In this document: one piece after another, positions 1 through 56,567 of the stretch | How positions within the stretch are numbered: position 1 is the first letter of the stretch | Layout: every line of letters starts with the position of its first letter | From: a virus | Lineage: Duplodnaviria > Caudoviricetes | IMG/VR virus record: IMGVR_UViG_3300030103_000728 | Location: 1-56,567 of that record | Length of the DNA: 56,567 nt | Strand: one strand, 5' to 3' | Translations under genes and position numbers: made by a program | Notes under the pieces: generated by a model | Seen by the model: the letters and a program-made list of their open reading frames with translations, nothing else | Databases searched by the model: none | Told to the model about the DNA's origin: nothing

Positions 1-501
1 CAGACGGAGTGGAATGGTCTGAAGGTAGGACCAGATGAGTATGAGCCAAAGCACCCACAGCTTGAGCCACCACAGGTAGGGCCAGATCCGCAAGCATTGT
101 TTGATCCACGTCCAGATCAAAGAACCGAGGTGGCTGGGCAACGACTTTTGATTCTCAATCCGTTTGAGTCAGGCTCTTCTGGTTCTAACGTAATTACTGT
201 ATATGAACCTTCTCATGGTCGCAGTACATCTGACGCTGTTAGGTTCCGCAAGGTAGAGGCATTCGATGGTTTTTCGGAAAGTTCTTTGGAAAAAGCTACA
301 GGCTATACGATCACTGTTGTTGACAGTAATTCGTACACAATCTCAATCACCGGAGGAGACACAGCGACAGCCGGTAATACACGAGGTGGCGGTGAAAATG
401 CAACCGCTGGGCCGGGTACAGCAACACCAACAACGGCATCGACCTTTGATGAGACAGATGTTAGACTCGATTCGACCAACAAGACTTTTGACGAGGGTTA
501 A
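1..501 (+). CDS. Virion structural protein, 3' part (5' part at 56526-56567)
   Basis: Frame is open from nt 1 (QTEWNGLKVGPDEYEPKHPQLEP...DPQALFDPRPD) and in frame with ORF 97..501. The stop abuts the next ATG (TAAATG). Confidence 0.75.
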   Translation, partial: QTEWNGLKVGPDEYEPKHPQLEPPQVGPDPQALFDPRPDQRTEVAGQRLLILNPFESGSSGSNVITVYEPSHGRSTSDAVRFRKVEAFDGFSESSLEKATGYTITVVDSNSYTISITGGDTATAGNTRGGGENATAGPGTATPTTASTFDETDVRLDSTNKTFDEG

Positions 502-1155
502 ATGGCAAAGCAAACAGTAGGTATTGGCTCTGCCGCGAATGATGGCACTGGTGACACTCTTCGCGATGGTGCCGATAAGATAAACGACAACTTTAACGAA
601 ATCTACGCCGCACTAGGAAACAGTTCTAGCGTACTAACCGACATCATAGATGCAAACGGTCTGCTTGATGTGAGTTCAGGCGCTAACAAGATTGTGTTTT
701 ACTATGCCGCTTTGAGCGATCTGCCTAGTGCCTCTACCTACCACGGTGCGGTAGCTCATGTTCACGCCACAGGTGGCCTTTATTTCGCTCATGGTGGCGT
801 TTGGATAAGATTGAACGACGAGACCACTGGTCCTGTCACTAAGTACACCGCTGGCACTAACGGAAGTTCAGCATATACATTTACCGGGCCGGGTGCAACT
901 TCAGGAGATAACCCAAATTTTACGTTCTATAAGGGCCACACCTATTTGATAGACAACACGGCAAACGTAAGCAGCCATCCTTTGCAGATCAGAACGTCTA
1001 ATGGTGGCTCTGCCTTTACAACAGGGGTGACAGAGAACTACAACTCAACAACTGGACTGACCCAGTTTATTGTGCCACATGAGCCAAGTGATACTTCATT
1101 GGTGTATCAATGCACTGTTCACAGCAGCATGGTTGGAAACATAACAATAGTATAG
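502..1155 (+). CDS. Virion/tail-associated protein with T4 gp9/gp10-like N-terminal motif and C-terminal cupredoxin-like domain
   Basis: N-term IGSAANDGTGDTLRDGADKINDNFNEIY; C-term SHPLQI...YQCTVHSSMVGNITIV. Confidence 0.7.
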   Translation: MAKQTVGIGSAANDGTGDTLRDGADKINDNFNEIYAALGNSSSVLTDIIDANGLLDVSSGANKIVFYYAALSDLPSASTYHGAVAHVHATGGLYFAHGGVWIRLNDETTGPVTKYTAGTNGSSAYTFTGPGATSGDNPNFTFYKGHTYLIDNTANVSSHPLQIRTSNGGSAFTTGVTENYNSTTGLTQFIVPHEPSDTSLVYQCTVHSSMVGNITIV

Positions 1156-1165
1156 TGAGCAGGAC

Positions 1166-1813
1166 ATGTCATTTACATATGCAGAGCTAAAGACAGCGAT
1201 ACAGGATTACACGGAGAACACAGAGTCTACGTTTGTAACCAACTTGCCTACGTTCATTAAGAACACAGAGCAGCGCATATTCAAACTTGTTGACCTAGAG
1301 CTTTTCCGCAAAAATGCCACGTCAGCCTTGTCGCAGAATGACCCGTATCTTTCTGTGCCTAGCGACTACCTAGCGTCTTTTTCTATGTCGATCACCAACA
1401 GTAGCTCCAAAGAGTTTCTGTTGCAGAAGGATGTAAACTTTATCCAAGAGTATAACCCCAACGCATCCACAACAGGGGTTCCTAAGTATTACGCTTTCTT
1501 CGATATCGACAACTTCATTGTGTCGCCAACACCGAATGCAAACTTTGCTGTTGAGCTTCACTACTATTATAGGCCTACGTCATTAACAGCCGGGGCTGAT
1601 TCTGGTACAACATGGCTCAGTGAGAACGCTCCGAATGCCATGCTTTACGGTTCTTTGGTCGAAGCGTATACTTACATGAAAGGTGAGCAGGACATGCTTA
1701 CCATGTACGAGAAGCAGTTTACGGAAGCAATGACCAGGATTAAGGATCTGGCAGAGGCCAGAGAAAACAGCGATGCTTATCGCAGGGGTTTGCCGGAACG
1801 GCCCCGTACTTGA
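1166..1813 (+). CDS. Head-tail adaptor / tail tubular protein A-like
   Basis: MSFTYAELKTAIQDYTEN...GVPKYYA...TTWLSENAPNAMLYGSLVEA pattern; located in the morphogenesis arm. Confidence 0.65.
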   Translation: MSFTYAELKTAIQDYTENTESTFVTNLPTFIKNTEQRIFKLVDLELFRKNATSALSQNDPYLSVPSDYLASFSMSITNSSSKEFLLQKDVNFIQEYNPNASTTGVPKYYAFFDIDNFIVSPTPNANFAVELHYYYRPTSLTAGADSGTTWLSENAPNAMLYGSLVEAYTYMKGEQDMLTMYEKQFTEAMTRIKDLAEARENSDAYRRGLPERPRT

Positions 1814-1823
1814 GGAGTAAAAA

Positions 1824-2255
1824 ATGGCAACGTCGAATGCAGCAACCAACTATACAGAACATGCTATATTGCAGTTTCTGTTTAAAAACAACGCGGAGAG
1901 TTTTGCAACTCCCGGTAACAGTATCTATGTCGGTCTAGCTACCGCAGTTAGCAGTATCGAAACAGGCTCTGTCACTGAAGCGGACTTTACTAACTATGCG
2001 AGGCAACAGGTAGCGGCTTCTGGTTGGACGGTTCCTGCTGTTAGCACAGACGCACAGACAGCTACAAATGCAGCGAACATTGAGTTTCCAGCATCTGGTG
2101 GCGGCGGTGACGACACAATTACTCATGTGTTCATAGCTGACGCATCAAGTAGCGGAAATATCCTCTTTGTAGGAGCTTTGGACGCCAATAAAACAATTCA
2201 AAGTGGTGACATCTTCCGCCTTAATGCAGGCAATCTGACTGTTGAGCTGAAGTAA
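1824..2255 (+). CDS. Tail-associated structural protein
   Basis: SD GAGGAG; YVGLAT...NYARQ...NAANIEFP...ITHVFIADASSSGNILF pattern typical of small phage tail/fibre-attachment proteins. Confidence 0.6.
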   Translation: MATSNAATNYTEHAILQFLFKNNAESFATPGNSIYVGLATAVSSIETGSVTEADFTNYARQQVAASGWTVPAVSTDAQTATNAANIEFPASGGGGDDTITHVFIADASSSGNILFVGALDANKTIQSGDIFRLNAGNLTVELK

Positions 2256-2638
2256 TGACCCTTGTTATTGGCGATAGAATAAAAGAAACCACGGCTACAA
2301 CCGGCACTGGCACTTATACGCTGGCTGGTGCGGTCACTGGTTTTGAGTCTTTCGCCACTGTAGGCAACGGAAATACAACTTACTACGCTTGCACAGACGG
2401 CACTGATTTTGAGGTTGGGGTTGGAACGTACACGTCATCCGGCACGACTTTGGCGCGTACAACTATTTTACAATCTAGTAACTCAGACAATGCGGTTAGT
2501 TGGTCTTCTGGTTCCAAGACTATATTTGTTACACTGCCCGCAGAAAAAACTATACGCACAGATAATCTTGCCTCTGTCGGCGGGAGTACATTTGATCTTG
2601 CAGGGACTGCTGTAGCTATGGCAATCGCGCTTGGGTAA
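2255..2638 (+). CDS. Tail-associated structural protein
   Basis: TAATG coupling; DRIKETTATTGTGT...FEVGVGTY...LARTTILQSSNS; ends AVAMAIALG. Confidence 0.6.
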   Translation: MTLVIGDRIKETTATTGTGTYTLAGAVTGFESFATVGNGNTTYYACTDGTDFEVGVGTYTSSGTTLARTTILQSSNSDNAVSWSSGSKTIFVTLPAEKTIRTDNLASVGGSTFDLAGTAVAMAIALG

Positions 2639-2647
2639 GAGGTAGAT

Positions 2648-2986
2648 ATGGCTAACAATTTTAAGGTGGTTACAAAAGATGGATCTAGTGTTAATGCTGA
2701 CACTGATATGACAATTCATACAGGGGCTTCTAGCACAGAAACTACAATTATTGGGATGACCGTTGCCAATATAGTAAACAGCCAAATAACCGTCGATGTA
2801 AAATTAGAGAATGCAAATGGCGACAATGTTTTTATGGTGAAAAACGCCCCTATCCCGGCGGGTTCTAGTCTTGTTGTTGTTGGTGGGGATCAAAAGGTTG
2901 TCCTAGAAGCATCTGATGTTATTAAAGTTCAGTCTGATACAGCAAATAGTGCGGATACAATTTTAAGTATACTAGAGATTACATAA
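2648..2986 (+). CDS. Small structural protein
   Basis: SD GAGG; ETTIIGMTVANI...KNAPIPAGSSLVVVGGDQKVVLEASD...LSILEIT. Confidence 0.6.
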   Translation: MANNFKVVTKDGSSVNADTDMTIHTGASSTETTIIGMTVANIVNSQITVDVKLENANGDNVFMVKNAPIPAGSSLVVVGGDQKVVLEASDVIKVQSDTANSADTILSILEIT

Positions 2987-2999
2987 TCGTAGGTGACGC

Positions 3000-4382
3000 A
3001 TGGCATATTTAGGAAAAGCCCCTAACGGCGCTGCTATACGAGACAGATATATGTTCACTGCTAGTGGCGGTGAAACAAGCATAAGTAGCAGTCAAATAAC
3101 TGGGTTTTCATTTTCTGACGGGAACTTTGTTGATGTGTATATCAACGGGATTTTGTTAGACCCGCGATCTGATTACAACACCAGCACAGCAAACACCATT
3201 GCTGGTCTCTCTGCGTTGTCTGCAAGTGATATTGTAGAAATCATAGTATACGACACGTTTAGTTTGTTTAGCGGCAATGTCACGGGAAACCTTACCGTCA
3301 CAGGGGAGGTCGATGCTGCAACATTAGATATATCAGGTAACGCTGATATTGACGGCGTTTTGGAAACAGACGGTCTTTCAATTAACGGTACTACCGTTAC
3401 ATCAACTGCGGCAGAGCTAAATAACCTTGACGGTGCTACTGCTGGAACTGTTGTAGCATCAAAAGCCGTAGTTGTTGATTCTAACAAAGACGTAAGTTCT
3501 TTTCGTAATATAGGAGTTTCAGGCACCGTTGATGGTCGTGATATATCCACTGACGGAACTAAGTTAGATGGCATTGAAGCAAGCGCAGATGTTACTGACA
3601 GCACAAACGTAGGGGCCGCTCTAACTGGCTTTTCTACAGGCACAGACGCTGTATCGTCTGATTTAATACCTGTTTATGACGTGTCAGCAAGTGCGTGGGA
3701 AAAACAAACCATAGCTAACGCGGCCTTACAGGGGCCAACCGGACCGACTGGTCCAACAGGGCCAACAGGTAGTAATGGTTCTAACGGGTCTCCAGGACCA
3801 ACGGGTCCAACAGGGCCAACCGGCCCGGATGGATCGACTGGACCAACAGGGCCAACCGGCCCAACAGGTAGCAATGGTTCTAACGGGTCTCCGGGGCCAA
3901 CGGGTCCAACCGGACCGACTGGACCGCAGGGTCCAGATTTTGCTTCAGGCACTAGGATGCTGTTCCAGCAATCATCAGCCCCTACAGGTTGGACCAAGGA
4001 TACGAGCCATAACAACAAAGCATTGCGCTTGGTCTCTGGCAACGTCAGTTCGGGAGGTTCCAACAATTTTACAACTGCGTTTGGCACACCATCATTATCT
4101 GGCTCAACTGGCAGCACATCACTGTCTCTTGCACAACTGCCAAGTCACCGTCACGGCGTATCTATAACCGACACTGTTGCTAATACAGGAACAGGAACTT
4201 CTTATGGAAATTCAGTAGCGTCATACACGGGTGCTGGAAACAATATGGGTCACACATCTTCCAGTTTCAGCGCGAAATTTTCGCAAAACCAAGGCTCTGG
4301 CAGTTCACACAATCACTCGATGTCAGGCACAGCAACAATCAATGTTCAATATGTCGATTTCATTATCGCTCAGAGAAACTAA
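3000..4382 (+). CDS. Collagen-like tail fibre protein 1
   Basis: About 23 Gly-X-Y triplets (mostly GPT); C-terminal [17 protein letters not shown]...QLPSHRH...SHNHS...VQYVDFIIA fibre-tip module. Confidence 0.8.
3761..3910 (+). repeat. Internal 99-bp-period duplication in the collagen segment
   Basis: ccaacaggtag(t/c)aatggttctaacgggtctcc occurs at ~3762 and ~3861 ([18 protein letters not shown] twice). Confidence 0.8.
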
Positions 4383-4391
4383 GGACAGAGA

Positions 4392-4691
4392 ATGAAACTA
4401 GAAGTTAAAGACAACTGCCCTTTGAACGGCTTTGAGCCATGCAAGAAATTTGATTGTGCTTGGTTTATACAGATACGCGGCACTAATCCAAACACGGGTG
4501 AGGAAGTTGATGACTGGGGCTGTGCAATGGCTTGGATGCCAATGCTTCTTATTGAGAACGCGCAGCAGTCACGTCAGACAGGCGCAGCCGTAGAAAGTTT
4601 TAGAAACGAGATGGTCAAATCCAATGACCTCAATAGAGACATTTTGATTGCTCAATCCAAACACGATAAAGATATCGTGCTTATCAGTTAA
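4392..4691 (+). CDS. Cys-rich fibre-associated hypothetical protein
   Basis: CPLNGFEPCKKFDCAWF...WGCAMAW...QTGAAVESFRNEMV; directly follows the fibre gene. Confidence 0.65.
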   Translation: MKLEVKDNCPLNGFEPCKKFDCAWFIQIRGTNPNTGEEVDDWGCAMAWMPMLLIENAQQSRQTGAAVESFRNEMVKSNDLNRDILIAQSKHDKDIVLIS

Positions 4692-4716
4692 GTATTTCGA
4701 CACGAGGAATTAAAAA

Positions 4717-5031
4717 ATGGCAAAATACACAATTATTCACGCTGACGGATTCATCAGTAAAGATGGAGCAGGATACAGCGACCTGTCACTAAGCTGGCTA
4801 CCAGACGACATTCTTGCAGTCCAAGCAGCAGCAGATGGATCAGCCGACCTTGAGAAAGGCGTCAGGTCCACACTGACAATCACAGCTAATGAAGATGTTT
4901 CTGATGTAACGTCATTAAGCTGGTGGTCAAATGTAGATACGACATGGCAAGCAGCGTATGACGCTGAACAAGCAGCAATCGCGGCAGCAGCAGCGGCAGC
5001 AGCAGCGGCAGAGGAGGAGGGCGGTGAGTAG
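4717..5031 (+). CDS. Hypothetical protein (possible fibre assembly chaperone)
   Basis: SD GAGG, ATG; acidic with a poly-Ala C-terminus. Confidence 0.6.
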
Positions 5032-6484
5032 CTACATTGGGCCACAGTTCGACATTGTTGGACCAACTGGAGACACCGGACCAACTGGTCCTACGGGTCC
5101 AAATGGGCCTACGGGACCCACGGGTCCAACTGGCCCACAAGGTCCAGCCGGTAATAATGGATCGACTGGACCCACTGGACCCACAGGATCGACTGGACCC
5201 ACGGGTCCGACCGGCCCAACAGGCAATCCATTCGGCGGTGGCACTTTTACTGGTGATGTAACCTTTAATGGCGATGTCGGCATCGGCACTACCAGCGGCA
5301 ACGAAAAATTAAATGTTCAAGGAGCAATAGGCGTATCTGCTGCATCGGCGGCATTTGGAGGCGGATTAGAACGCGCTCTGATGGACTACACTGGCGCTGT
5401 GGTTCGTTTTGGGCATGTAAATGGAGCTTCTGGGAGCGCAAAGCCTGTAACATTTTTAGTCGCCGGAGGAGAGAAGGCCAGATTGGACGCATCGGGTAAT
5501 CTGTTAGTTGGCAAGACTTCATCTGGAATTGGAACAGAAGGCATCGAACTTCGTGCTAACGACGATGTTATGATTACACAGAGTGGTGACACTTGTTTGT
5601 ATCTGAATAGACTGAGCAGCGATGGTGACATAATCGACTTACGCAAAGACGGCACAACGGTTGGTTCAATCGGCGTTGTAAACAATAATAATCCTTTCAT
5701 TGCCAACGATGCCGATAACTCAGGCTTACAATTTGCATCAACCAGTATCTTGCCACATTACGACAGCCTACAGCGTGATAATGCTGTTGACTTAGGTTCA
5801 TCATCGGTGCGTTTCAAAGACGGTTATTTCAACGGAACTTTGAACGCTGGCAGGTTCGCTGGAAAGAGTGACTCAGACACATTCATCGACTTCCAAGGTT
5901 CTGATGTCATGCAGTTTTTCACTGGCAACAGTGAGCGGGCTAGGTTTGACTCTAGTGGCTCACTCAGAATCGGACAATCGTCAACAAATATACCGGGCGT
6001 TGGCAACACGACTTCTGGTATTAGTTTGCGTGGCCATATCGGTGATGCGTTTTTCTCTCGTTCTGGCGGCGATGCTGCTTACTTCAACACAAATTCTGCT
6101 GGGTCTAGCGTTGTAACATTTAGTCTAAGCGGCACGGGTAAGGGCAATGTGGCCGTGAGTTCTGCTGGTGCTACATTTAACACCACCTCAGACATCAGGC
6201 TCAAACAAGACATCGAACCGTTAGTCGCAACAGATAAGCTGATGCAGATGAACCCTGTGTCATACGCTTGGAAGGCTGACCCAGACGGCCCACGTTCTAT
6301 GGGCTTTATCGCCCAAGAGATGGAAGAGGTGATGCCAGAGGCCGTGTCTACTGGCACTGATGATAAGGCGATGATGTCGATGGATTACGGACGCATCACG
6401 CCAATCTTGGTCAGCGCACTCCAAGATGCTCACAGAAAAATTGAAGAATTGGAAAGTCGTATTGCGGCGATGGAGAGTAAGTAA
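5024..6484 (+). CDS. Tail fibre/spike with N-terminal collagen repeat and C-terminal Peptidase_S74 intramolecular chaperone
   Basis: Probable GTG start at 5024 after GAGGAGG (in frame with ORF 4958); GPT repeats; C-term [13 protein letters not shown]...[16 protein letters not shown]...[14 protein letters not shown] coiled coil. Confidence 0.85.
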
Positions 6485-6831
6485 TGAGTAGTTTCTCACC
6501 AGACCACGAAGGAATAACGTGTCGAATAAATTTAAATGGAACAGGAACTATAAGCGTAAGAAGCAGTTTTAATGTGTCGAGTGTAACGGACAATGGTGCG
6601 GGAGATTACAGCACTAACTTTAGCTCTTCACATAGCGATGCAAACTATACAATGGGTGGATGGTGCGGATATCCGACTTCCAGAGCGATGGTTTTTGGTG
6701 ATGACAGTTCTGGAGTTAGTTATGGAACCGGAGGCTTGAGGATGGAATCGTCTTATATTTCTGGAACGAATGGTGAAGCAACTCCTGACAACGTAACTTA
6801 TTTCAACATGATTATAGCTGGAAACACCTGA
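6484..6831 (+). CDS. Fibre-tip-like small protein
   Basis: INLNGTGTISVRSSFNVSSVTDNGAGDYSTNFS motif common in fibre C-termini; TAATG coupling. Confidence 0.6.
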   Translation: MSSFSPDHEGITCRINLNGTGTISVRSSFNVSSVTDNGAGDYSTNFSSSHSDANYTMGGWCGYPTSRAMVFGDDSSGVSYGTGGLRMESSYISGTNGEATPDNVTYFNMIIAGNT

Positions 6832-7250
6832 TGAAAATGCTTTCTAGGTTGTCAAAGTCTTTAAAAGAATTAGAGCCATTTCAGACACAATTCGCTGTTG
6901 TTTATGAAGATATGGATATGGGCCGCTGTGCTGTTATGCACCCAGACCCAAATGCGATGGCTGCATTGATGGCTGGCGGTGTGTTCCCGCCTGTTTGGGT
7001 CTATTGGAAACTGGCAAAAGACGAGGCACAGCCTGATTTCAAACGGCATCACCGTATGCACCTTCTGAGCGACACACCAAGAGAAGGTCCGAAAACAGAA
7101 GAAGAAGCCTTGTTGTATCTCATTATGAAAGATGTGCCACAGCACATCTGGCGCAACTACGAAACCAGCAACAGTGTTCATCTTAAAATCATTAGGCGTG
7201 AACAGCAGCCAGACAGAGAATTTCGCAACGCTTGGAGGGTCGCAGCATGA
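6831..7250 (+). CDS. Hypothetical tail-region protein
   Basis: TGATG coupling; ends PDREFRNAWRVAA. Confidence 0.6.
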   Translation: MKMLSRLSKSLKELEPFQTQFAVVYEDMDMGRCAVMHPDPNAMAALMAGGVFPPVWVYWKLAKDEAQPDFKRHHRMHLLSDTPREGPKTEEEALLYLIMKDVPQHIWRNYETSNSVHLKIIRREQQPDREFRNAWRVAA

Positions 7251-7603
7251 CCACAATTATTGCAGATAAAGACGGCAATGAGATTGATGCCACATCAGCC
7301 ACAGTTCCAAGCGACAGACATTTCCGTAACGCTTGGGCTTTGGACGGCACGGTCATCACAGAGGACTTGGCAGCAGCTAAGACAATCTTTGCCGACAAGA
7401 TACGCGAAGCCAGAAAGCCGCTGCTAGAGGCGCTAGACGCTGACTACATGAAAGCCCTTGAAGCAAGCGCAGACACAGCCTCAATCGTGGCTGACAAACA
7501 GGCGTTGCGGGATGCCCCGACTGCTGGCAACAGCGCAACAACAATTAGTGAACTTAAAGCAGCTTGGCCTTCCTGCTGCGGCGATAGCCCATACGAGGAG
7601 TAG
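7247..7603 (+). CDS. Putative tail fibre assembly chaperone
   Basis: ATGA overlap start at 7247; PSDRHFRNAW...IREARKPLLEALDADYMKALE...KQALRDAP...ELKAAWP (Tfa-like pattern). Confidence 0.6.
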   Translation: MTTIIADKDGNEIDATSATVPSDRHFRNAWALDGTVITEDLAAAKTIFADKIREARKPLLEALDADYMKALEASADTASIVADKQALRDAPTAGNSATTISELKAAWPSCCGDSPYEE

Positions 7604-7606
7604 ACA

Positions 7607-7954
7607 ATGGCAAATTCATACGAGTGGACATATCCACAACTTGACCGTGTGGCAACTGAAGGCGACAAATCTGACGTTGTAAAAACAATTCACTGGCGCG
7701 TTACTGCGACTAGCGACAGTGACAAAGATGCTGACGACAACTTCCTGACAGCCACAATGTACGGCACAACTGGTGTAGAGATGGAAGACGGCGCAGAGTT
7801 TGTGGCATATAATGATCTAACCAAGGACTGGTGCAAAGCCAAAGTTTTGGCTGACATGGGCCAGACTGAAGATGAAGTCAAGTCAGCATTAGATGCCGAC
7901 ATTGCAGAAAAAGCCAGTCCCTCCATTTTAACAGGAACCCCATCAGGGTGGTAA
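7607..7954 (+). CDS. Conserved hypothetical phage protein
   Basis: SD GAGGAG; DVVKTIHWRVTA...FVAYNDLTKD...GTPSGW. Confidence 0.6.
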   Translation: MANSYEWTYPQLDRVATEGDKSDVVKTIHWRVTATSDSDKDADDNFLTATMYGTTGVEMEDGAEFVAYNDLTKDWCKAKVLADMGQTEDEVKSALDADIAEKASPSILTGTPSGW

Positions 7955-7961
7955 TTGCTTA

Positions 7962-8510
7962 ATGAGAAATACATGGCAAATGTGGACCGGTGGAGTCTCT
8001 GAAGACCTTATTGAGGCTATAGAAAAAGAGGCTGCTTTAGTTTCAGGGCAAGAAGCTGGTATTTTTGCTAGTTCTGAGAGCGCCCCTGATATCCGCAGAT
8101 CTAATATTAAATGGTTGACGCACAATAATTTTGTGTCAGATCTATTATGGGGTTATGTACAAGAGGCAAATAGAAATGCTTTTGGAGTTGATGTTACGCA
8201 AGTGGCTGATATTCAGTACACAGAATATCACGCATCGGAGCAAGGTCATTACGGACTTCACCACGATATACACTGGCAATCGGATAAGGCTTTCGACAGA
8301 AAGTTATCAGTTACTGTTCAGTTATCATCTCCTGAAGATTATGAAGGCGGAGATTTTTCATTTTCAGAGGTAGAGACTCCCCCGAAAGAATCTAAAGTTA
8401 AAGGGACGATATTAGTGTTTCCAAGTTATTTGCAACATTCAGTAATGCCTGTAACTAAAGGTGTTAGAAAATCTTTGGTTGCATGGTTTGAAGGACCAAG
8501 GTGGAGGTAA
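7962..8510 (+). CDS. 2OG-Fe(II) oxygenase (prolyl-4-hydroxylase/PKHD-type)
   Basis: HxD (YGLHHD), [17 protein letters not shown], distal His ([12 protein letters not shown]), Arg ([11 protein letters not shown]). Confidence 0.9.
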
Positions 8511-8512
8511 AA

Positions 8513-9640
8513 ATGACTAGGGCGCGTGATCTATCTAAACTATTAAATGGCGGGGTAGCTGATCTTTCTGTTACAGGTGAGATAGATGCGGCTACTCTTG
8601 ATCTCTCTGGTAACGCAGATGTAGATGGAACTCTAGAAACTGATGGTCTTTCTATTAACGGTACAACAGTAACCGCTACAGCCGCTGAATTAAATTACAG
8701 TGATACTGGTGCTGCTGTAGGTACTGTAGTTGCGAGTAAAGTTGTAACGACAGATGCAAATAAAGACGTAGATGGGTTTAGGAATGTTTCTTTAACAGGA
8801 ACTGTAGATGGGCGCGATGTATCTACTGACGGTACAAAACTAGATGGGATTGAAGCCTCTGCTGATGTTACTGATGCGGCTAATGTAGGGTCTGCGCTTA
8901 CATCCTTTTCAACAGGCACTGACGCAACTTCGTCTGATCTTATTCCAGTTTATGATGTTTCTGCTAGTGCTTGGGAAAAGCAGACTATAGCTAATGCCGC
9001 TTTGCAAGGCCCAACAGGATCGACTGGCCCTACGGGTCCAGATGGTCCTACGGGTCCACAAGGACCAGCAGGCAACGATGGCTCTACCGGCCCAACAGGA
9101 CCGACTGGCCCAACAGGACCAACAGGACCCACTGGATCAGCCGGGGGCACAGGACCAACGGGTCCAACAGGACCGACTGGCCCACAAGGACCGGACTTTG
9201 CGTCTGGAACGAAGATGGTATTTCGTCAGTCATCAGCCCCGACAGGCTGGACAAAGGACACAACACAGAACGATGCTGCTCTTCGTGTTGTCTCTGGAAA
9301 TATTGGAACCGGCGGCTCAGTAGGACTGTCTTCAGCTTTAGCAACGCCTTCACTGTCTGGCTCGACTGGCAGCACATCAATTTCAACAGCACAAATGCCT
9401 AGTCACAACCATGTCCTCTACGTCCAGAATCAGTCTGGAAATCAAGGCTTGCAGGGCGCAGGAAGATTTGCTTCTTACGCACCGGGCGCAATGGGGCACA
9501 ATGGATCGGGCGGTAGTACAACGAACAATACGTCATTGATGGGCAACAGTGGTTCAGGAAGTTCTCACAATCACTCCATGAGCGGCACAGCCACAATAAA
9601 CTGTAAGTATTGCGATATCATCATCGCCGCGAGGAATTAA
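8513..9640 (+). CDS. Collagen-like tail fibre protein 2 (paralog of 3000..4382)
   Basis: SD GGAGG, start MTRARDL; GPT repeats; shares long blocks with fibre 1. Confidence 0.8.
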
Positions 9641-10413
9641 TGCTTGGAGTATCTGCATTATCTGAGTTTGCTTTTTCGGAGCAGGGTATAATTAAATTTG
9701 GTGTTCAAACAATGGACGCTAATTTTACTGTAGATATAGCTCCAGATAATGTTCTGTCTGGCACTAGTCACATGATAGGGACATATTCTAAAATCTCTGT
9801 CGCTTCTGGTATTATGGTTGGTGTATCAACTATAATTTCTCAGTTTGATCAAACAAGCACAGGTGCCGTTACACTGTCTGCAAACGCAGATATTATATCT
9901 TCGTTTATTCAAACTACTGATGACACAAGAGTAAGAACAGACTCTGCCAGCATTGTATCGTCGTTTACGCAATCTAGCGCAGCAAATAGGGTGAAAGAAG
10001 CTGTAGCGTCTGCGACAACACTCTTTATTCAATCAACAGATGGAACTTTGATCTCTGTTGGTTCAGCAGATATTATCTCTAGCTTTACCCAAACAGCCAC
10101 TGGTCTAAGACTAAGACTAGGCTCAAGTGATCTGTCGTTTAATTTTACTCAATCGGCGAGCGGCTCATTAGTATTTAGTGGCGCATCGGATCTTGTGGCT
10201 TCGTTTGAGGTTGATGCTCAAGCTGCGCTTATCGCTTCAGGTGTTTCAAGTATGGAGTTCTTGTTTGTAGTGTCTGCTGCGGGCGATTTGCTTTGGGTGC
10301 CGATTGATCCTGGTGGGACACCTAACTGGTCTGCTATAACTCACACGGGCGATTCATGGACAGAAATCAATGCTGGTGGTACAATCAACCAGTGGACGGA
10401 AGAGGTGGTCTAA
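9640..10413 (+). CDS. Structural protein with ~20-aa S/T-rich repeats
   Basis: TAATG start [14 protein letters not shown]; repeats of type ADIISSF(T/I)QT. Confidence 0.6.
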   Translation: MLGVSALSEFAFSEQGIIKFGVQTMDANFTVDIAPDNVLSGTSHMIGTYSKISVASGIMVGVSTIISQFDQTSTGAVTLSANADIISSFIQTTDDTRVRTDSASIVSSFTQSSAANRVKEAVASATTLFIQSTDGTLISVGSADIISSFTQTATGLRLRLGSSDLSFNFTQSASGSLVFSGASDLVASFEVDAQAALIASGVSSMEFLFVVSAAGDLLWVPIDPGGTPNWSAITHTGDSWTEINAGGTINQWTEEVV

Positions 10414-11784
10414 ATGGCTAGTACATATACAGCAAACAGTGGCATAGAAAAACCCGGCTCCGGCGAACAGTCAGGAACTTGGGGTGACACCACTAATACA
10501 AACTTCGATATCATTGACCGCGCTCTTAACGGAGTTGGTGCGATTACGCTGTCTGGCACAACACATACGCTGACAACCTCTGACGGTTCTGTGTCTGACG
10601 GTCATTTTAAAGTTCTTGTTCTTGGCGGCTCACCTAGCGGAACCAATACAATTACTATAAGTCCGAATGATCAGGACAAGACGTATCTTGTAAAAAATGG
10701 TTCTGGTCAAACAGCTACCTTCACACAAGGCAGTGGAGGCAACGCTTCGATCTCTGACGGAGAAACTGCTTGGATTTTTGCAGATGGTGCGGGTTCAGGG
10801 GCGCAGGTTCAAAAAGCTGCTTTTGATGTTGTAAATGACACCTCTCCGCAGTTAGGCGGCAATCTTGATGTTAATGCAAAAAATATTGTGTTTGGAGATA
10901 GCAGTGGTGCTTCTGATGACCGCCTGACTTTTGGTGCTGGAACAGATCTGTCTATATACCATGATGGTACAGACAATCATGTGGATGTTGCAGGAACTTT
11001 AACAATAGATGGTTCTGGAGAGACACTCGCCAAATTTATTGATGATGGCGCTGTAGAACTTTATCACAACAACACTAAGAGGATAGAAACAGACTCTGCG
11101 GGTATCACAGTCACTGGGCAGATTACTGTAACTGGTAGTAACATCGTATTTGAGGGCGCAACCGCAGATGCCCATGAAACTACCTTTACGGTCACCGATC
11201 CCACGGCAGACCGCACAATAACATTCCCTAATTCTTCTGGAACCGTGGCCCTAACTTCAGATGTATCCGCGTCTTTGCCCAGTGGAACTATTGTTCCTTA
11301 TGCAGGAAGTTCTGCACCCAGCGGGTATCTGTTAGCGTATGGTCAGGCTGTTAGTAGGTCTACATACTCAGATCTGTTTTCTGCAATAGGAACCACCTAC
11401 GGTGTAGGAGACGGGAGCAGCACCTTCAATCTGCCTGATCTTAGAGGACGCACGATTGCAGGTCAGGACGACATGGGCGGTAGTTCCGCAGATCGACTGA
11501 CTAACCAAACAGGTGGGGTAAACGGAGATACGCTTGGTGGCACAGGTGGCTCGGAAACTCACACTCTTACAGAGGCTCAACTAGCCGCGCACACTCACGG
11601 AGCAGGCTCTTATAAAGCCTCATTTCCACAAGGCGGTGCTTCTGATAGCGGCGGCTTTGGAAATCAAGGATCTATTGGCACCGGCCAGCTTACCGTTACT
11701 GGCACAAGTGGAAGCACTGGTAGCGGTAGCGCACACAACAACGTACAGCCAACAATCATCTTAAACTACATAATCAAAACGTAA
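10414..11784 (+). CDS. Tail fibre protein with phage tail collar domain
   Basis: LPSGTIVPYAGSSAPSGYLLAYGQAVSRSTYSDLFSAIGTTYGVGDGSSTFNLPDLRGR (collar); ends AHNNVQPTIILNYIIKT. Confidence 0.85.
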   Translation: MASTYTANSGIEKPGSGEQSGTWGDTTNTNFDIIDRALNGVGAITLSGTTHTLTTSDGSVSDGHFKVLVLGGSPSGTNTITISPNDQDKTYLVKNGSGQTATFTQGSGGNASISDGETAWIFADGAGSGAQVQKAAFDVVNDTSPQLGGNLDVNAKNIVFGDSSGASDDRLTFGAGTDLSIYHDGTDNHVDVAGTLTIDGSGETLAKFIDDGAVELYHNNTKRIETDSAGITVTGQITVTGSNIVFEGATADAHETTFTVTDPTADRTITFPNSSGTVALTSDVSASLPSGTIVPYAGSSAPSGYLLAYGQAVSRSTYSDLFSAIGTTYGVGDGSSTFNLPDLRGRTIAGQDDMGGSSADRLTNQTGGVNGDTLGGTGGSETHTLTEAQLAAHTHGAGSYKASFPQGGASDSGGFGNQGSIGTGQLTVTGTSGSTGSGSAHNNVQPTIILNYIIKT

Positions 11785-13661
11785 TGCCATTAACAAAGCT
11801 ACAGTTTAGACCCGGCGTAAACAGGGAAGTCACTTCGTACAGCAACGAGGGCGGCTGGCGCGACTGCGATAAAATCCGTTTCCGCTTTGGCTACCCTGAA
11901 AAGATTGGCGGCTGGGAAAAGTACGCCTCGTCAACCTATCTTGGCTCTGCTCGTGCGCTACACAACTGGATCGCACTTGATGGCTCCAACTATCTTGGTA
12001 TCGGCACTCACCTCAAATACTACATCGAAGAAGGTCAAAGTCTGAACGATATCACACCCATACGCCTGACCACAGGCGCAGGAGACTGCACCTTTGCTGC
12101 AACAAATGGCAGTGCAGTAATCACTGTAACTGACTCTAGTCACGGCGCGGTCGAGAATGACTTTGTTACTTTCTCTAGCGCGGCAAGCCTTGGTGGCAAT
12201 ATCACTGCCGCAGTGCTGAATACTGAGCATCAGATCACACAGATTGTTAACGCTAACAGCTATAAAATCACCGTATCTGCCACAGCTAATGGGTCAGACA
12301 CTGGTAACGGTGGGTCTAATACTGTTGGCGCGTATCAAATAAACGTGGGTCTTGACACTACGGTTGGCGGCACTGGCTGGGGTGCAGGAACATGGGGAAG
12401 AGATGGATGGGGTGACGCAGCATCCGGCGGTCTTACTACAACCACGCAGATCAGACTGTGGTCACACGATAATTTCGGAGAAGATCTACTCATCAACCCT
12501 CGTGACAGTAACATTTACTATTGGGACAGAAGTAATAACCTATCCACGAGAGCGGTTGAACTGTCCACACTCAGTGGCACAAAGACCAGCGTACCGCAGA
12601 TCGCAAAGCAAGTGCTTGTTTCTGATCAAGATAGGCATGTTATTGCTTTTGGTTGTGATGCTCTGAACGCAAGCAACACAGCTAATCAAGGTAACGGTGT
12701 ACAAGACCCGCTGCTCATACGCTTCTCTGACCAAGAGAACCCACTGATCTGGTATCCGGCAGCAACAAATACAGCAGGAGATCTCAGACTTGGATCTGGA
12801 TCTACCTTTGTGCAGGCCGTTGAAACAAAGCGTGAGATACTGGTGTGGACTGACACTGCCCTCAGTTCTATGCGGTTTATCGGTCCTCCGTTTACCTTTG
12901 GCATCCAGCAGCTTGCTTCTAACATCACGATAGCTGGGCCAAACGCTGCTGTTGGTACAGAAGACGTTGTCTACTGGATGGGTATCGACAACTTCTACAT
13001 CTATGCTGGTCAGACACAGCAGTTACCCTGCTCTGTAAAAGACAAGGTGTTTCTCGACTTTAACCAAAGTCAGAGAGACAAGGTTGTAGCTGGAGTCAAC
13101 TCTGAGTTTTCAGAGGTTGTGTGGTATTACCCTAGTGCTAGTAGTTCTGAGAATGACAGATATGTCATATACAACTACGCCGAAAAGGTCTGGTACTTCG
13201 GTAATCTTGCCCGCACCGCGTGGCTTGACCGTGGTGTTAGATCCTTCCCGCTGGCTACAGGCAATCAATACATATATAACCATGAGCTTGGGTACGACGA
13301 CGACGGGTCAGCGATGAACTCATTCATCGAGTCCTCGCCTATGGACATCGGTGATGGCGACAAATTTACCTACATTGGTAGGGTGATACCTGACATTACA
13401 TTTGATGGGTCAACAAATCTCAGTAGCCCACAGGCCACATTTACTGTAAAATCCAGGAACTTCCCAGGTGCGGGCTTCGACAACACAGCATCGGGTGACA
13501 CGATACGCACAGCCACGTCGCCGGTTGAGACATTTACCAACCAGTTGTTCTTGCGGTCTCGTGGTAGATCCTTTGCTCTTCGTATTGAGTCCTCGGCCCT
13601 TGGAGCTAGGTGGAAGCTTGGTAGCCCACGCATAGATATACGACAGGATGGTAGACGCTAA
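11784..13661 (+). CDS. Tail nozzle / DNA-stabilisation protein (P22 gp10 / T7 gp12-like)
   Basis: 625 aa, beta-propeller-like; DPLLIRFSDQE..., precedes the ejection-protein genes. Confidence 0.65.
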   Translation: MPLTKLQFRPGVNREVTSYSNEGGWRDCDKIRFRFGYPEKIGGWEKYASSTYLGSARALHNWIALDGSNYLGIGTHLKYYIEEGQSLNDITPIRLTTGAGDCTFAATNGSAVITVTDSSHGAVENDFVTFSSAASLGGNITAAVLNTEHQITQIVNANSYKITVSATANGSDTGNGGSNTVGAYQINVGLDTTVGGTGWGAGTWGRDGWGDAASGGLTTTTQIRLWSHDNFGEDLLINPRDSNIYYWDRSNNLSTRAVELSTLSGTKTSVPQIAKQVLVSDQDRHVIAFGCDALNASNTANQGNGVQDPLLIRFSDQENPLIWYPAATNTAGDLRLGSGSTFVQAVETKREILVWTDTALSSMRFIGPPFTFGIQQLASNITIAGPNAAVGTEDVVYWMGIDNFYIYAGQTQQLPCSVKDKVFLDFNQSQRDKVVAGVNSEFSEVVWYYPSASSSENDRYVIYNYAEKVWYFGNLARTAWLDRGVRSFPLATGNQYIYNHELGYDDDGSAMNSFIESSPMDIGDGDKFTYIGRVIPDITFDGSTNLSSPQATFTVKSRNFPGAGFDNTASGDTIRTATSPVETFTNQLFLRSRGRSFALRIESSALGARWKLGSPRIDIRQDGRR

Positions 13662-13891
13662 TGTCATCAAATCAGATCGCACCACCAAGGCTACCGGAAG
13701 CACCAACAGAGTATTCGGTTCAGTATATGTCTGACCTGATTCGTTCTCTTGAGTTGTTTATTGCACAGGAGCGTAACCCCGGAGAGATGCGCGGAACAAA
13801 ACTAACACTGACAAATCTGCCTACGAGTGCAACTGGACTTGAAACCGGCGCACTGTATAATGATAGCGGTACTGTAAAGGTAGTGACCTGA
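13661..13891 (+). CDS. Small tail-associated protein
   Basis: Translationally coupled on both sides; ends LPTSATGLETGALYNDSGTVKV. Confidence 0.6.
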   Translation: MSSNQIAPPRLPEAPTEYSVQYMSDLIRSLELFIAQERNPGEMRGTKLTLTNLPTSATGLETGALYNDSGTVKVVT

Positions 13892-14698
13892 TGGGACTTT
13901 TTAGTAAGCTGACAGATAAGATCAAGGACGCCGCACCTATCATTGGTGGGGTGATAGGGTATGGTCTTGGTGGTCCCGCTGGCGGAGCATTGTACTCGGC
14001 CCTCGGATCTGGGATCGGGGGTCTTGTTGCAGGTCAGGATGTTGATGAAGCCTTGAAGACAGCGGCTATCGGAGGTGCGCTTGGGTTTGGTGCTGGAAAG
14101 GTTTTTGGACCTGCGGGAACTTCAAGCTTTTCTCCTGGTTTTATAAGAGATTCTATTTTACCGCAGGCGACAACACAAATTGGTGTCCCAGGAGTAGACT
14201 CAGCAATGGACTTTGCTGTATCACCACAAAATGCTTCCACTCAAGCATTGAACGATCCGTCTTTCTTTGACAAGGCGCTTGGCTTTGCTAAAGAGAATCC
14301 ACTCCTAACAACAGCAGGCCTGGGATCTTTGGCTGCGCTTGGTCTAACCGAGGAGGAAGAAGAGGAAGCAGGGTCTCTGCGTCCATTCCCTGTCGGTAAG
14401 ATGAGAAGAACTCCTGTAACTACATATCTGGGCGAAGAGCTTGATCTAGCTAACCCCGAAGATGTTGAGCTGTACACCAAACGCAAGGCCGAGGTCCGAG
14501 ACCCGGGATTTGAGTATCGGGGGGTTCCTAGAAGTTGAGGGTCCGGGCACCGGCACTTCGGACTCAGTGCCAGCCCGTCTATCTGACGGTGAATTTGTAA
14601 TGACAGCCAAAGCGGTTCGTGGCGCAGGCGATGGAGATAGGGATATCGGAGCGGCACGAATGTATGATATGATGGCTGAACTGGAGGCACAGGCGTAA
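13891..14698 (+). CDS. Putative DNA ejection/internal virion protein, split by a frameshift near 14519-14538
   Basis: Gly-rich hydrophobic N-terminus (13891..14538). The C-terminal EGPGTGTSDSVPARLSDGEFVMTAKAVRGAG domain lies in the +1 frame and ends at the TAATG coupled to the next gene. Confidence 0.65.
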
Positions 14699-15588
14699 TG
14701 GCTACTCAAACCGTTGAACAAATCACCAGACTGCCTGAGTTTCAGGAACAGTTTCTTGCTGACCTTTTAGAACAGGCAGGCACCGTATCCGAAACAGGCA
14801 TGCCGTATGCTCCATCGCAGCTTGCTGATCTATCAGAAGCGCAGCAGAAGGCTATTTCTTCTGCCATGTCTGGTGTTGGTACATACGCTCCATACCTACA
14901 ACAAGCAGCCTCGGCTATCGGTTCTGGGATCACGGGTGCGCAGGGTGCAACTATCACCCCCACATCATATCAACAGTTTATGGATCCGTACCTTGAGGAT
15001 GTAGTTCAGCAGCAGTACGCTGACATCGCCGAGCAGGGTATAAAGCAGCAGCAGGGTCTTGGCGCACAAGCCATAGGAGCTGGTGCCTTCGGTGGGTCAC
15101 GACAGGCCATTCAAGCAGGTGAGATTGACAGGAACGTACTGGAGCAGCAGGCTCGTACAGGATCACAGCTTCGCACTGCTGGCTTTGCACAAGCGCAGCA
15201 GCTTGCTGGTCAGGCTGCACAGCAGCAGTTGCAGCAGGCACAACTGCAAGGTGCGCTGGGTCAAGGTATCGCCGGTCTGGGTCAGCTTGGTCAGCAGATG
15301 GGTACACAGGATATCAACACACTGTTGGGTGTCGGTGGACTACAGCAGCAGCAGGCACAGCAGGGCTTGAACATAGCACAGCAGAATCTTCTGGCGCAGC
15401 AGCAGCTTCCGTTCCAGCAGGTCGGCTTCTTGTCCGATATCTTCCAAGGTGTTCCAGCCTTACAATCAACATACTCTACCACTACAACACCGCCCCCAAG
15501 CGCAACGTCCCAGTTGCTAGGACTTGGAATCGCGGGCCTTGGAGCAGCAGGCCAAGCTGGTGGGTTAGCTAAGTTATTCGGGGGCTGA
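14698..15588 (+). CDS. Putative DNA ejection/pilot protein
   Basis: Q/A/G-rich; YQQFMDPY..., AGAFGGSRQAI; hydrophobic Gly-rich C-terminus. Confidence 0.65.
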   Translation: MATQTVEQITRLPEFQEQFLADLLEQAGTVSETGMPYAPSQLADLSEAQQKAISSAMSGVGTYAPYLQQAASAIGSGITGAQGATITPTSYQQFMDPYLEDVVQQQYADIAEQGIKQQQGLGAQAIGAGAFGGSRQAIQAGEIDRNVLEQQARTGSQLRTAGFAQAQQLAGQAAQQQLQQAQLQGALGQGIAGLGQLGQQMGTQDINTLLGVGGLQQQQAQQGLNIAQQNLLAQQQLPFQQVGFLSDIFQGVPALQSTYSTTTTPPPSATSQLLGLGIAGLGAAGQAGGLAKLFGG

Positions 15589-15589
15589 T

Positions 15590-17665
15590 ATGAATCCTAT
15601 GAACCGCAAAATGTTTCGTGACCCAATGGCGAGCAGGCAAGCTGCTGGCATCTTGGCGTCATCCCCTGAACTGATGGCAGCAGCGCAACGCAGGCAACCT
15701 GTGCGCATGGCTAACGGTGGCACTGTTAACACTCAGGGAAACTATTTGCTTGCGGTTCAAAACGCTATTCAGGCGGGGGATAAAGCTGCTCTTCAAGAAC
15801 TGGCTAAACCCATAAACTACGGTCAAGCGGCTCGGACCCCGGACGGTAAGGCTGCTATCGCTTTAGCCACTAAGGCATTGGCTGCTCCAAAGGCAGAAGG
15901 CACTGTGCTGGACAAGCTGTCTAGTGGAATATCTAAAGTTGCAGAAGTAGATCGCAACATATATGAAAATACTGATCAATTTTTATTCGGCACAGATGAT
16001 CGTCAAAGTCCTCTGCAATCAGCGGCTAGAGCGGTAATGTCTCCGCTACAATCTGCCGCTAATGCAATTATTGGTACTCCTGGGGCTGTCGCAAGAGATG
16101 TTAAAACCCTGGTTACTCCAGTCTCTACTGCAACTGGAATGACTCCCGCAGAAGAACTCGCTGCTTATCGGCCCGGTACGGTTCCTCCGAGTCAGGGTGC
16201 CATGCCGGCAAGCGCCCCCGCTCCTGGTGCTGGTGCTGGTGCTGCAACTAAAGCAACTCCAGTCACAGTCACAGATACTGTCGGCACCACTCCTGATGCG
16301 GCAGGTAGCGCAGGTGAAGATTCTTCTACCCCGCAGACAGAGGGCAAAAGCGCGGCAGAATTATTAGCTGAAGCGACTGCCAGACAAAAGGGTGAGACTC
16401 CTGCCGCAGCTACAGCGGGGGCTGGTGATACTGACGCCGGTACAACAGGTTCTGGTAACATAACTGCCGCCAAAGTTGTATTGCCTGAATCATTAAAGAA
16501 TCTGCCAGAGGGTGGCGTAGAAAGGGCACCGGGGCAGGCTCTTACAAGGGGTTTTGAAATTGGGTTTAATGAGGCAGATGCAGCAGCCGATAAGGTAGAC
16601 AGTGTCTTAAATCAAAACAGACCAGCTAAAGACGTGGCTAAAGACAATGACGCCGCTTCAGGTATTGATCCAAACCTCTCTAGGTCAGAGAGAGTTAAGC
16701 AGCGGGTCGAGCTATATCGTGAGATGCTGGGTGACGAAGCTGTTAAGGACATTCGCACAGACGCTAACTACAATCTTATGATGCTGGGTCTTCGTATAGC
16801 GTCAGGTCAGTCAGAAAATGCCATAAGCAATATTGCTCAAGCTGGTGCCGCTCAACTTGGTGAGTTTGGAACCGCAGTAGGCGAAGAAACTCAAGCCAAA
16901 GTTAAAGAAAAGCGTGACATAAACCTCATGGCTATTGGTGATGTTAACCAAGAGATGGCTACTGAAGCTGCGGCTATGAATGCTGCGGCGGAAGCAGAAA
17001 AAGACAGACAGTTTAAGTGGGATGTGAATAAGTCTAATCAAGCATTTCAAGCGGCAACAGCGGCTCAAGATAATATTTGGCAAAATGACAGGATACAGAC
17101 ACAAATTAATGCGTCTCTTAAAGAAGCGGGCATGCAAATTGATGCTGCAAACCTTCGGCAGAAAAATGATGCTGCGTTGAGGGTTGCATTACAAAATGCT
17201 CAAAACGAAAACCAGGTGAATCTTGCCCTAGCAAACCATAATTTCGCAGCAGAGCAAGCTAAAGAGGGTAGAATATTTGATCTGGAGAAGTTGGGTATTG
17301 CACAAGCCTTTGCGAAGGACCAGGGACTCAGTGAGCAAGCCTTCCGTGAAAAACTTGCGAAGCTCCCAGGTGACACGCAAAAGCTGTACGAGCAATTCTT
17401 GACACCCGCGCAGATTACAGAGCTTCTCACAGTTGATAAAACGAGTAAGGACAGAAGTAAGTACAAATCTAGCTTTATCAGCGACGTGATGGTCAAAGGA
17501 GAAGCTGCCATCAACATGGAGGATAGTCTAGTACAAGAGCTACTAAACTTGCCTGCAAACCAAGGTAAAAGCGAAGATGAACTTCGTGCCTTTGTAAAAA
17601 ATAATGACTTGGTCGCAAGAAAGTTTTCTGACCTGTTCGACACAGTAGTATGGCCCACACTTTAA
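15590..17665 (+). CDS. Putative internal virion/ejection protein
   Basis: 691 aa; N-term MNRKMFR...PVRMANGGTV; Ala-rich linker then coiled coil. Confidence 0.55.
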   Translation: MNPMNRKMFRDPMASRQAAGILASSPELMAAAQRRQPVRMANGGTVNTQGNYLLAVQNAIQAGDKAALQELAKPINYGQAARTPDGKAAIALATKALAAPKAEGTVLDKLSSGISKVAEVDRNIYENTDQFLFGTDDRQSPLQSAARAVMSPLQSAANAIIGTPGAVARDVKTLVTPVSTATGMTPAEELAAYRPGTVPPSQGAMPASAPAPGAGAGAATKATPVTVTDTVGTTPDAAGSAGEDSSTPQTEGKSAAELLAEATARQKGETPAAATAGAGDTDAGTTGSGNITAAKVVLPESLKNLPEGGVERAPGQALTRGFEIGFNEADAAADKVDSVLNQNRPAKDVAKDNDAASGIDPNLSRSERVKQRVELYREMLGDEAVKDIRTDANYNLMMLGLRIASGQSENAISNIAQAGAAQLGEFGTAVGEETQAKVKEKRDINLMAIGDVNQEMATEAAAMNAAAEAEKDRQFKWDVNKSNQAFQAATAAQDNIWQNDRIQTQINASLKEAGMQIDAANLRQKNDAALRVALQNAQNENQVNLALANHNFAAEQAKEGRIFDLEKLGIAQAFAKDQGLSEQAFREKLAKLPGDTQKLYEQFLTPAQITELLTVDKTSKDRSKYKSSFISDVMVKGEAAINMEDSLVQELLNLPANQGKSEDELRAFVKNNDLVARKFSDLFDTVVWPTL

Positions 17666-17678
17666 AATAGAGGGGCAG

Positions 17679-20600
17679 ATGGCAAAAACTTTTCTTGAGC
17701 AGATGCAGGAGGAACTAGAAGCCTCCACCTCAACTCCAACCTCTACTGACTTCGCATCCACCAATCGTAGGAGAGAGCTTACCGACGAGAACGAGGGTAC
17801 GCTTCAAGAGATTGGTGAGGGTATCGTATCTGGTGTGTTAGCTGTTCCACAAGGGATCTTGGAACTGGGTGGTTCTGCCATAGATCTGGTAGCAGATACA
17901 AACTACGCGCAGAATGTTGATGACATGTTCGCCGGTATTCGAGCTGCTGGGGGGATTGATCCCGTTGGTACTCCAGGTGAAATCGCTGAAGTCGTTACTC
18001 AGTTTGTAGTTCCTGGTCTAGGTGTTGCTGGCGCTGTCGGTAGAATGGGCGCTCTTTCAAATGTGAGCAAAACAACCAGAGCCGCCGCACAAGCTGGGGC
18101 CGCTGGGGTTACTGATGCTGTTGTATCGACAAACGGAACAACAACAATCGGAGACTTTTTCGGCGGGGGTCCAACAGAAACCACAGATCTAATTGGTCTT
18201 GAAGGTAGAGAAGCCGCTGCCGCTAGAATCGGGAACAAGCTCAAGGTGGGGTTTGAAGCCGCTGGCGCGACTGCTCTTGTAGAACCTACATTCAAAGCTC
18301 TTGGACTCGTGGGCGGAACAGCCGCTAGGATTGCCTCTAAGCCAGCCATAGTAGGAACAGCAACACAAAAGCTGATGGAAGCAAGCACTGCACTGTCCAC
18401 TCGTGGCGGTGAGTTTGCAGAAAAACTACTGGGGGAAGAAAACTTTGATGCGGTAAAATCAGTGTTCAGGGCAAGAGGAAACCTGCCACAGGACGTATTT
18501 GAGGTTAGATCTCTTATATCTGGACGGGTTCAGGCAGAGGCTAACATTGCTGCTCGCACCCTGAAAGACTTAGGCAAAAACATAGATAAAGCATACAAGG
18601 GCGTTGAAGAGGTTATGGTTAACGGAACCTCTCTTACTCGGGCCGACTTGAACAATGATCTGTACGGTTACTTGACAGGTGAGATTTCTGAAAAAGCGTT
18701 GCCAGACTTCATAAAGGTACAAGCTAAAGCTATGAGAGATCAGGTTGATGGCCTGTCCAATAGAATCCTTAACTCAGACTATCTCTCAAAGTCTGACCAG
18801 CAAGACATCATAGACACAATTAAAGGTAATATTGGCTCTTACATACGCCGCAAGTATCGCTTGTTTGAGGACGGCAAAGGGTTTATGCAAACTGCCGAAT
18901 TCAAAAAAGGCAAGGCTGACACCATAAAATTGTTTGAAAAAAACCCGGATATATACAGACAGTTCCATGATCAGATTATCGGGTTTGATGATCTAAGTGG
19001 TCTGTCAAAGGTTGATGAAGGGGTTTTTGTTGGTGTCGGCAAATCGCAGAAAGTAAGCAGGCAAGCTGCTGAAGACTTGACTGAGAAGTTGCTTGCCGCT
19101 TCTCAGGCCAAGAAGGGTAAATACGCAAAAAATGTAGGCGTAAACAGAGTTGTTGTTGATAAGTTAAGAACAGATTTGTTTAAAGCGAGGAACAGCCAGC
19201 CAGAAGCAATCCGTAGAATGCTGGGAGAGGTGAAAGATCCGCAAGAGGCATTCATATCTACCATTGAAGACATGGCTGTGTTTTCAGCGACAGATGATTT
19301 TCTTGGGTACATAGCCAACAAGGCTGGAGATAGCGGAGAGATCCTGACAAAAGAGGCGTATGCCAGACTACCTAATGAGCTGAAAGAACAGTACGAGGTT
19401 CTTGGCCCAGCCAAAAAAGGTGCCGCAGATTACTGGGGCACAGCCTCTGGCCTAGCTGTGAGCAACAACATGTACAAAGATCTCACAAGGATTGTTGCAA
19501 ACGATACGTCTTCAATGGGTAACTTGGCTCGCTCTTCTTACTCCGCGTTTCTCAGAGCGAAGGGCATAACGCAGTTTGGTAAAACTGTTCTATCCCCCGT
19601 TACACAAGTAAGGAACGTAACATCTGCTGCTTTGTTTGCTTTGGCACAGGGTAATGTTGGTCGTGGGGCAAACGTCTTTGAGTCATTTAACATGGTTATG
19701 AACAATATAAGAAAGAAGTCCACAGCCGAGCAGTTAGAGGAATACGCCAAACTTCAGAGACTGGGTGTAATCGGCAATCAAGCACAGTTAAAAGAGATAG
19801 ACAGACTCATTAATGAAGGCTACGGAGTCACTCGTGACGCTGATGAAGTCATTGCTGGAATCAGGGTCGGTAAAAATGCTGGAAATAAATTTACTCAATC
19901 TAGCGCGGCTCAGTTCCTGAACAAGAAGCTTGATGTTGCCCGAGAATACTATCAGGGCGGTGATGATCTTTGGAAAATATACAACTTTAACTTTGAGAAA
20001 AACAAAATACTGTCTGCCTTTGGGACAGAGTTAGAGGCCACCAAAGCATTGCGAGCTTCTAAACAAATCACAGAAACTCAAACGCTAGACGATTACGCTG
20101 CCGACATTGTTCGCAACACCGTGCCCAACTATGAGAGAGTACCGGCTTTTGTAAAGGGTCTTCGTAAGCTACCTCTTGGTAACTTTATTGCGTTTCCTGC
20201 TGAGATTCTTCGTACAAGTGCAAACACACTAAAGCAATCACTTGACGAACTAGCGAGTGGCAACGCAAGAGTTCGTGAGATTGGAATGCGTCGTCTTACT
20301 GGGTTGATGTCCACCACGATGATTCTTCCCGCTGCCATTCAACAGACAGCTATGGGCTTGACCGGCGTCAGTCAAGAACAGTTAGACGCAGCTAGGCGTA
20401 GCGCGGCCCCTTGGTCTCGTAACAGTAGACTAATCCCTACCTCAGTGGATGAGGATGGGAATCTAACAGGATACGTTGATTATAGCTTTACTAATCCATA
20501 CGACTATCTCCAGCGTCCTATACAGGCAATCTTTAACGCTGTTAAAGATGGGCAGGACTTAGGAAAAGACACAGGAAGTATTGCCACCAACGCCGTATTA

Positions 20601-21620
20601 GAAGCTGTTACTGAAATGGTAAAACCTTTCGGGGATGAGTCTATGCTCACCGAAAGATTGTTAGATTCAACGTATCGGCAGGGTGTTACTGGCACAGGAG
20701 CGCGTGTCTACAGAGACGTAGATACCCCCGGCACCAAGGCTTACAAAAGTCTTTTCCATATAGCCGAAGCATTTAATCCTGGCGGATCTCCTGTAACATT
20801 TAAAGCGCAGGAAAAAACAACTCAGACTGGTGGTTTTGAGTTTGGTAGGTTTTTGCGTGGCACACTCCCTGACGCTATGGTCAGCGACAAAGACGCTGCT
20901 GGAAACGAAAGAAGCGCGGCGGAGGAACTTCTTCGTGCTGTGACAGGACTGGGCGAAGTCAAAGTAAAGCCAGACAAAATTGCCATGTACTCATCTTTTG
21001 ACTACAGCAGTAACATAACAGGTGCCCGCCAGATTTTTAACACAGCAGTTAAGACTCAAGGTGCCTTGTCCGATAGTGATGCTACATCTGTTTACCGAGA
21101 CGCTAATGACGCACTCCTCAGAGTTCAGAACAGAATGTACCAGACCGTAAATGATATGCGGGCGCTTGGCATGAGAGATAGCGAAATCAGAAGGTCGCTA
21201 AAAAAATATAAGGTTGGTGACGTAACAAATCTTATGCGTGGTAAATTTACACCTATGCAGGTTAGTGACGAAACTAGAAGAGCGGTCAGAGATAACGGCA
21301 ACCGCTTGCCTATGAGTGAGATACGTTCAATTCAAAGAGAGTACAGAGGAATAGAACTTGGCGGAGAGGAAGAAGAAACTCGAACCTTGGACGCTGGGGT
21401 TAGCGCACCCATCGTAATGCCCCCTAGCCTTACATCTAGCACCACTCAACCATCTCCCGCAGCGGTGGTCGCTCCCACTGCGGGACAGGGGGTCGGAGCG
21501 CAACAGACAGCCCCTGCTGCTCCGACCTCCAACACCACGATTAGAAATAATCCAGCCTTACTTGGGTCAAATCCAATTAATGTCCTGAAGAACATGATTA
21601 TAGGTCAAAGGAATCCATAG
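17679..21620 (+). CDS. Large internal virion/ejection protein
   Basis: 1313 aa, largely helical; last large gene of the structural arm, like podovirus core proteins. Confidence 0.6.
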   Translation: MAKTFLEQMQEELEASTSTPTSTDFASTNRRRELTDENEGTLQEIGEGIVSGVLAVPQGILELGGSAIDLVADTNYAQNVDDMFAGIRAAGGIDPVGTPGEIAEVVTQFVVPGLGVAGAVGRMGALSNVSKTTRAAAQAGAAGVTDAVVSTNGTTTIGDFFGGGPTETTDLIGLEGREAAAARIGNKLKVGFEAAGATALVEPTFKALGLVGGTAARIASKPAIVGTATQKLMEASTALSTRGGEFAEKLLGEENFDAVKSVFRARGNLPQDVFEVRSLISGRVQAEANIAARTLKDLGKNIDKAYKGVEEVMVNGTSLTRADLNNDLYGYLTGEISEKALPDFIKVQAKAMRDQVDGLSNRILNSDYLSKSDQQDIIDTIKGNIGSYIRRKYRLFEDGKGFMQTAEFKKGKADTIKLFEKNPDIYRQFHDQIIGFDDLSGLSKVDEGVFVGVGKSQKVSRQAAEDLTEKLLAASQAKKGKYAKNVGVNRVVVDKLRTDLFKARNSQPEAIRRMLGEVKDPQEAFISTIEDMAVFSATDDFLGYIANKAGDSGEILTKEAYARLPNELKEQYEVLGPAKKGAADYWGTASGLAVSNNMYKDLTRIVANDTSSMGNLARSSYSAFLRAKGITQFGKTVLSPVTQVRNVTSAALFALAQGNVGRGANVFESFNMVMNNIRKKSTAEQLEEYAKLQRLGVIGNQAQLKEIDRLINEGYGVTRDADEVIAGIRVGKNAGNKFTQSSAAQFLNKKLDVAREYYQGGDDLWKIYNFNFEKNKILSAFGTELEATKALRASKQITETQTLDDYAADIVRNTVPNYERVPAFVKGLRKLPLGNFIAFPAEILRTSANTLKQSLDELASGNARVREIGMRRLTGLMSTTMILPAAIQQTAMGLTGVSQEQLDAARRSAAPWSRNSRLIPTSVDEDGNLTGYVDYSFTNPYDYLQRPIQAIFNAVKDGQDLGKDTGSIATNAVLEAVTEMVKPFGDESMLTERLLDSTYRQGVTGTGARVYRDVDTPGTKAYKSLFHIAEAFNPGGSPVTFKAQEKTTQTGGFEFGRFLRGTLPDAMVSDKDAAGNERSAAEELLRAVTGLGEVKVKPDKIAMYSSFDYSSNITGARQIFNTAVKTQGALSDSDATSVYRDANDALLRVQNRMYQTVNDMRALGMRDSEIRRSLKKYKVGDVTNLMRGKFTPMQVSDETRRAVRDNGNRLPMSEIRSIQREYRGIELGGEEEETRTLDAGVSAPIVMPPSLTSSTTQPSPAAVVAPTAGQGVGAQQTAPAAPTSNTTIRNNPALLGSNPINVLKNMIIGQRNP

Positions 21621-21621
21621 T

Positions 21622-21720
21622 ATGTTAAACTGGCTGAAGAGTTTATTGTTTTACAAACACACAGGCGATATGAGCCGGCACAGAGTCCATACTGCTAAGT
21701 ATGAAGACCTGTGTATGTAA
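21622..21720 (+). CDS. Small hypothetical peptide (32 aa, not in ORF track)
   Basis: MLNWLKSLLFYKHTGDMSRHRVHTAKYEDLCM*; fills the gap before the lysozyme. Confidence 0.45.
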   Translation: MLNWLKSLLFYKHTGDMSRHRVHTAKYEDLCM

Positions 21721-21731
21721 CGAGGTTAGCT

Positions 21732-22184
21732 ATGAATAAAGATAGATTGCGCGAGGAAATCGCAGAGGACGAAGGCTGCAAGTACGAAATTTATTTGGAT
21801 CACCTTGGTCTACCCACAACGGGTATCGGTCATTTGATTACAGAGTCGGACCAAGAACACGGCAAGCCTGTCGGTACAGTGGTCGAACAAGAGCGGGTCA
21901 AGCAACTGTTCAACCTCGACATGGCTGTTACGGTAGAAGAGTGCAAGGTTCTGTACCCAGACTTCGACGAGCTGCCCGAAGAGTGTCAGCATATCATTGC
22001 AAATATGATGTTCAACATGGGCCGTCCTAGACTCAGCAAGTTCAAGGGTATGAAACGTGGTGTGGACGCTCGTGACTTTATGGCAGCAGCCGACGAGATG
22101 GTCGATTCCAGGTGGTATACTCAGGTTCCCAACCGCGCAAGACGCTTGGTCGAGCGTATGCGGGCACTTGCAGAGCTTGAGTAA
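21732..22184 (+). CDS. Endolysin, T4-type lysozyme (GH24)
   Basis: Catalytic E-x8-D-x5-T in EDEGCKYEIYLDHLGLPTTGIGHL; NMMFNMG; SRWYTQVPNRARRL; SD GAGG before ATG 21732. Confidence 0.9.
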   Translation: MNKDRLREEIAEDEGCKYEIYLDHLGLPTTGIGHLITESDQEHGKPVGTVVEQERVKQLFNLDMAVTVEECKVLYPDFDELPEECQHIIANMMFNMGRPRLSKFKGMKRGVDARDFMAAADEMVDSRWYTQVPNRARRLVERMRALAELE

Positions 22185-22229
22185 GTAACTAAAATCATTA
22201 GATAAAAATGTCGATTCTCGTGGACTTCG

Positions 22230-22490
22230 TTAAGGGGTGCCGTGTCCTAGTACCTTGAGGTCGCTGAGAATCGATGTTTTATGCTTGGTGGTTGTGTCAA
22301 CCTCGCACCTCGCACCCCGGACGTAGTGAATAGCACCTATTGTCTCGTCGTTTTCTATTGTGACGATCATATCAGCTAATCTGTCGCTGCACACAGCGAT
22401 GCTTTCATATGGTCCGCGAGTATCGTCCGCGATAAAGCAAGCGTCGGGACGAGCTATCAGGCATATCATCAACGCTGCTTTGAATAACAT
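22230..22490 (-). CDS. Hypothetical protein with hydrophobic N-terminus and Cys residues
   Basis: MLFKAALMICLIARPDAC...RGPYESIAVC...RC. Confidence 0.5.
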   Translation of the reverse strand: MLFKAALMICLIARPDACFIADDTRGPYESIAVCSDRLADMIVTIENDETIGAIHYVRGARCEVDTTTKHKTSILSDLKVLGHGTP

Positions 22491-22491
22491 A

Positions 22492-22644
22492 TCAACTCTC
22501 GTCTATCGGAAGCCAGACAAGATAGAACGCATTGCAGTTAGGGCATGACAGGTTGGACTCAATCATTGCCCCACCCTCATCATCTTCTGCATCGTGATCT
22601 CCGCCCCAGATAAGCTCATGCTCACAATGAAAACACCGGATCAT
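22492..22644 (-). CDS. Small Zn-ribbon protein (50 aa, not in ORF track)
   Basis: MIRCFHCEHELIWGGDHDAEDDEGGAMIESNLSCPNCNAFYLVWLPIDES*; ATGA overlap with the polA stop. Confidence 0.65.
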   Translation of the reverse strand: MIRCFHCEHELIWGGDHDAEDDEGGAMIESNLSCPNCNAFYLVWLPIDES

Positions 22645-24509
22645 CCTACCTCTCCCCAGTTGTCACCAAGCTCGGCATCTACCTCAAACGGAACCTTCAA
22701 GCCATCAACGCATGTCTCCATGATTTCTTTAATACGTTCCGCCTCGTCCTCTGATTGTACACTAAAGCATAGCTCGTCGTGAACTGTTAACATTGGCACA
22801 AGACCCTCTGCGTAGCAGTCAACCATTGCCTTCTTTGTTTGGTCGGCGCTTGAACCTTGGATCAGTTTGTTGAGAGCCTTGTAAGTAAACGCTCTACGGA
22901 TGCGGCCCTTGCCGCCGTACTCTTCTGCTGCTTCCTCCAGCTTCATAGCCTTGTTGTAGCCAAATGACTTTGGCTCCCACATATCGAAGCGACACTTCCG
23001 CCCCAGCCATGTGCGAATCTTACCATTGTCCATCGCTGCTTTGGCAGCAGCATCCGCCATGCCTTTAACGAAAGGAACCTTGGAGTGATATCCCTCCATC
23101 AGTTCAGTTGCCTCATTGAGGTCGATGTCTAGCACACCAGCCAGCTTCTTCTTGCCCATGCCGTACATGATACCAAGGTTTACTGTCTTTGCTTCCTTGC
23201 GTGTAATTCCAGCAAGATCTGCCACCATCTGGTGAAAGTCAGCGTCACCCTCTTTGTATGCGGCAACGACGCCCTCGACAGATGGGTGGGGGTTTGGCAT
23301 ACTAGCACAGTAGTGAGCAAGCCAGCGCGGCTCCTGGGCCGAATAGTCAAAGCTTCCCCATTTACACCCTTCTTCGGGTATAAACAAACCACGAATCATC
23401 GCTTTGATTTCTGGATCTCTCGCTGGGATTTGCTGGAGATTCGGGTTGGACGACGAAAATCTTCCTGTAACTGTGCCCCCGTCATCTGTACGAAGAGGAT
23501 GAAAATCACAATGGATACGACCATTATGCGCATGATTAAGAATAGTCTCGACAAATGTCGTGTTGGCCTTGTTAAACTCGCGCAGGCGTACAATCTTTTG
23601 CGCGACAGGGTGCGTATGATTCGCCAGAAAGTTCTTTGTAAAGGAGGGCGCATTAGATCCTTCTGTCCTGTTGTAAGAAAGACCCAGACTGTCAAACACC
23701 TTTGCTACAGATGCAGCAGCCCACGGCTCCACGGCGATGCCGGTCTCTTCCTTTATTTCTTTAAGTAGAGCTGCCTCACGTTTCCTCAGATCTTTCTTGA
23801 CCAGCTCTGCTTTGTCTAGATCTACCCGCACACCCTTTGTCTTCATGTCAAGCAGCACGGGCAGCAGCCCGGACTCTAACGCAAAGATGCTGGTAACCTC
23901 ATCTTTATTTATGTCTATACTCAGTCTGTCCCATAGTTTGAGGGTAACAGAAGCGTCCTGCTCCGCGTATCGACCTACGAAACAGGAGTCTAGCTTCCAC
24001 ATCTCGCTCTTTGGATCGACGCCATGCATAGACGCCGCAGACCGCAGCATCTTCTCGTTCTTCCACTCACCAAGATATTCGCCCGCCAGCGAGTTCAGGT
24101 TATAGAACCTGCGATTCTCGTTGAGCAGCGGAGCTGCAATCATTGTGTCGATAATTTTACCCTTCACTTCGATACCAGCCCAGCGCATCCAGCCAAGATC
24201 GTACATGGCATTGTGCATAACCTTCTCAATGTGAGGCGTGTCCATCTGTTTCTTTAGCCAGTTAACTACCATGCGCTCTGGCATGTTTCCGGACTCATGC
24301 CGCACCGGGAAATAACCGACGAAGTCCCCCGCAGCCACAGCGTAACCAATAACGTATCCGTCGTTTCGGCACCATCCTGGACCCAACGTCATCAGGTTTG
24401 GGTCGCGAGTCTCTAGGTCAATGGCTATCCTGTCACAGTTGGTGAGATCAGGAAACGTGGACGGGGGTGACCAAGTGTCCCCCTCATCTTCAAACAAATC
24501 AGCCTTCAT
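22641..24509 (-). CDS. polA: DNA polymerase family A with 3'-5' exonuclease
   Basis: Exo I AIDLET, HNAMYD; TVTGRFSSSNPNLQQIP; motif A DYSAQEPR; motif B RKEAKTVNLGIMYG; motif C TVHDEL; probable start MKADLF at 24509. Confidence 0.95.
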   Translation of the reverse strand: MKADLFEDEGDTWSPPSTFPDLTNCDRIAIDLETRDPNLMTLGPGWCRNDGYVIGYAVAAGDFVGYFPVRHESGNMPERMVVNWLKKQMDTPHIEKVMHNAMYDLGWMRWAGIEVKGKIIDTMIAAPLLNENRRFYNLNSLAGEYLGEWKNEKMLRSAASMHGVDPKSEMWKLDSCFVGRYAEQDASVTLKLWDRLSIDINKDEVTSIFALESGLLPVLLDMKTKGVRVDLDKAELVKKDLRKREAALLKEIKEETGIAVEPWAAASVAKVFDSLGLSYNRTEGSNAPSFTKNFLANHTHPVAQKIVRLREFNKANTTFVETILNHAHNGRIHCDFHPLRTDDGGTVTGRFSSSNPNLQQIPARDPEIKAMIRGLFIPEEGCKWGSFDYSAQEPRWLAHYCASMPNPHPSVEGVVAAYKEGDADFHQMVADLAGITRKEAKTVNLGIMYGMGKKKLAGVLDIDLNEATELMEGYHSKVPFVKGMADAAAKAAMDNGKIRTWLGRKCRFDMWEPKSFGYNKAMKLEEAAEEYGGKGRIRRAFTYKALNKLIQGSSADQTKKAMVDCYAEGLVPMLTVHDELCFSVQSEDEAERIKEIMETCVDGLKVPFEVDAELGDNWGEVG

Positions 24510-24783
24510 CGTTGATGATCTCCCCGCCCAACGCTGCGTACCCAATGATGTCTACCCATGAATCATCCTTGCTAATGTCCTCTGCCAGTCTTGCCAGCTT
24601 CAAGCCCACCATACAGGCCACCACCTCTTCCGGTGTAATTTCGGACGATAATTTACCCCGTAGCAGAATCGTCCATATGTCTGCGATACGCTGGTGGTTC
24701 AGCTTTGCAGGACCATATTCCTTGGCCCTCGGACCGTTGATCAGTGACTCTGCTTCCTTGAGGAAGTCTTCTCTCGTTTTCAT
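24499..24783 (-). CDS. DUF6378-like phage protein
   Basis: PRAKEYG...NHQRIADIW...VVACMVGLKLARL...DSWVDIIGYAALG. Confidence 0.7.
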   Translation of the reverse strand: MKTREDFLKEAESLINGPRAKEYGPAKLNHQRIADIWTILLRGKLSSEITPEEVVACMVGLKLARLAEDISKDDSWVDIIGYAALGGEIINDEG

Positions 24784-26303
24784 ATCTTGTACCTCGGATT
24801 CCCTGATTCAACTATGTGTAAGTTTTTCTTGGCCCTCGTTGCTCCCACATAGAAACAACGGGCTTCGCCATCTTGGTCGAGGCTTTTTTCGCAGGCTGTG
24901 TTGGTCTCGGTGAGAAGGATTACATTATCCGACTCCCCACCTTTCGCGGCATGAATCGTCGATAGACGAATCCTCGGCTTGGAGTTCCCCAGAATCTTCT
25001 CCCCACTCCGGCGAACTGAGGTGATGTATGTCACCTCCCTGTCCGACACCTTGATCACCTGCGACCAGTGTGTCTCTCGTGTAACGAGTAAGCTGCACTT
25101 CTCTATAATGTCGTCGAGAGTGTAGGTTTCTTCGGGGTCTAAATTGTTCAAACGTCGCTTCCCAGCCGGGGTTATAGCTTCCTTCCTCATAAACTTGCCA
25201 AATTGTTTTAGTTCCTCGGATGAAAACGTCTCTCCTCTGCATAGCCGTAACCATACCTCCAGTGCTTCTAAAGTGTTAGGGGATACAGACCATCCGTTTT
25301 TACCTCGGCCTTCGCGCCAGAACACGAAGCCTTGCTCTTTGAGCATGGTGCCAACTCTGTTGACGATGTTGTTTGTTCTACCAAGAATCAACCACTCACC
25401 AGACCGGATGTCTACGTCCAGTATATCATAGTGCCAATTGACTGATCCATCGTGATCATTGGGTGACCAGTGTTTTTCTTGCCGCAAGCTCACTCGTTTT
25501 ACGATGTTTTGCGCGACGTTATACACTGGTGCGGGAAGCCTGTATGACTTACTCAATACTCTCACGTCATCACAGGACTTCATAAAATCTTGAACGTCAA
25601 CGCCCATCCAAGAATAGATACACTGGTCATCGTCGCCCGCATAATATGTGCGCTCGGACCTCGGAACTAGAATGTCTTTCACCATGCGCCACTGCAACGG
25701 AACCAAGTCCTGTGCCTCATCAACGATCAGCAGATCGAAATGCGGACCCTCCCCGCCTTCAACAAACTGCTCAATCATGTCCACGAAATCCATCTTGCCC
25801 TTTGCACTTTTATAAGATGTAAGCGCACCGTCTATAACTCTGAGTTGACGCAACTGAATCCGCCAGTCGTTTAACTGATGATACTGTGTCTCAACACTGA
25901 CCTGCCTTGCCCTAGCTAGGTTGATAAGATTCAGATACGCATCCCCACCCCTCCCTGCTTTGAACAGTAGCCCGTCGTCCATTGTAAGAGATGCATGAGA
26001 CGAGAACGGGAGTCCCACCAGAGTAGAAAGCTCAGTGTAGTCAGCGCCCTTCATCACGTCCTGTGATCTAAGGCCGAGGTATTGGAACGCCATAGAATGT
26101 AAAGTCCTGAAATGCGTTAGGTACTTTGGGTCGATTCCAAACTTCTGTAATGCTCTTTCTTTTGCTTCCGTTGCAGCCTTCTTACTGAACGAAACAAAAC
26201 CTATGCGGCTTGGGTTCATGCCGCCCTGCAAGGCATCATCAACAATGTTCAGCAGCGTAGTTGTCTTGCCTGTGCCCGGTGGGCCAAAGATAGTTGTTTC
26301 CAT
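24780..26303 (-). CDS. SF1 (UvrD/Rep-like) DNA helicase
   Basis: Walker A GPPGTGKTT; FRTLHS; DEAQD; GDDDQCIY; STIHAAKGGE; YVGATRAK. Confidence 0.92.
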   Translation of the reverse strand: METTIFGPPGTGKTTTLLNIVDDALQGGMNPSRIGFVSFSKKAATEAKERALQKFGIDPKYLTHFRTLHSMAFQYLGLRSQDVMKGADYTELSTLVGLPFSSHASLTMDDGLLFKAGRGGDAYLNLINLARARQVSVETQYHQLNDWRIQLRQLRVIDGALTSYKSAKGKMDFVDMIEQFVEGGEGPHFDLLIVDEAQDLVPLQWRMVKDILVPRSERTYYAGDDDQCIYSWMGVDVQDFMKSCDDVRVLSKSYRLPAPVYNVAQNIVKRVSLRQEKHWSPNDHDGSVNWHYDILDVDIRSGEWLILGRTNNIVNRVGTMLKEQGFVFWREGRGKNGWSVSPNTLEALEVWLRLCRGETFSSEELKQFGKFMRKEAITPAGKRRLNNLDPEETYTLDDIIEKCSLLVTRETHWSQVIKVSDREVTYITSVRRSGEKILGNSKPRIRLSTIHAAKGGESDNVILLTETNTACEKSLDQDGEARCFYVGATRAKKNLHIVESGNPRYKI

Positions 26304-27832
26304 TAAAACGGCACCTCCGCTTCTTTAACCTCTACCGACGGCACTTCAACCTGAGAAGTGAACTCCGGCACATGCCAAACTCGTATGTTTTTCCACTCAC
26401 CTTTTGAGTCCTTAAATTTCTTAAACCCATTAGCCTTACCATCAGGGTTCATCTCTTTCAGACGTTCCTGTATTTGCCCACGACTATAGCTATCGAAGCG
26501 GTGGTTCCGCAGATATTTAATTAAAGCCTCAATCCTAAAATATGTGATGCCTTCATCTGTCCACGGCTTACCAAGAGATAGCTCCTCTGGGCTTGCAGCT
26601 TGAACTCTACCGACACAGAATTCTTCCAGATAATCAACAAACTGTCCCTTATAGGTCAGTTCCTCTGGCACATCTATCTCGCTCATGTCCTCCATCATCA
26701 TCGAAACTAGGTCTTGCCAGTCTGCCATCTTCAAAAGTGGTGGCATAATCCTGACCTGTTCCATGCAAGCCTTCTGAAACTTTTGTGGAGTCTGTAGCTC
26801 TTCAGTGGTCAACTCGACGCGGCTACCATCAACATCACAGAACCAGACAGGTGGCTCGGACTTAACCACGCACAGCCCTGTGATGTCTGCGCTTGCCCTG
26901 TTGCCCCCAACCCCATGCTTCCTTGTCTTGCACAATGATTTGTTGCAGCGAGACTTCAGCGGCTCCTGCTGGCAGGGGTAGCCGTACTCTTTCTTCTCGT
27001 GCTGCTGCTGTATGGTGACGATCTCTGACGCAGGCAAAGAAGGCTGCACATACTTTGTGTTGATCTCCTCCAGCCTAGATTTCCAGCTTTCGGGCTGCTC
27101 TTTTTTGCAAGCCACACATGCCGCAAACATCACCGTGTTTCTTGTACCCTCTGGCACACCATCAGAGAACATACCCTGTAGGCATGGGGGGTACTCGTTG
27201 AACTCATCAATGCTGTTGCCAAGTTTAGTGTTCACAAATTCTTTGGGTGTACACTTGCGCTTCTCAACTAACTCAACAAATTCCTCCAGCGTAGCATCCT
27301 GACCATCTTCCTTGACCGCATACCTAGTGGTCTGCTCGTGGTCAAAGTACGGCAGGTTGATGAAGTTACCAACATCTCCACGCTCGACGAGAATCTGCTC
27401 TTGCTTGGGAAATATTTCGCACCCACCATACCCAAGAAACGCAGAGATCTCGCCGGCCTTGTCACGAAATTCTCCGGCACTTATCTCTTCGGTAAAGAAA
27501 AAGAATATATGCGCACCGCCTGACTTTGATCGGCAAACGATGCACGGTATCTCACTCTCCCGCAGCCTGCGATCTATCGCAGCGAGGTCAAGAGGATACT
27601 GGTCAATGTCAAGCGCACCAAACAAGCACTTGTTGTTTTCCTTAATAGGTATAGATCCCACGCCTCGGGCACCGCCGAGATGAGACTTAACGAGATCAAG
27701 CGTCAGTGGTTGTCTGACGATACGAGAGTTCGCTTTCTGCTTACCAGCGCGTCTCTCTTCTGATATTTGTGTCTGTCCATGTGCGCCGCTAAAACCATCA
27801 AACGCCGCCATGAACTTTTCTTCTAGGTTCAT
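26303..27832 (-). CDS. AEP-superfamily primase/primase-polymerase
   Basis: DxD (ALDID), RSKSGGAH, GNFINLPY; PriCT-like PPCL...EGTRN; Cys cluster. Confidence 0.8.
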   Translation of the reverse strand: MNLEEKFMAAFDGFSGAHGQTQISEERRAGKQKANSRIVRQPLTLDLVKSHLGGARGVGSIPIKENNKCLFGALDIDQYPLDLAAIDRRLRESEIPCIVCRSKSGGAHIFFFFTEEISAGEFRDKAGEISAFLGYGGCEIFPKQEQILVERGDVGNFINLPYFDHEQTTRYAVKEDGQDATLEEFVELVEKRKCTPKEFVNTKLGNSIDEFNEYPPCLQGMFSDGVPEGTRNTVMFAACVACKKEQPESWKSRLEEINTKYVQPSLPASEIVTIQQQHEKKEYGYPCQQEPLKSRCNKSLCKTRKHGVGGNRASADITGLCVVKSEPPVWFCDVDGSRVELTTEELQTPQKFQKACMEQVRIMPPLLKMADWQDLVSMMMEDMSEIDVPEELTYKGQFVDYLEEFCVGRVQAASPEELSLGKPWTDEGITYFRIEALIKYLRNHRFDSYSRGQIQERLKEMNPDGKANGFKKFKDSKGEWKNIRVWHVPEFTSQVEVPSVEVKEAEVPF

Positions 27833-27963
27833 CTCTGCCCCCTCGTGTTAGAAAGAGCAGGGGGTAACCAAATGATGATTTACCAGGGCGAGGTAAGCCC
27901 TTGCCGGGATCATTTGGTCTTTATACACGCGGCCCCCTGACCCACGTCGCAACATCCCGGCGA

Positions 27964-28764
27964 TTAGAATGGGATATCGTCTCCATCGTTATCCTGCTTC
28001 TTAGTCATCTCATCACTCGTGCCAGCGGAGGTCTGTACCTCACCTGACTTGAACGACTGGAAGAAGGAACGCGCAGCCATGAATGCTGCATCTGGCACCT
28101 CGGATGGCTCTACACGGGCGATAGCATAGTTGTACCATGTACCCCTGTCGTTGCTCTCTGAGACCACTGTAAGACGCCACGCAGTGCCCCACATAGGTGG
28201 GTTAAACAGGCCATTAGGACCGTCATACTGAACCATACGCATCTGTGTGTTCCAGCGGCGTGAGACTTTGAGCTGGGTCTTCTTCATGTCACAGATAGCT
28301 TGCTGTGTAGCACCTGTCTTGGTGTCCACAATCATCACAAGATGCTGGGCTGAACGAACCAACTCATTGCCACTTGGCAGCATCTCCGCATTACCCTCGC
28401 GGGTAGTGTTGGCAAGGTCGGGATGGTTGGCAGGGATTTCACCCTGAAAGCCACCACCTGAGTCACGCAAACCAAACTCAAGATACTTGAGAGTGTACCC
28501 GCAAGGTATGACCACGACACCCTCGTCTCCATCCCAAGTCTCACCAGTAACGGTGTTGACTAGGTCACCAGCCGACGCGCCCTTGATAAACTTGGGATCG
28601 TTCTTCTGGATCTCTGGAGACAGAGCTTGCAGCACCCGCAAGAACGGGATCTGCATATCATCTGCGGTGATGCTATCCATCCCCTCACCAGCGAACTGAG
28701 CCATGTCAGCCATGATAGTTGAGGGAAGGTTTTCTTTCTTTTCTACTACTGCTGTATCAGCCAT
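27964..28764 (-). CDS. Putative single-stranded DNA-binding protein
   Basis: Start MADTAVVE after GGAG; DMQIPFLRVLQALSP; acidic tail ending DDIPF. Confidence 0.7.
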   Translation of the reverse strand: MADTAVVEKKENLPSTIMADMAQFAGEGMDSITADDMQIPFLRVLQALSPEIQKNDPKFIKGASAGDLVNTVTGETWDGDEGVVVIPCGYTLKYLEFGLRDSGGGFQGEIPANHPDLANTTREGNAEMLPSGNELVRSAQHLVMIVDTKTGATQQAICDMKKTQLKVSRRWNTQMRMVQYDGPNGLFNPPMWGTAWRLTVVSESNDRGTWYNYAIARVEPSEVPDAAFMAARSFFQSFKSGEVQTSAGTSDEMTKKQDNDGDDIPF

Positions 28765-28766
28765 GT

Positions 28767-29333
28767 CTAGCTCCTTGTGATCTTGGCTTCTGTGCCGACA
28801 AATACTCCGAAGGTATCGAAGTCTATTTCCTGACCGCTTTCTATGCGGTTCTTTACCCAAGACTTCAACGTCATAGGATGAACGTGTGTCTTCTGCGCTG
28901 GCTCCAACCCTTGGTTGCGCAGGTCATCGACCACGGCACCCGCTTGGTTGTCTTGCCCAGCAGAGAAGGATACTGTCACGTCATTCTTGATGATGTCGGC
29001 CTCACCGATAGACCGCAAGAAACCAAAAGCCTCATCGCGTTTGTCCTCGGTAATACGGGCATGAACGAACTGGCGGAGAGTAACCTTGTTACCATCCACG
29101 TCAACCCTATCCATGCCCATCTCTTCCATGAGCATAGGGATATCTTCTTCGTTCACTTTTCTTTTCTTGAACTTGAGATCCTTGAGATGCTGTTCTGCAT
29201 CCTTGATCTCCTGATCGATCTGAATAGATCGACGGATAAGGTTGGAAAGCTCCGAAGCGCCCTCCTTCCCAACTGTGTCAAACTTATCGGCGTTGACTGC
29301 CTCTTCTTCAAACAGCGAAAACACATCGCTCAT
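28767..29333 (-). CDS. Conserved replication-module protein
   Basis: EEDIPMLMEEMG...AFGFLRSIGEADIIKN...VHPMTLKSWVK; adjacent to SSB. Confidence 0.65.
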   Translation of the reverse strand: MSDVFSLFEEEAVNADKFDTVGKEGASELSNLIRRSIQIDQEIKDAEQHLKDLKFKKRKVNEEDIPMLMEEMGMDRVDVDGNKVTLRQFVHARITEDKRDEAFGFLRSIGEADIIKNDVTVSFSAGQDNQAGAVVDDLRNQGLEPAQKTHVHPMTLKSWVKNRIESGQEIDFDTFGVFVGTEAKITRS

Positions 29334-29410
29334 CGCACTCTCCTTTTAGTACAAAGTTTAAGCCCTTCGGCTTTTGGGCCGTCCGGTCAACCTGACCGGA
29401 CGGAGACGGG

Positions 29411-29439
29411 GTTATACATATTCCAACGGTGTACTGCAA
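29411..29439 (-). promoter_or_regulatory. Sigma70-like promoter for the replication genes
   Basis: Minus strand TTGCAG-17 nt-TATAAC. Confidence 0.65.
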
Positions 29440-29465
29440 CCCCAAAATGTACACCGTAATCTTGG

Positions 29466-29609
29466 TTAGGCAGCTTTCTTTTCAGTCGCAGCCTTGACCA
29501 TATGCGCAACCTGCTTACTGACAGACCTGTCGTTCTTGTCCGCAAGCTCACGCAATGTTCTGTATATATCTATCGACACAGCGATAGACTTCCACTTACT
29601 TGTATCCAC
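29466..29609 (-). CDS. Small ribbon-helix-helix-like regulator (47 aa, not in ORF track)
   Basis: GTG start after AGGAG; MDTSKWKSIAVSIDIYRTLRELADKNDRSVSKQVAHMVKAATEKKAA*. Confidence 0.65.
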   Translation of the reverse strand: MDTSKWKSIAVSIDIYRTLRELADKNDRSVSKQVAHMVKAATEKKAA

Positions 29610-29641
29610 ACCTTTACTCCTATTCCCTGTTCAGCTAACGT

Positions 29642-29671
29642 ATACTATCTTATGTTTTAGCCAGAGGTCAA
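29642..29671 (-). promoter_or_regulatory. Sigma70-like promoter upstream of the RHH gene
   Basis: Minus strand TTGACC-18 nt-TAGTAT. Confidence 0.5.
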
Positions 29672-29678
29672 TAACCAA

Positions 29679-30242
29679 ATGAGACCAGCAAAGAAAAACA
29701 GTGACGGTAAACGATGCGAGTTGATTGCTGCCAACTGGCTGTTCGCCCAAAACTGTTATGTCTACTCCCCTTTCTTGGAGCAAGGCCCGGTTGACCTGAT
29801 AGCCATCACCCCCACTAGGAAGGTGCTATTGTTTGACGTGAAAAAAGCTGGACGCCGAAAGAATGGCTCAGTGATCTCACGTCTTTTAGGTGACGAACAA
29901 AAGAAGCTAGGTGTCCGCCTGTTATATGTTGACATGGAAACACATGAATGTGCCCTGTACCCATATCAGCTAGAAAGTAGATATCGGAGCAAACAAAGCC
30001 AGCACACCTCCGACTATGCCGAACAACGCGCATCTAACCGTCACTTCGGCGGGGGGTTAGTTCCAACCATTTCTTCACTTGTTCACCCAGAGTCTGAGCA
30101 GACAGCTCAATCTTTGACTGCAACGTCTTCACAATGTGTTCATCCACCGTGTTCTTTGTCATCAGATCCACATACAGGACAGGGTGATGCTGACCAATAC
30201 GATGCGCACGATCCTCAGACTGAACACGAGTCTCAAGGTTGA
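29679..30242 (+). CDS. PD-(D/E)xK endonuclease
   Basis: GKRCELIAANWL...GPVDLIAI...LFDVK; opposite strand to its neighbours. Confidence 0.7.
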   Translation: MRPAKKNSDGKRCELIAANWLFAQNCYVYSPFLEQGPVDLIAITPTRKVLLFDVKKAGRRKNGSVISRLLGDEQKKLGVRLLYVDMETHECALYPYQLESRYRSKQSQHTSDYAEQRASNRHFGGGLVPTISSLVHPESEQTAQSLTATSSQCVHPPCSLSSDPHTGQGDADQYDAHDPQTEHESQG

Positions 30243-31490
30243 AGTCATTAGCATAGTAGATCACGTTGGTCGCTGCCGTGAGAGTCAAACCAAATCCTGC
30301 GGTCTGCGGGTTAGCCACAAAGAACCTTGCGTCCCCGAACTGAAAAGACTTGATCGCTTCCTGCCTTGCATCATCAGTCGTGTCCCCAAAATAACTGACC
30401 GTGGAACTCGGACCGTGGGTCTTTTTCAGGGCAGCTTCGATCTTCTTGATGTCGTACCTGAACCTCGACCAAATGATAACCTTGCCATCCATCTCATCGA
30501 TGCACTCCTCCAGCGCAGCCAGACGCTTGGTAGGAACCTCAACCAGCTCTCCATCGTCTGTCATCACATGCCCACACAGAACCTGCTGCAATCGTAGTAG
30601 TTGAGTCATGGCTGCTGGAGCTGTGACCAGCTCTCCATCCTCCAGGATGGCGATAGCCGCAGACTTGATCGATGCATAGTAGTCTAGCTGTTGATCAGTC
30701 AGCCCCACCTGTCGAGTGGTATATATCTTCTCAGGTAGGTCTAGGGCTTCTTCCTTTGTCACACGGTAAGAGAACGTGCGCAGCTTATCCGATAGCTCCT
30801 CCAGATTTCTGTAGCCCACTACCTGCTGAAATGAATGACTGCCCATGCGCTGTGTGCGAGTGATCGCGTACCGCCCTTGGAATGAGTAGTAAGAGTCATG
30901 GCCCAGCAGCTTCTTGTCCATGAATCCACACTGTGCGTACAAGTCTAGCGGCGACTTCGTAACAGGTGACCCTGTAAGTATGCGCTTGTAGGCCGCTGTC
31001 GTGCCGAGCCGTACCAGACTTTTAGTCCGCTTGGCTTTGGGATTCTTGATTGTTGTTGACTCGTCAACCGCAAGAAGAAATGTGCTGTCTCCAACGAATG
31101 CCTCCATATACTTTGGCAACTTCGCAGTCGCAAACCCCTCCACATTCGCCAGAAATATGCGGAGGACGCCACGCTTCTTAATGGCATCTCGGAGACGCTC
31201 TGTTTCTTTTTTGTTGGCACTCGCTTTCCATACATAAATCTCATGCGGAATGCCCTCTGGTAGATGAGTCGGTATCTCGCTAGTCTGCCAATTTCGGTAG
31301 ACGCCTTTCGGAGCCACGATAACTGCGGTGTCGATCTTTTTGTTTTCATAAAGCCAGACGATGTTATCAAGTAAGACTTTCGATTTGCCACAACCCATCT
31401 CCATAAAATAGCCATAGTTCCTAGCATCATGCGACTTAGTCAGTGCAGTGTGCTGGTGGTCATACGGTTTTGTTTTATAGTTGAACTTCA
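30034..31490 (-). CDS. SNF2-family helicase
   Basis: EMGCGKSK, DEST, LTGSP, QLLRLQQ, GFGLTL, QSEDRAHRIGQ; probable start MKFNYKTKPY. Confidence 0.92.
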
Positions 31491-31495
31491 TGTCG

Positions 31496-31726
31496 CTACT
31501 CCGAGTCTGTATCACCTAGCATGATGCCAAACCTTGCGGCCTCAAAATACCAGAAGATCTCAGCGGGATCGTGGATGGTCGTGACCATTTGCACAGACCC
31601 CTCCTTGTTCTGACCAAGGATGATCAGATCCTTAAAGTGATCCGCTGCCATCTCACAAACCTTTGGCACAGGTTCTTTGGCCTTCTCAACTTTCTTCACG
31701 GGGAAACTAAGTACGTTGTCTGTCAT
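31496..31726 (-). CDS. Hypothetical protein
   Basis: MTDNVLSFP... within the densely packed - strand operon. Confidence 0.55.
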   Translation of the reverse strand: MTDNVLSFPVKKVEKAKEPVPKVCEMAADHFKDLIILGQNKEGSVQMVTTIHDPAEIFWYFEAARFGIMLGDTDSE

Positions 31727-31862
31727 CTGTGTTTCTTTCCTGAGAGTTTCTCATGTCAATGTATGTATCCAAACGCTTGCGCGTTTCTTCAGCCTGACGG
31801 TACAGACCTGCGGTCATCAGCTCTGTAAGCTCCTCGTCAAGAATTCTAATGATCCGGGTCAA
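31707..31862 (-). CDS. Small hypothetical protein (51 aa, not in ORF track)
   Basis: TTG start overlapping the upstream stop; TRIIRILDEELTELMTAGLYRQAEETRKRLDTYIDMRNSQERNTDDRQRT*. Confidence 0.4.
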   Translation of the reverse strand: MTRIIRILDEELTELMTAGLYRQAEETRKRLDTYIDMRNSQERNTDDRQRT

Positions 31863-32239
31863 CCCTTGAGTATTCTGTTCCATGCATCCTCCACTTTTTT
31901 GCGGTCATCCTCGGTGTAATCTTGACACAAAAAGCCATGCTCCATGTCTTCCAGCTTTTCCATCACAATCGCTTCGATAGCTGACACAGCGGAAGACCAT
32001 GAAAGTTTTTCTTCCTTATCAGCTATCTGCTCCGCTGTCGGAGACAACCATGTTTCATGCATATCCGGCTCCCACTCAGATGGTAACGTATCATCTGATA
32101 TCTTATCAGATGGTGGTCGGCTGTCAATGATACGCAACTTGCACACCGTACATTGGTTGCCCTCTACTTTGGCATCACACGATGGGCACCGGCCCCTAGC
32201 CATGCGCTTCGCAAACAATCCATCTCCCTCAATAATCAC
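31859..32239 (-). CDS. Hypothetical protein with Zn-ribbon
   Basis: CPSC...CTVC; start uncertain (GTG after GGAGG near 32239). Confidence 0.5.
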   Translation of the reverse strand: MIIEGDGLFAKRMARGRCPSCDAKVEGNQCTVCKLRIIDSRPPSDKISDDTLPSEWEPDMHETWLSPTAEQIADKEEKLSWSSAVSAIEAIVMEKLEDMEHGFLCQDYTEDDRKKVEDAWNRILKG

Positions 32240-32453
32240 ATGAACCTCCCTGACAACAATCATCAATCACAACATGGCACCCCACACACTGAGTGTGCCC
32301 ATGTACTTCCACACGATCTCGGCTCCCGCACCTCGGACAGCGGCCCTCGTAAGACATGTCCTGCTCATGCCCCTTGGCGATGAGTCCATCCCTCTTGTCG
32401 GGAATAACATGGTGCCTGCGTATGCCTCGCCAATTTGGGTCTCTCTGCTTCAT
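32229..32453 (-). CDS. Small Cys-rich (Zn-ribbon) protein
   Basis: CPRC...VHGHTQCVGC...DDCCQG. Confidence 0.55.
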   Translation of the reverse strand: MKQRDPNWRGIRRHHVIPDKRDGLIAKGHEQDMSYEGRCPRCGSRDRVEVHGHTQCVGCHVVIDDCCQGGSCDY

Positions 32454-32568
32454 GTCTCTTTCTCCTCTTTACCCAACACCCAGCACATTCATATGTGCCG
32501 TCAGAGTTGTGTACGTCAGATGGTGCTGCGCCACACGACTCGCATGTCGGCCTTTTATCAACATACAT
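32365..32568 (-). CDS. Small Zn-ribbon hypothetical protein
   Basis: CESC...CAGC; overlaps the next ORF. Confidence 0.4.
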   Translation of the reverse strand: MYVDKRPTCESCGAAPSDVHNSDGTYECAGCWVKRRKRHEAERPKLARHTQAPCYSRQEGWTHRQGA

Positions 32569-32781
32569 TTAATCATACCCCCACCGCTTCGGGGCAGAGT
32601 ACGCCTCTTCAACATGCCCTGCGCCCCCCAGCGATTGAACAATTTCGGTTGTCTTTTCTACCTCTTCGACTCTTGGATCTTCATCCCGTGCCGGAATGTA
32701 CTCAGCGTTAAGCCAACGCCGTATGCTCTCTCTTGTGCGGCTCCGCCCCAAGTCATCTTTGTACCACTTACTCGTCACCAT
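32569..32781 (-). CDS. Hypothetical protein
   Basis: Packed - strand ORF. Confidence 0.45.
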   Translation of the reverse strand: MVTSKWYKDDLGRSRTRESIRRWLNAEYIPARDEDPRVEEVEKTTEIVQSLGGAGHVEEAYSAPKRWGYD

Positions 32782-32956
32782 CCTGGATACCTATCCTCAT
32801 GCAGACCATTTCCTCATTGAGCGGCATTTGATCCTCCCAGTGGTACTGAGTCGCCGCCACATGACACTGGGCTATTGTATCATAAAAGCCCAGCGCCTCA
32901 TGGTTGAGGGTGTTGTGTTCTGTCAATGAGATCACAAGCAACACCCATTTAATCAT
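32768..32956 (-). CDS. Hypothetical protein with hydrophobic N-terminus
   Basis: SD GGAGG; MIKWVLLVISL...FYDTIAQC...MVC. Confidence 0.5.
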   Translation of the reverse strand: MIKWVLLVISLTEHNTLNHEALGFYDTIAQCHVAATQYHWEDQMPLNEEMVCMRIGIQDGDE

Positions 32957-33206
32957 CGTGTTCCTCCTCCGGCTGCACGTCCTCTTTCAGAACGTAGTCC
33001 ATCCAAAACGCCCCCTGTTTTTTGGGCGGCGCAAAACCAAACGTAACTTCCATGACGTGGAGCGCAGACTCAAGATTTCTAAGGTCAGAAATCCAAAGAT
33101 CGTTTGTCTCTACGATTGTATTCTTCATGTCCTTCAGCTCATTACGAGCCTTCAGCAAAGCTATACGCATATCTCTAGTCATTCTCTTACCGTTCATGCC
33201 GCTCAT
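32949..33206 (-). CDS. Hypothetical protein
   Basis: SD GGAG; packed ORF. Confidence 0.5.
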   Translation of the reverse strand: MSGMNGKRMTRDMRIALLKARNELKDMKNTIVETNDLWISDLRNLESALHVMEVTFGFAPPKKQGAFWMDYVLKEDVQPEEEHDD

Positions 33207-33565
33207 ACCATGTCTCCTTGTCTGGTTTTATATTTACGCACATTGTTTCCTGACAGTCTGTATTTACGTCGCTGCTTTTTCTGCTGGTCTGTCATCTCAG
33301 CACTGCTTTTACGCAGCTTCGCTTCTTCGTCGTCGGCTGTCGGTGCCGCACTGAACGGCACAAACATAGTTTGCAGGGGCTTGTCTTTATCCCGCCCCTC
33401 GTGGATCTCAGGATAGATAGCGACGAACACGCCTGCTTTCTCCTTGATTATCTGCACCGACAGGTTTTGGATATCGACCCACGTCTCCTGCCCACGCAAC
33501 CGATAGGGCTTGTTCTGCAACAAGTTGTCTTCGGTGTAGTAACTGTTGTTATTAGCATTCCTCAT
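33203..33565 (-). CDS. Hypothetical protein
   Basis: ATGA overlaps on both sides. Confidence 0.5.
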   Translation of the reverse strand: MRNANNNSYYTEDNLLQNKPYRLRGQETWVDIQNLSVQIIKEKAGVFVAIYPEIHEGRDKDKPLQTMFVPFSAAPTADDEEAKLRKSSAEMTDQQKKQRRKYRLSGNNVRKYKTRQGDMV

Positions 33566-33813
33566 TCTTCGCCCTCGTCTAAAACCTGATCAACCAATGA
33601 CCCCATAGTCCATCCGCATGCCCACGCCAGAGTCTTATCAATCAAACTCCTCTCTGACACGTCAGCCCTTTTCCACAGGTTGTATAGTTTTTCCATCGAT
33701 CTCGCCCCGTCATCGTCTGTCTGTACGGCCTCATAGAATTTCATGTACAGGCAAGATGTGTCCTCTTCCAGCTTGGCGTCCATTCGTTCCAAACGCTTAT
33801 CAACTATCGGCAT
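33562..33813 (-). CDS. Hypothetical protein
   Basis: Probable start MPIVDK after GGAGG. Confidence 0.45.
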   Translation of the reverse strand: MPIVDKRLERMDAKLEEDTSCLYMKFYEAVQTDDDGARSMEKLYNLWKRADVSERSLIDKTLAWACGWTMGSLVDQVLDEGEE

Positions 33814-34000
33814 TGTCTTCCTCCATCTCCACGTTCCCATATGCTTTCTTGCCCGCAGACTCCACATGATCTGACCAGTGTTCTAAGGCCTCGTCATATA
33901 CGTCCAGATTATGCGCACCGTGACGCGCGGCCCACGAATCTCGGCTCATCCACATGGCATCCTCCTGCATGTCCATCAGCCAACCCTTTACCTTACCCAT
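33800..34000 (-). CDS. Conserved hypothetical phage protein
   Basis: Start MGKVKGWLMDMQEDA after AAGGAG. Confidence 0.55.
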   Translation of the reverse strand: MGKVKGWLMDMQEDAMWMSRDSWAARHGAHNLDVYDEALEHWSDHVESAGKKAYGNVEMEEDNADS

Positions 34001-35123
34001 TACTTTTCTCCTTCGTTCTTGGTCCCTCAAAAACATACTGACGATGGAACGCCAGAAAATTTAATGTCCTATCCGATTTGATTGGAACTGTAACATCCGC
34101 TTTCAGTCCCATACTCAACAGCAATTCATCACTTACCCCGGACTTTTCGCTTTTCATAAGCTTCCCCTCGTGATCAAACGAAATGTAACCACAATCAAAA
34201 AGCTTGTCGGCATTTGGCGACAACAAAAACCCATTGTGTGGATCTGTTTTTTCAGCCCTCAAATCGCACGATGCAAATGGTTTTATGTGACTAGCTATCA
34301 AAAACCGTGGGTCTGCAATCAAAGTAAATGGGCACATTGCCTCGCAATCTGTGGCATCAAGTAGCCTGTCCCTGAACAAGGCCCGATCTACAGACTCATC
34401 CCGCTTCCGCCTTTCGTCCCTAGATATATTATTCTTAGGCGGTGGAGAATTTTTCTGTGTTGGTTCTAACTTAATCCTAGCCAGATTTTCGGTAAAGTTT
34501 ACTAACCTACCCAAATTAGTCGGACCATCAAAATATGGTTCAAGTCCATACACACCTAAAAAGTTTAAGGTAATGACTGCCCCTAATGGTGAACACATTG
34601 TCGTCATGTTCTTGTCGTCATAGTTAGGGAACGCTAGTCGATAAATCCTTGACTCTTTTTCCGTTGGGTTATTGTGTAAATACCCATTCAAATCCCTAGC
34701 CAAAAGCGTTGATGTTGCTCCCCTGTGTATTTTTGTTTTTATTCCCCTCATCCACTCAAAAAGTTGAGTGCGTTTTATACACATACTTCGTACAAAACTT
34801 TTGTCGTTTTCAAGATGCAGGACCAAAGGCCATGACACGCCAGCGGTGATGTCCTGTTTCTCTTGTGCCTCCTTTACATCGTATGGAAACGGGTCACCAG
34901 CACCATACAGGATCACCTTGTTACGATCCTCTGATGTCGGGGCTACATCTCTATATTCAATCCCATTGCCCCTCTCCGGGGCAGCAGGCTGTCTGTTGCG
35001 GCGAACCTCGACCTGAACAGTCCTGCGACCAGCACCGAGCGATGGCGCACCACGGAGTTGACAAGCATCGATACTGCCTAGCTTCAGCCTACCGCCCGCT
35101 AGGCTCAGTTTTTTCTCTGCCAT
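33993..35123 (-). CDS. HNH endonuclease (HNH_2-like C-terminus) with IF-2-like N-terminal peptide
   Basis: C-term FRDRLL...CPFT...LIASHIKPF...DPHNGFLLSPNADKLFDCGYISFD; N-term KKLSLAGGRLKLG...RRTVQVEVRR. Confidence 0.8.
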   Translation of the reverse strand: MAEKKLSLAGGRLKLGSIDACQLRGAPSLGAGRRTVQVEVRRNRQPAAPERGNGIEYRDVAPTSEDRNKVILYGAGDPFPYDVKEAQEKQDITAGVSWPLVLHLENDKSFVRSMCIKRTQLFEWMRGIKTKIHRGATSTLLARDLNGYLHNNPTEKESRIYRLAFPNYDDKNMTTMCSPLGAVITLNFLGVYGLEPYFDGPTNLGRLVNFTENLARIKLEPTQKNSPPPKNNISRDERRKRDESVDRALFRDRLLDATDCEAMCPFTLIADPRFLIASHIKPFASCDLRAEKTDPHNGFLLSPNADKLFDCGYISFDHEGKLMKSEKSGVSDELLLSMGLKADVTVPIKSDRTLNFLAFHRQYVFEGPRTKEKSNG

Positions 35124-35353
35124 ATTGCTTTCCTTCCTCTAGTGTATTCATTGATCGGAATGGCAAATGCATCCGGCTCTTGGTCCGGCTCCATGCCGCT
35201 GTCAATCTGGTTGCGGCGGAGATCGTCGAAAGTGTAATCGATCTCCGCCTGTGCATCTGCCTCAGTCTCATACACTTCAACATCGCCAGACTGTTCGCCC
35301 CACGCCTGCCACCCCTCACACAGGGTGTCGGTTACAATTACCCAGCCCATCAC
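35105..35353 (-). CDS. Acidic hypothetical protein
   Basis: SD GAGG; DTLCEGWQAW... Confidence 0.5.
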   Translation of the reverse strand: MMGWVIVTDTLCEGWQAWGEQSGDVEVYETEADAQAEIDYTFDDLRRNQIDSGMEPDQEPDAFAIPINEYTRGRKAIWQRKN

Positions 35354-35793
35354 GCATTCACCTCAAGATACCTATATTTTTCTTTCATCTCAGTGTGTGT
35401 AAGCGTGTCTTTCAAAACCCAACGCACACCGCCGGACCCTTCTTGCAAATGGTAATCGTCGTCATAGCGGCTTTCCCAAATCTCAATCCACAGATCTTGG
35501 CTGTTATGTTTTGAGATCACATAATAAAAGTCGCAAAGATGATTGGCCCCCAACATCTCATCACGATCATTGAAATTAGCGTTGACCAGACGAACACCAC
35601 CGCCCCTCCGATCCTTGTTCGCCGCAACAAATGATGCTGCAAACTCGTCAGCCTCAAACCGTGGCAACTCCCATGCGAATTCTTTGGCTTTCTCAATGAA
35701 ATCCACCGCACCCTGCGGGTAGTTGTCATAATGCTTGTAGACGTAGGCCTCTTCATGCTCGTCTTCAAAAATATAAATCGCTCTAGTTCCCAT
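35350..35793 (-). CDS. Conserved hypothetical phage early protein
   Basis: MGTRAIY...YKHYDNYP motif (M-x-T-R...Y-x-H-x-D-x-Y-P family). Confidence 0.6.
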   Translation of the reverse strand: MGTRAIYIFEDEHEEAYVYKHYDNYPQGAVDFIEKAKEFAWELPRFEADEFAASFVAANKDRRGGGVRLVNANFNDRDEMLGANHLCDFYYVISKHNSQDLWIEIWESRYDDDYHLQEGSGGVRWVLKDTLTHTEMKEKYRYLEVNA

Positions 35794-36023
35794 TAGTCTG
35801 TCCTCATCTGATAACGTATCGTTGCATAAACAGAGTCCATAGGCTCTGCCACCTGCGTGAAACTATATGTCCCCGTCTGTTGAATGATGGTGACCGTGCG
35901 CTCACGGTCACCCCTCTTCTTTGTCTGCTCAAACATCTTGAACTCTGTTCCAATCAACAACACAGGCTGGTCAAGAGAAGGATCAAGAGAGTCATCAACC
36001 ATAGTTAATTCCAAAACAATCAT
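35793..36023 (-). CDS. Hypothetical protein
   Basis: TAATG-coupled. Confidence 0.5.
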   Translation of the reverse strand: MIVLELTMVDDSLDPSLDQPVLLIGTEFKMFEQTKKRGDRERTVTIIQQTGTYSFTQVAEPMDSVYATIRYQMRTD

Positions 36024-36238
36024 TACACCGTCTCCACTTGCTCAATGTTGTCACAATAGTTTTTCTCCAGATGCCGACACACGCCCAACCAAGTGGTCGC
36101 AGTATCAGGACCAATGTCAGCAGCAATCCCATCCATGCCCTCGTCCTCACAGACCAAAGCATAATTCGCAAAGGGATCGACCTTGCCATAGCAAAGGGTC
36201 TCACCCCCATCCTTGCGCTTGTAAATATAGTCAGCCAT
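36023..36238 (-). CDS. Hypothetical protein
   Basis: TAATG-coupled start MADYIY. Confidence 0.5.
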   Translation of the reverse strand: MADYIYKRKDGGETLCYGKVDPFANYALVCEDEGMDGIAADIGPDTATTWLGVCRHLEKNYCDNIEQVETV

Positions 36239-36456
36239 TAGTAACAACCCTCCCCATTAAACACTGGCTTACGCTTGCCAAAATCAATGAACACACCACG
36301 ATCACTCAACTCCTCAAGATACTTGGTCGCATAGACCATGTTCCAATGACCCTTGGTGTGACCCAAAGAAGTCATGCTCGTGTGCATGGCATTCGCGTAC
36401 CACACCTGAAGCTGCTCATCACTCGCCTCTGCGATCTTTGTCTTTAACCATTGCAT
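36238..36456 (-). CDS. Hypothetical protein, first gene of the leftward operon
   Basis: Start MQWLKT after a strong SD AAGGAGGT. Confidence 0.55.
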   Translation of the reverse strand: MQWLKTKIAEASDEQLQVWYANAMHTSMTSLGHTKGHWNMVYATKYLEELSDRGVFIDFGKRKPVFNGEGCY

Positions 36457-36645
36457 CGTCGCTCTACCTCCTTGCAACTCGGACCTCGGTGGTTTATTCT
36501 GGGTCCATCCCATGTGGTTACATATAGTCTTTAATGGAGAGTCACATATAATCCCATACAATGCAAACACTTTTTTCACGTTGTTTACTTTCCTATAGTG
36601 TTTTCTCACGGATAAAGTTTTTTTTTATTTTTTTTTCAAATTAGG

Positions 36646-36725
36646 CGTGACAAGCGTGACAAGCGTGACAAGCGTTGTTTTCATTGGGTTATTCTCGGCA
36701 CACTTTGGCACGTTTGGCACACTTC
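36646..36725. repeat. Iteron-like direct repeats next to a T-tract (candidate origin)
   Basis: GCGTGACAA x3 (+GCGT) at 36646-36676; (T)GGCAC(A/G) x3 at ~36697-36725; T-rich tract at 36618-36636. Confidence 0.7.
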
Positions 36726-36806
36726 ATAGGCCTCGGAGTCCGCCGCGCGTTGCTTTTTTGATTTTATTTGGGTTACCCGTGGAAAAACACTATAGGAGAA
36801 TTTGAC

Positions 36807-37352
36807 TTGGCAAAGGTTGGAAGACCAGCAGGATTGACACAACGTCAGCGAGAGTTTGCAAAGCATTATGTCGAGGGGCGCAACAGCAATGCTGGCTGCG
36901 CTAGGTTGGCTGGGTACGCGACTGACTCGGCAGCGCAGCATGCCGCAAAACTTCTTGACGGAAAATCTTATCCGGCTGTTGTGGAGCTGATCAAAGAACT
37001 TCGGGAAGACAGACAGAAAAGATATGGTGTGACATTGGTCGGTCAGTTGAAACGCCTAGACGAACTGTCGAGGGGCGCGGAGGAAGAGGGACAATTCTCT
37101 GCCGCCATTAACGCAGAGAAGATTCGATCTGCACTTGGTGGGCTGACGATTGATAGACGTGAGCAGCAGCACATTCACCAGCTTGATAAGCTGTCGCGTG
37201 AAGAGATTGTCTCTCGACTTGCTGACCTGCGTAAGCAGCACCCACATGCCTTCGATGACATGAAGAGGATTGAAGATGCCAAAGACAGAGAAATCACTGT
37301 GGACTTCATTGAAACAAAAACTCCCGAAAAAGTCTCATTATCAGAGGATTGA
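36807..37352 (+). CDS. terS: Terminase small subunit
   Basis: LTQRQREFAKHYVEG...CARLAGYA HTH; FSAAINAEKIR; TTG start after AGGAG. Confidence 0.75.
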   Translation: MAKVGRPAGLTQRQREFAKHYVEGRNSNAGCARLAGYATDSAAQHAAKLLDGKSYPAVVELIKELREDRQKRYGVTLVGQLKRLDELSRGAEEEGQFSAAINAEKIRSALGGLTIDRREQQHIHQLDKLSREEIVSRLADLRKQHPHAFDDMKRIEDAKDREITVDFIETKTPEKVSLSED

Positions 37353-37704
37353 GAACCGTGTCGGGGAGGGCATGCCCGACACATATTTGTGCATGGACGG
37401 GGTTCCAATCTGGCTTGAATTAAAAATAATTAAAAACAGCCGCGTTAGGCTGTCAAAGTCCCAGATCGCGTGGCATTTGGGGCATACGCGCTGTAATGGC
37501 GTAAGTTTTTTCTTGCTCCACTGCCCCTCTAAGGGCGATGCACTTTTGTTTGACGGGGGTTTAGCGCCCGAGTTGCAAGGTTCACGGATCGATGTCCTGC
37601 GCCCTGCGGCCCTATATGATGGTCCGTTGTCGGGGTTGCCCTGCGCCCTGCGGGCCAAGGCTGTAGATGCGTGGTCCTGCGTCCTGCGTCCTGCGTCCCC
37701 GTGA
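37276..37704 (+). CDS. VRR-NUC/Holliday-junction resolvase-like nuclease
   Basis: EKSLW...RIEN...GMPD...WLELK...LSKSQIAW. Confidence 0.75.
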   Translation: MPKTEKSLWTSLKQKLPKKSHYQRIENRVGEGMPDTYLCMDGVPIWLELKIIKNSRVRLSKSQIAWHLGHTRCNGVSFFLLHCPSKGDALLFDGGLAPELQGSRIDVLRPAALYDGPLSGLPCALRAKAVDAWSCVLRPASP

Positions 37705-37745
37705 TATAAAAACAGGACGCAAAGCCCTGCGGCCCTGCGTCCTGC
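37594..37745. repeat. G(T/C)CCTGC heptamer cluster A
   Basis: About 10 copies at 37594, 37601, 37638, 37645, 37674, 37681, 37688, 37724, 37732, 37739. Confidence 0.85.
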
Positions 37746-37774
37746 GTGTCATATGTCATGGAGAAAGACATAAG

Positions 37775-37802
37775 AAAAAGTACCACGGTCCGAGGACCGT
37801 GG
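37775..37802 (-). terminator. Intrinsic terminator after the gp88-like gene
   Basis: CCACGGTC-CGAG-GACCGTGG hairpin with a + strand A-run (U-tract on -). Confidence 0.65.
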
Positions 37803-37810
37803 CAATGGTG

Positions 37811-46494: not shown

Positions 46495-46874
46495 TACAGG
46501 CGTTCATAGGTCCAATAGCGAACCTTGCCGGTACATGGCTCAACGGCAAGGTAGAAGAGAAGAAGGCTGAGTCCGCAACTAAGGTTGCCAAGGCGCAGGC
46601 TGAAGCTGTGGTCATGCAGAAAAAAGCCACTGGGGAGATTGACTGGGATCTTGAGATGGCAAAGGGTAGTCAGTCTTCGTGGAAAGACGAATGGCTTACT
46701 ATTTTGTTTTCGATCCCGCTTATTTTAGCCTTCATTCCGGGCATGGAGGAAGTAGTTGCAAACGGATTCGCACAACTCAATGCGATGCCTGAATGGTATC
46801 AATATTCCTTGGGAGTTATCGTTGCCGCTTCTTTTGGAGTTCGTAGCGCGACTAAATTCTTCGGGAAGAAATAA
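46491..46874 (+). CDS. Putative holin (GTA 3TM-holin-like)
   Basis: SWKDEWLTILFSIPLILAFIP...MPEWYQYSLGVIVAASFGVR; two hydrophobic helices plus an N-terminal amphipathic helix. Confidence 0.65.
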   Translation: MIQAFIGPIANLAGTWLNGKVEEKKAESATKVAKAQAEAVVMQKKATGEIDWDLEMAKGSQSSWKDEWLTILFSIPLILAFIPGMEEVVANGFAQLNAMPEWYQYSLGVIVAASFGVRSATKFFGKK

Positions 46875-46928
46875 TGGCGAAATGGGGCTTACACGAGCGG
46901 ACGACAGAAGAGCAAGCGAGGATTAATC

Positions 46929-47147
46929 GTGGCAGACGTGACAATGGAAAGGTTTCTCAAGTGGAAGATATTACCCCGCTTGATGATGATTATGATGTCA
47001 ATATCGGCTTGGCGGGTAGTGGAGTGGTTTATGACATTGCCAGACCCTACACCAGCGCAGGCAGGCTTAGTTAGTGTAGTGACAGGAGCCATGACCGGCG
47101 CATTTGCTGTGTGGTTGGGCCACGAAAAGGAAAAAGGCAATGGCTAG
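46929..47147 (+). CDS. Small two-TM membrane protein
   Basis: WKILPRLMMIMM...WFMTLPDPT..QAGLVSVVTGAMTGAFAVWLG. Confidence 0.6.
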   Translation: MADVTMERFLKWKILPRLMMIMMSISAWRVVEWFMTLPDPTPAQAGLVSVVTGAMTGAFAVWLGHEKEKGNG

Positions 47148-47526
47148 ACCTAGAGCAGCACAGTTTGGCAGAGACATTGGTGTCTCGACGGCAGGAGCAA
47201 AAAAGCTTATAAATGAAGGACGGCGTCGTAACGACGGCGGCTCACAAGTTTTGGAGAGACACATGTCAGAAATGAAAGAAAAAGTAACCCCGCCCCGTCC
47301 GCTACCTCCAGAGGCTAGGGCGCGTAGAGAAAACTCTAAGATGTACAAGAAGAAGGGCCGTCCTAATCCTGGTGATCGGAACGAGAGAAAGAATCCTGGT
47401 CAGACAGATGTAGAGACTCGTGAGGCTGCTATGGGTACATATGTAGAAGCCGGAGACGGTAAGTACATGTCTTGTCGTGGTATGGGCGCAGCCATTAAAG
47501 GCGGCAAGTTTTCGGGAACAAGGTAA
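47140..47526 (+). CDS. Basic protein with C-terminal RGMGAAIKGGKFSG tag
   Basis: Start MARPRAAQF at 47140; ends CRGMGAAIKGGKFSGTR. Confidence 0.6.
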   Translation: MARPRAAQFGRDIGVSTAGAKKLINEGRRRNDGGSQVLERHMSEMKEKVTPPRPLPPEARARRENSKMYKKKGRPNPGDRNERKNPGQTDVETREAAMGTYVEAGDGKYMSCRGMGAAIKGGKFSGTR

Positions 47527-48269
47527 TGCCTAGAGGTTTTGGTGGAGAAACTGCTGCTCAAGAAGCTAGGGGTCCAGGTGGAGGTGCGGCTTCTCCTGAG
47601 AGAGAACGTCAGGTAACAGAAGCACGTCAGCAAGCAGGATACGCGCAGGCCCAAAGAGACAAGGGCAGGGACAATGTCCAGGACTTTATGCTTGCCACAG
47701 GAAGAACCGAAACAAATCCATACGGAAACGAAGGGTTTTTTAGCCGAGTTTTCGGTATTGACCCAAAGAATATAAGCTATGCGAACAATATCCCCGGTGG
47801 GTCAGCCGGAATTGCAAACTTGAACCGTCTGGCCTATGACAGGTTTACGAACCCATATGCATCTGTAAATGTATTGGGCCGTCGTGTTGGCGGCGATGCA
47901 GCCACTGGACAGCTCCGCGAAGGTCTATCTGCGGGGGACATGACCAGCCGTGGTATGGTAGCTGCGCAGCGCAGACCCATGTCTGGGCAGGAAATGGCAG
48001 GCCGAGGCATATTTAGTATACTCGCTGCGGGGACACCTGTTGGATTACTTACTGGTGCGCTGAGAAAAGATCCATTGGCAATCCAAGGCACAGAGTTTTA
48101 CGACTCCACACTTGATCCAGCCAGTGAAGATTTCACAGGATCAAGCGGGATGTTTAGTAATATGTTGAAGCCACTTACAGGTGGTATTACATATGGTGAT
48201 GTAGAGCCGAAGATAAGCCCAATGGTAGAGGGCGCAAAACAGTTTTTCCAAGCGGGGCTAAAAAGATGA
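47526..48269 (+). CDS. Hypothetical protein
   Basis: TAATG-coupled 247-aa ORF. Confidence 0.55.
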   Translation: MPRGFGGETAAQEARGPGGGAASPERERQVTEARQQAGYAQAQRDKGRDNVQDFMLATGRTETNPYGNEGFFSRVFGIDPKNISYANNIPGGSAGIANLNRLAYDRFTNPYASVNVLGRRVGGDAATGQLREGLSAGDMTSRGMVAAQRRPMSGQEMAGRGIFSILAAGTPVGLLTGALRKDPLAIQGTEFYDSTLDPASEDFTGSSGMFSNMLKPLTGGITYGDVEPKISPMVEGAKQFFQAGLKR

Positions 48270-48769
48270 AAATAGAAATAAAACTTATCCCTGACGGTCT
48301 GGATCTGGCTAAAGAAATTCAAGACGGAACTCCTGTGGATCAAATGCAGGGAGAGTGCCCTGCTGCGACACAAGATTTAGACTTAAATCTTGAGAACAGG
48401 CAAAAGGCGATTGATGAGTATGGGTATGGTCCTCTGAATCCAAACCTTGATGATACAGGTAAGAACGATAGCTTCTGGCAGAAAATAGCGAACACATTTA
48501 ATACAGAAATAGAGGCTGCAAAAGACAGCCGATGCGGTAATTGTGCGGCCTTTAACCTAACGTCAAAAATAAAAGATTGCATTGCTGAAGGCATTGGTAT
48601 GGATGGTGGTGCAGATCCATATGCATCTGTGGATGCGGGTGACATAGGGTACTGTCAGTTTATAAAGTTCAAATGTGCGTCCATGCGTGTGTGTAATGCT
48701 TGGGTTTCTGGTGGTCCAATAACTGATATGAACATGAAGGACAACCACGAGCCTTGCGGCTGTTCGTAA
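48266..48769 (+). CDS. Cys-rich protein with HiPIP-like Cys spacing
   Basis: CPAATQD...YGPLNP...RCGNCAAF...GYCQFIKFKCASMRVCNAW. Confidence 0.6.
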   Translation: MKIEIKLIPDGLDLAKEIQDGTPVDQMQGECPAATQDLDLNLENRQKAIDEYGYGPLNPNLDDTGKNDSFWQKIANTFNTEIEAAKDSRCGNCAAFNLTSKIKDCIAEGIGMDGGADPYASVDAGDIGYCQFIKFKCASMRVCNAWVSGGPITDMNMKDNHEPCGCS

Positions 48770-48791
48770 AAGACTGCTATAGAAGGGGCAA

Positions 48792-49001
48792 ATGGACGTA
48801 ATACAATTTTTATCAAGGTATCGTAAAGCCTTGCAAACTCGTGTGGACGATATTAGCATTTCCGTGACAAGCGGCAGTGCATCCGATATCGGACAATACC
48901 GCGCAATGGTTGGTGAGATTCAGGGACTCACCTACGCATTAGATGAACTCCAAACCCTGCTAAAAAAGGTAAACTATGACGAAGACTCTATTCGTTCCTG
49001 A
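48792..49001 (+). CDS. Conserved small head-module protein
   Basis: QYRAMVGEIQGL helix; directly upstream of GroES. Confidence 0.6.
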   Translation: MDVIQFLSRYRKALQTRVDDISISVTSGSASDIGQYRAMVGEIQGLTYALDELQTLLKKVNYDEDSIRS

Positions 49002-49410
49002 CCACATAATACGGCAACAGCAAGCCAAAAAAGAAGCTGAACAACTAGCAAAAAATAAACCTATCACAGAACGTGTGCCGCAACCCACAGGCTGGCGCAT
49101 TCTTGTTATGCCGTATGCAGGTAAAGACAAGACTGAAGGTGGTGTTTATGTGCCGGATCAAGCCAAAGACCGAGAAGCACGGGGCACAATGGTAGCCTAT
49201 GTGGTTAAGGTCGGGCCGCTTGCCTACAAAGATCAAGACAAATTTGGTCCTGATTCCGAGCCTTGGTGCAAGGAAGGTGATTGGATTTGTATTGGTCGCT
49301 ACGCTGGATCTCGTTTTAATATTGAAGGCGGCGAGGTTCGTATTATCAATGACGATGAGGTCATTGCAACTATTGTCGATCCAGACGACATAAAGACATA
49401 CGGAGCTTAG
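48976..49410 (+). CDS. groES: Co-chaperonin GroES (Cpn10)-like protein
   Basis: PTGWRILV...KTEGGVYVP...VVKVGP...KEGDWICIGRYAGSRF...RIINDDEVIA. Confidence 0.88.
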   Translation: MTKTLFVPDHIIRQQQAKKEAEQLAKNKPITERVPQPTGWRILVMPYAGKDKTEGGVYVPDQAKDREARGTMVAYVVKVGPLAYKDQDKFGPDSEPWCKEGDWICIGRYAGSRFNIEGGEVRIINDDEVIATIVDPDDIKTYGA

Positions 49411-49411
49411 T

Positions 49412-50290
49412 ATGCAAAACAATCTTGCTGAGAAAGAAGAAGAACTAGAAGTCGTAGAGGCTGAACAGGAAGAGGAGCAGCAAGAGGCTGCTCCAGCAGA
49501 GGAAACCGCAGAGCAGGAAACCGCAGCTTCTGAAGATGATGAGCTTGAGCAGTATTCTGATTCTGTCCAGCGTAGAATTAGTAAACTTACCAACCGCTTT
49601 CGGGAAGAAGAGAGACAGCGACAAGCTGCTTTGGAGTACGCCGAGGCTGTAAAAAAGCAGAACGACGAACTCAAGTCACGACTTGATAAGCTTGATCAGT
49701 CGTATGTTGGTGAGTTTGGCAGCAGACTGGAGTCCGAGGTCACGACAGCCAAGGAATCATACCGCAAAGCCTATGAAGACGGTGACGCGGATGCCATGTT
49801 TGAGGCCCAGCAAAAGATTAGTCAACTTGCCCTAGAACAGGCTAGGTATGCAGAAGCAAAGCGGCGTAATGAAGAGAGGGCTGAACAGCCGGCGCAAGAA
49901 GTCGCGCAGCAGCCTGCACCGCAGCAGCAAGCCCAGCCAGATCCAAAAGCGGAGTCTTGGGCAAAAAACAACGAATGGTTCGGTACTGATCAAACAATGA
50001 CCTATGCTGCTTTTGGCATACATAGGCAATTAATTGAGGATGAAGGATTTGACCCAACCTCAGATGAGTATTATACTGAGCTTGACAAACGAGTTCGCGT
50101 TGAGTTTCCACACAAGTTCAAGGAGACAAAACGTGACTCTGGACCCAGAGTCGCTTCTGCTGAGTCCACGGCGTCAAAGTCGTCGTCACCAAAGGGGCGC
50201 AGAACAGTCAAACTGTCTCCTTCGCAGATTGCCATTGCGAAACGACTGAATGTTCCGCTTGAAGAATATGCAAAGTATGTAAAGGAGTAG
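49412..50290 (+). CDS. Capsid scaffolding protein
   Basis: Acidic coiled coil; C-term VKLSPSQIAIAKRLNVPLEEYAKY; upstream of the capsid gene. Confidence 0.7.
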   Translation: MQNNLAEKEEELEVVEAEQEEEQQEAAPAEETAEQETAASEDDELEQYSDSVQRRISKLTNRFREEERQRQAALEYAEAVKKQNDELKSRLDKLDQSYVGEFGSRLESEVTTAKESYRKAYEDGDADAMFEAQQKISQLALEQARYAEAKRRNEERAEQPAQEVAQQPAPQQQAQPDPKAESWAKNNEWFGTDQTMTYAAFGIHRQLIEDEGFDPTSDEYYTELDKRVRVEFPHKFKETKRDSGPRVASAESTASKSSSPKGRRTVKLSPSQIAIAKRLNVPLEEYAKYVKE

Positions 50291-50293
50291 AAA

Positions 50294-50743
50294 ATGGCTG
50301 AAAGAACTACACGCGAATCAAAGAGTCGCGCAAACACCCAACGGCGCAAGCCTTGGGCACCACCTTCAAAGCTGGAAGCACCAGAACCACCAGCAGGGTA
50401 CAAGCATCGTTGGATCAGAACTGCCATTCGTGGTGAGGATGATAAAACAAATGTACACTCAAAGATGCGTGAGGGATGGGAACCAGTTCGTGCAGATGAA
50501 TATCCTGACGAAATGGATCGTTATCCAGTGCTTGAAGAGGGTAAGAATGCAGGAATTATTGGTGTCGGCGGACTAATGCTGTGCCGTATTCCTGAAGAAA
50601 CGGTAGAGGAAAGAACTGAATATTTTCGGGAGCAGACCCGCAACCAAATCAAGGCCGTTGATGAGAACCTAATGAGGGAACAACATCCCTCTATGCCCAT
50701 CCATAATGATAGGCAAAGTCGTGTATCTTTTGGTGGTAAGTAA
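50294..50743 (+). CDS. Conserved head-module protein
   Basis: WAPPSKLEAP..PAGYKHRWIR...REGWEPV...GVGGLMLCRIPEE. Confidence 0.65.
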   Translation: MAERTTRESKSRANTQRRKPWAPPSKLEAPEPPAGYKHRWIRTAIRGEDDKTNVHSKMREGWEPVRADEYPDEMDRYPVLEEGKNAGIIGVGGLMLCRIPEETVEERTEYFREQTRNQIKAVDENLMREQHPSMPIHNDRQSRVSFGGK

Positions 50744-50772
50744 CCACCTAACTTAGAGAGAAAGGTAGCATT

Positions 50773-51387
50773 ATGGCAAACGTCAATGTTGCATTCGGCA
50801 TGAAGCCGATTAATAACGCAGGTAGCACACCAGCTACAGGCGGTACTAATGCATACTTGATCGCCAGTGATGCGTCGGCAATCTATCAGGGTTCTGCGGT
50901 AAAAGCTGTTAATGGCGGTTCAATCGCCATTGGTTCTGCTTCCGGGGACACTGTAGCATTTGTTGGCGTTTTTGCTGGTTGTGAGTATGTATCTTCGTCA
51001 ACAGGGAAAAAAGTCTTTTCAAATTTCTGGCCTGGTTCAGGGGCGGACACAAACTTCGATATTATCGGATTTGTGTACGACAACCCGCTCCAGCGTTTTG
51101 TAATTTGTACAGACGCTTCTTTCACGGATCAGGCAACCGCTGAAGCAGCTATTTTTGAAAGCACAATGTTCAATAGCGGCGCAGGCGGAAGCACAACAAC
51201 AGGTATTTCCAACGCACAGTTGGATGTAGCTACGTTGGATTCATCCAATACCTCACTTCCTCTGAAGATTGTAGGTATTCAGGATGATGCAGACAACGAA
51301 GACTACGCTGCTGCTGGTCTGCCTGTGATTGTGATGTTCAACAACCACGCACTGCTTCAGGCCGATTCTGAAGCGGCAATTTCATAG
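50773..51387 (+). CDS. Putative capsid decoration/cement protein
   Basis: AFGMKP...AIYQGSAV...GVFAGCEY...VYDNP; immediately before the MCP. Confidence 0.6.
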   Translation: MANVNVAFGMKPINNAGSTPATGGTNAYLIASDASAIYQGSAVKAVNGGSIAIGSASGDTVAFVGVFAGCEYVSSSTGKKVFSNFWPGSGADTNFDIIGFVYDNPLQRFVICTDASFTDQATAEAAIFESTMFNSGAGGSTTTGISNAQLDVATLDSSNTSLPLKIVGIQDDADNEDYAAAGLPVIVMFNNHALLQADSEAAIS

Positions 51388-51399
51388 GGAGGCTAGACA

Positions 51400-52311
51400 A
51401 TGGCTATTTCTCGCGCACAACTCGCCAAAGAACTAGAACCAGGCCTCAACGCCCTCTTTGGTATGGAATACAACCGCTACGAAGGTCAGCATGCTGAGAT
51501 CTTTGACACCGAGTCATCAGACCGGGCGTTTGAAGAAGAAGTTATGCTGTCAGGTTTCGGTGCAGCCCCTGTGAAAAACGAGGGTTCTGGAATCTCCTAT
51601 GACGATGCAAATGAGGCGTATACCGCACGGTATAACCACGAGACCATCGCAATGGGCTTTTCAATCACGGAAGAGGCTATCGAAGATAACCTTTATGACC
51701 GTCTTGGTGCCCGCTATACACGCGCTCTTGCTCGTTCTATGGCACACACCAAGCAGGTTAAGGCTGCTTCTGTCCTCAACAATGGCTTCTCCGCTGGCGC
51801 ATTTGCTGGTGGTGACGGTGTAGCTCTTATGGCGACAAACCACCCGCTCACAAGCGGTGGCACGTTCTCAAACGAGCCAGCAACTGCCTCAGACCTTAAT
51901 GAGACTTCACTTGAAGACGCTCTTATCAGCATCGCTGGTTTCGTTGACGAGCGTGGACTCATCATTGCTCTTCGCGGCATGAAACTGATTGTTCCACGTC
52001 AACTGCAATTCGTTGCAGAGCGTCTGCTTGTTTCTAACCTCCGTGTTGGAACAGCCGACAACGACGTGAACGCGCTGAAGTCAATGGGCATGCTGCCTGA
52101 AGGCTATGTAGTCAACGACTACCTGACCGACACAGATGCATTCTTCATCAAGACTGATGCACCTAACGGTCTGAAGCACTTTGAGCGTACAGCCCTGTCA
52201 ACCAACATGGACCCAGACTTCGACACTGGTAACATGCGGTTCAAGGCTCGTGAGCGTTACAGCTTCGGCTTCTCAGACCCACGTTGTGTATTCGGTTCAC
52301 CCGGAGCATAA
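51400..52311 (+). CDS. Major capsid protein
   Basis: MAISRAQLAKELEPGLNALFG...SDRAFEEEV...RALARSMAHTKQ...FKARERYSFGFSDPR; strong SD GGAGG; terminator follows. Confidence 0.88.
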   Translation: MAISRAQLAKELEPGLNALFGMEYNRYEGQHAEIFDTESSDRAFEEEVMLSGFGAAPVKNEGSGISYDDANEAYTARYNHETIAMGFSITEEAIEDNLYDRLGARYTRALARSMAHTKQVKAASVLNNGFSAGAFAGGDGVALMATNHPLTSGGTFSNEPATASDLNETSLEDALISIAGFVDERGLIIALRGMKLIVPRQLQFVAERLLVSNLRVGTADNDVNALKSMGMLPEGYVVNDYLTDTDAFFIKTDAPNGLKHFERTALSTNMDPDFDTGNMRFKARERYSFGFSDPRCVFGSPGA

Positions 52312-52332
52312 CTGTAGGCACAAAGAAACTAG

Positions 52333-52359
52333 AGGGCGGCTTCCATGCCGCCCTTTTTT
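52333..52359 (+). terminator. Rho-independent terminator after the MCP
   Basis: AGGGCGGC-ttccat-GCCGCCCT followed by TTTTT. Confidence 0.85.
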
Positions 52360-52426
52360 ATTGTATAGTTACTTATCCCTGACAGCCGCACAGCGTGGCT
52401 GACACTAGCCACGACAGGAGTACAAA

Positions 52427-52888
52427 ATGGCTACAACTACTTTCTCTGGTCCTATTAAGGCCGGAACGATTAAGAACACAACAGGCACAACACTTGGCAC
52501 TAACATTGCCAATGTCGGTCAGGTTGTTATGGCTCAAACATTCTCAGTAGATCTTTCTGGTGGTGCAGTCGCAGCATCTGTAACTGACGTTGTTATCCCA
52601 GCAAACTCTCAAATTATTGACTGTGTGATTGATGTTATCACCGCAGCTAACACTGCAACTAACCTTAGTGTTGGTGACACTGTTGGTGGTGCTGCTACCA
52701 TTCTCAACACGTTTGCAATCGGAACAACTGCTGGTCGCAAGTATCCAACAACTCAAGCTGGCGCTGCATTGGCGTGGCAGGACACAGGAACAGCGGACAT
52801 TCGTTTGACTGTAACTGGCTCCGCTGCAACAAACGCAGGTCTTGTTCGTGTTACAATCCTGTACCAGCAGAATAACAACCTTGCTTAA
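52427..52888 (+). CDS. Structural protein (possible head fibre/decoration)
   Basis: MATTTFSGPIKAG...VIPANSQI...; SD AGGAG. Confidence 0.6.
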   Translation: MATTTFSGPIKAGTIKNTTGTTLGTNIANVGQVVMAQTFSVDLSGGAVAASVTDVVIPANSQIIDCVIDVITAANTATNLSVGDTVGGAATILNTFAIGTTAGRKYPTTQAGAALAWQDTGTADIRLTVTGSAATNAGLVRVTILYQQNNNLA

Positions 52889-52900
52889 TAGGAGGGCACA

Positions 52901-53173
52901 ATGGCTGCTTCTATTACAGCAAAGACTGCTACAGCTACAGGCACATTGCAGGGTGGTAGAACTCGTCTAAAGGCTTTCTATGTAAAGACAGCCTCTAGTG
53001 GGTCACCCGCCGTTGTGTTTAAGAACGGGAGCGGTGGTGCAACATTGTTGTCAATGGTGTTTCATACATCAGACGACAATCAAATCACCATTCCTGATCA
53101 CGGCATGATCTTCGATGATGAGTGTCATGTAACGCTCACTAACGTAGACTCTATCACTGGGTTCTTTGGCTAA
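52901..53173 (+). CDS. Small structural protein
   Basis: GRTRLKAF...IPDHGMIF; SD GGAGG. Confidence 0.6.
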   Translation: MAASITAKTATATGTLQGGRTRLKAFYVKTASSGSPAVVFKNGSGGATLLSMVFHTSDDNQITIPDHGMIFDDECHVTLTNVDSITGFFG

Positions 53174-53457
53174 TGGCTAGAAAGCCATCAAAGATGCCCA
53201 AGCGCAACAAAAAGAATTTCCGCTCCACTAAATCTGGAGCGGGAATGACTAAGGCTGGTGTTGCAGCGTATCGTCGTAAAAACCCGGGAAGCAAGCTTCA
53301 AACAGCGGTGACTGAGAGCAAGCCTAGCAAATCTCGTGCAAAGCGCCGCAAGTCATACTGCTCGCGTTCTGCTGGTCAGATGAAGATGCATAACATCAGT
53401 TGCAAGAAGACCCCTAAGAAACGTATCTGTGCAGCTCGTCGGAGATGGAAATGCTAA
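53173..53457 (+). CDS. Highly basic conserved phage protein
   Basis: GAGMTKAGVAAYRRKNPGSKLQTAVT...RRKSYCSRS...ARRRWKC. Confidence 0.65.
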   Translation: MARKPSKMPKRNKKNFRSTKSGAGMTKAGVAAYRRKNPGSKLQTAVTESKPSKSRAKRRKSYCSRSAGQMKMHNISCKKTPKKRICAARRRWKC

Positions 53458-53687
53458 ATATAGGAGTTACTGCAATCCTGGGTTTTGTTGCTTGGATAGC
53501 TCTGTCCGTAGTTGAGCTAAAGACAGACACAGCTGTTATAAGCGTCAAGGTTGATGAAAACCACAAGATGCTCACTACTTTGTGGGAAGACTACATAGAG
53601 AGGAATAAAGATGGGAATCTCGCGTGGGTCGCTCGAAAGCCAAATATCAAAGCCGCCCCAGAAGAAAAAGTTCAAGAAGGTTCGTAA
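53451..53687 (+). CDS. Small membrane-anchored protein
   Basis: N-terminal TM (IGVTAILGFVAWIALSVV) then coiled coil. Confidence 0.5.
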   Translation: MLNIGVTAILGFVAWIALSVVELKTDTAVISVKVDENHKMLTTLWEDYIERNKDGNLAWVARKPNIKAAPEEKVQEGS

Positions 53688-53711
53688 GGCTAAAAAACCA
53701 AAGAGGCAGAA

Positions 53712-53888
53712 ATGAGCAAGAAGGATGCATGCTATCACAAAGTTAAACGCCGCTATAAGGTCTTCCCGTCGGCGTATGCAAGCGGTGCCATCGCAAAATG
53801 CCGAAAAGTTGGCGCAGCAAACTGGGGTAACAGCAAAAAGAAAGCAACCGGCGGAACGTACAAGTACCGCACAACAAAGATTTATTGA
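53712..53888 (+). CDS. Basic small protein (58 aa, not in ORF track)
   Basis: MSKKDACYHKVKRRYKVFPSAYASGAIAKCRKVGAANWGNSKKKATGGTYKYRTTKIY*. Confidence 0.7.
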   Translation: MSKKDACYHKVKRRYKVFPSAYASGAIAKCRKVGAANWGNSKKKATGGTYKYRTTKIY

Positions 53889-53893
53889 CCGCG

Positions 53894-54121
53894 ATGATAC
53901 ATGTGTTTGTCTTAATGGTGTACCTGGGAACGGGTGAAGACAGACGCTTAACAAGTGCAGATATGCATTTTAGATCTGTTACAGAATGTAACTATTTTGC
54001 TGCCGAGGTTTCAAAGAGGTACGGAAACTACGGCTATAAAGACTACATAGATCCGAAGGACCGCGTCACTGCTTACTGTGTGCCAAAGTACGTCAAGGAA
54101 GGAAGCGTGGAGGTGTATTAA
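53894..54121 (+). CDS. Hypothetical protein
   Basis: MIHVFVLMVYLG...FRSVTECNYFA...TAYCVP. Confidence 0.55.
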   Translation: MIHVFVLMVYLGTGEDRRLTSADMHFRSVTECNYFAAEVSKRYGNYGYKDYIDPKDRVTAYCVPKYVKEGSVEVY

Positions 54122-54816
54122 TGGATCCAGTATCAGCGATGGCAGCAGCTTCCGCAGCTTTTGGCGCAATCAAAAAAGGTATGCAGGTAGGACGTGATAT
54201 TGAGTCGATGGCTTCCGACTTGTCACGGTGGATGGGTGCGCTCAGTGACCTGGATATGCTGGAAAAAGAAGCTAAGAACCCTCCTCTGTTTAAAAAGCTG
54301 TTCGCTGGTAAATCTGTTGAACAAGAGGCAATAGAAACCTTTGCGGCTAAAGAAAAAGCTGAACAGCAAAGACGAGAGCTTCAACAATGGATTGGCCTTA
54401 CTCTTGGTAAATCCAAATGGGACTCCCTTGTGAAAATGGAAGGTCAGATCCGAAAGCAGCGCCAGGAAACATTGTATCGTCAGAGGCAACGTAGGCGCAA
54501 ATTTGTTGAGATTGTGGCGTGGATTTTAGTGGCCTGTGTAGGGTCAGGGGTTTTACTGGGTTTTGTAATGTTCCTAAAAAGTGCAGCTAACGCAGCATCC
54601 ATACCGGAGTATGTAGATTGCCGACTCAAAGGTTGTGAGCTTATAGACGGGCAGCGTGTATGTATATATCATGGGCCTAATAACACTGTTGACAGCGTAT
54701 GGTTAGGCTTGAACGAGTTTTTCCCACGGGAAATAAAGTGCAAGTACGATCCGAAGAATGAGAAGCCTGCCACTATGCGGGAGACATTCGATGCGATTAA
54801 AAAGTCAAGGAAGTAA
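54121..54816 (+). CDS. Membrane protein with coiled coil, TM and C-terminal Cys domain
   Basis: MDPVSAMAAASAAF...; TM FVEIVAWILVACVGSGVLLGFVMFL; CRL..C..CIY..KC. Confidence 0.6.
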   Translation: MDPVSAMAAASAAFGAIKKGMQVGRDIESMASDLSRWMGALSDLDMLEKEAKNPPLFKKLFAGKSVEQEAIETFAAKEKAEQQRRELQQWIGLTLGKSKWDSLVKMEGQIRKQRQETLYRQRQRRRKFVEIVAWILVACVGSGVLLGFVMFLKSAANAASIPEYVDCRLKGCELIDGQRVCIYHGPNNTVDSVWLGLNEFFPREIKCKYDPKNEKPATMRETFDAIKKSRK

Positions 54817-54819
54817 ACA

Positions 54820-55104
54820 ATGGCGGTACGCAAGACGAAAAAGGGCTTGGCTCTTAAAAGATGGTTTAAGGAAAAGTGGACGGACCAGCGTACAGGAAAA
54901 CCGTGTGGCCGTCGCAAGGGTGAAAAACGGGGTACTCCATATTGTCGCCCCTCTAAGAGAGTTTCCAGTAAAACTCCTAAAACATCTAGCGAAATGACAG
55001 CAGCAGAGAAGCGTAGTAGAATTGCGCAGAAGAAACGTATTGGGCAACCAGCCGGAAAGCCCCGGCGTGTAAAAGCATTAAGGAGAAAGAAACGTGGCAA
55101 ATAA
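54820..55104 (+). CDS. Highly basic conserved phage protein
   Basis: LKRWFKEKW...KPCGR...PYCRPSKRVSSKTPKT. Confidence 0.65.
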   Translation: MAVRKTKKGLALKRWFKEKWTDQRTGKPCGRRKGEKRGTPYCRPSKRVSSKTPKTSSEMTAAEKRSRIAQKKRIGQPAGKPRRVKALRRKKRGK

Positions 55105-55270
55105 AAAGTTCCCGGATTTGAACAAGGATGGCGATGTTACGAAAGCTGACATTTTAAAGGGACGTGGTGTTCCTGGTTTTAGTCATGGCGGCATGCACTG
55201 TTCCCCCCGCAAAGAAATGGCTGGTGCTATAACTATGCCAAAGAAAAATGTCACTAACAGACGTTCTTAA
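55094..55270 (+). CDS. Small protein with EF-hand-like loop (58 aa, not in ORF track)
   Basis: GTG after AGGAG; NKKFPDLNKDGDVTKADILKGRGVPGFSHGGMH... Confidence 0.6.
   Translation: MANKKFPDLNKDGDVTKADILKGRGVPGFSHGGMHCSPRKEMAGAITMPKKNVTNRRS

Positions 55271-56567: not shown

What the first reader, a model, noticed from the sequence alone, without database searches (positions are those of the whole stretch)
33993..35123. HNH nuclease fused to a translation-initiation-factor IF-2-like N-terminal peptide
Seen: the N-terminus reads MAEKKLSLAGGRLKLGSIDACQLRGAPSLGAGRRTVQVEVRRNRQP. The C-terminus is a restriction-type HNH_2 domain, and the DNA of the middle/C-terminal part is visibly more AT-rich than its neighbours. 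Established: alphaproteobacterial IF-2 begins with a K-K/T-L-S/T-L...TVQVEV(K/R)(K/R)KR segment (IF2_assoc domain). Inference: the phage has captured a host infB 5' fragment, which could target the nuclease to ribosomes or act as an IF-2 mimic/decoy. It could also help identify the host.
Basis: partly seen in the sequence, partly recalled or inferred. Interest (0 to 1): 0.8.

Follow-up and report, generated by a model that had tools for sequence, protein, structure and literature searches.

The report
Phage nuclease wearing host IF-2's N-terminus
A marine phage early gene encodes a DNA-cutting enzyme whose first ~50 amino acids were copied, at the DNA level, from the start of its likely SAR116-type host's translation initiation factor IF-2 gene, and related phages carry copies matching other hosts' IF-2, which suggests a host-specific address tag.

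Summary
ORF 33993-35123(-) encodes 376 aa: a ~50-aa leader, a disordered linker, an orphan helical middle domain and an HNH_2 nuclease module homologous to that of restriction enzyme VcaM4I (E 1.8e-27). The leader misses Pfam's IF2_assoc cut-off (15.3 vs 24 bits). It is nevertheless 79-85% identical to the N-termini of genuine full-architecture IF-2 proteins (E ~1e-13). It is 81% identical in DNA (114/141) to infB of an alphaproteobacterial MAG whose NusA is 89-91% identical to NusA of Ca. Puniceispirillaceae (SAR116) MAGs.

The gene sits at the same place in related phage contigs. Gene bodies there are only 38-40% identical, yet another subgroup's leader is 90% identical in DNA to a different infB lineage. 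Monophyly of the phage leaders is rejected (AU p 0.0009), so infB was copied in at least twice. Some relatives also carry a second IF-2 N-terminal motif at other positions. Leaders are under purifying selection (dN/dS 0.05-0.16), and their loop is a diversity hotspot in viromes.

Mechanism is inferred. In E. coli the homologous IF-2 segment (57-90) contacts NusA, so the leader most likely docks the nuclease on the host's IF-2 partner, probably NusA on transcribing RNA polymerase. No binding was shown.

The parts
33993..35123 (-). Whole gene: 376-aa protein P0001 (stop codon included)
   Evidence: Full-length relatives P0002-P0017. An 1184-nt DNA contig from another study's sample spans 33968-35151, covering the whole gene including the leader/body junction (run X5, record 22).
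35128..35140 (-). Purine-rich Shine-Dalgarno-like run (AGAGGAAGGAAAG) ahead of the ATG at 35123-35121. It is the phage's own and is not homologous to the infB upstream region.
   Evidence: sequence; homology to infB starts only after the start codon
34974..35114 (-). infB-derived cassette, residues 4-50 (KKLSL...VQVEVRRNRQPAAPE), i.e. the IF2_assoc-type segment of host IF-2
   Evidence: 85% aa and 81% nt (114/141) identity to infB of L020. 25 codons identical, 15 differ synonymously, 7 non-synonymously; NG86 dN/dS 0.16. Identity to infB peaks inside the cassette and falls off on both sides. GC 0.607 over the first 150 nt of the gene.
34990..35100 (-). Diversity hotspot inside the leader (the loop between the two conserved strand motifs)
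   Evidence: Window against L002: identity drops to 41-52 of 60 nt only here, with 55-60 of 60 on both sides. Leader dS is 0.465 against body dS 0.043. Several leader alleles, including a 9-nt insertion allele, occur in one virome run, and contigs break here (run X12).
34887..34973 (-). Linker, residues 51-79. Predicted disordered together with the leader, and not conserved among subfamilies.
   Evidence: AF2 pLDDT below 50 for residues 1-79; alignment A1
34419..34886 (-). Family-specific, mostly helical middle domain (residues ~80-235) with no recognisable relative
   Evidence: Folded in AF2 (domain model pLDDT 78, pTM 0.75). Foldseek against PDB found no match at E <= 0.001. BFVD hits at E <= 0.01 are all proteins named HNH endonuclease of 164-207 aa. 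No Pfam, PHROG or Atlas hit.
34008..34415 (-). HNH_2 nuclease module (residues ~237-372)
   Evidence: Pfam HNH_2 E 2.9e-10. The family profile matches VcaM4I (PDB 6yex) residues 164-307 at E 1.8e-27. Foldseek 6yex E 4.5e-7. Invariant columns across 17 relatives include S278 H279 I280 P282 D294 N297 G298 D306 F309 D310.

Best explanation
This is an early-operon phage protein built from three parts. The first is a ~47-residue peptide copied from the 5' end of the host's infB gene (the IF2_assoc segment that opens IF-2 in SAR116-type Alphaproteobacteria). The second is an orphan helical domain. The third is an HNH_2 DNA nuclease of the kind found in modification-dependent restriction enzymes.

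Shown: the homology, its DNA-level origin, its sharp borders, purifying selection on the peptide, at least two separate acquisitions from different infB lineages into the same phage gene, and a second IF-2 motif in relatives.

Inferred: the peptide is a disordered, host-specific docking tag that occupies the site where the N-terminus of IF-2 normally binds. By analogy with E. coli, where IF-2 residues 57-90 lie against NusA KH2/AR1 in an AlphaFold 3 model and residue 88 crosslinks to NusA in vivo, the most likely partner is NusA on elongating RNA polymerase. That would bring the nuclease to transcribed host DNA and/or displace IF-2 from it. Because the partner surface differs between hosts, phages that copy or convert the tag from the current host's infB are favoured.

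My odds: capture from infB ~0.97; the peptide works as a protein-level docking or mimicry module ~0.7; NusA is the partner ~0.35.
For: (1) Residues 1-50 match full-architecture IF-2 proteins at 79-85% identity, E ~1e-13. The best genome hit is L020 at 85% aa, where the match is the start of infB in a rimP-nusA-ylxR-infB operon.
(2) DNA identity is 114/141 to L020 infB, falling off on both sides. The phage keeps its own RBS, start codon and first 3 codons.
(3) Protein-level selection: window against L020, 17 synonymous and 10 non-synonymous differences by NG86 path counting, dN/dS 0.16. L009 against L034, 11 and 2, dN/dS 0.05. Phage against phage (L009 against L004), 17 and 4, dN/dS 0.06.
(4) Host tracking: the window leader is 85% identical to G001-type IF-2 but only 60-64% identical to the leaders of subgroup P0003-P0011, which are 87-96% identical to IF-2 of L034. 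In DNA, L009-L034 is 122/135, window-L009 88/135 and L020-L034 98/135. In the leader tree the window group is sister to infB L020 (support 93-94), and L009/L004 sit inside the L030/L034/L035 infB clade. The AU test rejects one phage clade (delta lnL 34.1, p 0.0009).
(5) The gene is orthologous across these phages: same position between conserved early genes and the helicase/primase module in all 6 distant loci L004-L009. Helicase is 73% identical, primase fragment 80%, HNH body 38-40%.
(6) A second IF-2 N-terminal element (DRLTAxERAARVRALQEGL..., IF-2 residues ~84-115) lies in the interdomain linker of P0005, P0011 and P0015 and at the N-terminus of P0016/P0017. This points to modular use of IF-2 peptide motifs rather than a one-off scar.
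(7) The leader is disordered on its own (pLDDT below 50), as expected for a docking peptide.
(8) Literature (PMC12297416, passages read): E. coli IF-2 Domain I binds NusA. AlphaFold 3 places N1 plus 'two beta-strands (57-90 aa)' on KH2/AR1. pBpa at positions 13, 50 and 88 crosslinks to NusA. Domain I is said not to bind ribosomes noticeably. E. coli IF-2 58-90 is the stretch that aligns to the leader profile, though weakly (E 1). Position 88 falls in the RKKR that follows VQIEV.
(9) The host-type NusA has a C-terminal extension with a helix-hairpin-helix domain beyond KH2 (HHH_5, 27.8 bits against a cut-off of 27).
(10) Precedent for disordered phage peptides on NusA: lambda N binds AR1, lambda Q binds NTD/AR2 (PMC7171158, passages).
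Against: No binding was shown by any search.
- The NusA link rests on E. coli, a gammaproteobacterium, where the N1 subdomain also takes part. These IF-2 proteins and the phage leader have no N1 in front of the segment.
- The alignment of the leader profile to E. coli IF-2 is weak on its own (12.7 bits, E 1, ranked second behind designed repeat proteins).
- Pfam IF2_assoc is below its cut-off for this protein.
- The leader is not intact in all relatives. 14 of 17 have both halves, P0016/P0017 keep only the first half, and P0015 starts after it (possibly a truncated gene call). The leaders of P0012-P0014 and P0197 match no sampled IF-2 better than 50-66%.
- The L002 allele's divergent patch is not closer to any sampled infB (73% to L020), so not every leader change is a fresh copy from a host.
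- The nuclease's substrate is unknown. The middle domain resembles no known DNA-modification reader.
- The AU group was named after I had seen the first tree. The alignment has only ~135 nt, and the long-branch L005 leader was left out.
Confidence: 0.5

Rival explanations
1. Ribosome targeting or IF-2 decoy. The peptide takes the nuclease to 30S subunits or initiation complexes, or blocks the IF-2 site there, so the enzyme cuts rRNA or mRNA or shuts off host initiation.
For: The peptide is unquestionably the N-terminus of IF-2. What it does in Alphaproteobacteria is not known from any call.
Against: [quoted passage not shown] The catalytic module is homologous to the DNA-cleaving HNH of VcaM4I. 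No RNase-type domain was found.
Confidence: 0.12
2. Pure competitor. The selected activity is the peptide itself, which titrates IF-2's partner (for example uncoupling host transcription and translation). The nuclease is just the carrier protein and acts independently.
For: Two different IF-2 motifs are used at different positions in relatives. The peptide is under strong purifying selection.
Against: In the exhaustive leader-profile search (71 hits at E <= 0.001), every clearly non-IF-2 protein with a recognisable domain was this HNH_2 family: 7 hits (P0010, P0138, P0002, P0006, P0013, P0197, P0168). P0168 has a different middle region. This is my reading. No free-standing phage leader peptide was seen. 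Fusion to the nuclease is kept in 16 of 17 relatives.
Confidence: 0.13
3. Expression device. The phage took the first codons of a highly expressed host gene to improve or regulate translation of its own gene, so the function is at the RNA level and the peptide is irrelevant.
For: The cassette is at the very 5' end of the ORF and keeps host-like GC (0.607 against 0.41-0.44 in the rest of the gene).
Against: Homology starts after the start codon and excludes the infB RBS and leader. Synonymous sites have diverged freely while amino acids are kept (dN/dS 0.05-0.16). The second IF-2 motif sits in the middle of relatives' proteins.
Confidence: 0.05
4. Neutral recombination scar or assembly chimera. 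A piece of infB became attached by illegitimate recombination or by misassembly and has no role.
For: Host infB-type contigs co-occur with the phage in at least one seawater metagenome (run X13, record 13), so reads from both are present together.
Against: The fusion is present in 8 IMG/VR contigs from different samples (L002-L009), in 16 protein clusters from several sources, and in one contig spanning the junction in another study's sample (X5, record 22). The phage copies carry their own substitutions. The peptide is under purifying selection. At least two acquisitions landed at the same site.
Confidence: 0.02

Closest known systems
VcaM4I (PDB 6yex) and TagI-type modification-dependent HNH restriction endonucleases
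   Same: The C-terminal ~140 residues are homologous. The family profile matches VcaM4I 164-307 at E 1.8e-27 and shares the blocks LIASHIKP, NG.LL.P..D.LFDKG.ISF and YHRE.VF. Foldseek gives E 4.5e-7. TagI is only a weak structural match (E 0.8).
   Different: There is no PUA-superfamily (EVE/SRA) reader domain. In its place are an unmatched helical domain and an IF-2-derived leader. The gene is a phage early gene, not a cellular defence gene. That VcaM4I is an EVE-HNH enzyme specific for modified cytosines is my recollection; the PDB title says only restriction/HNH endonuclease.
N-terminal Domain I of bacterial IF-2 (IF2_assoc segment) and its contact with NusA KH2/AR1 (Metelev & Johansson 2025, PMC12297416)
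   Same: The leader is the same segment as the start of SAR116-type IF-2 (79-85% identity). Those IF-2 segments pass Pfam IF2_assoc (P0158 26.2 bits, P0142 25.4 bits). E. coli IF-2 58-90 aligns colinearly to the leader profile.
   Different: Only the ~47-residue segment is present, with no GTPase, no IF2_N and no C-terminal domains. E. coli also uses the N1 subdomain, which is absent here. NusA binding is untested for Alphaproteobacteria.
Phage lambda N and Q, phage proteins that dock on NusA (PMC7171158)
   Same: These are phage-encoded, partly unstructured polypeptides that bind NusA AR1 (N) or NTD/AR2 (Q) to act on host transcription complexes (passages read). This is the same logic as proposed here.
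   Different: N and Q are antiterminators with no sequence relation to IF-2, and they are not fused to a nuclease. Here the docking peptide would be a copy of a host protein's own motif.
Free-standing phage HNH homing endonucleases
   Same: A phage-borne HNH-superfamily nuclease gene, AT-richer than its surroundings and evolving much faster than neighbouring genes.
   Different: It belongs to the HNH_2 (restriction-type) family, not the homing-type HNH. It is present at the same site in all 6 distant related loci that have flanks (L004-L009), so no presence/absence polymorphism was seen. No adjacent target-gene homologue is evident.

Membership tests
HNH_2 nuclease (Pfam PF13391) | Score above Pfam's gathering cut-off | tested here: met
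   40.3 bits against 21, E 2.9e-10, residues 264-317. All 17 of 17 family members match.
HNH_2 nuclease (Pfam PF13391) | Conserved beta-beta-alpha-metal core residues (His, Asn, Asp blocks) | tested here: met
   S278 H279 D294 N297 G298 D306 D310 are invariant in 17 sequences and align to the same blocks in VcaM4I. Which of them are catalytic is recalled, not tested.
HNH_2 nuclease (Pfam PF13391) | DNA cleavage activity | not testable with these tools
   Needs a nuclease assay.
Type IV modification-dependent restriction endonuclease (reader domain plus HNH; VcaM4I/TagI/ScoMcrA type) | N-terminal DNA-modification reader domain (EVE/SRA/PUA, SBD and the like) | tested here: not met
   Residues 80-235 have no Pfam, NCBIfam or PHROG hit. 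The domain-only model has no PDB match at E <= 0.001 and is mostly helical. NCBIfam PT-DNA_restrict scores 20.9 bits against a cut-off of 180 and covers the HNH part only.
IF2_assoc (Pfam PF08364) | Score above the gathering cut-off (24 bits) | tested here: not met
   15.3-17.5 bits for this protein. 11 of 17 relatives match at E <= 1, best 1.8e-5. P0004 carries a precomputed PF08364 hit.
IF2_assoc (Pfam PF08364) | Direct homology to the segment in bona fide IF-2 proteins | tested here: met
   79-85% identity over 47 residues to IF-2 proteins with the GTPase, IF2_N and IF-2 domains, E ~1e-13. 81% nt identity to infB in L020. Those IF-2 segments themselves pass the cut-off.
Translation initiation factor IF-2 | GTPase domain, IF2_N, C-terminal fMet-tRNA-binding domains | tested here: not met
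   None found in the 376-aa protein. It is not an IF-2.
Phage homing endonuclease | Sporadic presence or absence at a conserved site among close relatives | tested here: not met
   Present at the same position in all 6 distant loci and both near-identical loci examined. Phages lacking it were not specifically sought.
NusA-binding phage/host peptide (works like IF-2 Domain I or lambda N) | Physical binding to NusA KH2/AR domains | not testable with these tools
   Inference from PMC12297416 only. The in-silico attempt gave no verdict (see Tried and rejected).

The most novel reading that the evidence does not exclude
The leader is a renewable, host-tracking address tag. Because it stays 80-90% identical in DNA to infB, it can be re-copied by short-patch gene conversion from each new host's chromosome during infection. 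This keeps the phage nuclease matched to the host-specific surface (NusA KH2/AR or another IF-2 partner) that recognises the IF-2 N-terminus. The loop between the two strand motifs, which is hypervariable in natural populations, would then act as a host-range determinant for an intracellular effector rather than for adsorption. It would also show that in Alphaproteobacteria the IF2_assoc segment alone is a self-sufficient docking motif.
Probability: 0.3. Interest if true: 0.9.

Novelty: new variant of a known kind. Interest (0 to 1): 0.8.

Why it matters
Three reasons.

1. It is a clean bacterial-virus example of mimicry by copying a short host peptide motif. The copying is documented at the DNA level and happened more than once into the same gene. 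My full-text searches turned up no description of a phage protein carrying an IF-2 segment. Those searches do not cover subscription journals, and supplements were closed.

2. The function of the N-terminal extension of IF-2 is a long-standing open point (PMC12297416; bioRxiv 10.64898/2026.02.08.704698, abstract and sections read). A phage that has isolated just ~47 residues of it, keeps them under selection and swaps them to match hosts singles out that segment as an autonomous functional unit. It also offers a natural cognate/non-cognate panel for binding tests.

3. The leader gives a sequence-based host clue for uncultured marine phages. Here it points to a SAR116/Puniceispirillaceae-like alphaproteobacterium, and an infB contig of that type co-occurs with the phage in a seawater metagenome.

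Tried and rejected
- **Complex prediction.** Complex prediction with host-type NusA residues 206-523 (alignment A4, 29 rows) and the leader (alignment A2, 10 rows): score 0.02 in both runs against a mark of 0.32. The verdict was 'no answer', and the controls were not run. This is neither support nor evidence against binding.
- **Middle domain.** The whole-protein Foldseek search of PDB found only the HNH half. BFVD found only proteins named HNH endonuclease. The domain-only model found nothing at E <= 0.001. The ESM Atlas had no usable hit. The pdb_via_wide library was not on the machine.
- **PHROGs.** No hit for the protein or 8 small neighbours.
- **Named phage genomes.** tblastn of the protein found only the HNH part in two Ruminococcus phages, so there is no named phage with this fusion in that collection.
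- **Fresh host copy in L002.** I tested whether the L002 leader allele is a fresh copy of some sampled infB. It is not; the best match is 73% to L020.
- **Modification-dependent attack on CcrM-methylated host DNA.** GANTC sites are under-represented in the phage (165 against 221.5 +/- 12.8 expected). This is a mild bias and shows nothing about the enzyme, so I dropped it as evidence.
- **Expression.** One RNA-Seq (oligo-dT) run holds a single 201-nt contig identical to 34548-34739. The tool warns that DNA can be present in such libraries, so transcription is not shown. Parts of the stretch not covered in that run mean nothing.
- **Earlier notes.** Notes of this scan found by sequence: none.
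- **Supplements.** These were closed. The supplementary figures of PMC12297416 (AlphaFold 3 model details) may bear on exactly which IF-2 residues touch NusA.
Full report
**What is there.** The window is a 56,567-bp IMG/VR virus record estimated 97% complete. Its large terminase is closest to Pelagibacter phage HTVC027P at 62%. A purine-rich ribosome-binding run lies just ahead of its ATG.

The ORF lies in a leftward early/replication operon. Small unknown genes come first, then this gene, then a helicase (30034-31515). After that come Pam3 gp33/gp34-like genes, an AEP primase, a UvrD helicase and a family A DNA polymerase.

**Anatomy**.
- Residues 1-79 are predicted disordered.
- Residues ~80-235 form a confident, mostly helical domain with no relative in Pfam, NCBIfam, PHROGs, PDB, BFVD or the Atlas.
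- Residues ~237-372 are an HNH_2 nuclease module. It is homologous to the nuclease half of restriction enzyme VcaM4I (family profile E 1.8e-27), and the His/Asn/Asp blocks are invariant in 17 relatives.
- The composition claim also holds: GC is 0.607 in the first 150 nt, 0.41-0.44 in the body and 0.489 in the window.

**The IF-2 likeness is real and is homology at the DNA level.** Pfam IF2_assoc alone is sub-threshold (15.3 against 24 bits). A search with residues 1-50 among longer proteins, however, returned 16 proteins of 862-906 aa with the full IF-2 domain set. Six are 79-85% identical over 47 residues (E ~1e-13 against 5.8 billion sequences).

In reference genomes the best hit is a MAG labelled Alphaproteobacteria bacterium (L020, 85%). 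Two Ca. Puniceispirillaceae MAGs follow at 66-67%. In L020 the match is the start of infB in a rimP-nusA-ylxR-infB operon. Its NusA is 89-91% identical to NusA of the two Puniceispirillaceae MAGs.

Phage and L020 share 114 of 141 nt. Homology begins at the KKL codons, after the phage's own RBS, ATG and three codons, and it ends after PAAP(E/Q)RG. 25 codons are identical, 15 differ synonymously and 7 non-synonymously. NG86 dN/dS is 0.16, so the peptide, not the nucleotide string, is what has been kept.

**It is a family trait, and it was acquired more than once.** There are 16 full-length relatives: P0002 at 97% identity, and P0003-P0017 at 36-41% identity, most aligning over 98-100% of the query (P0015-P0017 over 78-79%). 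There are also 8 IMG/VR contigs. 14 of 17 proteins have the whole leader, 2 have only its first half, and 1 starts after it.

The gene occupies the same position in the 6 distant contigs. Flanking helicase and primase are 73-80% identical, while the HNH body is only 38-40% identical.

The leaders nevertheless follow different IF-2 lineages. The window leader is 85% identical to G001-type IF-2 and only 60-64% identical to the leaders of subgroup P0003-P0011. Those in turn are 87-96% identical to IF-2 of genome G056 (L034).

DNA comparisons:

| Pair | Identical nt | dS |
|---|---|---|
| L009 (phage) - L034 (infB) | 122/135 | 0.38 |
| window - L020 (infB) | 114/141 | 0.66 |
| window - L009 (phage - phage) | 88/135 | not calculable (saturated) |
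| L020 - L034 (infB - infB) | 98/135 | 1.65 |

A single old capture followed by co-divergence would make each phage-host distance at least as large as the host-host distance. The opposite is seen.

In maximum-likelihood trees of the leader DNA, the window group is sister to infB of L020 (support 93-94). L009/L004 sit within the L030/L034/L035 infB clade. An AU test rejects a single phage clade (delta lnL 34.1, p 0.0009). Three caveats apply: the alignment has only ~135 nt, I named the group after seeing the first tree, and the long-branch L005 leader was left out.

**A second IF-2 motif.** IF-2 proteins of this order carry a helix motif DRLTAxERAARVRALQEGL... at residues ~84-115. The same motif, with lineage-specific flanking residues (...LAKADAPTGG), lies in the linker before the HNH module of P0005, P0011 and P0015. 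Remnants of it are in P0008. A diverged form lies at the very N-terminus of P0016/P0017. The window's protein lacks it. Two IF-2 N-terminal elements placed at different positions in one phage protein family argue for modular, protein-level use.

**Population behaviour.** Between the window and the near-identical contig L002, body dS is 0.043 but leader dS is 0.465. The divergent patch is confined to about 35100-34990, the loop between the KKLSL...LG and VQVEV motifs, with 55-60 of 60 nt identical on both sides. The L002 allele shares the phage-specific amino-acid changes and is not closer to any sampled infB, so its origin is unexplained.

The gene occurs in 19 marine, seawater or viral metagenome runs with at least half of the sampled words, from 15 studies. 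This count includes run X1, which the tool flags as a possible source of the window's DNA.

Of the four runs I laid:
- One contig from another study spans the whole gene (X5, record 22).
- One virome (X12) holds several leader alleles, and its contigs break at the leader.
- One seawater run (X13, record 13) holds a contig matching only 35005-35114. Its flanking sequence reads on into host-type infB, as in L020. A G001-type bacterium therefore co-occurs with the phage there.

**Other carriers of the leader.** An exhaustive profile search of 1.84 billion representatives gave 71 hits at E <= 0.001. The breakdown below is my reading of the sequences plus Pfam on seven of them.
- Most are IF-2 N-termini or fragments of them.
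- 7 are this HNH family, including P0168, which has a different middle region.
- 6 are repeat proteins with multi-stretch matches that are probably spurious.
- P0171 and P0187 have other flanks.
- P0149 continues into a GATase domain and is possibly chimeric.
- I saw no free-standing phage leader and no fusion to another recognisable effector domain.

**How it most likely works.** Shown: a disordered, selected, host-matched copy of the first ~47 residues of IF-2 on the front of a DNA nuclease.

Inferred: it is a docking tag for whatever recognises the N-terminus of IF-2. The only experimentally defined partner of the homologous region is NusA, reported by Metelev & Johansson 2025 (PMC12297416; I read passages):
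- E. coli IF-2 Domain I co-purifies with NusA.
- It localises with the nucleoid, and that behaviour is lost when the NusA C-terminal fragment is deleted.
- In an AlphaFold 3 model it contacts KH2/AR1 through N1 and 'two beta-strands (57-90 aa)'.
- It crosslinks to NusA from positions 13, 50 and 88.
- It is reported not to bind ribosomes noticeably.

E. coli residues 58-90 are the stretch that aligns with the leader profile (weak, E 1). Residue 88 falls in the basic tail after the second strand. The host-type NusA has a helix-hairpin-helix C-terminal extension. Phage lambda N and Q are precedents for phage polypeptides docking on NusA (PMC7171158, passages).

My preferred reading is therefore that the tag parks the nuclease on NusA-bearing transcription complexes on host DNA and/or competes with IF-2 there. 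Host-specific differences in that interface would select for re-copying the tag from the current host's infB. The in-silico complex attempt gave no verdict (see Tried and rejected). What the nuclease cuts, and what the middle domain reads, remain unknown.

**Comparison and novelty.** The catalytic half is a member of HNH_2 and a homologue of the VcaM4I nuclease. The protein fails the defining reader-domain feature of type IV restriction enzymes, and it is not an IF-2. The combination is new to me: a nuclease, an orphan domain and a host IF-2 peptide, with repeated DNA-level acquisition. I found no description of it in the full-text searches. I class it as a new variant of a known kind (phage/defence HNH nucleases with exchangeable targeting modules) with an unusual, well-documented host-mimicry component.

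**Verdict.** Capture from infB and the SAR116-type host clue are supported. Ribosome targeting is untested and less likely than NusA or another IF-2 partner. Interest 0.8.

Noticed in passing
window 35354-35843: The 147-aa ORF 35350-35793 just upstream has no counterpart in the otherwise 96-98% identical contigs L002 and L003. About 490 bp here is replaced by ~750 bp (L002) or ~505 bp (L003) of unalignable sequence, so this looks like a cassette-swap hotspot next to the HNH gene. A second small indel lies at 33814-33887.
   Followed up: partly
whole window: GANTC (the CcrM-type methylation site of Alphaproteobacteria, from recall) occurs 165 times against 221.5 +/- 12.8 in 100 shuffles, all of which had more. 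This is mild avoidance of unknown meaning.
   Followed up: no
L004-L009, 24-36 nt upstream of the HNH start codons: In the distant relatives, the frame read upstream of the start gives a conserved G(R/K)xxxGLG(V/M) string. This points to a conserved upstream DNA element (RBS region or end of the preceding gene) that the window lacks.
   Followed up: no
proteins P0149, P0171, P0187 (one search hits): Three metagenomic proteins carry the IF-2-type leader next to unrelated sequence. P0149 has the leader and second motif followed by a GATase domain. P0171 has half a leader followed by an unknown stretch. P0187 has an unknown 125-aa N-terminus followed by a leader at the end of the record. They may be assembly chimeras, truncated gene calls or further fusions.
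   Followed up: partly
window 36768-37352 (+): A 194-aa ORF on the plus strand between the two divergent operons matches Terminase_2 (small terminase subunit) at E 4.6e-7, about 3.4 kb upstream of the large terminase at 40802. It is 70-73% identical in related contigs L004, L005 and L009.
   Followed up: no
window 26303-27832 (-): The primase matches the Pfam AEP-TOTE model (archaeo-eukaryotic primase domain of the TOTE conflict system) at E 1.1e-16.
   Followed up: no
window 33993-35123 compared with 30034-31515: The HNH gene body evolves far faster than the neighbouring replication genes across related phages (38-40% against 73-80% amino-acid identity). This is typical of genes in conflict with the host or with other phages.
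   Followed up: partly
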